Positions 1-64,000 of a stretch of 64,000 nt of DNA are shown here, one piece after another. Within the stretch, counting starts at the first letter, position 1. Every line of letters begins with the position of its first letter. The position numbers and the translations under genes were made by a program. Origin of the DNA: the human T2T-CHM13v2.0 reference genome, Homo sapiens. The stretch lies in assembly GCF_009914755.1 (NCBI RefSeq), contig NC_060928.1. One strand, given 5' to 3'. The notes beneath the pieces were generated by a model. It did not search any database and had not been told where the DNA came from. It saw only the letters and a program-made list of their open reading frames with translations.

Positions 1-374
1 TTGAAGAACTCAAAAGAGAAGAAGCGACAGTACCTTGGAGGCACTCCTGTGGCCAAATTCAATTTCAATTCCACGTTTGTTTGTATGACTAAGTGCCCAG
101 TTCTGAGACTCAGCAGCAATAGCAGAGGTTTACTGTTTGTTTCAGATGGTTTTTTATCAGGCAAGGATTATTTCTCATGCTACTACAGCATCTTATTACT
201 GATAAGTAATAAGATGTAAACCCCATTCTCTTTCCTGGGGTTTTTAAAGCTAATAAATGTGGCTTATATGCTCATCGAAGTCATTCCATATTTGAAATAT
301 TTATGCCAGGAAATAGAAAAATGTTACTTTTCAGATATCAGGGAAGAAAATCATCCATTTTAAAAATTAGCATT

Positions 375-670
375 AGCATTGCGAGCTTCACGCCTGTAAT
401 CCCAGGACTTTGGGAGGCCAAGGCGGGAGGATCACCTGAGGTCAGGAGTTCGAGGCCAACCTGGCCAACATAGTGAAACCCCATCTCTATTAAAAATACA
501 AAAATTAACTGGGTGTGGTGGCATGCGCCTATAGTCCCAGCTACTCTGGGGCTGAGGCAGGAGAATCTCTTGAACCTGGGAGGCGAAGGTTGCAGTGAGC
601 TGAGGTTGTTCCACTGTGCTCCAGCCTGGGTACCTGGGTGGCAGAGGGAGCCTCCGTCTCAAAGATAAAT
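375..670 (+). mobile_element. Alu (AluS-type)
   Basis: Dimeric Alu body; TSD aaaaattagcatt at 362-374 and 671-683. Confidence 0.95.
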
Positions 671-1603
671 AAAAATTAGCATTTATCATCATACATGCTG
701 GAAAGGAAGTGCTGGTAATGAAAGGTAAGCATTTTCTTTGCTCTCTTCCTTACAGTCCATTTGAAGCAAGATCTGTGTCATCTCGAAGTCTCTAAATGTG
801 GTCACATTTTATTTCTATTGTTAATTCATGGCAGGTAAGGCAAGGCACAAATCTGACATCAATTAGAAGTGGTGTTTGCCAATCTGTGCCAGGCATTGAG
901 CTAAGTGTTTTATGTAGGTAATCACATTTAAATCTCACCAAATCATGTTGAGCATCTTGAAGAACTAACCTGTCCAAGATCATATAAAAAGCAAGTTTCA
1001 GAATCAATGTTTAAACCGAGTCTATCAGATTCAAAATCATAATCACTCCTACAGCAGTCTATACAAAATCTAGAAATTCCAGAGATGACTGTAATTAGAA
1101 AAGAATTAAACTAAAGATACACAAAGTTCCCAGTCATAGTCTCTGAGGCTTTAGTGCCTGGAAAGAAGATCCAATATAATAATAGCATTATCAAAAATTA
1201 TTTTGCTATTTTATTCAACAGTATACTACTTTTAGGCATATAACTCAAAAGTCGATTTCAGAATAATTAAGAGTTGAACCACTAAAGAAAATATACATTG
1301 AGAAAATTTGTGTAAAAATAATATTTTAATCTAAAGAGAAATAATCTACTTACAAGAAATTCAAGTGGGATGTCGCAGGACTATTTCTTTGCCATCATTA
1401 GAATGCAGGGTTAGACTAATAATTCTCTGGTACTAACCAAATCTAAATAGTATAATAAAACTGAAATAACTAAATCTAAATAGTATAATAAAACTGTACA
1501 GCTTCTCTTTGAGGTAGAAAGTTCCCAGCAAAGGTTTTAGAGAAGCAACATCAACATCAGAGTTTAAGAGAAGGGCATTTTATACATTATAAGAGCTAGT
1601 TTA

Positions 1604-1944
<341 letters not shown>

Positions 1945-2734
1945 CTACTTTTGATAGTTACTAGAAGGGGGTGTCCAATAAAAAAGGCAGCAGATAAGCA
2001 GAGGTATGATTAGAGCTGGGAAAATATTAATCGTATCATTCATTCAGTCTTATCTCTCCTTCCTCTCAGAAATTATTTTCTGTCATTTTGCTCACATAAT
2101 AATCAGATAAATTATTACGTTAAAAAGAATATCTTCTATCTCTATAAACCTGAGAAACTCACATTATCCATAAAATCCATCGAATAAATTCTATCATAAA
2201 GAGCATTATTAATAAACTTGTTTCCCCCCGATTTCTTAGTCCTCTTTCCAGGAATTCTTCATTATGAATTCCTTGCCTCTACTTACAATCTAGGTGCAAT
2301 CTAGGTACTTTCTAAAATACTATCTTTATACACACACATAGACACATATACACATAGACTATAAAACTCGCTCTTCATAGCAAAACTTGTCCATTTCAAT
2401 ATTTTTTTTAGTTTACAGTCTGAACAAGCTCTCAGACTTGAGCCATTGCACTTTGTGCATATTGACTTCTAAATTGCCTACTGTTTCAGACAAGGACTTT
2501 TACACAAAGGAAATAGAGATTTCAATTTAGTTTCTAATTTCCAACTCTCTCTCTGTTATAAATTTAATTAAATCTTCTTCTATACCTATGAGCTTCCAAC
2601 TAAAGCTGCAACTTGTACTGGAAAATACTCATAAAAAAAATAAAGCACGCCACACCAATAATTAAGTAACCAGGATTTCATAGATCACAGAGGAAGAAAT
2701 GAGTACAGTAATATAGGAACAATAATAATAAGAG

Positions 2735-2960
2735 TTAGTACTTACTGACTTTACTGGGTGCCCAGGCACTTTTACATGAAATAATTAATTCACAAAACAA
2801 TCCTATAAGGAAGGTCACTACTATTATCTCCATTCAAAAGAAAAAGAAATTGAGGCACAGTAGCTTTTGAAAGTTATTCAACCAGTAATTAGTGGAGGCA
2901 ATATTTAAACCCAGTTTAGCTCTAAAGCCAGCTTGCTTAACCACCATACTACACTGCCTC
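2735..2960 (-). mobile_element. MIR
   Basis: Reverse-complement MIR core (gaaattgaggcacag) and tRNA-like end. Confidence 0.7.
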
Positions 2961-3344
2961 TGAAATTTCATTTATTGAATTAACATCATCAACAAATATG
3001 TTACTAAATACAGCCCTATTTATGAGTGTTAATTATAAAAATGCATGAGCTTAGACCTAAGAATTAATAGATTTCAAAAAGATATGACTGTATCTGAATT
3101 TTAAAATAAAAATGACATTAGAACATTCCTATTTTTGTTGCAGTTTCAATGTAAAGCAGCTCTTAAGTAAAAACAATTTGGAATAGAATATTGCCCCTTA
3201 ATTCATGTCACCATAATTATTTCCTTAAACAATGCTAAAATGACTTATAATAGTAATACATATGTGTTAGTATCAAATAGGATAAATTATACACAAAGAA
3301 AATAATATTTAAACTTTTATAAAGCAAAAACTCTAAGCATAATT

Positions 3345-3960
3345 TAATCATTTGTCAACTAATTTATACTGAGCACTTACTGTGTTCATGCAGCATGTCA
3401 GAGGACCAGCAAGAAGAAAACAGCCTTACCCTTGAGAATTTCTCAGTCAAAGGGAAGTAGACATTTCAAAATTACAATAAATGTTAAGGGCTATAATAAA
3501 GATATGTTGTAGAGCTACTGGGACCAAGAAAATACAGCAATATTTTTGTTGGGTGTGGGAAACTCCAGGAAGACCTTCACAGAGGCAATGACATTGCAAA
3601 ATGTATGTGCCTTACCCAGTCAGAGGCTGGAGTTAACAAGTAGAGAACATTCCAGTCAAAAGGAAACACATGAAAGAACATGGCTTGTTTGGGGAACAAG
3701 CAGGGTCTCGGGTTCACAGGGGCAGAAGATGAGGCTGGCAAGACTATGTGACTTGACTACTGTGCTTTAAAATGTCGGCTTTATGGAAGTACCTACTGGA
3801 TGCATGTAAGCAAGGAAGAGATATGGTCTAATCTATTCTAGAAAATTTACTCTGATTTCAGTGTGTCTGATAAGTCACACTGTGGGGAGGACCAATAGGG
3901 AAGGAATTGCAATGGCTTCCCTGAGAGATGGTAAGGGTCTGAGCCAGGGCAGCAGTGGTG
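3345..3960 (-). mobile_element. L2 fragment
   Basis: Reverse L2 3' end (tttatactgagcacttactgtg) followed by degenerate L2 body. Confidence 0.55.
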
Positions 3961-4449
3961 TAGAGGAGATTTAATGGTGAGATGGCTTGCCATAGCTTCT
4001 CTCAACTCCCCCTAAATGCTGAAAAAAGAATGTGTCTTACAGACTGCTGAGTAATAGTCCAAATTCCTTTTAAAGTAATATACCCCTGGAGTCATCTGTA
4101 GTCAGGTTACACTAGCTTTGTAAGATGAAATAGCTGAAAATCTACAAGTCCATATCTCTTTTCACTGTTGGGAAACAAATTAAGCTATAACAAATAACAA
4201 CTAAAAGTCTAGCATTCAGTAGGGAGATAAAATTGCTAATGAAAAATGGAACACACAGTTTATGCTAACAATTGTATAAACATCCAGTGGTGCAGAAAAT
4301 ACACACAATTACTTGATTTTAAATCTACACTGTAAGTATTTAACAACCTTGTTCCTTGTTATATTACTTTCAGTGTTCTTAAATCAACTTTAAGAGCCTC
4401 TTTATATCTGTGCAGCAGGAATGCATGTAATATACAAGGACTGTAAGTC

Positions 4450-4796
<347 letters not shown>

Positions 4797-5137
4797 TGAA
4801 TATTCCAAGTGAAGTTTACCAAACAGGGATACCTTTAATTTTTTTTTAGCACAGATTATCTCACCCCCCAAAAAATTATCTCACTTTTATCTCATTTTTT
4901 AAAAAATATGAATTTTTTCTTCAGTCCGAGCCACCATGCCACAGTAAAATGTCTGTCTTGTACTAGCCAACACTTCCCCCAGAATTACTATCTTTTTTTT
5001 TTGCAAATGTTTAAACATTTATAAGTTTCATTCTTGTATTGAATACAGGTCTTTGAAGGGCAACATTATTTCAATATCCTACATAATGCTTATTTAATTA
5101 AGTAGTGTGCTACTACACATTTTAAATATTATTTCTG

Positions 5138-5450
<313 letters not shown>

Positions 5451-5478
5451 AAAACAAAAACTATTTCTTATAAAATCT

Positions 5479-6717
5479 TCCTATGGTTTGAATGCATTCT
5501 CCAAACTTCAGGTGTTGCCACTGTGATAGTATTAAAAGGTGGGTCCTTGAAGAAGTGAGTAGGTCATGAGGACTCTTTCCTCATGAAGGAGATTAAAGCC
5601 CTTATAAAACAGGCTTCCTTTAACAAATTTACAAGAAAGAAACAAACAACCCCATCAAAAAGTGGCAAAGGATATGAACAGACACTTCTCAAAAGGAGAC
5701 ATTTATGCAGCCAACAAACATGAAAAAAAGCTCTACATCACTGATCATTAGAGAAATGCAAATCAAAACTATAATGAAAATACCATCTCATGCCAGTCAG
5801 AATGCAGATTATTAAAAAGTCACGAAACAATAGATGCTGACAAGGCTGTGGAGAAACAGGAACGCTTTTACACTGTTCGTGGGAATGTAAATTAGTTCAA
5901 CTATTGTGGAAGACACTGTGGCGATTCCTCAAGGATCTAGAACAAGAAATACCACGTGACCCAGCAATCTGATTACTGGGTATATACCCAAAGGAATATA
6001 AATCATTCTACTATAAAGACACATGCACATATATGTTTACTGCAGCACTATTTACAATAGTAAAGACTTGAAACAAACCCAAATGCCCATCAATGATAGA
6101 CTGGACAAAGAAAATGTGGCACATATACACCGTAGAATACTATGCAGCCATAACAAAGGATGAGTTCATGTTCTTTGCAGGGACATGGTTGAAGCTAGAA
6201 ACCATCATCCTCAGCAAACTAACACAGGAACAGAAAACCAAACACCGCATATTCTCACTCATAAGTGGGAGCTGAACAATGAGAATACATGGACACAGGG
6301 AGGGAAACATCACACACCGGGGCCTGTCAGGGGAGGGGAGCAAAGGGAGGGAGAGCATCAGGACAAATACTTAACGCACGAGGGGGCATCAAACCTAGAT
6401 GATGGGTTAATAGCTGCAGCAAACCACCATGGCACATGTGTACCTATATAACAAACCTACATGTTCTGCACATGTATCCCGGGACTTAAAGTAAAATAAA
6501 AATAAAATAAAAAAGAGGCTTCCTATAGTATTCACCTAGCTTGCCCTTCTACCTTCTATGTGAGGACTCAGCAAGAAGGCCCTCACCAGACCTCAAATGC
6601 TGGTACCTTGTTCTTGGACCTCTCCACCTCCAGAACTGTGAAAAAATAAACTTCTGTGCTTTATAAATTATCTGGTCTGTGGTATTCTGTTATAGAAGCA
6701 CAAAATAGACTAAGACA
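5479..6717 (+). mobile_element. MaLR LTR (MLT1A/MST-like) split by an L1 insertion
   Basis: 5' ctatggtttgaatg and 3' aaaataaac...gactaagaca; the two halves flank the L1 at 5620-6514. Confidence 0.8.
5620..6514 (+). mobile_element. 5'-truncated L1PA (ORF2 C-terminus plus 3'UTR)
   Basis: Typical L1PA 3' sequence and A-rich tail; TSD aaaa(c/g)aggcttcct at 5606-5619 and 6511-6524. Confidence 0.95.
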
Positions 6718-7888
6718 AACATCAATATTTATTTAAAGTGTACGAAATGTTGTAAACTCTATTGGTATGGTAACCTTCTCCACAAATGTGTTAAATATAT
6801 TTAAGCACATCTCAGTCAGCTGATTAATTGGTTTTTAATTCACTGATCTCTTGGTTCTACCCTTTTTTATATTTTTATTATTATAGAGATTAAAACTACA
6901 TTTAATCTAGAGACACTAAATTGTGCAGTTATATTACAATTTTATTTAAGGATGCAGCCATCATTGTATTGTAAGAAGTAAGATATGTGCAGCCTTTACT
7001 GTCTGCAGCTTTTTATTATGGGCAAGGGCAAGGTCTTGAGCTTGGTCCAAGCCAGCAGCAACGAGAGATCCCAGTTTGGGGCTTATGACAGTGTGACTTT
7101 TCTCTGCCTGTTCTTATCACCTTGTTCTCCACTGTGCCATCTGCCATATGCTTATGCAGAGATCCGGAGTCACAATTTGCCTTTCTTCCTTAGGCTTGCT
7201 GAATAACCTTATCCTCTAGTCTCCACCGATAACCTCATTTCTACCTTCCAAAAATGAAATCAATTAGTCAATATAGCACTTTTTGGGAAAACCCATCATA
7301 TCTTAAGAATGTCTCTTATTATATTATTTTCAAATGCTAATTTGAAATTATACCTAATGTTATAAATATCACAAGCAATGAAGCCACTAATAGTTCAATC
7401 TTACTGGGATAAAGATGGGCAGAGGCATATATTCTCCAGACTTTTAATTTAGTAGAATTTTATGTCCCTAATTCAGGAAAGTTCAGTTTGGTGGGCCGGC
7501 AAAGAGAATACACAGGAATGTGCGGCTGTATATGAGTGTGTGTACACATGTGTCCGTATCCCTGAAAATGAGAATCTGCATGTGTGAGAAGTCACATAGA
7601 GGTGTATTGTGCTGTGTCCGTTCAGAATAATCAATGTCTTTCCATTGGAACTAATTTATACAGTGCTTGTTTTCAGTTTTTTTGTGTGTGTTTAAGTACA
7701 AATTCATAAATAGTTCAGAAGCCTGCTAGTTTTATGAACTTCTCAACCTAACAGGATTTACCAAGTGAATCAAAGCAGATGCAAGCAGCAGGCTTTCAAC
7801 ACAAATTTTATCTTTGTCATTAGGTTTCCCTCTCTGCTCTCTCACTCCTAAGGGAAGCCCTGGTACAGACTAAGATAAACTATATGGA

Positions 7889-8261
7889 TGATATGGTTTG
7901 TCTGTGTCTTCACCCAAATCTCATCTCAAACTGTATTTCCCATAATCCCCACACGTCATGGGAGGGACCCAGTGGGAGGTAATTGAATCATGGGGGCGGT
8001 TACCCCCATGCTGCTGTTCTCATGATGGTGAGTGAGTTCTCAGGAGATCTGATGGTTTTATAAGGGGCTTTTCCCTCTTTGCTCAGCACTTCCCCTTCCT
8101 ATCATCATGTGAAGGATGTGTTTGCTTCCCCTTCTGCCACGATTGAAATTTACTGAGGCCTCCTCAGCCATGTGGAACTGTGAGTCAATTAAACCTCTTT
8201 CCTTTATAAATTATCCAGCCTTGGGCAGTTCTTTATAGGACCGTGAGAACCGATTAATACA
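7889..8261 (+). mobile_element. THE1-type MaLR solo LTR
   Basis: Termini tgatatggtttg...cccaaatctcatc and ...attaaacctctttcctttataaatta...taataca. Confidence 0.9.
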
Positions 8262-10435
8262 AGAGACCACTGCTGTTTTCATTACTATAGGTTAATTTGA
8301 CATAGTCATAATGGGGAATTCATGTTTTAAATTTATTTTTAAATTCTTAAGTTAATTAAAATATGTTCAACATACTTGTTGGCGTTCTTTCTGGATACAA
8401 AAAGATTGTGTGTAAATACTTTATCCTTTTCATCCTCATCTTAGAATTATAGCACAATAGCTAGCATGTAATAGATAATAAATATTTGTTGAATGAATAA
8501 TGATTTGAAAAAAAATACCAGTGGGAAAACATAAATGTTGACAAGTAGTTCAAGACTGTTGGGATAAACTTAGCTAGAGTGCAGGTCATAACTACCCATC
8601 TTTATAAGGAAGCTGAAAAGGGAAGTATGAGGACAGGGAGAACAATGACTTTCTCTCTCAAGCTTGACTTAAACCACCAGGAAAGTTCTTAAAGCCAAAG
8701 CCTTTCTCAGACTCTCACCAAACCATAAGAGTCAGAAAAATGGTCGTTTTCAAAGGAGTAGAAAATTCTGTACAAAGTAAACAACAGCTGAAGCAGGAAA
8801 GGAACATACATTTTCTCACTTAGTGGCACGCAGGCAAAACAGAACATAGGACCAGCTTGGTTATTTTCTTTGAATACAGGAAATTTCTCAAACATGATAT
8901 ATAGCCATGTTCAAGTATGAGCATAATTACAGAGTTCCCTCTGTACCCTTTAATCAGCCTATAAACTCAACAGCAGAGTCTTGTCAGAATAGGCCCAAAC
9001 TGGAAAAACCACATGTTTCTCTCTCTCAGAAAAGATACTAAGCTTAGGATGTGAGCAGCGCACCATGAGAGCACAAGGTGTTCCTTCTCTCTCAAAGTCA
9101 GTCCCAGAACTGAAAAGAAAAACGTTCTCAGTTGGCATCACTGCCCTGTTTTTCATCCAACAAAGAATATTCGCTATGAATTTTCTCAAGCAAAAAGTCA
9201 CTGAATTCTTTTAACAGGGGCAGACTCAAGCACTTTTTATTAAGAGTAACAAATCAATCATGAAATGAACCTCATGAAATATGCTTTATAGGTAATGTGA
9301 ACAAATGTACAATGTGACAAATGATTCAAGAAGTATAATTATCTACAAGGCCTGTTTAGAAGGAAAAAAAAAGCTGTACCAAATTGATGCTTTAGCTGCT
9401 TTTGCTTATACTTTGCTGTGTTTATAACTACATTTCATTTAATCATTAACTGTATCTTTCTGTCATTAATTCCCTTTACATTTTTAATGACTAAATGGGA
9501 TTCTGGAGTGATTAGCAGATAATCTCACACTTTTTTGTAAAAATGTGCATTTAGCCATAATAGCAAAGCTCCATTTATGGTACACAATTTCTTTCAAATA
9601 ATATGCAAATATACTGCAAATATTTCAACACACACAAACTAGAAGTACAAAAAAATTAAGATATTAAAACAATAAATTATATTTAAATGCATATTACATT
9701 TAAATAAGTTTAATAAAACTTTAAATAAACTTGTTTGAAATAACACTTTACCTTAAATGAAACTTTACATTTAAATGCATCATTTTATAAATCATTCTCC
9801 TTCATTGGGAAGTTATTTTTTTAATTATTCTAAAAAGTTTTAAAATCTCATCAAACACATGCTGTGGATTTAGGATTGGGAAGAAAAAAATGTGTAGAAT
9901 CAACATGCTTTAACATTCAATGTAAAAGTGTTCTCAGTAATCTCAGCTCTCAGTAATAGAAAAAGGAAAGAATATCACCCATGAAATTACACCTAATTTT
10001 AGAGGATACGTTTCAGTCCACCTTCGTATGGAGGCACCACTTGTGGTTTGACACAGCACAGTTCCACTGTGACGTTTGTCACATTTTTCTGAGCCCTGCC
10101 TTCCCACAGAGAAATAGGCCATTTCATGCCGTAACCTTCCATAAAATCTTTCAGAAGAGCTTTTTAATAATTTGGAGGTTATAACAGAGATGGTGATCTA
10201 ACCAACCTAGACAAAAGCCTACGGTCAAAATTAAACCTGATTGAAATTACAAGGAAAAGCCCTGGGTGAAAGCACTCCATTTATGGCTGGTTAAAATTCA
10301 TAATGTATTTGTTCCCAAGGTTCTCAAGAGAGAAGTCACAAATCTGTTTGTTTCTGGCCATAGGTTTTGCATCCAAATTTAAGGCTGCTGACTAATAGGT
10401 AATGGTAGTCAACTAATCATTGTATGGCTGCGGAG

Positions 10436-10589
10436 TTTTGTTTGTTTGTTTTTGTTTATTTTTAGAGACAGGATCTTCAGGATCTTGCTATTTTACACAG
10501 GCTGCCCTCAAACTCCTGGGCACAAGGGATCCTTTTACTTCTGCCTTCCAAGTAGCTGAGACTACAGGCGCATGCCACTGCACCCAGCT
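10436..10589 (-). mobile_element. Alu monomer (FLAM-like)
   Basis: Single reverse Alu arm with T-rich tail. Confidence 0.8.
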
Positions 10590-10707
10590 GTAGAGATTTT
10601 TTTAAAAACCAACAAATTCAATAACATATAATCAAGTATTACTTTATAAATATGTTAGGCCATACCCGCTTCCTTCTAGAAAACGATTTCTAGAATAAGA
10701 GAAATGG

Positions 10708-12584
10708 GCCAGTCAATACTCTCAGATAATATAACAGGAGAGTTCTGATAGGCATCAAACCAATTTCATTCCTCTCATAAAGAACCCCTCTCTGCTCTGC
10801 CCCGAAATCAAATCCTTTCCATGCCTTTTTTCCCAGTCATGAGGAGTTGAGAATTCTCCTAGTCCTAGCTCCTCACCTTCCAGCCAAAGTTCTGGACAGC
10901 ATCATCTACACTACACTACTCATCTCCCAGGAGGCCCTCAGCCTACTGCTGTCTGCCTTCTCAGGCTGTCATGACAGCAAGCATGTTCTTATAAATGGCA
11001 AATGTCACTAAACCTAAGGGGCAACTTTCAGCCTTAATCTTCCTTGACCTCTAAGCAGCAACAAGGCTGATAACTCCCTCTCTTCCCAGAGTTTCTGGAC
11101 AGTGCACTCCCATGCTTTCCAGTAGAATATACAGAAAAAGCCCACAATCTCTGAAGCTAGGATGCCTGGTTTTAAATCAGCTCTACCATATACTGGTTGG
11201 TGACAGTCTCTAAGTTACTTAACCTTTCTGGGGCTCACATATTTTTCATCTGTAAAATCAGGGATCACAGTAGCACCAACCTCTCAAGAAGATTAAATTG
11301 ATCTAATATATGTAAAAACACATAACACAGTGCCTGGCACATAGTAAGTGTCATATATGTTTTAACTTTTACCACTATTATTATTATTATTATCATTATG
11401 CTCCTTCTCTGGTCACTTCTTCTTTGTTGGTATTTGTCAAGGTTTGTTCCTAGAATCTCTCTTTGCCCCATTATCCTCCTATTTAGTGATGAGGACTCAC
11501 CATAACCTCCAGCCCATGCCTATTTCTTGAACAATAAACATATGTATGCAACTGCCTGCTGGATATTTCAAATTCAACATGTCCACAGATGAATTCAACT
11601 TCTTCCTTCCAAGCCTGTTCCTCCTCAGTGTTCTCTTTCTCTAAAATTGCAACCACCTCCCACACAGGCATCCAAGCCAGAAAGCAAGAATCATGCCTGA
11701 CTGTCATTCCCCTCATCTTCCAAATGCAAACGAGTCCTGCAGATTCTACCTACCTCCTTACTGTTTTTGAGAACATCCCCTCCTCTTCTAACTGTGTCAG
11801 TCTAGTCTAGGTCACCACTATGTCTCTCCTGGACCACCTTGTACCTTCACTGTCAGTCTTATCCTTCCCTAAACATTTTCCACATAGCAAAGAGAGCACT
11901 CTTCAAATGCTCAAATCTGCTTGTGTCTGTGACTCCACTTAAAAGTCTTCCATGTCATAACTAATATGGCCCACAGAGCTCTTCATAATGTAATTTGACC
12001 CTGCATACTTCTTAAGCCTCATTTATTATCCCTCTCCCTCTTACACAACTTTCATCTCTTCAAATCTCTGTCCCCACTGGACCTTCACATATGCTGTTTC
12101 CTCAGCCTGGAACTTTTTTCCACCTCACAAACCTCCCCACTTCATCTGACTATTCCTATCCAAACACGTTTCCTCAAGGAGACTTCCTCTGACACCCACA
12201 GTATATTCAGTACCCTATGCTCATTAAAAAAACAACAAAAAAAAAAACTAACTGCAGTCTCCTGAAAATATTGTTTTCTTATAATTTATTCAAATATTGA
12301 AGGTTAGCATGCAAATAAATAATTGGAAACTGTGATACCTACTATGAAAGAAAATGTCTGTTTCCCTCACCAGACTATAATCTCTTGAGGACAAGACCTT
12401 TTCTGAACTCAATGCCTAGAATAATAGTCTTTCACATGTATGTTATATATATATTTGTATGTAAATCTGTAGAAGAAGAGGAATATGATTAATGCCAACA
12501 GGAAAATACATAATGGAAAAGAAGGAGAAAGCATCATTGCCTATCAGAACTTACCTGTTATATTATCTGGGAGAATTGACTGTC
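10708..12584. repeat. 47-bp inverted repeat (arms 10708-10754 and 12538-12584)
   Basis: gccagtcaatactctcagataatataacaggagagttctgataggca versus the reverse complement of the second arm, gacagtcaattctcccagataatataacaggtaagttctgataggca: 42/47 identical, ungapped. Confidence 0.9.
10900..12430 (+). mobile_element. Degenerate L2 containing a MIR at about 11125-11380
   Basis: L2 motifs (tcaaattcaacatgtcc, ccagactataatctcttgagg) and MIR motifs (tcatctgtaaaat, agtgcctggcacatagtaag). Confidence 0.7.
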
Positions 12585-12635
12585 AATACCCATCTCCACA
12601 CACCAACCCTGCGCCTCTAATTTCATCTCCATAGC
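12555..12635 (-). other. Predicted 81-nt cassette exon in the intron downstream of the 115-nt exon
   Basis: Acceptor ttacctttcatttcgttcag|GCT and perfect consensus donor CAG|gtaagt. Confidence 0.45.
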
Positions 12636-13084
12636 CTGAACGAAATGAAAGGTAATCTATCAAATAGCTGAGATAATCCCTGATACATGTTTTGAATTGG
12701 TCAAGAAATATTAACAATTTGTTGTACATGTTACATTGCAGTAGACATCAAACTCTATTCAAACTAAAAGACTGCAAAGGTTGTAGAAGCTAAAGGCAAA
12801 TGCCATTATATGAAACAAGTATAAGACATTGGTATACAAACAATATGTGAAAAATAATTTTTTAAATTTAAAATCTGTCTGTAATGATTCTGCCTTAGAG
12901 TCCCAGGTAATAAAAGATAACCAGATAAGTTTGCTAAATAGAAATGGCGGACTAAAAATACGGTTTTTTAAATATTTTTGCTTTTCATCTTCTTGCTCTT
13001 CCTCTCTCACCCCCTTCTTCTTCTTCTCTTACTCCTTTCTTTCTCCCTCTTTCTCCCCATGCCCTGCCATAAATAATATAGTAC

Positions 13085-13470
13085 TGTATTAGTTTTTTTT
13101 TTCACACTGCTATAAAGACATACCTGAGGCTGGGTAATTGATAAAGAAAAGAGGTTTAATGGACTTACAGTTCCACATGGCTGGGAGGCCTCAGGAAACT
13201 TACAATCATGGCAGAAGGTGAAGGGGAAACAAGGACTTTCACATGGCGGCAAGAGAGAGAAGTGTAAGCAGGGGAAATGCCAGATGCTTATAAAACAATC
13301 AGATTTTGTGAGAATTCACTCACTATCATGAGAACAGCATGGGGGAAACCGCCTCCATGAGCCAATCACCTCCCTCCCTTGACATGTGGGGATTACAGGT
13401 CCTTCCCTCCAGACGTGGAGATTACAATTGAGATGATACTTGGGTAGGGACACAGAGCCCAACTGTATCA
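13085..13470 (-). mobile_element. MSTA-type MaLR solo LTR
   Basis: tgtattagt...gaggcctcaggaaacttacaatcatggcagaagg...gtatca; TSD agtac/actac. Confidence 0.9.
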
Positions 13471-14177
13471 ACTACATTATTCATATAATGTCAGAGATGT
13501 CCCCCTGACTGGAGATTTGTCAAGGAAATCAAACTAGAATCAAAAGATTTTTTAATATAAAAAGAAAATTATAATTTGTATTAAAATCAAATAGTAAATG
13601 GATAAACAAGGAAATGTCTTGGGAAAACAACTAGAACATGAAATTACTCTATAAATTAATGTCAGATAATTGCTAAGGGCAGAATCAATTTTATGGAGGA
13701 GGGATAACACAAAAATGTTTTAAATTGTTTTAAGTTGGTGATGTGGGTATTTTGGGTAAGATAAACCATTATAACTAACTCCAGAACTTGGTCTTAGCTA
13801 TTTGAGACCTGATCTTAAGCAGAATTACATGTTTTAACTTAAGCCTGACAACCCCACTTTTTCTTGTAAGTGATCCTTGAGAACTTATTTGGAGCTTCTA
13901 TCAAGTAATTGGGGCTACCCACAGACTACCGAACAGAGGACAGTCTTATCCAGGAATTCCTTCCACTTTTATCAAGTAACAGTGTTGGAAGGGACAAACA
14001 TGGAATCATCAAGAGAGGGAGAATACAAGCCTAGGACATCATATCAAACAAGGTCTTTGCTCAATGACATGCCAGGGAGGTCTTCCCTCATCCCTCTATC
14101 TGAAACTGAAACCCTCCACCACACTCTCTATTCCATATTTCTGCTCAACATTCTCCTCGACCATACCTACCATTTAA

Positions 14178-14654
<477 letters not shown>

Positions 14655-15599
14655 TGAATGAATAAATACAATAAAATCTATTCTTGGAATCAGTATGGTA
14701 ACTGACAGTGCATTTCAGATTACCTTTACCTCTACATGGTTCAGTTTAATGTAGCTAGAAGTCTTGCCATAGATTAAATTTTAAAATGATTTTCTGCACT
14801 AATGATAAGAGGTTGGTGGTCACCTTGATCAATAAGGAAGTGCTAATCACATATGAGTCAATTCAGATTAACTCCCCAGAAATTACTCTATATCCACATT
14901 TATGTGAGTGGATGTCCAGAAGAAAGTATATAGTAAGTCTCTTTGTTTGGAGAATCGTAAAGGAGAAACTGCTTCACACCAAAAACAGAATGGGGAAATA
15001 GAAAGTTGTGAGAATTATGGGTCCTCAAAATGGTAGACATCTGCACCCACCATGATCAGATAATCCAGAGCAAGCTTGCAACCTAGGAGGAGGGACCATG
15101 GCAAATAGTCCTTGTATAAGTGCCTGGATCAAGAGCTGGAGTAGAGGACACAATTAATCTGCCATTGCCATTCCACATGCAGTAAAGAAAATGTTGCTTG
15201 CTAATTCCCTGGAGAACCCAAGAACAGATGTGCTGAGGCCAACTGAATATCACCCAGAATTCCCTACCTAGCACTCAAGGCTCCATTGATTTGCCCAGAT
15301 AGATGTCAAATATCCAGTGCTATCAGACTGGTCATTTTTTCCTTATCAGATATGCTCTTACAATATACATTTGTCATTTTTCAGCTAATTGCTCAAATTC
15401 CAATTTCCTCCAATCCTATCCATCTACTTTCCTTAAGATATAATGGCAAGACATCTTCCTCTCGGCCTTCCTTGACTAAACTAATCTCAGATTTCCTGTG
15501 GAAATTATAAAAATAATATCTTAGATTTGCAGAGAAGTTGAGAATCTACAGAGCACATTCACAGTAGTGTCCCCCCACTTCCCCTCCCACACACACACC

Positions 15600-16030
15600 T
15601 TCTTTCTGTGTCCTAACCGAAAATCTCAGACTGCCTTGACCATTTCGTGACCCGGCCAGACGCAGGTTTTTCCCAGCAGGCTTGAACCCAAACTGGGGCT
15701 TTGAACATTCCTAAGTACTAATAAAGGCATCTAGGTCGTTGTCCAAAACACTAAAACTAACTGGCTCTAGCCCTGAGCTGAATTCCTGAAACCCTCATAT
15801 GAACTCCCTACCCTTACCCGCTTCTGCAGACAAACCTACGTAGAACGCCCCTTTTGTCTTGTGTATCTCAAGGACTGCTGCAGCCCTCTGTAAGTTCCCC
15901 TAATAAGTGTTTTGGACAGATCACCCTGGTATTTGGGCTTCTTTCTTTGGAATCTCAACTGGCTCCATCTCAGGACAGTTTGGGGCATGCTCTTGTGGGG
16001 ATTCCCATGCTCTGGGGGTGAGTCCAGCTT
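15600..16030 (+). mobile_element. ERV1/MER4-group LTR fragment (subfamily uncertain)
   Basis: LTR-like composition with a TATA-like region and poly(A)-like ctaataag...tttg segment; recognised by eye only. Confidence 0.5.
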
Positions 16031-17059
16031 CAGATTCTGCATTCACATACTGACTTAGATAAATACACAGCAGTGTACTATTTTATAGACACATGTTTTT
16101 CTTGTACGTGCAAGCCCTATAGCCTTTCCACGGCTTGCTCTTCCCAGTCCTAGTAGGGTTCACCCAGGAGTACACATGTTAATGAAGAAATAAAATTAGT
16201 TTATTATACTGAAAAGTACTCCCAGGGCATTTGTCATGATAACAACTGAGTTTATTTTGTTATTTCAGTGATGAAAGTGCTTGGTAATGATCCAAAGCAA
16301 ACCAATCTTTTTCAAAGTTTTTAGTGTTTAGTGTTAACAAAATTTAGTGCCTAGTGTTGACAAAATTCCCTACCTGACACAGTATTAAAACGTTTTACAT
16401 TCAATTCTCTCAAAGACTCAGGTATGTGCTACATACCCATTTTGTAGATTAAAAAAAAAACCCAAGTCTTAAAAATGCTAACTAATTTGCCCATATAAGC
16501 AGATTGAGAATCTGAATCTGCTCTGTTTGACTTGAAAGCAGAAGCCCTTAGGAATCACACTCTGCAGTCAGGCACTATTCTATTACACACAGTGTATCGG
16601 CAGGGCTGCAGTACAACAAGAGGTCATCCCAAATATCACCAGGGACATTCAGGGTCTAAAGCAAATATGTACAACTTCCTGGGGCCTCAGGCAGAGTCAT
16701 GCAGTGACTAAGGGAGGCATGCAGTGACTAAGGGAAGAAGAGGCTGAGGCTAAATAAGACTGGAAATATTCAAGTAAACCATGCTCCCACCTCATCCTCA
16801 AGATAAAACGAGCTTTTCTTGGGGAAAAAGGACTGAAGGCTTCATTTTCACACACACCACTGAGGTTTCAGGTGTTTAAGAGGTTGCCTTACCTTCTTTT
16901 CTTCTTTAGTGCTACCTACTAATCTTCATTTGAACCAGATTTATCTGACCGTATTAATAGATTCAGGGTTTGAAAAAGGTCAGGACACAGTGAGAGCCTC
17001 AGTCATTAGCCTAACAGTCTAATTTTCTTTTCCAAATATATTCAACTATTTCCTTTATT

Positions 17060-17733
17060 GTTGTAGAGCATAATGGATAAATGCACAGATTTTGTTTCAC
17101 CATTCTCTCACTGTAGGACCTTGGAAATGTTGCTTAACTTCTCTGTGCCTCAATTTACTCATCTGTAAAGTAGGGATAACAATGGCACCTATCTCTTTGG
17201 AGATATTGTGAGGAATAAATGAGATAGTGTATATAACATACTTAAGATATTGCTGACCCAAAATAAGTTCTCCATAAGTATTTGCTATTATAATTATTAT
17301 ATAAGTCATGTGTCATAAGGATTATAAAAAATGATAGCTAATATTCAATGAGCAATTATGCTAAGTGCTTCCCATTTATTTCTCATATAAACCCTGGAAG
17401 GTAGATATTCTTACTGTACCAATTTACATGAAACAGAGGCTCAGAAATGTGAATCCACAAATTACCTAGGCAACAAATGATAGAGTTAGAACTAAAGCCT
17501 ACCAATCTACTCCAGAATCAAGCTCTTAACTACTATATTATTTCAAGTAGGTAATGATACTTGCTAAAAGATACTAAAGTTTTGCTCTGTGCCAGGCATA
17601 GTTCTAATAACTTTACAACTCTTTCCTCAATTAATTATCACAGCCACCTTATGGGATGGATGCTTTTATTGTTTTCAATATACAAAGGAGAAAACTGAGG
17701 GACCAGCATTAGATAACTTGGCCAAGATCACAT
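17060..17733. mobile_element. Cluster of three MIR fragments (one +, two -)
   Basis: MIR cores tgtgcctcaatttactcatctgtaaa, gaaacagaggctcagaa and gaaaactgagg. Confidence 0.7.
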
Positions 17734-17735
17734 AT

Positions 17736-18116
17736 TGTATTAGTTCGTTTTCACTCTGCTATAAAGAACTACCAAAGACCAGATAATTTATGAAGAAAAG
17801 AGGTTTAATTGACTCACAGTTCATCAGGCTGCACAGAAGCATGGCTGGGAGGCCTCAGGAAACTTCCAGTCATGGCAGAAGGTGAAGGGGAAGCAAGTTC
17901 ACCTTACCACGGCAACGCAGGAGAGAGAGGGCAAGGAGGGAAGTGCTACACTTTTAAACCATCAGATCTCATGGGAACTCACTCATTATCATAAGAACAG
18001 GATGCGGGAAATCCACCCCCATGATCTAATCATCTCCCACCATGTCCCTCCCCTGACACTTGGGGATTACAATTCATCATGAGATTTGGGTGGGGACACA
18101 GAGCCAAACCATATCA
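17736..18116 (-). mobile_element. MSTA-type MaLR solo LTR inserted in a MIR
   Basis: tgtattagtt...gagccaaaccatatca; TSD catat/cacat. Confidence 0.9.
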
Positions 18117-19319
18117 CACATCTAGTATATGGTTAAGGTAAGTGTACCCCATACTAAAAAGTAAACAAAGCAGAGGTGCTAAATTTTCATCTCTGTGACC
18201 TAATACCAGATAGAGGATAACAATTTTCAAAAAGGAAACTCCCTTCTGCTATGTTCATCTAAACAGTTTCTAAGCCAGTGTGACTAAGAGAAAGACTCAA
18301 TACTAGAATCATAAAAGAACTGATTAAATGCTAATATATTCTGTTTTGCCTTACTACTCAATCATTTTCCACCTCTACTAGCAGGCATTTTCAATAGTCA
18401 TTTTTAATGTCCTATACAATTTGAATAGAATATAATTCTCTATTAGCAAATATGGATCAATTTTTCACATGAAGCAAGACCATTGATTTCATTTGGTTCA
18501 TGACCCAAGGAAGTTATGGACAACACAGGGAGAGATGGTGGCTGAGTATTCATTCTATGTAACTATGACACAAAGGAGAATCTGCCAATGATATACTTAG
18601 CCAAAACCCGCAGGAATTTACAGTCATGACTTAACAATACTAATGGATAACAATTGATAAGGTGTGAAACAGGATCACACACTAGCCCAATATACTCTTG
18701 AAGTCTTTGTGCAAATTAGAAAGACGAGCTTTGGTTTGCTGAGCATAACACAAACTTGGCTGTAGCTTCTGCACTCTAGACCAAGGGCTTGGTGTATGTT
18801 CCAAACAGATCTCAATGAATCTGAGACAATATGGGAAGGTATTTTTAGAAGTCTTAAGAGACATGATCAATAGCAAAAACAGAAACATACTGATATAGAT
18901 CTTGAGAAAAGAATAAATACATGAGTCCAAAAAGGAAAATGGCAAGCCAATTTTCTTTACAGGACAATTGTGTGGGAGGACGGCAATGTGTCATAGGAAA
19001 TAATACTTGTCAATGGTTAGGACAAACTTTTTAGATCCCTTATATTTATATCAGAATTAAGTACTTGACTTGCTGGAGGAAAAGCACAAGAGGAATATAT
19101 GAAAGAGCAATGAATAAAATTTAAGATTTTTGTGGATATTTTAGAATGTTACTCTAGGTAATAAAAAGGTCATGATCAATTATGTTATCACAAATTAACT
19201 ACTAGAAGACAAATAATTAATTAACAAGAAATGGTAAAGGACCCCGATTAGGAAAAGAGAAGACATGATGACAATGGTAATAAAAATTGACCAAAAAAGA
19301 AAAAAAAAAAAAACACCGG

Positions 19320-19540
19320 CAGCTACTGAGCACCTAATGCTATGAGCTTTACCTTCATTACCTTCACAATAACCTTATGGGAAAGCACCATTATTAGTAC
19401 CATTTTACAGATGAGGAAACTGAAGCGTAAGAGGTTACGTGACCTAACCAGGATCTCATGTAAAATAATAGAACTTGGATTTACACCCAGGCAGTTTAAC
19501 TCTGGAGTTTACCTACTTGACCAACAGACTATACAGCCAT
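19320..19540 (-). mobile_element. MIR
   Basis: cattttacagatgaggaaactgaag core. Confidence 0.8.
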
Positions 19541-21050
19541 GGGTTAAACTGAAGAAAACAGCCAAAATTGACAAGAACACTGATGCAGGTAACTAGACAC
19601 ATCAAATGTTGTCCCATCTCCATTTGCGTAGGGAAAAGTCAGAATAATGATGTCCCTGATAGCGATGGAATACGTGACCAGAATAGAGTGATAAAAATAA
19701 TGAGATACAATGAAATTCAAATACTGTTAAAATGACTTCTCTACTAAGCAGGAAAATAGTTTACAATAAGGAAGACTTAGAATAAACAAAATGGAATGAA
19801 CTTCCATGCCTGGCTTCATCTTGCCTTTTTGGAATTGACTGAGAACAAGTTTGCTGTGTAGGCGTTTCGTGGTAATCACTTTACTATTATTAACAATGAC
19901 AATAGTTCCAGGCAGTATTTCATATTTACATAGCAGCCTTCAACATAGGAGCAAAAGAACCTGGCAAACATTCTCATTTTTATTATTGATGGCTTAGATT
20001 AATAAAGTGTCTTCCTGTCAGAGCTCATTAATCCTTACACAGACTCCTGTGACACAAAAAGGCAAGCAATCCATTTCTACATTTTACATATGGAGAAACC
20101 AAAGCTAAAGGACCTGTGCATAATTGCTTAGCAAGACTGTAGCTGAGCCTAGAATGAAATCATAAAGAACCCAGTGTTTTCCTGCCCTTGAGTGAAACTC
20201 TCTCATTTACAGCTTCTTACTCCAAATTATCTGAGACATTGGGGCCTTCTTTAACAATGAGACCCTCCTACTCAGATTTTTACTGCCTCTTGTTCAAGCT
20301 GGATTCCCTCTCTCTCCTTCCTTTTAACTGCTCATCCTGCCTCTCTTACCTCTCTTCTTCAAACCAACATTACTGCCAGAATCATTTTCTTAAACCAGTT
20401 TAGAAAAAAAGGAGAGGTTCTTCATCATCTATAGAAACAGACCCCAAATTCCTTCACAGATCATTCAGGGCCTCCCTCAGTCTGGCCCCAATCTATTTTC
20501 CTAGCCATGTCTCTGATGCCATGTCCCCTATGCATAAGCCACGCAAGCCTAAACTTCTGAACTCCAAACCCACTCTGCTCCTTGATCATTCTGTTCCCTC
20601 TTCCAGAAATTACCTTTCCAACTCCAGCACTATCAAAATATGTTCGCATTTCCACCCCAGTGCTGTCTTCCTCATGAAGACCTCCTGACCTACCATCTGT
20701 AAAGGACTGCTTCCTCCAGCTCCTCCATGTTTAGTCTTATTTGTAACACTCACCACATTCTACCTAGGACTACAGGGACTTATGAAAGTACATCCCTCTT
20801 GTTAGAACGTTCTGTCACTGAGATTCCCAGAGTCAGGTTCTATGTCAGATTTTGTGACAGGTAATGGGTGAAAATGAGAAACATCCCTGCTTTTGTGAGG
20901 CTTATAGTCTGGCAGCCTTCCTCATTTATGGTACCTTATCTAAATAGCAAAACACTATTTTCTCGATTTTTTCAAGGGTGTTACATAATAGTGCCATGCT
21001 AGATGCATAAAAGAGACATTTATTCATTACATACAACAGATACTTTTTAG

Positions 21051-21561
21051 GAGTGGTTCTCAAAGTATAGTTCACGGACCCCTGAGTGTCCCCAAGACCT
21101 TTTCATGTGGCCCCCAAATTAGTCAAAACTAATTCCAAATAATATGAAGACATGGTTCAACATTGTCACTCTCGTACTCTCACAGGTATATGGCAGTCTT
21201 CCAAAGGTGACTTGATGTATAGTATAACAAAAAATTGAAACAATAGGTAGATAGGAGAATTCAGCTGCCTTCTGTTAAAGCAGTCATTAACCAGATTGGC
21301 AAAAGTGTAAAACAATGCCACTTTGTCACTAAATTATTTTTATTTCTTAAAAGTAGTTTTCATAAAAAGATAACTATTTATGTTAACATGTAATGGGTTT
21401 ACAATCATTGATTTTTAAATAAATTACATAAATATTTACAATTTTATATTTTAATTTATAAAATGGTAAATACCAGTGGCTACAACAAAAATTCTTTAGG
21501 TTTCTCATTACCTTTCAAGAATATAAAGGGATCATGAGACTAAAACATTTGAGAATTACTG
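21051..21561. mobile_element. hAT-Charlie non-autonomous DNA transposon (MER119-like)
   Basis: Terminal inverted repeats gagtggttctcaaa / tttgagaattactg. Confidence 0.7.
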
Positions 21562-21628
21562 CCTGAGGGCAGTGGGCTCATGTCTCTCTGCAGAACCTCA
21601 TTTGAGAATGCCTGGGTAGAAGCTGAGT

Positions 21629-21892
21629 TTAGAGACAGGGTCTTGCTCTGTCACCCAGGCTGGAGTGCTTATCACAGTCACTGCAGCCTCAACCTCCAGG
21701 GCTCCAGGAATTCTATCCCCTCAGCTTCCCGAGTAGCTGGGACTATAGGCACATGTCACCACACTCTGCTAATTTTTTCGTAGAGTCAGTGTCTTGCTAT
21801 ATTGCCCAGGCTGGCCTCAAACTCCTGGGCTCAAGCGATCCTGCCTCAGCCTCCCAAAGAGCTGGGATTACAAGTGTGAGCCACTATGCCTG
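21629..21892 (-). mobile_element. Alu (AluJ-type)
   Basis: Diverged reverse Alu. Confidence 0.9.
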
Positions 21893-22069
21893 CTCTCAAC
21901 TTCTATCAAAGAAACTATCCTACTGTGTGGGATTTATTCACAAGATTTTCTTCTTTCTCTCCCCACCTCCAAAGCCCCCTACTTTAATAGTGAGCTGCTT
22001 AGAAACAAAGTGAAATTTATCTTTGTTTCTGCAGCACCTGGTACAGAGTAAACAGTCAGTAAATATTCG

Positions 22070-22156
22070 TGGGAGGGAGGGAGGGAGGGAAGAAGTGAGG
22101 GAGTGAGGGAGGGAGGAAGGAAGGGAAGCAGGGAATATGAGGGGAGGGAGGAAGGA
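22070..22156 (+). repeat. GGA/GGGA purine-rich low-complexity tract
   Basis: gggagggagggagggagggaagaag... Confidence 0.9.
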
Positions 22157-23156
22157 ACTGTGTGATATTTAATCTTCCAAGACTCTACCACAGTAATCTG
22201 CCCATTGAAAATGTCTGTTAACTTCATGTAAATGTGTTTATGTTGATATCATACCTAAAGTGACCAAGGCACCAATAGTTTCACCTGATATGTTAGAAAA
22301 TCCCAGTAGAGTTTAGAAATCATTATTTCTAAAGGCAAATTTTAAAAGATTTCTCTTATAAGTAAATTAATAAACAAATACTTGTGCACACTAGTCTTTC
22401 AATAGCAAAGGATAATTTTGGGATAAAGAATGATGCAAACCTGGAAAATTGATATAGTCAGTTTGGCTGGCTATGCATAAACTATCTTCCTTATGTTTAG
22501 CACATCTTTAATAATTAGAAGTGACTTCCTATAGCTAAAATATCTTATTTATTGATTCAGAGTAAATAAGAATGGGCAGAATTAAGCTGAAGACAACAAA
22601 ACGGGGAAAGTTAAAGCAAAATTGTGCATTAGCAAGTCCCTCTCTAATAGCCTTCTGAGCCCCCTCTTCCCCTCGTAGCTGCTTTGCATCCTCATGGAGT
22701 CCTTCACTAGCCAAGGCTTCCCTCACCAAGGTACCCCACTTGGATGAGACCGCTTAGGTATCATCTCATTCTTTAATTCAATCTGTGTGCAACTTAATCC
22801 ACATAATTTTTACAATTAAAGAAATTTAGACACCATCTATTACAATTCTCTCATATACAGTTGAAGCTCAGCTTTGTCTTATCTTGAAATTATTCTTTGC
22901 TGTTGAAGAACTGGTGTGCACAAATATTTGTTCATTGATTACTTATGAGAGAAATCTTTTAAAATTCACCTTTAGAAATCAGGATTTCTAAACTGTACTG
23001 AGATTTTCCAATATACTCGGTGAAACTATTGGTGTCTTAGTCACTTTAGAAATTAAGACTTGCCCAAGGGAATATTAATTCATGACATAGCTGGGATAAA
23101 AATCTAGCTTCAAGGGCTCTTCCTTTTCCAGAAACTATATGAATAAATCTTCTAAA

Positions 23157-23265
23157 CTCGAACAAACACTCTGCTCTAGACCATTCTTGATTCCCTCTCC
23201 ATATAAAAATCTTGAACAAAACACCCCGCTCTAGACAATTCTTGATTCCCTCTCCATATAAAAAC
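23157..23265 (+). repeat. Two-copy tandem duplication of about 54 bp
   Basis: gaacaaa..gctctagac(c/a)attcttgattccctctccatataaaaa occurs twice in tandem. Confidence 0.9.
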
Positions 23266-23719
23266 TTTTCCTATATATTCCTGCAGTGTCCTGCTATTTT
23301 AATGCACCATATTTATTCAAATGTGGTTTTAGTACCTATGATCCAAAATCCATTACGACCAATTCACACCTTAATTCAAGTTAGTTTATCAGGTTAGCAA
23401 GCCAATCAATTTGCCTCATAACATTTCTGTTTGAATAGCAATGGTTGAAGTCTTCAACTAAAAGAACAAGTGGAAATTTTATACATGATATCAGATTCAG
23501 AAGCAGAGATAGATGAAAACAGAATGTGTTTTGGTTCCTTAAATTATAACACAGAGTCAGACATCTATACAAAGGACCAAAACTACAATAAGTGCAATGA
23601 ATGAGAGCTTATTGCCTGTGATGCTTCACTTTGTTAACCTGAACCCTGGTTGGCAACAGGATAGTAGGATAGTCAAACAAACATATGACATGATATAAAG
23701 GTGTCACAAGCTATCTTCA

Positions 23720-24262
23720 CTGGATTGATTCCAGGACAACCCCGGAGGATACCAAAATCCAAGGATGTTCAAACCCGTTATATAAAATGGTAGTATCTGC
23801 ATATAATTTACACACATCCTCCCATATACTTTGTCAACTCTGCATTACCTATGGTACCTAATACAAGGTAAATGCTATGTAAATAGTTATTATACTGTAT
23901 TGTTTATAACAAGAGAAAAATGTCTGTGTGTGTTCAGTACAGACATAACCATCATAGGCCTAACTACATTTTCAAACCATGGTTGGTTAAATCTGCGGAT
24001 GTGAAACTGCAGACACAAAGGGCTAACTATATTAGTCTGAAACTCACAAAAGATGAAATATGGTCATTCCTTGGTATATCCGGGACCTCAGGTCTCTAAC
24101 CAAATCCACACATACTCAAGTCCAACAATCAGCCTTATAGGAAAAGTCAGCCCTCCGTATCTGGAGGTTTCACATCCCAGGAATACTGTATTTTTAACCC
24201 AAGTTTGTTTGGAAAAAAAAAAAAAAAAAAACACATCTAAGTGGACCCACACAGTTTAAACA
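23720..24262 (+). mobile_element. TcMar-Tigger elements: MER2-like (about 23720-24030) then MER8-like (about 24060-24262)
   Basis: ggattgattccaggac...ataccaaaatcc and gaatactgtattttt...taagtggacccacacagtttaaac. Confidence 0.7.
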
Positions 24263-25031
24263 TAGCTGTATAGCTTAAATTGTTTCCTACCCACTTTTTC
24301 ACGTAGTTTTTGCTAAATATATTTTATTCAATCTTTTTGGCAGGGAATGAGTACAATATTATATATGTACTCATGTGTGTGCACACACACATATGTCTTA
24401 ATATAAAAGAGTATCTTTATTAAGATTTATATATATCTTAATAGACTAAACTCCAAAGTAGAATTGCATTCATTCTTAAGATTTATAAGTGACTTTCTGA
24501 AAGCAGTACTATCAAGATTGTCCAGTCAAATTTGAAAGAGCTTAAAAGTCAGTCTCAGGATTTAAAGCACTAACAAACCACCTGGGCCCTCCAAAAGTAC
24601 AAATAGAAAGAAAACTTTAAATTTATGGTATCTACAATGCAAATAATAAATTATCACATAAAATGAATGCTGTTAAACTATACACTAAATTTTTCAAGTC
24701 TTAACCTGAATAGCTTTGTTATGTTAACCAATTTTTCATTAAAATCTCATACTTTGATTTTAATACTAGTTCCTCTGATACTGGTTATCAAAACACAGAG
24801 AATTCTTTATGAAGAACCTAAAATTTTTGCAGATGCTTACTCAGTCTTCAAATAAACTCCAGGAAAATCCCAATTTCTAAGAGAAAGCATTGAATTTGTG
24901 CTCCTGATCTGGCATCAAATTACTTGGGAACTCTCAAACAGTGACAGCCCCATCTTCCTAAGACACATAGCTACATGTTCTACCAATCAGTGGAGGAAAA
25001 AAGTTTGTAAAAATTTTATACAATACTAGAG

Positions 25032-25381
25032 TGTCTTAGTCCATTCAGGCTGCTATAACAAAATGCCATAAACTTGGCAGCTTATAAACAACAGAAATTT
25101 ATTTCTCAGTTCTGGAGGCTGGTAAGTCCAAGATACAAATAGATCCGGTGTCTGTTGAGGTTTCGCTTTCTGGGTCATAGACAGTGCATTCTTGCTGTAT
25201 CCTTACATGGTGGAAAATACTAGCTAGCTCTCTGGGGTCTCTTTCATAAGGACACTAATCCCAATCACCTCTGTTTTCATGACCTAATCACCTCTCAAAG
25301 GCCCCATCTCCTAATACCATCTCCTTGGGGTTAGGACTTCAACATAAGAATTTGGAGGGAACACAAAATTCAGAACATAGT
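25032..25381 (-). mobile_element. MLT1A-type MaLR solo LTR
   Basis: tgtcttagtccattcaggctgctataacaaaat...aaattcagaacatag. Confidence 0.88.
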
Positions 25382-27167
25382 CTGGGGCTACTTATATCGG
25401 TTTTACCAGGTTAAATACTCCTAAAGATTTAATTTCCCATCTTGGTAACTGCTGCAGCCATTGAGAAGCAAGACAGAACAGCACCACAGAATTAAACATT
25501 TCTGAATATTCTCTTATTCATCTCATTTGTAAGGTATTTGATTCCACAAATCTGTTATGCTAATTTCTATTTCTCTTCACTTTGATTGTTACTGTTACTA
25601 TTCCTTGGAATTCTTATCCATATACTTACCTGGAATTCAAACCATATCAATATTTTAAGGCTCTATTTAGGTCCAATATTCATCTTTAACACTACAAAGA
25701 AGACAGCACAGTAATAAGCATATGCTCCAGAGTCAGAATCATGCACCACTAGCTGCATGACCGGTGGCACATTACTAAATCATCTGTGCCTTGTCTTCAC
25801 CTTTTATAAAATAGGAATGTTCAGTAGTATTGCTGTCAGGCTCAAGTGAACTAGGACATGCAAAGCACTATGAACAGTGCTTGGCATGAAGTAGGCACTC
25901 TATAAATGTTAGCCACTATTGTAGTTCTTTATTATAACCCCATTCTTCCTGTACTTCTCTGAATAACTATAGATTCATAAGTAATAGGGACCTTAGATCC
26001 TACAGTCATTTAGTTCAATCTCCCACACAAAGTAGTATCATCTCTAAAAAGCTCTTCATACTTGGTCAACCATGAAGATGGTTAAATACTTTCAGTGATG
26101 AAAACTTTACTACTTTTCAAAAAGCACAGGCTCAAACAGTTCTTATAATAAAAAAAAAATTTATGTGCAGTACCTACTATCTACTCTTTGGTCTCTTAGT
26201 TCTGCCTTCAGTACAACTTACAAACAATCCTGCATCCTCTAGCCTCTTTCATATGAAAGCCGTTAAATATTGAAGGCAGTTGCTTGGTAAGTTGCACTCT
26301 CTTTCACTCTCTAGCGCTGCCACCCTCCACCTCGATCTTTCCTCTTCATTTCTCTTCTCCGGGCAAAACACTATAATTTTTCTTGACTGTCCACCACAAG
26401 ATATGTTTTCTATATCTTCACCATCCTCAACAAAATCTTCAGGACTCATTTCATTTTATGAAAGTCATTCCTAATAGAGGGCACTAAAAGCTACACATAA
26501 TATTCCCAACAGGTTCTGAATAGTAAAAATGACAGAACAACAGTTTGTTTAGGAAAGTAAGGCAAATTTTGGAAAAATTTACTTAATAACAATCATCAAA
26601 AAACAATGCTGTTAAATGAGCAATTAAGTTAAATTTTTCTTCTGAGAGATTGGCAAACAACATAGGCTATTACCTAACCTATTTAAATAAGATTATGGAC
26701 TCTCTGCCAGGCTGCCTTCCACATTGTATCCAGAGACAGAATTTGTGATGCCTTTGTGTAAACTGCTTTTGTCTCTATGGAAGTCTCTTTAGCTATGTGT
26801 TTTTTTCTTCATGTGTCTGTCTTTGTCCTGCTTCTGCTTCTTTCTGTATATCAATCTCTTTCTCATTCTTCTTTCTTTTGTCAATCATTCAATAAATATT
26901 TATGCAGTGCCTATCAAGTGTCAGGCGCTGTATGAGGTATAAGAAATTCAAAGATGAGTCTTGCTCAAAATACCCCCTGGCTAAGGTGGGAGGCAAAGCA
27001 GACACAAACAGATAATAAACAGATAATAAGATACTATGGTAATACAGTGAGGTAGATAATGCACAGGTTACTGTGAGAACACCAAGAATGATTGAATGCT
27101 GGATGAAAGGGATCTGAGAGGTTTCCAGGAGGAGATAGAATCTTATGAAATCTAAAGTGATTCTAAA

Positions 27168-27340
27168 CAGTACTCTCAAACTTTAACATGTATTTAAATC
27201 CCCTAGGAATCTTGTGAAAATGCAGATTCTTAATCAGTGTGTCTGTCTGAGTAGTAGGACCTCAGATGCTGCATTTCTATCAGGCTCCAGGAGATGTCCA
27301 TGCTGCTAGCCCCCAGACCATCATAGAGTCACAAACGTCT
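27168..27340. mobile_element. MER5A-like hAT element within an L2 (-) starting at about 26880
   Basis: cagtactctcaaact...aaaatgcagattc...ctgcatttcta. Confidence 0.7.
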
Positions 27341-27521
27341 TAAAGGATGGAAAGGAGTAAGTAAGGGCTGTGCAGAGTGAATACAGGCAGTATAAACAGC
27401 ATGAAGTAAATCACAGAGGTAGGAAACACCTGAGTAGATGTGATGAGACTGAAGCACACTGGTGTTTCCAGGCAATTTAAAAGGTCAAGAGTATCTAAAA
27501 TGGGGATGGATGGGAGTATGA

Positions 27522-28127
<606 letters not shown>

Positions 28128-28732
28128 AGAAGTATGGCATGTCTTAAGGAAAAGGGAAGTTATTACATGGATGACAGAGTATATTGAAAATTCTTTAAGT
28201 AGGGCAATTATACGGTAACAACTGCAAATCAAATAACAAGTCTGGTGGCTTCACTGGTAGAATAATGGACAAGAAGATAGTATGCTAGGCTACTTAAATA
28301 AACCTGCCAAAGATGATGATGAGGACCTAAATTATGGCAGTAACAACAGATTTAGATGAAAAAGGACTTGTCTGAGAAATGGTTAGGAAATAGAATAGGT
28401 TGATTGTGTCATCACTCGTTAATTTAAAAATCAGGTGGTTGTTATTTCTTTGCATTTTTTTGCAGGCATCGTATCTATTCTTAACCTGACACTTAGAAAC
28501 ATGTGATCTTGGACAAGCCACTTACCCTCCTTAGCAGTTGCTTCCATATCTTTAAAAAAAAGTGAAGATTTGACCCAAATGAACAGTGTCATTGCTTTAA
28601 ACCCTAAAATTTATGAGCCTGTGAACTAAATTCATCTCATTGAATTGTAGATTCACAAAATGTACTCTTAGTACCTACAATACCTGGACTTTATAAAATG
28701 AATTATTAGTACCTACCACAATATCTGTATTT

Positions 28733-28871
28733 TATATATATATATATACACACACACACACGCAATATATATATGACAATGTATTGTACAATATATGTAC
28801 AAAGGATGACAATATATTACAACATTAGTCATACAATGTGTGTGTGTATATATATATACAGTGTGTATACA

Positions 28872-28907
<36 letters not shown>
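28733..28907 (+). repeat. Compound (TA)n/(CA)n/(TG)n microsatellites
   Basis: Direct reading. Confidence 0.95.
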
Positions 28908-28908
<1 letters not shown>

Positions 28909-29354
28909 TTTATGACAAATATTGAATCTACCTAGCCGACAGGTATTAAAACTTGAGACTTTAAAAATCCTTCCTCTTGTTTGCCCACCACATTCATTAC
29001 CAAGTCCAGTTGTTTGTTACATATGCCCTACTAGCAATTCTTTGGTTTATGCACTTATTTTTTTAACTGGATTCCTGCAATAGCACCTTAGATGTTCTCC
29101 CTGGTTCCAACCAAATCCCCTTCCAAACACCGAGAAACTGAAGAATTCTGGAGTCAGAAAGACTTGGGCTTGAATGCTAAGTCCACTGTTCCTTAACTAT
29201 GTGATTGTCAGCAACTGATTTAACCTCTCTAAACCTTGGTTTCCTTACCTCTAAATTACAGGGATACTAGGAAGATGAACTATTTGTAAAGTACTTACTA
29301 TAGTGCCTATTACACAGTGAGAACTCAATAAGTGTTAGTTATCATTTTGAAAGA

Positions 29355-30275
29355 CACATCTCAAAAAGATTTGAGCAGGTACTTCACAAAAGACGAAAAT
29401 CAAATTACCAAAAAACAAAAAATGGAAAGATGCTCTTCTTCATTAGTAATCAGCAAAATGCAAATTAATACTTTTATGAGTACAATTATGTATCTACCTG
29501 ATTAGCAAAATTTAAGAACTTGTAAATCAAGTGTTGGTGAGAATGCAGAGTTTCTCATATACTGCTGCTGGGAATGTAAATTGATGCAACTGATTGGGGA
29601 AAATATTTTGGAATTATTTAGTAAAATTAAAGGCGCACATACCCCAAAACTCAGCAGTTCCTTCCCTTGCTATTTATCCTAGAAAACGGTAAATATCAGA
29701 AACTATGAGAACTAATATATATAAACATAAAAATGATATTATATTTATATTTATACTAGCATTAAGTAAAATAGATTTAATCCAAATGTTCAACAACAAT
29801 AGACTAGATAAGTAAATATTGGCATATTGATACAATAGAATACTATACAACAATTTACATGAATAAACTACATGCATGAACATGAAAGAATCTCACAATG
29901 TTAGCAGAATAATCAGGTGATTGAGAGTATACATGCTGTAACTCCAAATACATGGAGCTGAAGCATAGGCAGAACTAAGATTCATAGCCTAGAGATGCAC
30001 AGATAGATGGAAAACCTACAAAGAAAAGCAAGGTAATGTGCATGACAAAAGGTGGGATAGTAGCTAGCGGTTACCTATGGTGGGGAAGGAAAAGTATGTG
30101 ATCTGAAAGGGACACATAGGGGTTTGCTGGGAGTCTATTACATCATGTTTGATTTACTTGATTTGTTTTATGTTGTTTGATTTGTTTACATGATGTTTGA
30201 TTTATAATTATTCTTTAACCAGTATTTGTTTTATACACTCTTCTATGCGTATGGTATATTTCACAATTAAAAAAT
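29355..30275 (+). mobile_element. Old L1M 3' fragment, flanked by a MIR (about 29145-29345) and an L2 (about 30280-30855)
   Basis: Degenerate L1 ORF2-end and 3'UTR motifs (cattagtaatcagcaaaatgcaaatt, caatagaatactatacaacaat). Confidence 0.7.
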
Positions 30276-32007
30276 AAACTGATTATGTCAATCTCCTATT
30301 TAAAATCTTTCAAAAGCTCTTCACTTTGAAACAAAATCCAAACTCCTTAATTTTGTCTAAGAGATCCTTCATGGCACATGTCTTGTATCCCTCTTCAACT
30401 TTATCTCTGCCACTACCATTTCTGCTTCAGCATAGTAAATGATACCTAGTATTCCCACACAATCATGCTCTCTCAGGCTTCTGGGTCTGTTAAAAAATGT
30501 TCCCACTGTGCACTGCATCCTCCCTTCCTCTGGCTATCCTTTCACTGTGCTTAATAGTCCACCAAAAGATCCCTTCCTCTGGGAAGTCTTCCTTGACTAA
30601 TCTCTACCACATCCGTGGTAGAGTCTCCTCTGATGCACTTCCTTTGGCACTCTAGACCTACCCATGTAATAGCACTTTGTAAGTGCCACACTCTTTAGAA
30701 CACAACTACCTCCATTAATAAGCACATTTTATTGTAAGTACCCCACTCTTTAGACTGAGGGCTCCTTTAAAGCAAGGACTGTCTTTTATCTGCCCCAAAA
30801 GCTAAACATTCTACCTACATCACAGATTCTCAATAAGAGTTTGATTAATGAATTAATATTCAGAATGGAGAGAACATGGTATGCTTTCTACATCACTGGG
30901 AGTAACACATAATATATTAGTTTCAACCATATAAAATTGCCCTTATTTTAGGTCAAAAATAGTTTGTTATTGGCAATTGCATAAAATTATTTATAACGCT
31001 CATTGAATACATGTTAATTAAGCACAGTATAGTGATGCTATTAGATCTGCTTTCTCAATATAATGGTAGATGGATTGTTTTTTATGAATTGTTTTATAAA
31101 TTCACTATATGAAATAACTCTAGGATTAATTTCATCAGTCTTCCGCAGTCATAGGCTGTGCATTAATTCACAGGGCAGCCTACCTATCTACAGTTATATA
31201 AGCCACTAGGCAAATGAAAGAAAGATATTGATCACTAGCTCAAAATAGCTTCTTTTGGAGTCTTATAAGCACCACAGTCATACTCTAGTTCTCAAAGATG
31301 TTATTTGACAGATTATAACTCGTTCATCTCTGCTGGAATCTATTGATTATTGACTTTGGTGACTATGAAGCATCAAGTATTTGATTTAAAAAGACATTCT
31401 ACCTGTGTGTGCTGATATTTTTATAAAGTAATAAGTTTTAAAGTCATTCCAACTAGGCAGAGCAACTGTATCTATTTTTAACATTGCTTTGTTAAGCAAA
31501 AGGATTTGTAGGCTAAAATGCCCATGAATTGAGTTTTATAAAACTGTGATTTCTCTTCTCTTATTTCAGAAGAGCTAAATTGTGTGTGTGTGTGTGTGTG
31601 TTCCTGAAAGAAAACCATAATTTAGCTCAGAACCAATTTTTCTACTAAAGGAGATGAATCTGTAAAATATAGTACAATGTTGCAAATAATAAAAGTCACT
31701 TAAAAATAATGGTACCCAACTGTTACTCTGCCACATGAAAATGTTAATTGCAGGTATCATCCATGGTGGTAGTATCATGGTGTTATATGCTGCACCCATG
31801 CACCTCAAGACTTTTCACTACTGTATGTGGTATTAGTAGTACCACACCAACTATTAAACTTCTGTTCTATTGATTTTCACTTCTGTAGTCGAAATTATTT
31901 GGAGCAGTATTTCTCCAGCTCCATGTACAAAACCATATGCAATATTTAAATTGGCTATATAGATCCTAGTTTTCATGCTAAGGAATATTTTTAAATTGGC
32001 AACTCAC

Positions 32008-32122
32008 CACAGCTTGTATGGTTTCTCATCTATAGGAAACGGGTCTAATTCAACAGTTTCTTGCATAAGTTGCCATAGTGAAGATCTGAGATGGGCCTGC
32101 TGTTGGTGTTTCTCACACTAGC
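32008..32122 (-). other. MAPK10: MAPK10 (JNK3) 115-nt non-coding 5'UTR exon
   Basis: Minus strand reads ggctttgctttcag|GCTAGTGTGAGAAACACCAACAGCAGG...CCATACAAGCTGTG|gtgagt, with canonical acceptor and donor. The exon matches, from memory, the MAPK10 mRNA leader just upstream of the exon carrying the MSLHFLYYC start, which lies outside the window. Confidence 0.9.
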
Positions 32123-33519
32123 CTGAAAGCAAAGCCAAAAAACAGATGAGTTTGATTTTAAGATTTAAATTTGTATTTAGAAAACCAAAAAGCTGACATC
32201 AAAGACAGTTGGTTACTGGGTGGGTGAGTGTAGGCAGAGGAAAGAAAATATCTCAAGGTAATTATCTCTATTCATCATTTATTGCAAGCACAAGAACTTT
32301 GATGTTATAATACCAGAACAACTATTTTAATATCTGAGCATAAACTAAATTAGTAATTCTTATTTCAGTTAATATAATTAGTCTTGTGATATGAATTTGG
32401 TTTTCTAATACAAGGCACCCCACTCATCCTCAACTGGGACAGCTCCACTATTACATAGATTTACATATTCTGCTTTTCATACAAGATTTCATTGGAACAA
32501 TGGTTACATAGGTACCAATAAAGGAGGAGAATTTTGAAAACCTCTGAAGTATGCAAAAGAAAGTAAACCTAAGCTGGAGCTCATCTGAAGAGACCTGTAT
32601 TTATGTTCTTCTAGTTACTAACCTACTTTTTCACCATTATAGCCTGTTACTTCCCAACATTATATTAGACAAGATTCTTCAGAATATGTGGCAGTCTGCA
32701 ACATTCTACCCAATGTCAAACCATAAGTTTTTATTTCTAGTTTGGAAAATATGGTCATCATACCCAAAATAGGCCTCCTCTTTACCCCAAGTAAGAGTTT
32801 CTTTCCTGCCCAGGTGCTCACAATTACTCCTAGGACTACCACCCTCTCACTATCCCACCACCTCACCCCAACACCCCAGTGTAGCCCCATTGTCACCTAC
32901 CATCACTTCAGAGGAGGTAAATTCCTTTCTCCTCTGAATTTCTATTGCACTCATTATCAAAACACTAATATGGGCCCTTGATTTTATACCATCTTTATTG
33001 TTATTTAGCCTCATCTTCCCAAATGAGTATAGGTTCCAAATGGCAGAAACTGTGTTACAGTTTCCCAATTTTTTCTACCATAGCACTTAGCAGAGAACTC
33101 AGTACATGAGAGATATTCATTCAATGAATATTTGGTGTGTCCCTATTGTGTGCCAAACAGAAAAAGTCAGTCCCTGATGGGGATTAAACCTTAGTAGAGA
33201 ATACAGGTAATAGAAGAATAGGCAATTACTATATTATATAAATGCTGTGCTGGAGCTTCCGCCTACAAACACTGAATAAACATTGCCAAATAAACAGACC
33301 TAACCTAAGAGCTTTCCTTCACTATCAATGCTTTCAGATCCTATTTCCAATGTATAAGAAGAGGACAATTGCTTTAAGCAATCCATTTTCAGAAAGCACA
33401 TAGGGCACCCAGGCAGGTTAACACAGACAAACAGGAGTCAGTTTTATTTCTATGAAGACAAGTCACTAAGATGAATTTCTAGAACTTTAAAGTCACTGCT
33501 GTTTTTGTTTTTGTTTTTC

Positions 33520-33553
<34 letters not shown>

Positions 33554-34312
33554 TACAAACACAAGGTAGTGAAAATCCTGTTTATTACTGTGCAGGTCAC
33601 TGCAAATGCCCAATTGCCTTATAGGGAAGCTTTGCCTTAAACCTGCACACCATGCAGGGTTTTAGAGCAGCTGTGGTTAGGGATGCTTCTCAGGAGACTG
33701 TATTCATTTCTTTTTCCATTGAAAACTTCAATTTCCATTCCTACTAGCATTATTTCCATAAGCCTCAAGGATTTTACATCTCATAGTCACCAGAGATAAG
33801 AACTGTAAGAAAAGCCATAGTGGCTTGATATGGATCCAAAACATCAAATAAACTAGAAAATCCTTTACCAGAAATAGTATATGTGTGAGGTCTACTTTTT
33901 AAACCTAAAATGTTTATATTTAGTGATTTTCAATATTACCTGATGTCTCCTCTTAAGAGTTTCTACCAAGATTCACAATAAGAAATACAGCTTCTCCCTA
34001 TTAAATACAGAAAACAAAAGATATGCAAAACACAGGTTTTGTATTTTCCCCTTCTTTGCCTTGATCGGTTCATGAGGATAAAATGTACTCAAACTGAAAA
34101 ATCTTGAGTCAAAACCTTACAACTTCACTCTGCAAACACGTACAGGTTTCTGAAAAGATGGGCTCCAATTCTAAGTTACATTTTTTAAACAATCAATATG
34201 CAGCATGATCTTTTTATCTGAATCAGCAGTACAGTGTCTCATCTCAGGCTTATGTAATGCAATAAATATATCCAATATGCCAAAGAAGCAAATGGATTCT
34301 GTTCTTCTTTAC

Positions 34313-34530
34313 CAGTAAGCATCTCCCCTACTAGTCTATAGGCCCAACTTTTTCCACAAGTCCTTGGTCCTCAGAAGAAGGTGCAATAATAGATGCATGT
34401 GTGGTAGGAGGAAGGCACTCAGCAGTCCTGCAGCAAATAGAGCATTGTACTCCATTCTTGTCACTACTGGACACTTCCGTGCCTCTTTCTGCATGATTGT
34501 TGCAATGTCCAACCAAAAGCTTAAAAGAGA
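34313..34530 (-). other. Predicted 218-nt alternative 5'UTR exon
   Basis: Acceptor ccctttctatttcctcttacag|TCT and donor CTG|gtaaag; contains a 52-aa ORF at 34336-34494. Confidence 0.4.
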
Positions 34531-35738
34531 CTGTAAGAGGAAATAGAAAGGGCAATGAAGAAAGAATTTAAGACAACAATGTGTTTGCTTCTCATTCTAA
34601 TTGAAGGAAGTCTCTCTTGCTTTGAGTCCTTTATTCTGATAAGCAACCAAGCAATCATTCGATTTGAACACACCAATTCCACTGAAAGTCCTTTGGCTAC
34701 AAATGTGACCTGAGGCCAGAACTAGAGCATGAAGGGAGAACATCTATCCCCATATTTAACAAACAAGTAAATACCCAATTTGTCTTTAGCTTTTAGTATC
34801 AGTATAAAAAGAATTTATAACTAGGCTTACATCCAAAGAAACAGATTCATTTACATGAAACCACAATAAAACCTTAAAAATATATTTATGCCTTTAAACA
34901 TGGGAGGTTTTTCTAGATTACTTAGGTTGGGCAAATTTGTTTTGCTTATGATGTTCCTGTAGGATATCCTAACAAGGAAAATCTTATTAATTTTCCTATA
35001 AATTTAAAATATCTACATTTTATAGCATTGACAATAAATTATCAGTTCATTCTAACCTTAGAATATATAGACCATGTACTATGAAACCATTAAATACTAA
35101 TAGCTGCAGACATACCAGACAATGACAGCAAAAACACACTCAGCCCCTCTGGGATCTGTTCATAAACATCCCCTTCCAGCATGGCAAACACACTCCTCTC
35201 AACAGCAGATGCTGTTCTGGGGCTAGCAGGCAGGAAGCTGGAGGCAGCTGATTTTCCCACTCTACATATAATTTCTTACTGCCTCACTATCCAGAATCGT
35301 TTTACTGAAACTGTGAGGATTTTTTAAGAACAGGAGCCCCTCAAATTAAAGACACTTTGCAACAGCAGAGGAATGACAGGCAAATGAGGAAGCATGAAGA
35401 CTCTCTAATATTTAAGGTCACACCACCTTTGTCATCTGATTTTCTAGTCCCATTGTAGGGGAGAGAAAACCCAGTTTGCTCCACATAAGAAAATAAGCTA
35501 ATCCAATACTTTATGTCAATTTTAAGAGTGTGATCAAGGTAGAGAAGGAAATACATACCAGAGGCAGCCAAACCGCTACATCCAAAGCATCCAGCCCCTA
35601 AAATCTAATGGTTCTGAAGTGGAGTCAGAAGCTTGTGATATACTTATATATTTATTTGTTATATATTTGTAACATATATGCTCACCTAAAGTAGAAAATT
35701 CACAGAAGCTTCTCTGAGAGAAATGGTCCTTACTGCAA

Positions 35739-36053
35739 CTATTTTAAATATGTTGATAAGCATTCTGTGTTATCTTCCAGGGTCCGACAACTAGCCGATG
35801 AGGGATAGAAGGAGATATTGGATGTTGTGCTGGCAATGCCTGGTGCACTTACACTCGTTTTCCTTCCACCTGAACTGTAGTCTATCCCATATGACTTAGC
35901 CTGCTTCCTTGCAGTTTGTTCATAAAAGTTATCATCAACATGGCCAGAAGCAGGCAGGGCTGCTGTACAGACACTGTCAGGCTCTGCACCAAAGGCAGCC
36001 CATGTAAACAACCTTGTGATTGCTTCAGAGCCTACTGCTGTGGCATAAGCCAT
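35739..36053 (-). CDS. Candidate 104-aa uORF/microprotein inside a predicted 360-nt cassette exon (35734-36093)
   Basis: ORF MAYATAVGSEAITR...STYLK with Kozak agaATGG. Flanked by acceptor tctctgcttttacccccttaaacag| and donor GCA|gtaagg. Not recognisably repeat-derived; no known homolog recognised. Confidence 0.25.
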   Translation of the reverse strand: MAYATAVGSEAITRLFTWAAFGAEPDSVCTAALPASGHVDDNFYEQTARKQAKSYGIDYSSGGRKTSVSAPGIASTTSNISFYPSSASCRTLEDNTECLSTYLK

Positions 36054-36425
36054 TCTTTTTCTGTGGCTAAATTGCAGTACCCTGGGAAGTTATCTGTTTA
36101 AGGGGGTAAAAGCAGAGACTAGGTCTCTAGATTTAAATGTTTGGGGAGGGTGAGAAAAATATATGGATAGATAGTTTTCTTGTAATATCTATAGCCTGAT
36201 TTACTTACAGATTTTCCAGTAAATTACATTTATTTTGTTGAAGGCACAAATACATAGATTCTAACAAATATACTGCCATACTTATTTCTGATTTTTTTTT
36301 CAAAAGAGCTCTGACATTTGCAGGGGACACAGTATCCCAGCACAGAATACCTGGGAATCTTGCCATGAAAAAAAGAAAGCTGACTGCTGTGACTAGGAGA
36401 TCACTTTCTTAAAGGGACCCCTTAC

Positions 36426-36518
36426 CTATTTGACTGCAGTGCCAATGTTTCCTCTTATCTCTAACCTGACCCCTGTTCTGTGTTCCTCTCCCCGGCTCAG
36501 ATTTAGCCTAGAGTTGCT
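36426..36518 (-). other. Predicted 93-nt alternative 5'UTR exon
   Basis: Acceptor gttactcttgcag|AGC and donor TAG|gtaagg. Confidence 0.3.
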
Positions 36519-36741
36519 CTGCAAGAGTAACGCCAATAGTTTTATATCTAATATATATATAAATACTGTTCCTTAGTAAAATACATCTTAAAATATTTAA
36601 ATTATACTTCTCACAAAAGTAAACATAAATACATACTAAAAGACATTATTTTTAATGTTTTATGGAACCCATCACATTTTTCAGATATGGAACTAAGGTC
36701 AGCACTTCTAACAAGCACAGCTGTTTGGTGTTTTTTTTTTC

Positions 36742-36807
<66 letters not shown>

Positions 36808-36818
36808 CTCTCTCTCTC
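36742..36818 (+). repeat. (CT)n(GT)n(CT)n compound microsatellite in MAPK10 intron
   Basis: About 11 CT units followed by about 21 GT units. Confidence 0.95.
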
Positions 36819-37131
36819 CCTTCCCTTCTGTAGCCCTGCATTGGTCTAAAAACCCCTGGTCACAATAAGAATGCTCCCTCCCTCCCTCTGCTACCCCTCA
36901 CTCCAAATGGAAAGGTTTCAACACGCCCAAGTCTGGAAAGAGATGTTCTGCACAGAGGGAAAAACTGGTAGCTTCTTGCTTCAAAGCTAGTTCACTTGAT
37001 TAACCTGCTTTCCACCCCACCTCTCTCGTCTCTTCCATACTCCCTCTCCCGCCCCACCAGGAGCAATCAATAGACATCACCCCACCCTCCAAAAACAGGT
37101 TAGAACCCAGAACGAGCAAAGAGCCACCTAC

Positions 37132-37540
37132 CATTCCGTGCCTGAGAACTACGATCCTGATCCGGCAGTGTTTGCCCCAGAAATCCTCCCTACTTGTTTT
37201 TCATTAACCACATTCCAGACTAACATGGAAGAGATTCTTTGGAGATATGGAGATTGTTTAAAATTAACGATGGACAGGTGATTTCCAAGAAAACCCAATC
37301 TTAAACTCACTCAAGCCCCTAGGAATTGAGGGGTGAGGACAAAAAAGGAAATTTGTAAAAATGAAAAAAGAAAAGAAAAAGGTAAGCATATAGCAAGCAC
37401 CACCCACCCCCATAAAAATAAAAAGTGAAGGGGAGGTTAAAGAAAATAGAAGAAGAGTGGCTTGCTGAATCACCCTCTTTCACTGCCTGGAAACCATTGT
37501 GCAGCGTGATGCTGCCTGTACCATTGTGGAACCTACCAGA
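37132..37540 (-). other. MAPK10: MAPK10 alternative first exon (5'UTR); 3' boundary exact, TSS approximate
   Basis: Donor GGCACGGAATG|gtaggt at 37132/37131, 5.0 kb upstream of the 115-nt exon. Unique sequence immediately downstream of an X-box/CRE cluster. The 5' end cannot be determined from sequence. Confidence 0.7.
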
Positions 37541-37569
37541 GGAGACGGACAGAGGGCTTGGGGAATGGG

Positions 37570-37583
37570 GTTGCTATGGCAAC
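37570..37583. promoter_or_regulatory. RFX X-box
   Basis: GTTGCTATGGCAAC, one base from the palindrome GTTGCCATGGCAAC, at the inferred promoter. Confidence 0.8.
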
Positions 37584-37598
37584 CGAAAGGAGCACACA

Positions 37599-37606
37599 TG
37601 ACGTCA
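37599..37606. promoter_or_regulatory. Full palindromic CRE (CREB/ATF/Jun site)
   Basis: TGACGTCA (context ATGACGTCA) 15 bp from the X-box; its CpG is retained in CpG-depleted surroundings. Confidence 0.75.
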
Positions 37607-38994
37607 AAGCCCAGAGAGGTCTAGGGAGGGGGATGAGGGGGAAACAGAAAGAGGAAGCGTCTATGTGCAGCTACAGCTACTGTGTTTTCCGGTGAAATGA
37701 GGACCAGGCAAATGTAAAGGAATAAGGTTCGTCGGCAGCCAACATCAGCAACTACGACATCAAGGCAGCCAGCCTGCACAACCTGAAGAAAAGATCCATT
37801 CGATGCAGTTCTGGCCCTTTGCACAGCAGCACGGAGGAGCAAATACCAGCAGAGCAAAACACCACTGGAAATGCAACCTCTGCTTTTCAACTATCTCTTG
37901 TAGTATCTCTAAACGTCAAACAAGTAAGAGATGGTAATAACCTCAGAGGAGAAGCAGGCATTTGAGTGTCGCCTGAACCCCGAGGTCATCTGCACAGCAC
38001 TATTCCTCTTCTCTGTTTCCTTGTTTTTGTAAAAATCCTGAATAAATATCCACTAAACCAAATTCAACAGACTAATACTTAGGTTGCAATCTGAGTGTAC
38101 AAAGAAAATACTGATTAATTTGAGTTAACACATCAGAATTCTTTTTTTTTTAATTGCAGATAATTTTCTAGAGAACTGATGAAAATTGTACTGTTACTAT
38201 TTGGGGCAAATATCGCAATTTTATTTCAGTAATTTGCTCTGCCTTTAACTGTTATAGGGTATTTTTAAAGTCTCCAAACAGTTTTACTATCCATAAATAA
38301 TAGTTTCTTAGAATGACAACAGTTGACTACTTGCACTATAAAAAAAAATTAGGTTTACCAAATTTGTTTTACCTTTTTTATGTAAGAAAAATTTTCAATA
38401 CAAATTTCGCTTAAACCAACTCCAGCCTTTGGACTTCTCAAATTACGTAATCTAATTCAATTCCTTTTTTGCTTACACTCTTTTGAGGTGGGTTTCTGTT
38501 TATTGCTACCAAGTAGTGCTGAGTTGTAAATGATTCCACATTATGTTTTAGAACTAGCATACTTATATGAATATGAAGCTTCTTCCATATGTTACCAGAA
38601 AGATACAACATGCAAGAGATGCAAACTCAGCAGTACTGTAGACACTGAAACACATCATAAAGCTGTAAGAAACGCATACGTTTTTGTTGTCTTTGTTGTT
38701 GCTGCTGTTGTTTTATTTGGGGAGAAAATTTAGAAAAAGGAAGGCTTGAGTGAGTTGTATGTCATTGTAGTTCATTGGATAAGTGTTTGGATGTCCCTTT
38801 ACTCTAATTTCAATTTCAACAAGAATCAATCAAGACTATCTTCTAGTCTTCTCAATGGGCCTACCTGCAAGATAACTACCTCATGCAAAAATATGGATTG
38901 ATAGCCAAACAACTTTATAACACAAAATAATTGGCATTCTGGCTTTTGAGGTATTATATACTAAGTTTGGACATCAAAAGTCAGTTCCCCAATC

Positions 38995-40550
38995 CCATGG
39001 AAATTAAATCAGTTTGTCGAAGAGATGTCTGCATTCCCATATTTATTGCAGCACTATTCTAATAGCCATGGAAACAACTTAAGTGTCCATCAACAGATGA
39101 ATGTATATATATTATGCATACCACACACAAACACACATACACACACACACACACATGCTGGAATACTATTCAGACTTATAAGAACAGGAAATTCTGTCAT
39201 TTGCAACAACATAGATGAACCTAGAGGACATTATGCTAAGTGAAATAAGCCAGGCACAGTGAGACAAATACCATATAATCTCACTTATATGTGAAATTTT
39301 AAAAAGGACAAACTTGTAAAACTAGAAAGTAGAATGGTGGTTACCAGTGGCTGGAGGACGGAAAGGTGGACAGGGAAAGGGGGGACATTGGTTAATAGGT
39401 ACAAAGTTTCAGTTAGAAAGGAGAAATAAGCTCTGGTGTACTATTGCACAGCACAGTGACTATAGTTAATAATAATGTTGCCTATTTCAAAATAGCTAAA
39501 AGAGAGGATTTCAAAAGTTCTTACTACAAAGAAATGATAAATATTTGAGGTGACAGATAATGAGCCTGATTTGATCATTCTACAATGTATACATGTATCA
39601 AAACATCACATTATACCCCATAAATATATACAATTATTGTCAATTACAAATAAAATAAAACAATTTTTTAAAAGTGAATGTCCAGTAACGTAACATGAAT
39701 GAGGAAAAAAGGAACGCCATCTCTTACCTTACATTGTGAACACAAATATTTATTCAAGATGAATTGTACACCTCAACATAAAAGCTAAAATATATAACAC
39801 TATTAAAATATAATATAACTTTTTTTAAAGATGGCTTTCTGACCTTGCAGTAGGCAAAGATTTCTTAGGATACAGAAAGCACTTACCATAAAAAAAAAAA
39901 AGAGACTTCATCAAAATTAAAAGCTTCCACTTATCCTAAGTCACCATTAAGAAAATGAATAGGCAAGCCAGAGTCTAGATGATACATATATCTGAATACT
40001 CTTGATAGCTGAAAATATTCTGATACACACAAATCCTAGATTATAGAAAACATGTCCTACAATTCAATAATAAACATGAACAAACAATTTTGTTTAATGG
40101 GCAAAAGACTCTGACAGGCATTTGACAAAGGAAAATTTATAAATGGCCAATAAGCATATGAAAAAGTATTATATATCATTAGTCAGCAGAAATATACAAA
40201 TTAAAACCAAAGTGAGATACCATTTCATGCCCACAAAAGTGACTAAAATTAAAAAGACTAACATCATCACATATTGACAAGGACATGGAAAACCAGAACT
40301 CTCCTACATATATTGGTAGGAGTACAAAATGTTAAAACTACCTTGGGAAATTTTGGTAGTTTTTATAATTATAAACCTACACCCAAAGTATGGCTCAACA
40401 CTCCTATTTATAAGGATTCACCCAAGACAATGGAAACCTACGTCTACCAAAAAAAAGTTGGACATAAATGTTTATGCTAGCTTTGCTTATAATAAGCAAA
40501 AGCAGGAACAACTCCAAATATATCAACTAGACAGCAGATAATTATGATAT
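38995..40550 (+). mobile_element. L1MA 3' end (about 38995-39665) followed by an older L1M fragment
   Basis: L1MA 3'UTR motifs (ctagaggacattatgctaagtgaaataagccaggcacag). Confidence 0.85.
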
Positions 40551-40551
40551 A

Positions 40552-40858
40552 CAGTCAGCCCTCCATGTTCATGGGTTCCACATCTGTAGATTCAAAAACT
40601 GAAGATCAAAAATATTAGGGGAAAAAGAATAAAAGATAACACACAGAGATAAATAAATACAAATAGAAGTACACTATAACAACTGCTTACATAGCATTTA
40701 CTTTGTACTAGTTATTATAAATAATTTATAGATGATTTAAAATAATAGGAGGATGGAACACTATGCCATTTTATATAAGGGACTTGAGCATCCACTGCTT
40801 TTGGTATGGAGAGGTTGTTCCTGGAACCAATCCCCCTGAGAGTACTGAGGGACAACTG
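40552..40858 (-). mobile_element. MER2-like TcMar-Tigger
   Basis: TIRs cagtcagccctc / gagggacaactg, preceded by TA. Confidence 0.8.
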
Positions 40859-41265
40859 CATTTGCCTAATAGAATATTACTCAGCAATTAAAAAGAATGG
40901 CAACCAGAAACAGGTTAATACCAATCATTTTCATCCGTTAGGTGTTAGTTTCCTTTTTAAGCTTTTTGAAAATTTATTTTTATTAATGTTATTTTTATTG
41001 GCAGTTATAATTGTACATATTTATGGAGAATATTGTGATATTTTGATATATGTATACAATGTGGAGTAATTAAATCAAATTAACATAACTGAGACCTCAC
41101 ATCATTTTTGTAGTGAGACATTTGAAATTTACTCTCTTAGTTGTTCTAAGATATACAGTACATTATTGTTGACTATAGTCACTCTGCTGTACAACAGATC
41201 TGAAAATTTATTCCTCTTGTTTTACTAAAATTTTAGTTAACTAAAATTTTGGTTAAATAAAACTC

Positions 41266-41900
<635 letters not shown>

Positions 41901-42172
41901 TCCATTGAAACTCTTTTGAAGTATTTTCCAAAGATGTTGATTCTTGGTATTAGTTACAAAGAGTGATAGATTCCAACCTTCCACATATATTTTGGTGTGG
42001 ATCTTACATACTCATTTCAATTATATTTATGTTATTTAAAAAATCTTTTAAGTCTATTCTATACACTTCAGGAAAATTACTTTTCTAAAATTTGATTATG
42101 CAATACAAGTTAGTTTAAAAACATCAGTACCTAAATATTTCCCATTCCCGGTTGGATAAAACCAAAACTCTT

Positions 42173-42430
42173 GGTCAGGTGTGGTGTCTCACACCTGTAA
42201 TCCCAGCACTTTGGGAGGCTGAGGCGGGTGGATCACTCGAGGTCAGGATTTCCAGACCAGCTGTCCAACATGGTGAAACCCTGTCTCTACTAAAAATACA
42301 AAAATTAGTCCAGTGTGATGGCACATGCTTATAATCCCAGCTAATTGGGAGGCTGAGGTAGAAGGATTGCTTGAACCCAGAAGGCAGAGGTTGCCATGAG
42401 CCAAGATCACACCACTGCACTCCAGTTTGA
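42173..42430 (+). mobile_element. Alu, 3'-truncated
   Basis: Alu body ends at cactgcactccag with no tail. Confidence 0.9.
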
Positions 42431-42637
42431 GAGCCCTCCCCACCAAATAAATGTTTTCAATGAAAGGAGAAAGAAAAAAGAACAGATACATATTGGGATT
42501 ATTATGTTTGTCAGGCACTGTTTATATGTATTCATACTCACCATATAAACTCCCATAAAAGTATCTACTTACTTTCATTTGGCACTTACCGTATTGTATT
42601 TTGTATTACTGTAACTTTGTGAATATGTAACATCTCA

Positions 42638-43027
<390 letters not shown>

Positions 43028-44331
43028 TTATACATGGTAGGTGATCAGTTAACATTTATGGTTAATTATAATTATCTGCAGTTTACAATTCTTTTTTACA
43101 GTTATCAAAACTTTTTATTTCAAATATTATTATGGAGTGTTATGTTGTGATATATACAATATTAAAGCAGGTAACCTCTGTTACAATATCACATATTTGA
43201 ACTTTGTATTTAGGTCTAAAAACACTTTAACTGCTTCAAACTCTTTTTCAAAGTGCTTTCAAATAAAACTGTATGTAATATAGAAGTCTGACTTGAATTT
43301 TGAATCTTATCAGTTCTATCAATCATAAGAGTTTTTGAAGGAAGAGTCTTAAATAAGTCAATGTAAGTTCTTATTTTCAAAAGCATGGAAATGTATTTAG
43401 TATCTTTTATATGCAAATCTATTTATTTAATGGCATGTGTGTAGTCTGAGATAGGACTAAAGATGTTTAGGAATATCTCTTGCTCTCCAATCAAGGAGAT
43501 CTTCCTTACCTTATAAATACAAACTTTAGAACATTACATTTTCAGAATAAACTACTGAAACATGCAACAATACAGATGAATCTCGAAACATGCTGAGTGA
43601 GAAATAAGACAAAAAAGAGTATATACTATATATATATGTTTACATGAAGTTTCAGAACAGACAAAACTATTCTATGGAGATAGGAATCAGAGCTGTGTTT
43701 GTCTGTGATAGGAGGAGGCAAACAGTCAAGGACCATGTTGATAGCAAGAGGGAAATTTCTATAGTGATGAGAAGGTCCTACATCTTGATAGAGATGTGAG
43801 TTATATGGGTATATGCATTCGTCAAAACTCCTCAAAGTGTAATTCTTAAGATCTGTGCATTTCACTCTATGTAAATTAAACTGCCATAAAAAATGTTTAA
43901 CTAAATTTCCTCTTGGGAAAGAGGAAAATTGCTGAATGAGCCAATAAGTTAGGGTTCCTAAACCTGAATATCTAGTCCCATACCCTGAATCTTGATTTTT
44001 CAGACCCAAGCAGCCACAGCAATAGGAAAGGCCAGAGTCACCAGGATGTTAAGAGACCTAACCCTCAGAGTGAGGCAGACAATTGATGGAGATTTACATA
44101 GCAATCAACAGATGAGAATTCAGACTCTTAAAAAACAGGTTTTCAGAAAAGCGTGGCAGTAAGGAGATTTCTGGGTTCAGCTGCAGGGACTAATTCAGTG
44201 CTAGGACTCGGATGCAGAAGGAAATGAAGGTGCTGAAGAACACTTTCTGAATCCAATTCTCAAGTGAATTAAGGGGGTAGCAGTGAAACCAACTAATGCC
44301 CTAAGGTCTCTTGTCAAAAGAGGTCCTGGAG

Positions 44332-44466
44332 TAGGGTGACCAATTGGTCTCCATTTGCCAGGTACTTCTCAGGTTCTAGCAGGCATTTCTCATGTTCTAA
44401 CACTTAAAGTCCTACATCATAGGAAATCTCTCAATCCCAGGCAAACTGGAGAAGCTGGCCATCCTA
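44332..44466. mobile_element. hAT-Blackjack MITE (MER81/MER94-like)
   Basis: TIRs tagggtgacc / ggccatccta. Confidence 0.7.
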
Positions 44467-45659
44467 TCCTATAATCTAGAATAGACTTGAACCCTCAGAT
44501 GGAAGTTGAGAGATAGCAACTGTGAAAGAACGAGTTGCAAAAGAAAGAAGTCATGAGTTCCTTAAAAGAGTGATGTCATTAAAGAAGTGTCACCTAGCTA
44601 TACTTTCAACAGTTAGATTATTATGTCATGAATTAGGATGGTAGCAAGGGGATGGAAAGGGTTTGATAAAAAGCAAGCAAAATTAGCAAAATTATGGAAC
44701 TGAATCAATAGAACATGCTGACTGATACAATATGAGGGGATGGTGGAGGGTCCACATTTACTCTTTGAGTACCATGTTCACTATGATTTCACAGAATGCC
44801 TTCCCTCAGAGTCAGTCATGTATCTTTCATGATACTATTAGAATATAAGATTTCCCCAAGTGTATTCTACTTGGGGAACAGTGGCTTTTTGCAAAAACTA
44901 TTCCACAGTTCAAAAGTTTCAGAAATGCTGCATATAATAGCTGCCCTTTGGAAAGCCATGTTTTATTACACGTACTACAGTGAGCAGGTCTATGCAAACC
45001 TACCCTCAAAGGCCAAGGAAGCTGAGAGGCCAAAGAAAGAGGCTACCACATCCAGTTTCTCAGAAAGAAACATTTAATCCCTGTACCCTCACTTGAGAAA
45101 GTATTCTTATGTAGCAAGCATTTGTTTTTTTTTTTGTTTTGTTTTGTTTTTTTTGGTGAAACATGTGCAGCTAGTCCTGTGTCAGACTGTCTTGCAAAAC
45201 TTGTGACCACTGGGGAAGTTAGATAAACATTTTTATGAGGGATTTTTCTATGCTATAGGCATTGTTTCTTGACCTTGCTGCAGGAACACAGAATCCAGTC
45301 GCCAAACATCAGTCATCATTGGCTACTATCCAGTAGCCAAACCCATCTTGGTTCTGCTTCAAGATGGCATTACTCTTGCCATGTGACAGGGTGTTTTCTA
45401 TATTACATTAATAAATTAAAGGTGCTGAGAAGCCCTGAGGAAAAGAAAACTATTAAAATTTCTCAATATTACTTCTCAAATGCAGTTTTTAATTAATATC
45501 TTTTATCATGCTGTTGGAATGGGAAACACAGAGCCCACAGCTTACCATAGTCATAGTGATTGGCAATGCTGCGAATTTAAAACACTAACAGTTCCCAATA
45601 AGGGTAAACTTTCTGACCTTTAAACTTCATGTAAGAAAAGGGGTCTACCTTCCACTTAC

Positions 45660-45925
45660 TTTTCTTTTTAACTAATAGACTTTATTTGTAGGGCAGCTTC
45701 AAGTTTACAGAAAAATTGAGCAGAAAAGTGTAGAGAATTCCCATATACCCTACTCCCTCCCCATAGTTTCCCCTATTATTAATATCTTGCACTCATGTGA
45801 TACATTTGTTACAACTGATGAACCAATAATGATACATTATTAACTAAAATCCATGGTTTACATTAGGGTTCATTCTTTGCGTTGTGCATTTCTATGGGTT
45901 TTGACAAATGTATAGCATCATGTTG
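45660..45925 (-). mobile_element. L1MB-type 3' end fragment
   Basis: acagaaaaattgagcagaaa...ttcccatatacc motif. Confidence 0.7.
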
Positions 45926-48900
45926 CAATCACTTTTAATTTTTTTCTTGCTCAGGAGTCAATTTTACATTCAGAAAACAATTGTGTTCACATCAAACAAA
46001 AGTAGATAAATTGGTCTCCTGAAAGTTCTTCCTAGTGGACAGAGCACTACTATTAGAATTCAACGGTACTTTGAACCAACTGTTATTAAGCTTATAAAAG
46101 TACGGGTTTGCTTTTGCTTTTGTTTTGGAATGGGAACCTCCCACAACTAGCAAAATTATGTCCCTTTGTGGTTAAACGTACTTTGATTCCAAATACAAAA
46201 TATCTGCCACAATAAAAACAGTTCCACACAACTTTTCAGTATCCTAATAGCATTTTTTTTTTGAAAGTCTGAATGTAGTTCACAAATGATAACGGGGGGA
46301 GGGAAAGTCTATTGTAAAATAATATCAAAGAAGATTAAGCCTCCTCAGGTAGCAGCAGCTTAAAAAATCTAATTAGTGTATGTGTCTTTTGAACAATGAT
46401 GCTAATAGAAAACGCCCTTTTCTTAGATCCCAGCAGAAGCTGGTGTGTGAGATAAAGAAAGTTATTCTTGCCAGACATCCTCAGGTTTACTCACACTTCA
46501 ATCCATACACATCTGTAGCATTTCCAATTTCCCTTATCCTAGAAGCATGAAAAAAGCATGAAGATACCATGGACTACATTTGAGTTTGGTCTGGAAATTC
46601 AACTTCCCACTCTGCGGCAATTCCTGCAACCTTTAATGGGGCTATTCTCACCTCTGACCGTAATTTGTCAGCATGGTGCTCAAAAGGCAGTCACTGAGGT
46701 AGGCTAAGAAGCAAAATATGAGCCAAACATTGTGTAATTAAATTAAAATAAAAGTTTAATAATTTTTTATAAACAAGTCTGCCATCACTACTTGCTAAAA
46801 ATTTCTAATATTAAAGAGCTTATTTTTAAACATTTATATGAGAAGACTTTTTCAATCATCTAACTAATTGGTGAATTCTGGGTCTGTCTTATCAAACAAT
46901 AGTACAAGTAATAGTAATACATGATGATCGTATACAAACACTTAAAAGAGTAATAATCAGAATTAATAATATGAATTTGGTGTATTTAGTCTTACATTTT
47001 TAAGCCAAATACTTATCAGCATAAATTTATATGTGTAGCTTATGTCTGGTCTAAAAATCTGCTGGATTTTCAAATCATTAACAAAAAATATTTTCTTAGA
47101 GTATCCTAAACATGCTATTTCACCTATATTGCAATGCTACATTTGACAAGGAAACAGGAAAATAAAAATCTGATCTTGAAAATTGTCCAAATTCATGAAA
47201 ATAGTGCAATGATAATAGTAGTTAAATTCAACATATGCTTTATATGAGTGCAAGATAATTAAAACATTTTTGAGATAATGCATAAATACTTTCAAAGCTT
47301 ATTAGAAATATGTATAGGCCAGTCTGTGTGACCTGAGCAGATCGCATGGCCTCTTCATTTCCCAATTTAGGCACTGTCATAATAGGGATAATAATATTCA
47401 CTTCACAGACTTTTCATGAGAAACAAATTAGATAATGTATGTGACAGTGCCTAGCACAACCCTTAGTAGATGACAGTCACTCAATAGATATTGAACATTC
47501 TGATTGCAATGAGAGATGTAACCCACACTTAGATTAAAATTTCCTGACATAACGTTGTAAGCTATGAACATTGTCCAATGGCCCAGAAGCATTAATTTTC
47601 TGTTGTTTGATAATGTTCTTAAAGTGTATATTCAAAAGGAGATACAGTTGATCATATGCTATTTGGAGGTGTTGAAGCAGCACTATAGAACTAATAATAA
47701 ACTTGAAGAAATTTGAGCCTATCTGCCAGTCTACACCTGAGATACTATTCAGGACATCAGTGATTCTTACTGGAAATTTCCCAGATAAAATTCAGCCACT
47801 TTGTCAGCAAATATTCAGAGACATAGTCTTTCACAAGAAATAGATAACAAATTTAAAAAAAAAATAATTGAGCAAAAATAGTGTCACTGTTAGAGCTGTG
47901 TGACATTCTTTTCATTTAATTAAAAATTAATTCAACCAGCAAATCACTGAGTAGCATATCAGTATAAAACTCTATGCTAGAGATTAGAAAAAGAAATCTG
48001 AGAAATGGTCACCATCAAAAAGGAGTTTGTGATCTTATTGTTAGACTGGACCACTTGAAAGAAAAAATATCTATAAATGAATCCCTACACGTGAAACAAA
48101 AAAAAAATGAAGTCTCCTGTTTGAAAAGGAAAAACCTCAACACAGTCATGCAAGTAGAAAATATGGATCTCAAATCCTGTATTTACCTTGGGAAGAAGCA
48201 TAGTCAAATAAAAATGGAAACCTTAGTCTCAGTTCCACTGTGACTATGACTACCCATCAGATGTTGGGCAGATAGTGGCTCTGTCGACATGTTTCTTCAT
48301 CTACAATGTATCAGGTCTAGATCACATGATAATTATGGTTCTGTAACAAAATGGAAAAGAGAGTCTTCAGATGACTCAATGAACAGAATTTAGACAGAGA
48401 TTTCATAAGAATAGACTTAAAAGTGACGGAAAACATATCTTGTTTGGATGAGAGTAAAGAGATCACTTTCCTAGTTAAAACAAGAAGGAAAGCAGTGGAA
48501 TATCTTCAACTATATTGTCTTCTAGGCAAAATATACAAACCAAACATTTACATTGCAAATTAAAACATAAGGCAATGAGAATAGGATTCACTGCTAAAGT
48601 CAGTTCTGGCTTTTTGAGTCATTTAACAAATACTACCTTATGATAAGTCAAAGTCGCTATCATTTTTATCATTATTATCACAAATGTCATCATTAATATC
48701 ATCATTATTTTAGCTATTATCTGTTGAAAGCATCCTCTGTGCCATCACTGGCTGATGATTTACAGACATTTGCTCTAGTCACACAGCATTTCTTGATGAT
48801 TATCTCTAACATCTATCAACCATCCACAGTGTGCCTGGGCCCATGTTACAATACAATCCTCACTACTGTATCATAAGGTAGGTAGAGTTATTGTCCTTAT

Positions 48901-49057
48901 TTTATATACAAGAAAACGGAGACTTAGAGAGAGTTTAAGTCATTTATTCAGGATCACAAATGACCGCCATGGGTCAGTATTGACATCTGTGCATATCTAA
49001 CTGAAATTTCAACTTTCAGAGAGGTTAAGAAAAAAATGCGAGTGAACTCAATGATAA

Positions 49058-51893
<2,836 letters not shown>

Positions 51894-52912
51894 TAAAAAG
51901 ATGTATCCCTCATTAGAAGGTCTTTGCACACACTCAGAACGGGAGCACTAAATCACTGTCCAATCATTATTGTCCTGTGTGGAGCCTATGGAAAGGTGGC
52001 AGTCAGAGCAGCTATGACCTTGTAAGCTGAAGCAGAGAAATCCCCAAAAAGAAAAGGCAGAAGAAGCCCTTCAAGGATGTGGCATACACAGCTTTTTAAA
52101 AATGTGACATGGCTGTGAACTGCTGAGAAACAGCAGCTAATAGGACACCTGATGTTCCGCTATAAGGAATGTGACTTCTCCTTTTTGAGCACAGGCTCTT
52201 TAGGCCAACCGTGAATTTAAGAGACAAATTCTGAGTTTCTTCAAATAGCTACAGTCCCTAAACTGAAATCCCCATTCATATACACAACGTAGAAGGAATA
52301 TTGGTAGTAGTCTTTTCAAACACTGATGTACGCTCTGATTGAAGACGTCATCTATAGAAATGAAATACAATGATATTATGAATGCATGTGTACATGCACA
52401 AACAAGCACACGTGTTCATCCAGTTAACAAATATTCATTGAATTCATCTACTCTACATGATCAAGACAAAAACGTGTTCGGATATTGCTTCTGCTCTTTC
52501 ATGGAGCTCAATGATTTTTAGACACAGACATGAATGATTATAATGCGAGGGATTTTTAAATTGCTAAATCATTACAGTGATGGGAATAAAGCAATGAATA
52601 CTTGGAAAAAAGAGATTATTTCTATCTGGGGTGATCAGAGTGCTCAGAAATGTGTGCACACACACACATACACACACATATCATAGTCAGCAATATATTT
52701 TGTGAGAAATGTCTAGAAACGTACAAAAGGAACCAGCCAATGGTAATGAAGAGACTGTTAACCAAAGATCTACAATACAAATAGAAAAATGAGCCAGGTT
52801 ACTCACTACCACAAGTAACACCAAGAACTTGCAAGAGCTTGCAGTGATGAATTTGGAATAGACAAACTAGAAGTGAAGTTCAACTACCAAAACTTATAAA
52901 AATTAAATGAAG

Positions 52913-53184
52913 GGCCAGGTGCAGTGGCTCACACCTGTAATCCCAGCACTTTGGGGTGCCAAGGCAGGTGGATAGCTTGAGCCCAAGAGTTCAAGACAAG
53001 TCTGGACAACATGGCAAAACCTCGTCTCTACAGAAAATATTAGCTGGGCATAGTGGCATGCACCTGTGGTCCCAGCTACTTGGAAGGTAGGGATGAGAGA
53101 ATCACTTGAGCCCAGGAGGTCAAGGCTGCAGTGAGCCATGAGCATTCCACTGCACTCCAGCTAGGGTGACAGAGCAAGGTCCAC

Positions 53185-53217
<33 letters not shown>
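52913..53217 (+). mobile_element. Alu (AluJ-type)
   Basis: ttgagcccaagagttcaag and gtcaaggctgcagtgagc; TSD aaaattaaatg. Confidence 0.95.
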
Positions 53218-53219
<2 letters not shown>

Positions 53220-55218
53220 AAATGGAAAGAAGATTCTGTTTCTAATAAATATAACAGTCAAATAGAAAACACTCTCTCAATCAATAAAGCAAGTACCTCC
53301 TTCCCTTATGTGTGAACCTCATACAACTTTCTGTAATGAACTCTGTGAACTCATTGTTATTCTAATGAAGTGGATATGTAAGTATAAATTAATTCTCTCA
53401 GTTCCACATGTTTAACACTAAATAACTGAGTGTCTACTAGGTGCAGGATTGTGCTATGGTCTTTAACATTTGTTTACCTATTCTGGGTATTATCTCATTC
53501 TACCATTAAATATTATTCACACTCAGTTTGTAGGAAAAATTGAGATATGCCAACTAAAACTTCAGCAATCTTTCAATAACATCACTTGCTTCTAACATAA
53601 AGGAAGGTATTCCATTTTTCCCCTTATTAGAGCATCTCAAGGCTTATCTTTGAGTTTAGTAAGGTACTACTAAATAATAAACAGCACTTATCTTTTCTTC
53701 TCCCCACTCAAAAGCTTGTCAGAATATATTCCAGAATATCAAAAACAAAACATAGCAAGCCTAAGTAAGTCCTTATTTTAGCTAAGTGAATAACATGCTG
53801 GTAATTCTGATTTTTAATAGATGGAAATGTACACATCATGAAATTAAGGCCAAAGACTAAGTAAACACTGTAAAACCCATAAAAAGTTTCCTAAAATCTG
53901 GAGACTCCAATTCACTATATTAAGACATCACAAGAAAGAAACTGTGAATTACAGATGGTTCAAAATTTTTGTCAAAATAACACATTTAAGTTGGTTGTTG
54001 AATAAAGGTTATGGTCTCTGCTTAGACTGAGAGCTTGCTGAAATTATGTCTCAGGCATAACATCCTCCCTAATAGTTAACATAGTGCTTGGTAGAAAAAT
54101 AGGAAGAAACCATATTTATTAAGGACGTATATAATTAATCATATCCATTCTATGATAGTTGCCTAAGTTTTCCTAGCATTAGACATGAGAAACAACCATT
54201 CACTTTCCCAAAGCTAAATCGAGTCTCTTAAATAAATATTTTGAAGAAGAACACATTCTGACATGTCTTTTGAAACTAAAGAAAACAATTCAAATTCAAT
54301 TTAACCTATTTCTACATTCCTAAATGAAACCACTAAAGAGAAATTTATTCCAGTCTAAACTTTGCAATCACAGAAGAAAAACCTCTGTGGGGAAGTCTCC
54401 CCATGGATCCCTCCTGGCCCTTGTTGGGCATCCCTGCTCCAGAGTAGCCCATCAGAGTCAGTGAAGCACAATGGCTTTACAAGCAGGCAGCCATTTCCAA
54501 GGCTGAGTGTGCAACATGTCATTCATAAGTAAAGCCCTCAGGCTCATCCAAATTCTACAGCAGCCAGTCATTCCCTGTGAGGTCGCTATCTTAAGGAGAT
54601 TAAAGAAGTCTTTCATGAAGTCTTGCCAGTGCTTAAGATTGTCATTGTCTCATCAGATTAACACTAGCACTCTGATGTAAAAGACATCCAGGTTCTCTGT
54701 GGTTTAAGGCAATTCTTTTGCAGGAATCTCTGAGGATAGGTGGCCACAGCTATAGCAGCTTCCAGTACAGCTCTACTGCCCAACTACCAGAAGACCTGGA
54801 GTTCCAGAAGAAAAGGTGATTCTCATGATTCTCCAAGTGCTGCAGAGAAGCTGACCTGGCAATGATAATGGCACTTCTACTGTGCCTCTGCAGTCAGGAG
54901 TTTCCCAGTCCAGCTGCAGGCCTTGGTGAAGGAGAAGAGCCAGAAGGGCTGTATAATCTCAAATCTTACTTGGAGTGGGGAGTACCTCCCTCATTAGAGT
55001 GTAAGTTTCATGAGAGCAGGGACCTTTCTATTTATGTCTATATCCACCATACCCAGAAGAGTTCATAGTAAAAATTCAATACATTTTTGTTGAATCAAAG
55101 AATACTGAATGAATCGGTGAATCACTAAAGCAGTCAAGAATGAACAATATTAGGAATAAACATTTTTAAGTCTCTCAGCTTGTGCTCTTCCTCCTCTATA
55201 GTCTATTCTCAGAGCAGC

Positions 55219-55579
55219 TATATTAGTCAGGGTTCTCTAGAGGGACAGAACTAATGGAATATATATATTATATAGTCCGAGTTCCAAAATTAAAGAACTT
55301 GGAGTCCGATGTTCGAGGGCAGGAAGCATCCAGCACAAGAGAAAGAAACAGGATGGGAGGCTAGGCCAGTCTCTCCTTTCACATTTTTCTGCCTGCTTAT
55401 ATTCTAGCTGCTCTGGCAGCTGATTAGATTGTGCCCACCCAGATTAAGGGTGGGTCTGCCTTTCCCAACCCACTGACTCAAATGTTAATCTCCTTGGCAA
55501 CACTCTCACAGACACACCCAGGATCAATACTTTGTATCCTTCAATCCAATCAAGTTGACACTCAGTATTAACCATCACA
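55219..55579 (-). mobile_element. MLT2A-type (HERV-L) solo LTR inserted in an L2 (about 55160-56125)
   Basis: tatattagtcagggttctctagagggacagaac...aaccatcaca; perfect 5-bp TSD gcagc. Confidence 0.9.
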
Positions 55580-56885
55580 GCAGCCATGTGATAACTTATA
55601 TTACACCATGTCTCTTCCCTATGCAATACCCCACAATGGCTGACAACACACTGGGAATAAAATGTAAATTCCTTATCATAGCCTGCCAGGCCCCACATGC
55701 TCCAACTCCTAGCTCCTTCTCTCCCTCACTGGCCTCTTTGTAGTTTCTCAGACAAGTCAAGAATGCTTCCACCTCATGGCTTTTGCACTTGCTGATCCTC
55801 CTGTCTGCAACTCTCTTCCTTAACGTGTGCATTATTCACACTTCAGTTCATTCGGAACTCACTGAACTCTGGAGAGGACTTTTTGACAAGCCTGTCTAAA
55901 ATAGTACCCCACATCACCTCTATCCCTTACTCACTGGCTGTTTTTCTTTACAGCAGTTACTCTTTTCGACATATTAAATGTTGATATGTTCATTTTCTGT
56001 CTCCCCCTCTAAAATGTGTGAGGATGAGGATGATATTTTGTTTATCAGTGGATCCTCAGCACCTGGGCAAATGCCCAAAATATACTAGAGTACATTATGT
56101 AAAAATTTGGTGAATGATTGAATGCAACAATCTTACAAATTTGCTCTGACATCCTTGAAAATTCCACAAAGCGAAGATATCATTCAGTCACTGAACAGTT
56201 ATCTGGTACTGCTTTTGTACCTGGCACTGGATAGGCCTTGGGAGAGGCACGGGAGAGAGTCACATAAATCCCTCATGGACCCAGCCCTTAAGAAGACTAG
56301 GGCAGGCTTTAAACATGTTCCATGAATTGCTACAGGCAATATACAAACTGTAAAGAGAAATAAGGAGGAAACAGTTCTACCTGAGGGTGAGAAAGGCTTC
56401 ATGGAAGAATTGAAATGTAGGCCTGAAATAACTTTCCATAAGGAAGTGGCGGCATATGCTCAAGGGAGCATGGAACAGTCTGGTGGGATGAGGTAAGGAA
56501 ATGTAGGTAAGTATGGTCACAGCACAAAAAGCACAGGGCTCCAAGAGCAGCAGTGCATGTGTGGTGAGAGCTGAGGCTTCATGGGAAAGTGAGAAACTGA
56601 TTATTGTTTATTTCCCATGTTAAGGATCTGGAACTTTATTCTGCAGCCCAACGAATCCTCCTTAAGTCCCGGCCTAGCAGGATCATTACTACTTTAAGGT
56701 CTGAAAGGGACGAAACGTCCATCTCCATCTGCGTGCATCACAACTTTACTACCAGCATTTCTATATTGTAGAAATCATTTTGCATGTGAATAATGCCTAA
56801 AAGGGAACACAAAAACAGGAAAACAATTTGATTCACTGGGAATTGGAGCTTTGGGGGTTTCCTTTTTGTTACTGAACTTCTTTTC

Positions 56886-57397
56886 TGTTGGGAATAGGCC
56901 CCCAAAATCTCGCCATAAACTGGCCCCAAAACTAGCCATAAACAAAATCTCTGCAGCACTGTGACATGTTTGTGATGGCCATGACGCCCACGCTGGAAGG
57001 TTGTGGGTTTACCGGAATGAGGGCAAGGAACACCTGGCCCACCCAGGGAGGAAAACCGCTTAAAGGCATTCTTAAACCACAAACAATAGCATGAGCCATC
57101 TGTGCCTTAAGGATGTGCTCCTGCTGCGGATAACTAGCCAGAGCTCATCCCTTTATTTCAGCCCATTCCTTTGTTTCCTGTAAGGAATACTTTTAGTTAA
57201 TCTATAATCTATAGAAACAATGCTTATCACTGGCTTGCTGTCAATAAATACATGGGTAAATCTCTGTTCGAGGCTCTCAGCTCTGAAGGCTGTGAGACCC
57301 CTGATTTCCCACTCCACACCTCTATATTTTTGTGTGTGTGTCTTTAATTCCTCTAGCACCGCTGGGTTAGGGTATCCCTGACCGAGCTGGTCTTGCA
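56886..57397 (+). mobile_element. MER9 solo LTR (HERV-K HML-3 family)
   Basis: 512 bp, TG...CA termini, MER9-type start tgttgggaataggcccccaaaatc, AATAAA at 57243, perfect 6-bp TSD cttttc. Confidence 0.9.
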
Positions 57398-57427
57398 CTT
57401 TTCATTTCCTATTAAAACCTGGTTTTC

Positions 57428-57997
<570 letters not shown>

Positions 57998-59452
57998 TCA
58001 GGCCTTCTGGTTATCAGTTTTCCAATCACCAACCTTTAGGGCATTCATCTAGCCTACTTGTTTTCAATGTTTTTAAATAAAAACCTTTTTTCTTTTCCTC
58101 AAAACAATCTCACAGAGTCCAGTGTATAAAATCTGTAAAGCAATGTTTTATTAATGATAAATACATTATGCATGTTTACATTTGTACCATTCTTTTATAG
58201 TGAAAGTGAAGAATGAACACAATGTGGCTATTTGGATGAGCCAGACATTTTCAATCCTGACTTATGGGTGACAGTTGTGGTTCTGTCATTCCCAGAATAA
58301 AATTTGTTTCTGTACTTTTTGTTGGAAAGCATTAAAAAAAAAAAAAAAACACTGGATCTAGTTCATACATCCTGCATTTAAAAAAGAAAAAGAGAGACTG
58401 AGAGACCGAAGCAGAGCTGGGAACTGTCTAATAGACGCCTCATTTGTAACAACCCTCAGTAGGTTGAGGTTGCAAACTCATTGTTCTAGACTCTAGAGTC
58501 AGGAGCCAAATCCAGTTCAGTTCACAGTGCATGTGTTTTCATTAGTGTCACTGTTTAAAAATTGAAAATTTTCATGTAAGAATCTGGAGACTTGTCTTCT
58601 CTTGGAATCTTTGAGGATCTGGCAGTACTGGGGCCACATTCCAACCTGGTAATGGCTTTAGGCCTGAAAGAAGCTGTTTGCCCTTTCCAGATGGCCTTAC
58701 ACATGCATGCCTCCCCTTCACTACCCTCCTGGCCTTGTAACATGGAAGTTTGTGTTTCCCAAACTACAAGTCCAAAGGCAATGGGAGACACGTGTTTGCC
58801 TTCTCTCTGGCTCCATCAACCCTAATCCAAACCACCATCAGGCTCTCCACAGACTGCTGCAGTAACCTTCTAATATTCACACTGTAGGGCTGCTCTCCTT
58901 GTGCAGGTCCCGGGCCTATTTACCCTCAGATCCATCCTTGCCCTTCACTGACTCCTGGGACCTGCATTTTCAGACACTCATGTTAGCTGTCTCTCAACTG
59001 GCTTCAGCCAATGGAAGGCACTGCAGGATACTGGAAGGCAGGAGAAAGGAAGAAGCCAAGGTATTCGTGTCCCTGCCTCTCTGCCTTATGTGGTGTCTCT
59101 GGCAGGAGCAGTCTCTCTCCCCTGGCTCCGCTTGTGGAGTCCCCACACAGGCTGTCTTCTGCCAGAACACACTTGCATCACTCAGGGTCCCAACAAGAAA
59201 CAGATGGCATAGTTTAAAAGGATAATTTGAGGTGCATTTATTTACACAGGGACGGTTTACAAACATGTGGGTATAGAGGAATCACAGTGGATAGTGCTTA
59301 ACACTCCTAGACCCAACAAGGAGTGAGTCCAGAAGAGTCACCCGTTTTGTGAGGAGGGGGCACATTCAGGCAAGAGATGCAGTCAACTGAGGCTAACTCT
59401 ATGGGGCAGGAATGGGAGAATAAAACCCTTGACATTGTTTTTCCTCCCTCCT

Positions 59453-59660
59453 CAGGGTTTCTCTACAGTGGCGCTATTGACATTCGGAGCCAATAATTCC
59501 TTGTATTGGGACAGGGCTATCCTGAGCACTGTAGAATGTTTAGCAAGAAGCATCCTGGCCTCTGTCAGCTAGATGCCTCCCAGTTATGACAATGAAAAAT
59601 GTCTCCAGACTCTGCCAAATGTCCCTGGGGTGCAAAATAACCCCTAGGTGAGGACCACTG
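59453..59660. mobile_element. MER20 hAT-Charlie element, within a degenerate ERVL-type LTR region (about 58940-59750)
   Basis: aaaaatgtctccagac...gccaaatgtccctgggg...gaccactg. Confidence 0.8.
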
Positions 59661-60304
59661 AGATACAACCACCTGCTGTAGTCCATTTAGATCAGCCTCA
59701 GAGCAGAGAGACGAATGGAGGGAGGTGGAAAGTGGATTTGGAGAGGCATAACTCCTTACCCCACACTGACCTGGCACTGACCCCCCACTCAGTCTTCAGA
59801 CCTCAGGATTACCTGGAACCTTCTCAGAGCACCCTTGCCTGGCCAGCCCCACATGACTTGTTAAATTAAGCTTTTACTTATTATTCTAATTGTACCCTAT
59901 TGCTTTCCCTCAGACCTTATCACAGTTTGTGATTATCTATTTTATGTGTCTGTTTATGTTTAATAGCTCTCTCACCTGTGGACCGAAAAGCATTTGCGGA
60001 TATGGGCTGTGACTGCTTGTTCACCTAGATGCTAGCCCAGTGCCTGGCATAAAGTCGGAGCGCAATAAACACATGGTGTGTAACTAAATTAAGAATGAAT
60101 GTATTCACTTGCAGCAACTATGGCAGTATATAGTCTTTGGGTTACTAACCAAAGATGGCCATACATTTCTTTGAGAGTATGATCTTTTTGATTCCCATCC
60201 TGCACCTCACATTCCTGTCATGGTGATTCTGCTGCTCATGAATGTTAGAGAACCTCTGTTTTTCTGTTTCTCAGTAGTGTCAGAGAGCCACTGTTTTAGT
60301 TCAA

Positions 60305-60565
60305 CGTGACAGGCAGTGGAGTATTAAGAGCAGGGATCCAGAGACAAATCCTTGGGTTCACATCACTGCTTCTTCTACTCTTGACTTGCTGTGTGACCTT
60401 GAGTGAGCTGTCTAACCTCTCTTTATTTTCCTCATCAGTAGAATAAGAATAATGAAACTACATATCTCATAAAATTAGTACAAATAGTAAATTGAGTTAA
60501 GAATTTTTAAGCACTTAGAAGATCCTCATTCTGCATAGTGTAAGAACTATATAAGTAAATGTTAA
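60305..60565 (+). mobile_element. MIR
   Basis: gctgtgtgaccttg...taacctctc core. Confidence 0.75.
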
Positions 60566-61644
60566 ATAAAATAAATGTTAAATAAAATAAATGTAATCTC
60601 AGGCAAACATTAGGCTTCCTTCCCATGAAGTCTTGTTCTTTTATTTCCCTTCCCTTTGGTGGCTATAAGACTGGAAAAGTCCAAGCTCTTTACAGTAAAC
60701 TTCTCCCTAAGAGGTGTTGAGTATTTAGTCTAGACTATGCAGCCCACAAGCAGCAAATCCTTTAGCCCTTCAATGGTGCCTCTGGGCTGTGTGACTGGGG
60801 CAAGTTTATGTCAGGATCTGTCCGCCTGTTAAGCAAGCTTTCCACAGTCAAGGGTAGAATGTAACCTGTTCTACTCATTTACCCTTTGAGCTCTTCTTTT
60901 TCCATTTAGCATAGGATAAACAGGTAGCTAAACAATTTATGAACTAAACTTCCTTCCTGGTTTTTATTTTTATATTTTTCCATGGAGTATATTAATGCCA
61001 AAAATAAACCAGTTATTAATTTTATGTAGAATATGACCTAAGTATGAACCAGTGAAATAGTTATTGTACTTTTATATCACTTCAAGCTGAAATATTAACC
61101 AAAGGTATTCTAATTAAAACACCAAGACATGTCTTCAAAACATAGAAACTTGGCTTGTTTTCTAATAGAGAATAAAATAATATTTTCCTCTTTAATTTTA
61201 TTTTATCCTTTAAGCTTACATTTGATAAAGGTAGAAAGTTTACTTTCTAAAAGAATTAAATACCATTTACAAAAAGAAAACTTAGGTAATCATATGTAGA
61301 GATAACAATTTACTTCACACACAATTGAAAGGCAAAAGGGCAAAATGTGTGACTAACATGCATATTAATTCTGAAGAATTAATGGCCTGATTTATCTTCT
61401 TTGATTAATTTTTAATCCTTCAAATCTCTTTGCTCTCATTCTTCGATCTCTCAGAAGACATATCATTTCTTTCATCCTACATTTCGAAGCCTAATAGACT
61501 AGTTTGTACTCAATAGTTTCTACAGAACATTTAAATATTACAAGTGTTGGAGAAACATAAAATCTCTCCTTACCTTTTACCGTGACTTCATTTATCTGGG
61601 CAATCTCCACAAATCTAGAAAGTAGCTTTGATGTTTTCATCAGA

Positions 61645-62205
61645 CATTATTCATTTATAAACTTTAGAGTGCCATCTGTGTGCCAGGTGCTACACCAGGA
61701 ACTGGAAAAACTGCAAGAACAAGTCCCTGCTATATAAGTTTTCAGGCACAAAATAAATTTAAATAAATTTAAACAGAAAGGTTTGTGTATTCAGGGCAAA
61801 GATAATAGCAAGTACAAGAACGCTGAGATGGGACAGAGTGTAGTGTACTCAAACAAACAGCAAGAAGGCCAGCGATGGATGGGAGAATGGTAGGAAGTGA
61901 GGCCCATAGGGTAGCCAGAAGGCTTGGTAAGGACTCCCCCGAACTTTATTCTATGTAGTGGGAAGCTATGAAGTGCGGAAAGCGAGCCTGATTTACACTA
62001 GGACCACTCTGGGAGCAGAAGGCATGTGCAGACTAGAGTCTAGGTGGAAACAGTGGAGGCAAGGACACAAATTAGGACATCAGCTGAGGCAAGAGATGAT
62101 CATTACATTAGAGGAGGACAGCAGGGGCAGATAAAAAGAGAAGCGGCTGCACTCAGAATATGCTTTCAATGTGGAGACGACAGATTTGCCAACTGTAGGA
62201 TTAGA
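61645..62205 (-). mobile_element. L2 fragment
   Basis: Reverse L2 3' end (gagtgccatctgtgtgccaggtgct). Confidence 0.55.
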
Positions 62206-62370
62206 TGTACAAGCTGACAAAAGTGTTTTATTTATGATATTTCACAGAAATTATGACAACTCTGTTTGCAACATTTTAGTAGAGCAAGAAATTAAGTAGT
62301 ACACAGCTATATTGAAAGAATACAACTAAAGTTTTAACAACTTTCATCTAAACTAGAGAGAAAAAGGAAA

Positions 62371-62473
62371 AAACAGATATAGTACATCTAAACAGATATG
62401 ATACATTTAAATATAATATATCTAAACAGATATGATGCATTTAGATATATCTAAACAGATATGATACATTTAA
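62371..62473 (+). repeat. Imperfect minisatellite, unit atctaaacagatatgatacattt, about 3-4 copies
   Basis: Direct reading. Confidence 0.85.
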
Positions 62474-64000
62474 TTACACCTAAATTGTTTTCTTATATAT
62501 ATAATGCTCTTGGGCATAGCATTAGCATAGTAGGTTTATTGAGGATGTTAAAAGTACAGAAAACACTTTTTTTCATACTTTGCCCTTCATTTACCATTCC
62601 TTTACTACATATCTTTCTCAGTTTTAGAAAATAAAATAAATTTCAATGAAAATAAAATAAATAATTAATAAATAATAATATTGCCAATTTATTGACTAGC
62701 TACTGGGGAAAGAATTGGCAAATTCCTACTTGTTATTCAACTATTTTAGTTTACCAACCATTGCTGGTTATTTTTGCCAGTTAGCAATTTAACAACCATT
62801 GTTAATTTACCATTTAAAAGTTTAATGAGGCAAAACTTGGCATTAGAAATGGCATAACCTTTCCAAAGGAATTCTTTACATGTAGTGAAATTTCAAAAAC
62901 ACTCTGTGGTTGACTTTAACAGTGTTCTTTCTCTCATCTCACTGCTTTGCTAACATTTCTTATACATATTTCTTTTTCTTTAAAATATAAACTATGTAAT
63001 CATTGGTCCTTTATAAATTAATCATATATCTTTAATATGAACTGATAAAGAATGGTTATTTCTGAACATCTATTTGGGTTCCACAAATCACTTCCCAAGA
63101 ATTTTAAAATGAAGAAAACAAATCTGAGGTTTAAACTTGTAAAAATCCACACAGAATGAATACGATTAGCTCCCGGATGGGTAAATCAAAAGATTCCCTG
63201 TAGATGCAAAACCAAAGAATTTGGAACACCCAACACTCCATTAAAATTACCTGGGTATAATCTCTATGATGTCAGGCTGAAAATTGACTATAATTTAGTG
63301 AAGTGAAACAATTAATTGTATTGTGTCTAATGTAAACAAAGACTATGACTAGCAAGAAGGTGGTTAGACTATAGCACACATGCATACACACAGAAAGAAA
63401 ACCCTAGTACTGTAGTATTTATCCAGTCTTAGCCAGGTAAAGAAAACTCTGTGACTCATAAAAAAAATTATTTAAAAGACATGCAATTTATCGTCCAAGA
63501 TCTGCCCCCTGAAAGTACAATGTACAAAAGAATTGCATCCTTCTTCATCATTTCTAATTACGTGTTTAAAATGTGCCTTCTCCCACCTGATTACGAACTC
63601 CATTCGGAGGGAAATGGGGGGGAATCATGTCTACACAACACTACATCTCTAGTACATTCTGTTAGAAGAGAATTGCGATACTCCGCTCCTGGTTGACATT
63701 GGAGATACGATTCGCTAAGCATACTTCTAGCATCTCTCTGTCCATTTACTCACTCTTCCCTGGGGAAGAGAAGTGGAAGCTTGAGAAAAGTTAGCAGGAA
63801 TGCTCAGGTGTACCATACTCCCTCTTGGGAGTTGCCTGCCCACAGCAGGAAGTATCTCCCTTCACCTCTAGAGCCTAAATCCCTGTGGAGAAAAGATCTG
63901 CCTGCCCTAGTCCAGGACTGCAGGGACCACATGGGTAGGTCTTCCTAATTCTGAGAGTTGGTTCATTGGTTCGCTTGGGTCTCTCATGAATCTATGACTC

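What the first reader, a model, noticed from the sequence alone, without database searches (positions are those of the whole stretch)
10708..12584. 47-bp long-range inverted repeat that would pair over a perfect 5' splice site
Seen: 12538-12584 and 10708-10754 are reverse complements at 42/47 positions with no gaps. Neither arm resembles a repeat family I recognise, and the 1.8 kb between them is mostly ancient L2/MIR. In the minus-strand pre-mRNA the first arm covers the last 30 nt of the predicted 81-nt exon plus CAG|GUAAGU and 11 more intronic nt. The second arm is transcribed about 1.8 kb later. Two of the five mismatches fall on donor positions +2/+3 (U-U and A-C; A at 12552 opposite C from 10740), and another A-C mismatch involves the A at 10722. 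Established: A-C mismatches in long duplexes are favoured ADAR sites, and exon/downstream-intron duplexes (ECS-type) can control splicing. Inference: an RNA-structure switch, sensitive to elongation rate or editing, that hides a uORF-bearing exon of JNK3. Alternatives are a neutral short inverted duplication or TIR remnants.
Basis: partly seen in the sequence, partly recalled or inferred. Interest (0 to 1): 0.8.

Follow-up and report, generated by a model that had tools for sequence, protein, structure and literature searches.

The report
Unique inverted repeat in MAPK10 intron
A 47-base stretch in a non-coding intron of the brain kinase gene MAPK10 (JNK3) is repeated backwards 1.8 kb away and could fold over a strong but unused splice site, but it is most likely a harmless local copying accident and nothing here shows that it controls splicing.

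Summary
10708-10754 and 12538-12584 are reverse complements at 42/47 positions, with an ungapped 45-nt core at 91%. Arm 2 covers the last 30 nt of an exon-like 81-nt segment, a perfect CAG|GTAAGT and 11 intronic nt on the MAPK10 sense strand. The pair is not chance and not a dispersed repeat: whole-genome searches find only these two places. Its edges are sharp, it has no target-site duplication, and the loop holds an older multi-copy repeat, so TIR remnants are unlikely. As RNA the arms give -65 kcal/mol (shuffled partner -13.2 +/- 3.3) and pair with P about 0.98 in a 2-kb fold. The candidate exon has the best crude splice signals on the sense strand in 264 kb, but the antisense control gives one equally good candidate. 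A second genome-unique inverted repeat lies 10 kb away. RefSeq lists no exon here. Conservation, editing and exon use could not be tested. Best reading: a neutral local inverted duplication that happens to cover a pseudo-exon donor. The splicing-switch idea is physically possible but unsupported (about 8%). If real, it would be a new member of a known kind.

The parts
10708..10754 (-). Arm 1 of the inverted repeat. It is the downstream arm in the MAPK10 pre-mRNA, transcribed second.
   Evidence: It is genome-unique apart from arm 2.
12538..12584 (-). Arm 2 of the inverted repeat, the upstream arm in the pre-mRNA. It covers 30 exon-like nt, GTAAGT and 11 intronic nt.
   Evidence: An 801-nt query around it finds only itself and arm 1 in the genome.
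10755..12537 (-). 1783-nt loop between the arms.
   Evidence: Only 11171-11399 has multi-copy matches.
11171..11399 (.). Old multi-copy interspersed repeat inside the loop. I call it MIR-like from recall of the MIR core.
   Evidence: all 17 non-self matches, 69-90% identical, fall within query 342-570.
12555..12635 (-). Exon-like 81-nt segment (pseudo-exon) with an internal 24-codon ATG...TAA frame. It is not annotated.
   Evidence: The hub's RefSeq table lists no exon here.
12549..12557 (-). Perfect donor consensus CAG|GTAAGT.
   Evidence: one of 2 such 9-mers in the window, with 0.58 expected by shuffling.
12636..12675 (-). Acceptor region: 15 of 18 pyrimidines at -20..-3, no AG in -14..-3, C at -3, then AG.
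12575..12587 (.). 13-nt local palindrome (6+1+6) straddling the outer edge of arm 2. As a result the 8-mer at 12582-12589 repeats 10712-10719 in direct orientation.
   Evidence: Read. The small hairpin appears in the local fold. Its significance was not established.

Best explanation
The pair is a single-locus, non-transposon inverted duplication of about 45-47 bp. It lies in intron 2 of MAPK10 (numbering of NM_138982.4), a 5'-UTR intron. One arm was copied from the other in reverse-complement orientation by a local DNA-level accident. That accident was either a templated insertion or replication template switch, or the footprint of a small 1.8-kb inversion made with staggered breaks. The pair has since picked up 4-5 differences by neutral decay. 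Because both arms are transcribed in one pre-mRNA, they are predicted to form a 41-bp imperfect duplex that closes a 1.8-kb loop. By position this duplex covers the donor of a strong but unannotated pseudo-exon. When it forms it would hinder U1 binding and could be a substrate for ADAR. Both effects are incidental by-products and not a selected switch. Shown here: the repeat, its uniqueness in the genome, its sharp edges, its predicted thermodynamic stability, and the splice-signal strength of the pseudo-exon. Inferred: the copying mechanism, the neutrality, the age, and any effect in cells.
For: Uniqueness in the genome:
- The arm sequence has 2 places in the 3.1-Gb genome: 141-nt BLAST at E<=10, 191-nt, and 801-nt around arm 2.
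- A 31-mer pattern with up to 3 mismatches has 2 places, and the reversed-pattern control has 0.
- The outer 26-mer with up to 3 mismatches has the 2 arms plus 1 place with 3 mismatches on another contig, about what chance gives.
- The same tool does find old repeats. It gave 2229 candidates for the 7SL-like element at 10436-10611 and 17 matches for 11171-11399.

Sharp edges:
- Two local-alignment scorings of 901-nt segments returned exactly the 45-nt core.
- Anchored extension over 80 nt scored 0 on both sides.
- No target-site duplication flanks the arms (read).

Context and base rates:
- The loop holds an older multi-copy repeat, which does not fit a transposon interior.
- Such orphan inverted repeats recur locally. 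In 264 kb of MAPK10, 6 inverted pairs passed (>=35 nt, >=85%, <=5 kb apart). Four lie in multi-copy repeats. Two are orphans: this pair and 22255-22426 / 22879-23049, which is also genome-unique.
- A pseudo-exon as strong as this one also occurs on the antisense control strand, 1 sense against 1 antisense at donor >=8/9 and acceptor >=15/18.
- Template switching is described as a one-step source of inverted repeats, hairpins and short inversions flanked by inverted repeats (PMC5453318, abstract and passages).
Against: - No outgroup genome was available, so lineage-specific origin and neutral decay are not shown.
- If both arms predate primates, 91% identity next to a much more diverged old repeat would argue for constraint.
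- The duplex covers the single best pseudo-exon donor on the sense strand in 264 kb. That exon-like segment has stronger crude signals than the three annotated exons in the window, whose donors match 6/9, 6/9 and 7/9. Yet it is absent from RefSeq, which is what masking would predict.
- The 1.8-kb distance is an open question for the template-switch route: I did not establish the distance range of the events that PMC5453318 describes.
- No clear junction microhomology was established.
- The genome search is blind to very old families. The parts of the loop that I take to be L2 gave no matches.
Confidence: 0.7

Rival explanations
1. The duplex is a selected RNA-structure switch. When the downstream arm pairs with the exon/donor arm, U1 cannot bind and the uORF-bearing 81-nt exon of JNK3 is skipped. 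Slow elongation or editing shifts the balance.
For: - The duplex is very stable: -65.0 kcal/mol against -13.2 +/- 3.3 for 500 shuffled partners.
- The arms pair with P about 0.98 in a 2051-nt equilibrium fold, and 7 of the 9 donor positions are paired.
- The candidate exon has a 9/9 donor and a 15/18 pyrimidine tract. It is the only such sense-strand candidate in 264 kb, yet it is not annotated.
- Conserved complementary regions are reported to be enriched over inactive and cryptic splice sites and enriched in A-to-I sites (PMC8052449, section 10 read; passages).
Against: - There is no evidence that the exon is ever used. It is absent from the hub's RefSeq table, and 2 papers found for MAPK10 + 'cryptic exon' are unrelated by title.
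- No editing report was found (listings only).
- The antisense control yields an equally strong pseudo-exon, and orphan inverted repeats recur nearby. By rough inference a handful of such overlaps is expected genome-wide by chance.
- Both transition differences give A-C mismatches on the sense RNA, not G-U wobbles, so there is no sign of selection for pairing.
- Editing A12552 would leave a usable GURAGU donor and would strengthen the duplex, not open it (inference).
- The donor emerges 1.8 kb before its partner, so U1 can bind first (inference).
- The MFE also pairs the donor elsewhere when arm 1 is left out, so 'paired in a fold' is weak evidence.
Confidence: 0.08
2. The arms are the terminal inverted repeats of an old DNA transposon, or two oppositely oriented fragments of one dispersed repeat family.
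For: Two short inverted arms with sharp inner and outer edges bounding about 1.9 kb is the anatomy of a TIR element. The genome search cannot see very old families.
Against: - There is no third copy of the arm or of its outer 26-mer beyond one chance-level hit.
- No target-site duplication is present.
- The interior holds an older interspersed repeat and nothing recognisable as a transposon.
- Two independent ancient fragments would not be 91% alike with flanks that show no similarity at all.
Confidence: 0.04
3. The pair is an old, conserved long-range RNA structure with a role other than hiding the pseudo-exon. Possible roles are shortening the effective length of the >32-kb intron, acting as an ADAR/dsRBP docking site, or marking a processing site.
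For: The stability is far beyond the strongest published class of conserved pairs, group IV at <= -30 kcal/mol (PMC8052449, section 6). The pair lies within one intron, which is the favoured configuration in that catalogue. Genes with such pairs are enriched for nervous-system development terms.
Against: No conservation data are available. The catalogue files that could list the pair were too large to read. The duplex is long and nearly perfect, as a young duplication would be, whereas catalogued conserved pairs have a median length of 13 nt.
Confidence: 0.06

Closest known systems
[quoted passage not shown] 2021, PMC8052449; sections 6 and 10 read)
   Same: Two complementary intronic stretches less than 10 kb apart in one gene and inside one intron. 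Such pairs are reported to be enriched over inactive and cryptic splice sites and in A-to-I sites.
   Different: PCCRs are defined inside phastCons-conserved elements and have a median length of 13 nt and median energy of -17.2 kcal/mol. This pair is 45-47 nt at -65 kcal/mol, its conservation is unknown, and it looks like a duplication and not like convergent complementarity.
SMN2 intron 7 ISTL1 long-distance interaction (Singh et al. 2013, PMC3783185; search listing and start of abstract only)
   Same: An intronic long-distance pairing acts as a critical regulator of SMN2 exon 7 splicing (start of abstract). From recall, the pairing involves sequence next to the 5' splice site, lowers exon inclusion and can be targeted by antisense oligonucleotides.
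   Different: ISTL1 is short, spans a few hundred nt (recalled), and is proven by mutation and probing. Here the span is 1.8 kb, the exon is unannotated and nothing is proven.
ADAR exon / editing-complementary-sequence duplexes such as GRIA2 Q/R and R/G (recalled, not looked up)
   Same: The end of an exon pairs with a downstream intronic complement. A-C mismatches are favoured editing contexts.
   Different: Those duplexes are deeply conserved and recode a protein. Here no editing site is documented and the exon-like segment is non-coding.
Inverted repeats and hairpins created by replication template switching (Loytynoja and Goldman 2017, PMC5453318, abstract and passages; Monttinen and Loytynoja 2022, PMC8794818, listing only)
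   Same: A reverse-complement copy of a nearby sequence arises in one step, with sharp edges, no transposon features, and possibly an inversion flanked by inverted repeats.
   Different: The paper describes the process as local; I did not read what distances it covers. Here the arms are 1.8 kb apart.
Intronic inverted Alu pairs that form dsRNA (recalled)
   Same: Intramolecular dsRNA in a pre-mRNA formed from inverted copies, and a usual ADAR substrate.
   Different: This pair is not Alu, is much shorter (45 nt against about 300 nt), and is unique in the genome.

Membership tests
DNA transposon with terminal inverted repeats / dispersed repeat family | Further copies of the arm sequence elsewhere in the genome | tested here: not met
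   Searches find only the two arms. One search finds one extra place with 3 mismatches, which is chance level. Families diverged beyond about 30% could escape.
DNA transposon with terminal inverted repeats / dispersed repeat family | Target-site duplication directly outside both arms | tested here: not met
   The flanks read share no 2-9 bp direct repeat at either the 45-nt or the 47-nt boundaries.
DNA transposon with terminal inverted repeats / dispersed repeat family | Interior derived from the element itself, not from older host repeats | tested here: not met
   An old multi-copy repeat sits at 11171-11399 inside the loop.
Long-range RNA structure regulating splicing (PCCR type) | Stable complementarity (<= -15 kcal/mol) within 10 kb in the same gene | tested here: met
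   -65.0 kcal/mol, 1783 nt apart, pairing probability about 0.98. This is a prediction for naked RNA at equilibrium.
Long-range RNA structure regulating splicing (PCCR type) | Both arms evolutionarily conserved, with compensatory substitutions | not testable with these tools
   No other mammalian genome is held (one search states that G000 has no relatives). The PCCR catalogue files were too large to read.
Long-range RNA structure regulating splicing (PCCR type) | Disrupting the pairing changes splicing and restoring it reverses the change | not testable with these tools
   This needs an experiment.
ADAR exon/ECS editing duplex | Documented A-to-I site within the duplex | not testable with these tools
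   No editing database is on hand. The search for MAPK10 + A-to-I + intronic gave 2 papers, unrelated by title.
Cassette (alternative 5'-UTR) exon of MAPK10 | Transcript evidence or annotation | tested here: not met
   The hub's RefSeq table lists exons only at 32008-32122, 37132-37527 and 48187-48340. GENCODE and RNA-seq were not available.
Cassette (alternative 5'-UTR) exon of MAPK10 | Usable acceptor and donor at a typical exon length | tested here: met
   81 nt, 9/9 donor, 15/18 pyrimidines. These are crude consensus counts, not MaxEnt scores.
Local templated inverted duplication (template switch or inversion footprint) | Two copies only, in cis, reverse-complement, with sharp edges on both sides | tested here: met
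Local templated inverted duplication (template switch or inversion footprint) | One arm absent, or the loop inverted, in outgroup species | not testable with these tools
   No outgroup genomes are held.
Local templated inverted duplication (template switch or inversion footprint) | Microhomology at the copy junctions | tested here: inconclusive
   An 8-mer direct repeat (10712-10719 / 12582-12589) and a 13-nt palindrome sit at the outer edge of arm 2. No statistical support was established.

The most novel reading that the evidence does not exclude
A strong 81-nt 5'-UTR exon of JNK3 that carries a 24-codon uORF is kept silent, or conditionally silent, in neurons. A 41-bp duplex with a copy of its own donor region 1.8 kb downstream does the silencing. 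The inverted duplication either killed the exon in evolution or made it a switch that responds to elongation rate, helicases or ADAR, and antisense oligonucleotides against 10708-10754 would unmask it.
Probability: 0.07. Interest if true: 0.6.

Novelty: new member of a known kind. Interest (0 to 1): 0.3.

Why it matters
If the duplex really gates the pseudo-exon, it would be a clean human case of a splice site silenced by a long-range copy of itself. It would sit in a neuronal stress-kinase gene, carry a uORF that could lower JNK3 translation, and offer an obvious antisense handle. It would also show how one mutational step, an inverted duplication, can switch an exon off. If the duplex is neutral, as I think, the value is a caution. 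Genome-unique inverted duplications occur about twice per 264 kb here, and strong pseudo-exons occur about once per 264 kb per strand. A genome-wide scan will therefore meet a few such overlaps by chance.

Tried and rejected
- Cross-species conservation could not be tested. No other mammalian genome is held, so the age, the ancestral arm and any compensatory change remain open.
- PCCR catalogue membership could not be checked. The large supplementary files of PMC8052449 could not be read, and they may list this pair.
- Extending the homology failed. Two local-alignment scorings and anchored extension gave nothing. A possible extra 8-9 nt beyond a 6-nt gap on the outer side, seen by eye, did not score above zero.
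- The TIR or transposon reading is rejected: no third copy, no target-site duplication, and an older repeat inside the loop.
- The reading of two ancient L2 or MIR fragments is rejected, because 91% identity with no similarity in the flanks does not fit.
- The arms and the candidate exon overlap none of the 10 Rfam matches at E<=1 in 8000-15000.
- A recursive-splicing site is rejected. The base after the acceptor AG starts GCTATG, not GTAAGT.
- A circular-RNA-promoting pair is rejected, because no annotated exon lies in the loop.
- Literature: MAPK10 + 'cryptic exon' gave 2 papers, and MAPK10 + A-to-I + intronic gave 2 papers. None is relevant by title, and none was read.
- A wider base-rate sample failed.
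- In one search the arm-2 match did not appear, because only 40 of 2229 candidates were scored. The narrower query recovered it.

Full report
**1. The observation**

- 10708-10754 and the reverse complement of 12538-12584 agree at 42 of 47 positions without gaps.
- The repeat finder reports the ungapped core as 10710-10754 / 12538-12582: 45 nt, 91% complementary, 1783 nt between the arms.
- The mismatches lie at 10709/12583, 10718/12574, 10722/12570, 10739/12553 and 10740/12552.

MAPK10 is on the minus strand, so arm 2 (12584 down to 12538) is transcribed first and arm 1 follows 1.8 kb later.

On the minus strand, 12555-12635 is an 81-nt exon-like segment.
- It is preceded by a tract with 15 of 18 pyrimidines, no AG in -14..-3, and CAG.
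- It is followed by GTAAGT, a 9/9 match to CAGGTAAGT.
- It contains an ATG...TAA frame of 24 codons.

The repeat is far beyond chance. A 32-nt core pattern with up to 3 mismatches has 2 matches in the window, and none in any of 100 shuffles.

**2. What the arms are not**

The whole T2T genome could be searched. The arm sequence has only two places in 3.1 Gb.
- A 141-nt query at E<=10 finds 2 places.
- A 191-nt query round arm 1 finds 2 places.
- An 801-nt query round arm 2 finds 2 places.
- A 31-mer pattern with up to 3 mismatches finds 2 places, and the reversed control finds 0.
- The outer 26-mer with up to 3 mismatches finds the two arms plus one 3-mismatch place on another contig, about what chance gives. 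The control finds 0.

The tool does see old repeats.
- All 57 non-self matches of the 801-nt query 10300-11100 fall at 10436-10611, with 2229 candidates of which 40 were scored. Rfam marks that stretch as 7SL/Alu-like, below the gathering score.
- All 17 non-self matches of the loop query fall at 11171-11399. I take this stretch to be MIR, from recall.
- Caveat: the loop parts that I recall as L2 gave no matches, so families more than about 30% diverged are invisible to this search.

The homology stops dead at both ends.
- Two scoring schemes on 901-nt segments returned exactly the core.
- Anchored extension over 80 nt scored 0 on both sides, against a mean of 1.46 for 300 random pairs.

There is no target-site duplication. 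No Rfam family touches the arms: 10 matches at E<=1 in 8000-15000, and none overlaps them.

The TIR and dispersed-repeat readings therefore fail three defining tests: no third copy, no target-site duplication, and no transposon interior.

**3. What it most likely is**

The evidence points to a local inverted duplication: two copies only, in cis, reverse-complement, with sharp edges and an older repeat lying between them. Either one arm is a templated copy of the other, or the pair is the footprint of a small inversion. Template switching is described as a one-step source of inverted repeats, hairpins and short inversions flanked by inverted repeats (PMC5453318, abstract and passages). Whether such events reach 1.8 kb I did not establish from that paper.

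A 13-nt palindrome at 12575-12587 and an 8-mer direct repeat (10712-10719 / 12582-12589) sit at the outer junction of arm 2. They may be a trace of the copying event or may be chance.

A rough age can be inferred. Four differences in 45 nt, at a recalled rate of about 1e-9 per site per year on each arm, give a few tens of millions of years, with a binomial range that is very wide (roughly 12 to more than 100 My). The arms may therefore be primate-specific, but this is not shown.

Such orphan repeats recur here. I searched 264 kb of MAPK10 (the window plus 200 kb upstream of it in contig coordinates) against itself. Six inverted pairs passed the filter of >=35 nt, >=85% identity and <=5 kb apart. 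Four lie in multi-copy repeats (depth 29-40). Two are orphans: this pair and 22255-22426 / 22879-23049. The second pair has 172/171-nt arms at about 86% identity and a 452-nt spacer, and it is also unique in the genome.

**4. What it would do as RNA**

- The arms hybridise at -65.0 kcal/mol. With 500 shuffled partners the value is -13.2 +/- 3.3, minimum -27.2.
- The minimum-energy fold of the 2051-nt minus-strand RNA pairs them over 41 bp.
- In the partition function the pairs have a mean probability of 0.98. Donor positions -3..+1 and +4..+6 are paired, and +2/+3 are open.
- This is far beyond the strongest class of catalogued conserved pairs, which is <= -30 kcal/mol (PMC8052449, section 6).

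These are equilibrium predictions for naked RNA. When arm 1 is left out, the minimum-energy fold pairs most of the donor with other loop sequence, so being paired in a fold means little on its own.

The following points are inference.
- The donor is exposed for the time Pol II takes to cover 1.8 kb, so U1 can bind first.
- Editing of A12552 would leave a GURAGU donor and would close the A-C mismatch. That would strengthen the duplex and not open it.

**5. Is the exon real, and is the overlap meaningful?**

The hub's RefSeq table lists no exon at 12555-12635. The pair lies about 19.4 kb downstream of the non-coding exon 32008-32122, in an intron that runs off the window.

By crude consensus counts the candidate beats the three annotated exons in the window, whose donors match 6/9, 6/9 and 7/9. 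It is the only sense-strand candidate in 264 kb with a donor >=8/9 and an acceptor >=15/18. The antisense control strand also gives one such candidate, at 756-834. With looser cut-offs the counts are 10 against 3, 21 against 9 and 36 against 27, sense against antisense. Perfect CAGGTAAGT occurs twice in the window against 0.58 expected, and 16 of 100 shuffles reach 2.

A rough estimate from these very small counts runs as follows. About 0.16% of bases lie in an orphan-repeat arm, and about one top-tier pseudo-exon occurs per 264 kb per strand. Over about 1.2 Gb of genic sequence (a recalled figure), this predicts a handful of such overlaps in the genome by chance. The overlap is therefore suggestive but not compelling.

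Conserved complementary regions are also reported to be enriched over inactive and cryptic splice sites and in A-to-I sites (PMC8052449, section 10; passages). About 12,000 stable long-range structures, mostly outside conserved regions, are reported from RIC-seq (PMC10691357, abstract).

Against it, both transition differences give A-C mismatches and not G-U wobbles on the sense RNA. I also found no paper on a MAPK10 cryptic exon or on intronic editing (two listings each, unrelated by title, not read).

**6. Comparison and verdict**

The pair works like a PCCR-type long-range structure over a cryptic donor, and like SMN2 ISTL1 in principle (PMC3783185, listing only). Membership needs conservation, compensatory change and a splicing effect, and none of these could be tested here. 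The catalogue files that might list the pair were too large to read.

My odds are as follows.

| Reading | Odds |
|---|---|
| Neutral local inverted duplication with incidental dsRNA | about 0.70 |
| Splicing switch | about 0.08 |
| Conserved structure with another role | about 0.06 |
| Transposon remnant | about 0.04 |
| Unassigned | the rest |

Novelty: at most a new member of a known kind. Interest: 0.3.

Noticed in passing
window 22255-22426 and 22879-23049: A second inverted repeat in the same MAPK10 intron. Its arms are 172/171 nt at about 86% identity with a 452-nt spacer. It is unique in the genome, has no obvious target-site duplication, and the 795-nt minus-strand RNA folds at -307.5 kcal/mol. 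It is a better candidate for long dsRNA and hyper-editing than the finding itself.
   Followed up: partly
window 12575-12587, with 10712-10719 and 12582-12589: A 13-nt palindrome (6+1+6) straddles the outer edge of arm 2. It makes an 8-mer direct repeat with the start of arm 1. It may be junction microhomology left by the copying event, or chance.
   Followed up: partly
window 10436-10611: A multi-copy repeat about 100 bp outside arm 1. It had 2229 genome candidates, and the scored copies are 68-90% identical. Rfam gives a Metazoa_SRP hit at 10479-10588 (minus strand, 37.5 bits, below gathering), so it looks like an Alu-type monomer.
   Followed up: partly
window 13797-14093 (minus strand): The annotated RN7SKP96 pseudogene matches Rfam 7SK over the full model at 34.3 bits, just under the gathering score of 35.
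   Followed up: no
window 25624-25632 (minus strand): The only other perfect CAGGTAAGT in the window is also on the MAPK10 sense strand. By my crude criteria no strong acceptor lies 40-300 nt upstream of it.
   Followed up: partly
window 756-834 (plus strand): An antisense-strand pseudo-exon of 79 nt with a donor >=8/9 and an acceptor >=15/18 pyrimidines. I used it as the control that matches the candidate exon.
   Followed up: no
window 8125-8249 and 13099-13223: An inverted pair of 125 nt at 78% that brackets the whole finding. Both arms lie in locally multi-copy sequence (depth 5-9 in 264 kb), so they are probably two copies of an interspersed repeat. The pair could also form dsRNA in the pre-mRNA.
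   Followed up: partly
window 37527 (minus strand): The annotated exon 37132-37527 has no AG before it, so it is a first exon (a transcription start) of NM_138982.4. The finding therefore lies in intron 2 of that transcript.
   Followed up: no

What the first reader, a model, noticed from the sequence alone, without database searches (positions are those of the whole stretch)
32008..37134. First exon ends on an ATG: a splice-selected menu of uORFs in the JNK3 leader
Seen: the first exon ends ...GGA-ATG|gtaggt, with an in-frame stop upstream, so this ATG's reading frame is set entirely by the exon it is spliced to. Joined to the 115-nt exon it gives MASVRNTNSRPISDLHYGNLCKKLLN* (26 aa, strong ggaATGG context). 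Joined to 36518 it gives MSNSRLNLSRGEEHRTGVRLEIRGNIGTAVK* (31 aa). Joined to 36093 it gives MITSQGTAI* (9 aa). Joined to 34530 it gives a 65-aa hydrophobic peptide. Inference: promoter choice plus cassette splicing in this 5-kb intron could tune uORF length, reinitiation efficiency and micropeptide output. Transcripts from a distal promoter would lack this ATG. Only the 37132 to 32122 junction is well supported.
Basis: partly seen in the sequence, partly recalled or inferred. Interest (0 to 1): 0.7.

Follow-up and report, generated by a model that had tools for sequence, protein, structure and literature searches.

The report
Junction-spanning uORF in JNK3 leader
The first exon of the main human JNK3 (MAPK10) transcript really does end on an ATG that starts a short upstream reading frame across the splice junction, and mouse brain data suggest it is translated, but the proposed menu of alternative spliced versions has no support, so this is an ordinary regulatory leader.

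Summary
The sequence facts are correct. Exon 1 (37527..37132, minus strand) ends CACGGAATG|GTAGGT. Joined to exon 2 (32122..32008), the ATG opens a 26-codon uORF in a strong context.

This ATG is the 8th of 11 upstream ATGs in a 517-nt leader. That count is near the 8.9 expected from composition. The uORF stops 43 nt before the weak-context main ATG, which I located in exon 3 of the same assembly.

A mouse hippocampal Ribo-seq table lists an ATG uORF on 5 of 5 listed Mapk10 transcripts. Its offsets to the later landmarks match human exactly, at +9 GTG, +115 GTG and +124 main ATG. The exon-terminal ATG is therefore conserved, by inference from coordinates, and ribosome-occupied.

The "menu" is not supported. 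RefSeq shows no exon in the intron. The other three peptides are what random AG sites give.

One new point: the alternative upstream exon 48340..48187 feeds its own ATG into the same exon-2 frame.

Verdict: a new member of a known kind, of modest interest.

The parts
37132..37527 (-). Exon 1 of NM_138982.4 (396 nt, non-coding). It carries 8 ATGs, at 37524, 37497, 37413, 37389, 37226, 37213, 37204 and 37134.
   Evidence: Hub annotation; sequence and ATG list.
37132..37134 (-). Exon-terminal ATG, the start of uORF8. Context cacggaATGg once spliced to exon 2.
   Evidence: The mouse counterpart at transcript position 443 is inferred.
37126..37134 (-). Splice donor ATG|GTAGGT. It matches the MAG|GTRAGT consensus (recalled) at 7 of 9 positions, with T at -2 and G at +4 off consensus.
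   Evidence: Rough donor score 3.47, against 5.27 for the exon 2 donor.
37201..37203 (-). TGA, the nearest in-frame stop upstream of the terminal ATG.
32123..37131 (-). Intron 1 (5009 nt, 38% G+C). It holds the three proposed but unsupported acceptors at 36518, 36093 and 34530.
   Evidence: The hub's RefSeq table lists no exon here.
32008..32122 (-). Exon 2 (115 nt, non-coding). It starts GCTAGTGTGA and ends GCTGTG.
   Evidence: An exon of the same length, 115 nt, appears in the mouse block list.
32045..32122 (-). Exon-2 part of uORF8: 25 codons plus TAG. The other two frames of exon 2 stop after 2 and 0 codons.
32008..32066 (-). Window part of uORF10, whose ATG is at 32066-32064. It is 22 aa. 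Its TGA lies in exon 3 and overlaps the main ATG as ATGA.
32008..32029 (-). Window part of uORF11, whose ATG is at 32029-32027. It is 19 aa, out of frame, and ends 32 nt inside the coding sequence.
48187..48340 (-). Alternative internal upstream exon (154 nt) of other RefSeq transcripts. Its last ATG (48201-48199), joined to exon 2, reads MLLPK followed by ASVRNT...LLN, the same exon-2 frame as uORF8.
   Evidence: Hub annotation for the exon; for the splice sites and the reading. The junction to 32122 is assumed, not seen.
37599..37606 (-). Full palindromic CRE motif TGACGTCA (motif name recalled), 79 nt upstream of the annotated transcription start.

Best explanation
The ATG at 37134-37132 starts a translated upstream ORF (uORF8) in the leader of the MANE MAPK10/JNK3 mRNA. 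The ORF spans the exon 1-exon 2 junction.

Shown:
- The spliced leader is 517 nt long and has 11 uATGs.
- uORF8 has one of the strong contexts (G at -3, G at +4). It is 26 codons long and ends 43 nt before the main ATG.
- The main ATG has a weak context (T at -3, A at +4).
- uORF8 encloses the starts of uORF9 and uORF10. uORF10 and uORF11 overlap the main ATG out of frame.

Inferred mechanism:
- Scanning 40S subunits rarely reach the JNK3 start directly.
- Most that get past the early short uORFs initiate at uORF8 and terminate in exon 2. They must then reinitiate within 43 nt, which is inefficient.
- uORF8 is therefore mainly a constitutive brake on JNK3 synthesis from this leader. It may also expose the mRNA to nonsense-mediated decay.
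- The ATG lying on the exon edge has no demonstrated special role. It only means that the ORF body is exon 2.
- The peptide is probably not the functional product.
For: Sequence:
- Exon 3, found in the same assembly, places the main ATG 6 nt into the exon, at mRNA position 518 in context gtatttATGa. It gives the 43-nt spacing and the two overlapping uORFs.

Mouse:
- The block list of ENSMUST00000170792 ends ...170,72,115,445 (supplement of PMC4568590).
- The RibORF table of PMC13396407 (supplement file 2) lists ATG uORF 443:518 on 4 transcripts and 382:457 on a fifth. All are flagged representative.
- The same table lists a GTG candidate at +9, which matches human codon 4 (GTG). File 7 lists a GTG extension at 558, which is +115 and matches the last 3 nt of human exon 2.
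- Subtracting 1395 nt, the recalled length of the 464-aa coding sequence plus stop, from the extension's end at 1962 places the main ATG at 567. That is +124, as in human.
- That paper's listing criteria were at least 30 nt, at least 11 reads and RibORF probability above 0.3.
- PMC13526858 (one passage read) names Mapk10 among the top 20 genes whose upstream translon tracks coding-sequence translation in mouse hippocampus.

General:
- PMC5961209 (abstract from the search listing, passages read) reports that main-protein translation falls with the number of leader exon junctions and of uORFs. Its section heading states that expression is lowest for genes with both.
Against: - No human ribosome data were seen. 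MAPK10 does not occur in the 5 held supplement files of PMC10032668, a study of 7,264 catalogued human sORFs. It also does not occur in the main text of a human cortex microprotein atlas.
- The mouse call uses a lax cut-off (0.3), and its change with neuronal activity is not significant (log2FC 0.73, adjusted P 0.53).
- Mouse conservation is inferred from coordinates only. Agreement between two species at three bases is weak evidence of selection.
- Seven ATGs lie upstream of uORF8, so the flux that reaches it is unknown. One of them, at 37497, has a strong context.
- The uATG count is at the chance level, as expected of a leader not shaped by selection on uATGs.
- No measurement links uORF8 to JNK3 output.
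Confidence: 0.6

Rival explanations
1. Incidental uATG. The ATG is one of many chance ATGs in a long, AT-rich neuronal leader. Ribosomes translate it because they translate any well-placed AUG, and it has no selected regulatory role. JNK3 output from this leader is set by the sum of all uATGs, or by other routes.
For: - The leader has 11 ATGs against 8.9 expected, so uATGs are not depleted.
- The leader folds no better than shuffles (z = -0.91).
- Peptide length differs between species, 24 aa in mouse and 26 aa in human.
- The uORF is absent from the conserved-sORF tables that list four other MAPK10 ORFs.
- Translation in mouse slices is not activity-dependent.
- Exon-terminal ATGs are expected in about 4% of exons (recalled composition).
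Against: - All offsets of the architecture are the same in mouse (+9, +115, +124).
- Its context is among the strongest in the leader.
- The alternative upstream exon also feeds an ATG into the same exon-2 frame. In shuffles each exon does so 24% and 21% of the time, so the joint chance is about 5%, judged post hoc.
Confidence: 0.28
2. Donor 37132 is spliced to several cassette exons in intron 1 (36518, 36093, 34530), and this gives a regulated menu of uORFs of different lengths.
For: - The three sites carry acceptor-like sequence. They rank 12, 5 and 1 of 371 AG sites in my rough score, where the real acceptor ranks 2.
- 36518 has a strong donor 93 nt downstream, at 36426, which ranks 2 of 296 GT sites.
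Against: - RefSeq lists no exon in the intron (hub table).
- 5 of 5 listed mouse transcripts share one junction.
- The sites were chosen for looking like acceptors.
- 36093 and 34530 lack a good donor. Their best donors within 30-400 nt rank 15 and 17 of 296.
- ORF lengths match the chance distribution.
- My splice scores rest on recalled consensus frequencies, not on a trained model.
Confidence: 0.05
3. The 26-aa product MASVRN...KKLLN is a functional micropeptide.
For: - The frame is translated in mouse brain.
- Two alternative upstream exons feed the same frame.
Against: - The stop lies 2 codons earlier in mouse.
- It is not in the conserved-sORF tables.
- It is not in the 5 held supplement files of the study of 7,264 catalogued human sORFs, PMC10032668.
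- No peptide evidence was found.
Confidence: 0.04

Closest known systems
mRNAs with both leader exon-exon junctions and uORFs ("class i" of Lim et al. 2018, PMC5961209)
   Same: The leader has two exon junctions before the start codon and many uORFs. The paper's section heading states that protein expression is lowest for genes with both. Its abstract says the number of leader junctions and of uORFs each correlates inversely with translation.
   Different: That work is a genome-wide correlation. It does not describe this gene or an ATG on the exon edge; only the abstract and passages were read.
ATF4/ATF5-type delayed reinitiation leaders (recalled from the literature, no call)
   Same: There are several uORFs. 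The last ones (uORF10 and uORF11) overlap the main start out of frame. An upstream short uORF is followed by a short spacer before the main start.
   Different: There are eleven uATGs rather than two uORFs. No response to eIF2-alpha phosphorylation has been shown. The Mapk10 uORF was not significantly changed by neuronal activity in the one dataset seen.
Leaders whose uORF content changes with promoter or 5' splicing, such as thrombopoietin and MDM2 (recalled, no call)
   Same: The choice of upstream exon changes which ATG opens the uORF. Exon 1 gives M+ASV... and exon 48340..48187 gives MLLPK+ASV....
   Different: Here both upstream exons open the same exon-2 frame, so the switch changes the start context and 4 residues, not the presence of the uORF. 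No effect on expression is known.

Membership tests
Translated upstream ORF (uORF) | An AUG in the mature mRNA upstream of the main start codon | tested here: met
   The ATG is at mRNA 394 and the main ATG at mRNA 518.
Translated upstream ORF (uORF) | An in-frame stop before or overlapping the main coding sequence, out of frame with it | tested here: met
   The TAG ends at mRNA 474, 43 nt before the main ATG. The uORF is in frame 0 and the coding sequence in frame 1.
Translated upstream ORF (uORF) | Ribosome occupancy with reading-frame signal | tested here: inconclusive
   The mouse orthologous position is listed as a representative RibORF ATG uORF, at a cut-off of 0.3 and at least 11 reads. 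No human data were seen. I saw the table only, not the read profile.
Translated upstream ORF (uORF) | A measurable effect on translation of the main ORF | not testable with these tools
   This needs reporters or genome edits.
Splice-switched uORF (alternative 5' UTR splicing that changes the uORF) | At least two documented junctions from the same donor or onto the same acceptor | tested here: not met
   For donor 37132, RefSeq shows only the junction to 32122 (hub table), and 5 of 5 mouse transcripts share it. For acceptor 32122, a second upstream exon exists (48187-48340, hub table), but I did not see its junction.
Conserved-peptide uORF or micropeptide | Amino-acid-level conservation | tested here: inconclusive
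   Length differs, 24 aa in mouse against 26 aa in human. The uORF is absent from the conserved-sORF tables of PMC4568590; file 1 was cut when stored, but its MAPK10 rows were present. No alignment was possible because no other vertebrate genome is held.
ATF4-like delayed-reinitiation leader | A last uORF that overlaps the main start out of frame | tested here: met
   uORF10 ends in a TGA that overlaps the ATG. uORF11 ends 32 nt inside the coding sequence.
ATF4-like delayed-reinitiation leader | Main-ORF translation induced when eIF2-alpha is phosphorylated | not tested
   No data were seen for MAPK10.

The most novel reading that the evidence does not exclude
uORF8 acts as a gate that chooses between the two in-frame JNK3 starts.

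- After terminating in exon 2, a 40S subunit has only 43 nt to become competent before Met1, whose context is weak (gtatttATGa). It has 157 nt before Met39, whose context has A at -3 (tacaacATGa).
- Reinitiating ribosomes would therefore favour the form without the N-terminal 38 residues. Low ternary-complex levels during the integrated stress response would favour it further.
- As I recall from the literature, that N-terminal extension is the JNK3-specific segment used for scaffold binding.
- Both alternative upstream exons feed an ATG into the same exon-2 frame, and exon 2 closes the other two frames at once. That would fit selection for this gate.
Probability: 0.1. Interest if true: 0.55.

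Novelty: new member of a known kind. Interest (0 to 1): 0.27.

Why it matters
JNK3 is the neuron-enriched stress kinase studied in neurodegeneration (recalled), and control of its protein level matters. If the reading here is right, the main human transcript carries a crowded leader of 517 nt and 11 uATGs ahead of a weak main start. The best-placed uORF in that leader spans the first splice junction and is probably translated in mouse brain.

That gives a concrete and cheap reporter experiment on JNK3 translational control. It also raises a testable idea about the choice between the long and short N-termini.

It does not reveal a new kind of mechanism. uORFs that cross leader junctions, and leaders that change with upstream-exon choice, are both well known.

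Tried and rejected
- Literature on a MAPK10/JNK3 uORF or leader. "MAPK10"+"uORF" found 5 papers. "MAPK10"+"upstream open reading" found 3 papers. The phrases "JNK3 promoter", "Mapk10 promoter", "JNK3 5 UTR" and "JNK3 translation" found 4 papers, all on promoter methylation or transcription. None describes this uORF. One paper names Mapk10 in a list.
- Supplements without MAPK10 in the held text: PMC13526858, PMC10032668 and PMC10591829.
- The human-brain Ribo-seq study is held only as a preprint. Those supplements may hold the decisive human evidence.
- One five-term literature search found nothing, probably because "5 UTR" does not match the printed form.
- Of the 93 Mapk10 rows in the mouse uORF table I saw only a sample. 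Many of them lie on ENSMUST00000086854.10, inside what is coding sequence on other transcripts.
- Rfam scan of 31000-49000: no family at gathering score.
- Leader folding: no more stable than shuffles.
- My first guess for exon 4 was wrong. The 120-nt block of ENST00000505356 is a different terminal exon. Exon 4 was then found in a wider fetch.
- Cross-species alignment was not possible, because no other vertebrate genome is held.
- My splice-site scores use position frequencies recalled from memory and are only rough.


Full report
**1. The observation**

On the minus strand, exon 1 of NM_138982.4 (37527..37132) ends ...CACGGAATG and the intron begins GTAGGT. Exon 2 (32122..32008) follows the acceptor TTGCTTTCAG and begins GCTAGTGTGA.

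The spliced reading from the terminal ATG is MASVRNTNSRPISDLHYGNLCKKLLN, 26 aa. The TAG ends at 32045. The nearest upstream in-frame stop is TGA at 37203. The context is G at -3 and G at +4.

The three other peptides in the finding also reproduce exactly when the ATG is joined to 36518, 36093 or 34530 and read on through genomic DNA. All stated sequence facts are therefore correct.

**2. The whole leader**

The window's own assembly is held. I fetched the region predicted from the hg19 block list of ENST00000505356, which is printed in a supplement of PMC4568590.

- Exon 3 (72 nt) starts at window coordinate -128117. It reads GTATTT ATG AGC ..., and its translation agrees with the 22-residue ORF printed in that table.
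- Exon 4 (170 nt) starts at window coordinate -163043. It carries the second in-frame Met, Met39.

The leader is 517 nt long and has 11 uATGs. In mRNA positions these are:

| uATG position | Context | ORF |
|---|---|---|
| 4 | 3 nt from the annotated cap | 14 codons |
| 31 | strong | 5 codons |
| 115, 139 | weak | 49 and 41 codons |
| 302, 315, 324 | T, G and T at -3; no G at +4 | 25, 7 and 4 codons |
| 394 (uORF8) | strong | 26 codons, ends at 474 |
| 443 | strong | 8 codons, inside uORF8 |
| 453 (uORF10) | weak | 22 codons; its TGA overlaps the main start as ATGA |
| 490 (uORF11) | weak | 19 codons; ends 32 nt inside the coding sequence |

The main ATG, at 518, has a weak context (gtatttATGa). 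Met39, at 632, has A at -3.

The ATG count is 11, against 8.9 +/- 2.7 in shuffles. The leader's folding energy is unremarkable, z = -0.91.

**3. Mouse evidence**

The same supplement gives the block list of mouse ENSMUST00000170792 as ...170,72,115,445, with 4949 nt between the last two blocks. Mouse therefore has the same 115-nt exon 2 and 72-nt exon 3, and an intron 1 of similar size (5009 nt in human).

The supplement tables of PMC13396407 come from mouse hippocampal slice cultures analysed with RibORF. ORFs had to be at least 30 nt with at least 11 reads and probability above 0.3. They list:

- An ATG uORF at 443:518 on four transcripts and at 382:457 on a fifth, flagged representative.
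- Candidates sharing the same stop: GTG at 452, and GTG at 368 and CTG at 344.
- In another table, a GTG extension at 558:1962. Subtracting 1395 nt, the recalled length of the 464-aa coding sequence plus stop, places the main ATG at 567.

The offsets from the uORF ATG are +9 (GTG), +115 (GTG) and +124 (main ATG). In human they are the same. Codon 4 of uORF8 is GTG. The last three bases of exon 2 are GTG, 115 nt after the terminal ATG. The main ATG is 124 nt after it.

With exon 2 at 115 nt, the mouse ATG must be the last three bases of exon 1. This agrees with the 445-nt block. It is an inference from coordinates, and I saw no mouse sequence.

The mouse uORF is 75 nt, which is 24 aa plus a stop. 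Its stop is therefore two codons earlier than in human. Its change with neuronal activity is not significant (log2FC 0.73, adjusted P 0.53).

A second paper, PMC13526858 (one passage read), names Mapk10 among the top 20 hippocampal genes whose upstream translon correlates with the coding sequence. Its held supplements do not contain the name.

**4. The "menu"**

Over all 371 AG sites scored in intron 1, the ORF opened by the terminal ATG has a median of 13 codons and a mean of 19.2. 30% are at least 26 codons, 22% at least 31 and 3.8% at least 65. The four quoted lengths are unexceptional.

In a rough acceptor score built from recalled consensus frequencies:

- 34530 ranks 1 of 371, the true acceptor ranks 2, 36093 ranks 5 and 36518 ranks 12.
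- Only 36518 has a good donor behind it, at 36426, which ranks 2 of 296 GT sites and makes a 93-nt pseudoexon ending TAG|GTAAGG.
- The best donors for 36093 and 34530 rank 15 and 17.

The hub's RefSeq table shows no exon in the intron, and 5 of 5 listed mouse transcripts share one junction. I therefore treat the menu as unsupported. It is not disproved, because long-read data were not available.

**5.

The other annotated upstream exon, 48340..48187, is an internal exon with a good acceptor and the donor AAG|GTAAAT. If it is joined to exon 2, its last ATG (48201) reads MLLPK followed by ASVRNT...LLN. That is the same exon-2 frame as uORF8.

Exon 2 closes the other two frames after 2 and 0 codons. 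Shuffled versions of exon 1 and of the upstream exon feed an ATG into that frame in 24% and 21% of trials. The joint chance is therefore about 5%, and the test is post hoc. I did not see the 48187-to-32122 junction itself.

**6. Mechanism**

The anatomy is shown. The rest is inferred from the established scanning and reinitiation model.

- A strong-context uORF8 that ends 43 nt before a weak main start should reduce initiation at Met1.
- It also shields uATGs 443 and 453.
- The two overlapping uORFs add further repression.

A genome-wide study reports that translation falls with the number of leader junctions and of uORFs. Its section heading states that expression is lowest for genes with both (PMC5961209; abstract from the search listing and passages read).

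The bolder reading is that the short 43-nt spacer, against 157 nt to Met39, biases reinitiation towards the N-terminally short JNK3, especially under stress. I give this about 10%.

**7. Novelty**

No paper in the searched library describes this uORF individually. It appears only as rows in a bulk mouse table.

Junction-spanning uORFs, and leaders whose uORFs depend on upstream-exon choice, are known kinds. The exon-terminal position of the ATG is expected in a few percent of exons (recalled donor composition) and has no demonstrated consequence here.

Noticed in passing
window 37599-37606 (minus strand): A full palindromic CRE motif, TGACGTCA, lies 79 nt upstream of the annotated start of exon 1. 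The surrounding 500 nt are not a CpG island (G+C 0.51, CpG observed/expected 0.44) and no TATA box was found.
   Followed up: partly
window 32008-32010 (minus strand): Exon 2 ends on GTG, in frame with the main ATG and three codons upstream of it. The mouse RibORF table lists a GTG "extension" at the matching position.
   Followed up: partly
window 32113-32122 (minus strand): Exon 2 opens GCTAGTGTGA. Any ORF entering in the two other frames stops after 0 or 2 codons, and only the uORF8 frame stays open, for 25 codons.
   Followed up: partly
G000 chr4:89523812-89523883 (window -128117, exon 3): The stop codon of uORF10 (ATG at window 32066) is a TGA that overlaps the main start as ATGA. The main ATG has T at -3 and A at +4, a weak context.
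   Followed up: yes
window 36763-36805 and 33522-33563: Intron 1 carries a (TG)n run and a (CA)n run on the plus strand, so they are complementary in the pre-mRNA. They lie 3.2 kb apart with up to 29 nt of perfect pairing and enclose all three proposed acceptors. A (CT)n run lies beside the first run. Pairing could loop out that part of the intron, but this is untested.
   Followed up: no
window 37532 and 37620 (minus strand): Two acceptor-like sites (pyrimidine tract plus TAG|G or TAG|A) lie 5 and 93 nt upstream of the annotated start of exon 1, with rough scores 7.8 and 10.1. Exon 1 might also be usable as an internal exon by distal-promoter transcripts. RefSeq shows no such exon.
   Followed up: no
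window 36426-36518 (minus strand): A 93-nt pseudoexon has the acceptor CTCTTGCAG|AGC and the donor TAG|GTAAGG, which ranks 2 of 296 GT sites in the intron. Its last codon in the uORF frame is the stop.
   Followed up: partly
G000 chr4:89493922-89494041 (outside the window): The 120-nt last block of ENST00000505356 is an AT-rich alternative terminal exon with stops in all frames. It is not part of coding exon 4. The 93-nt exon before it puts a stop directly after the 22 residues of exon 3.
   Followed up: partly
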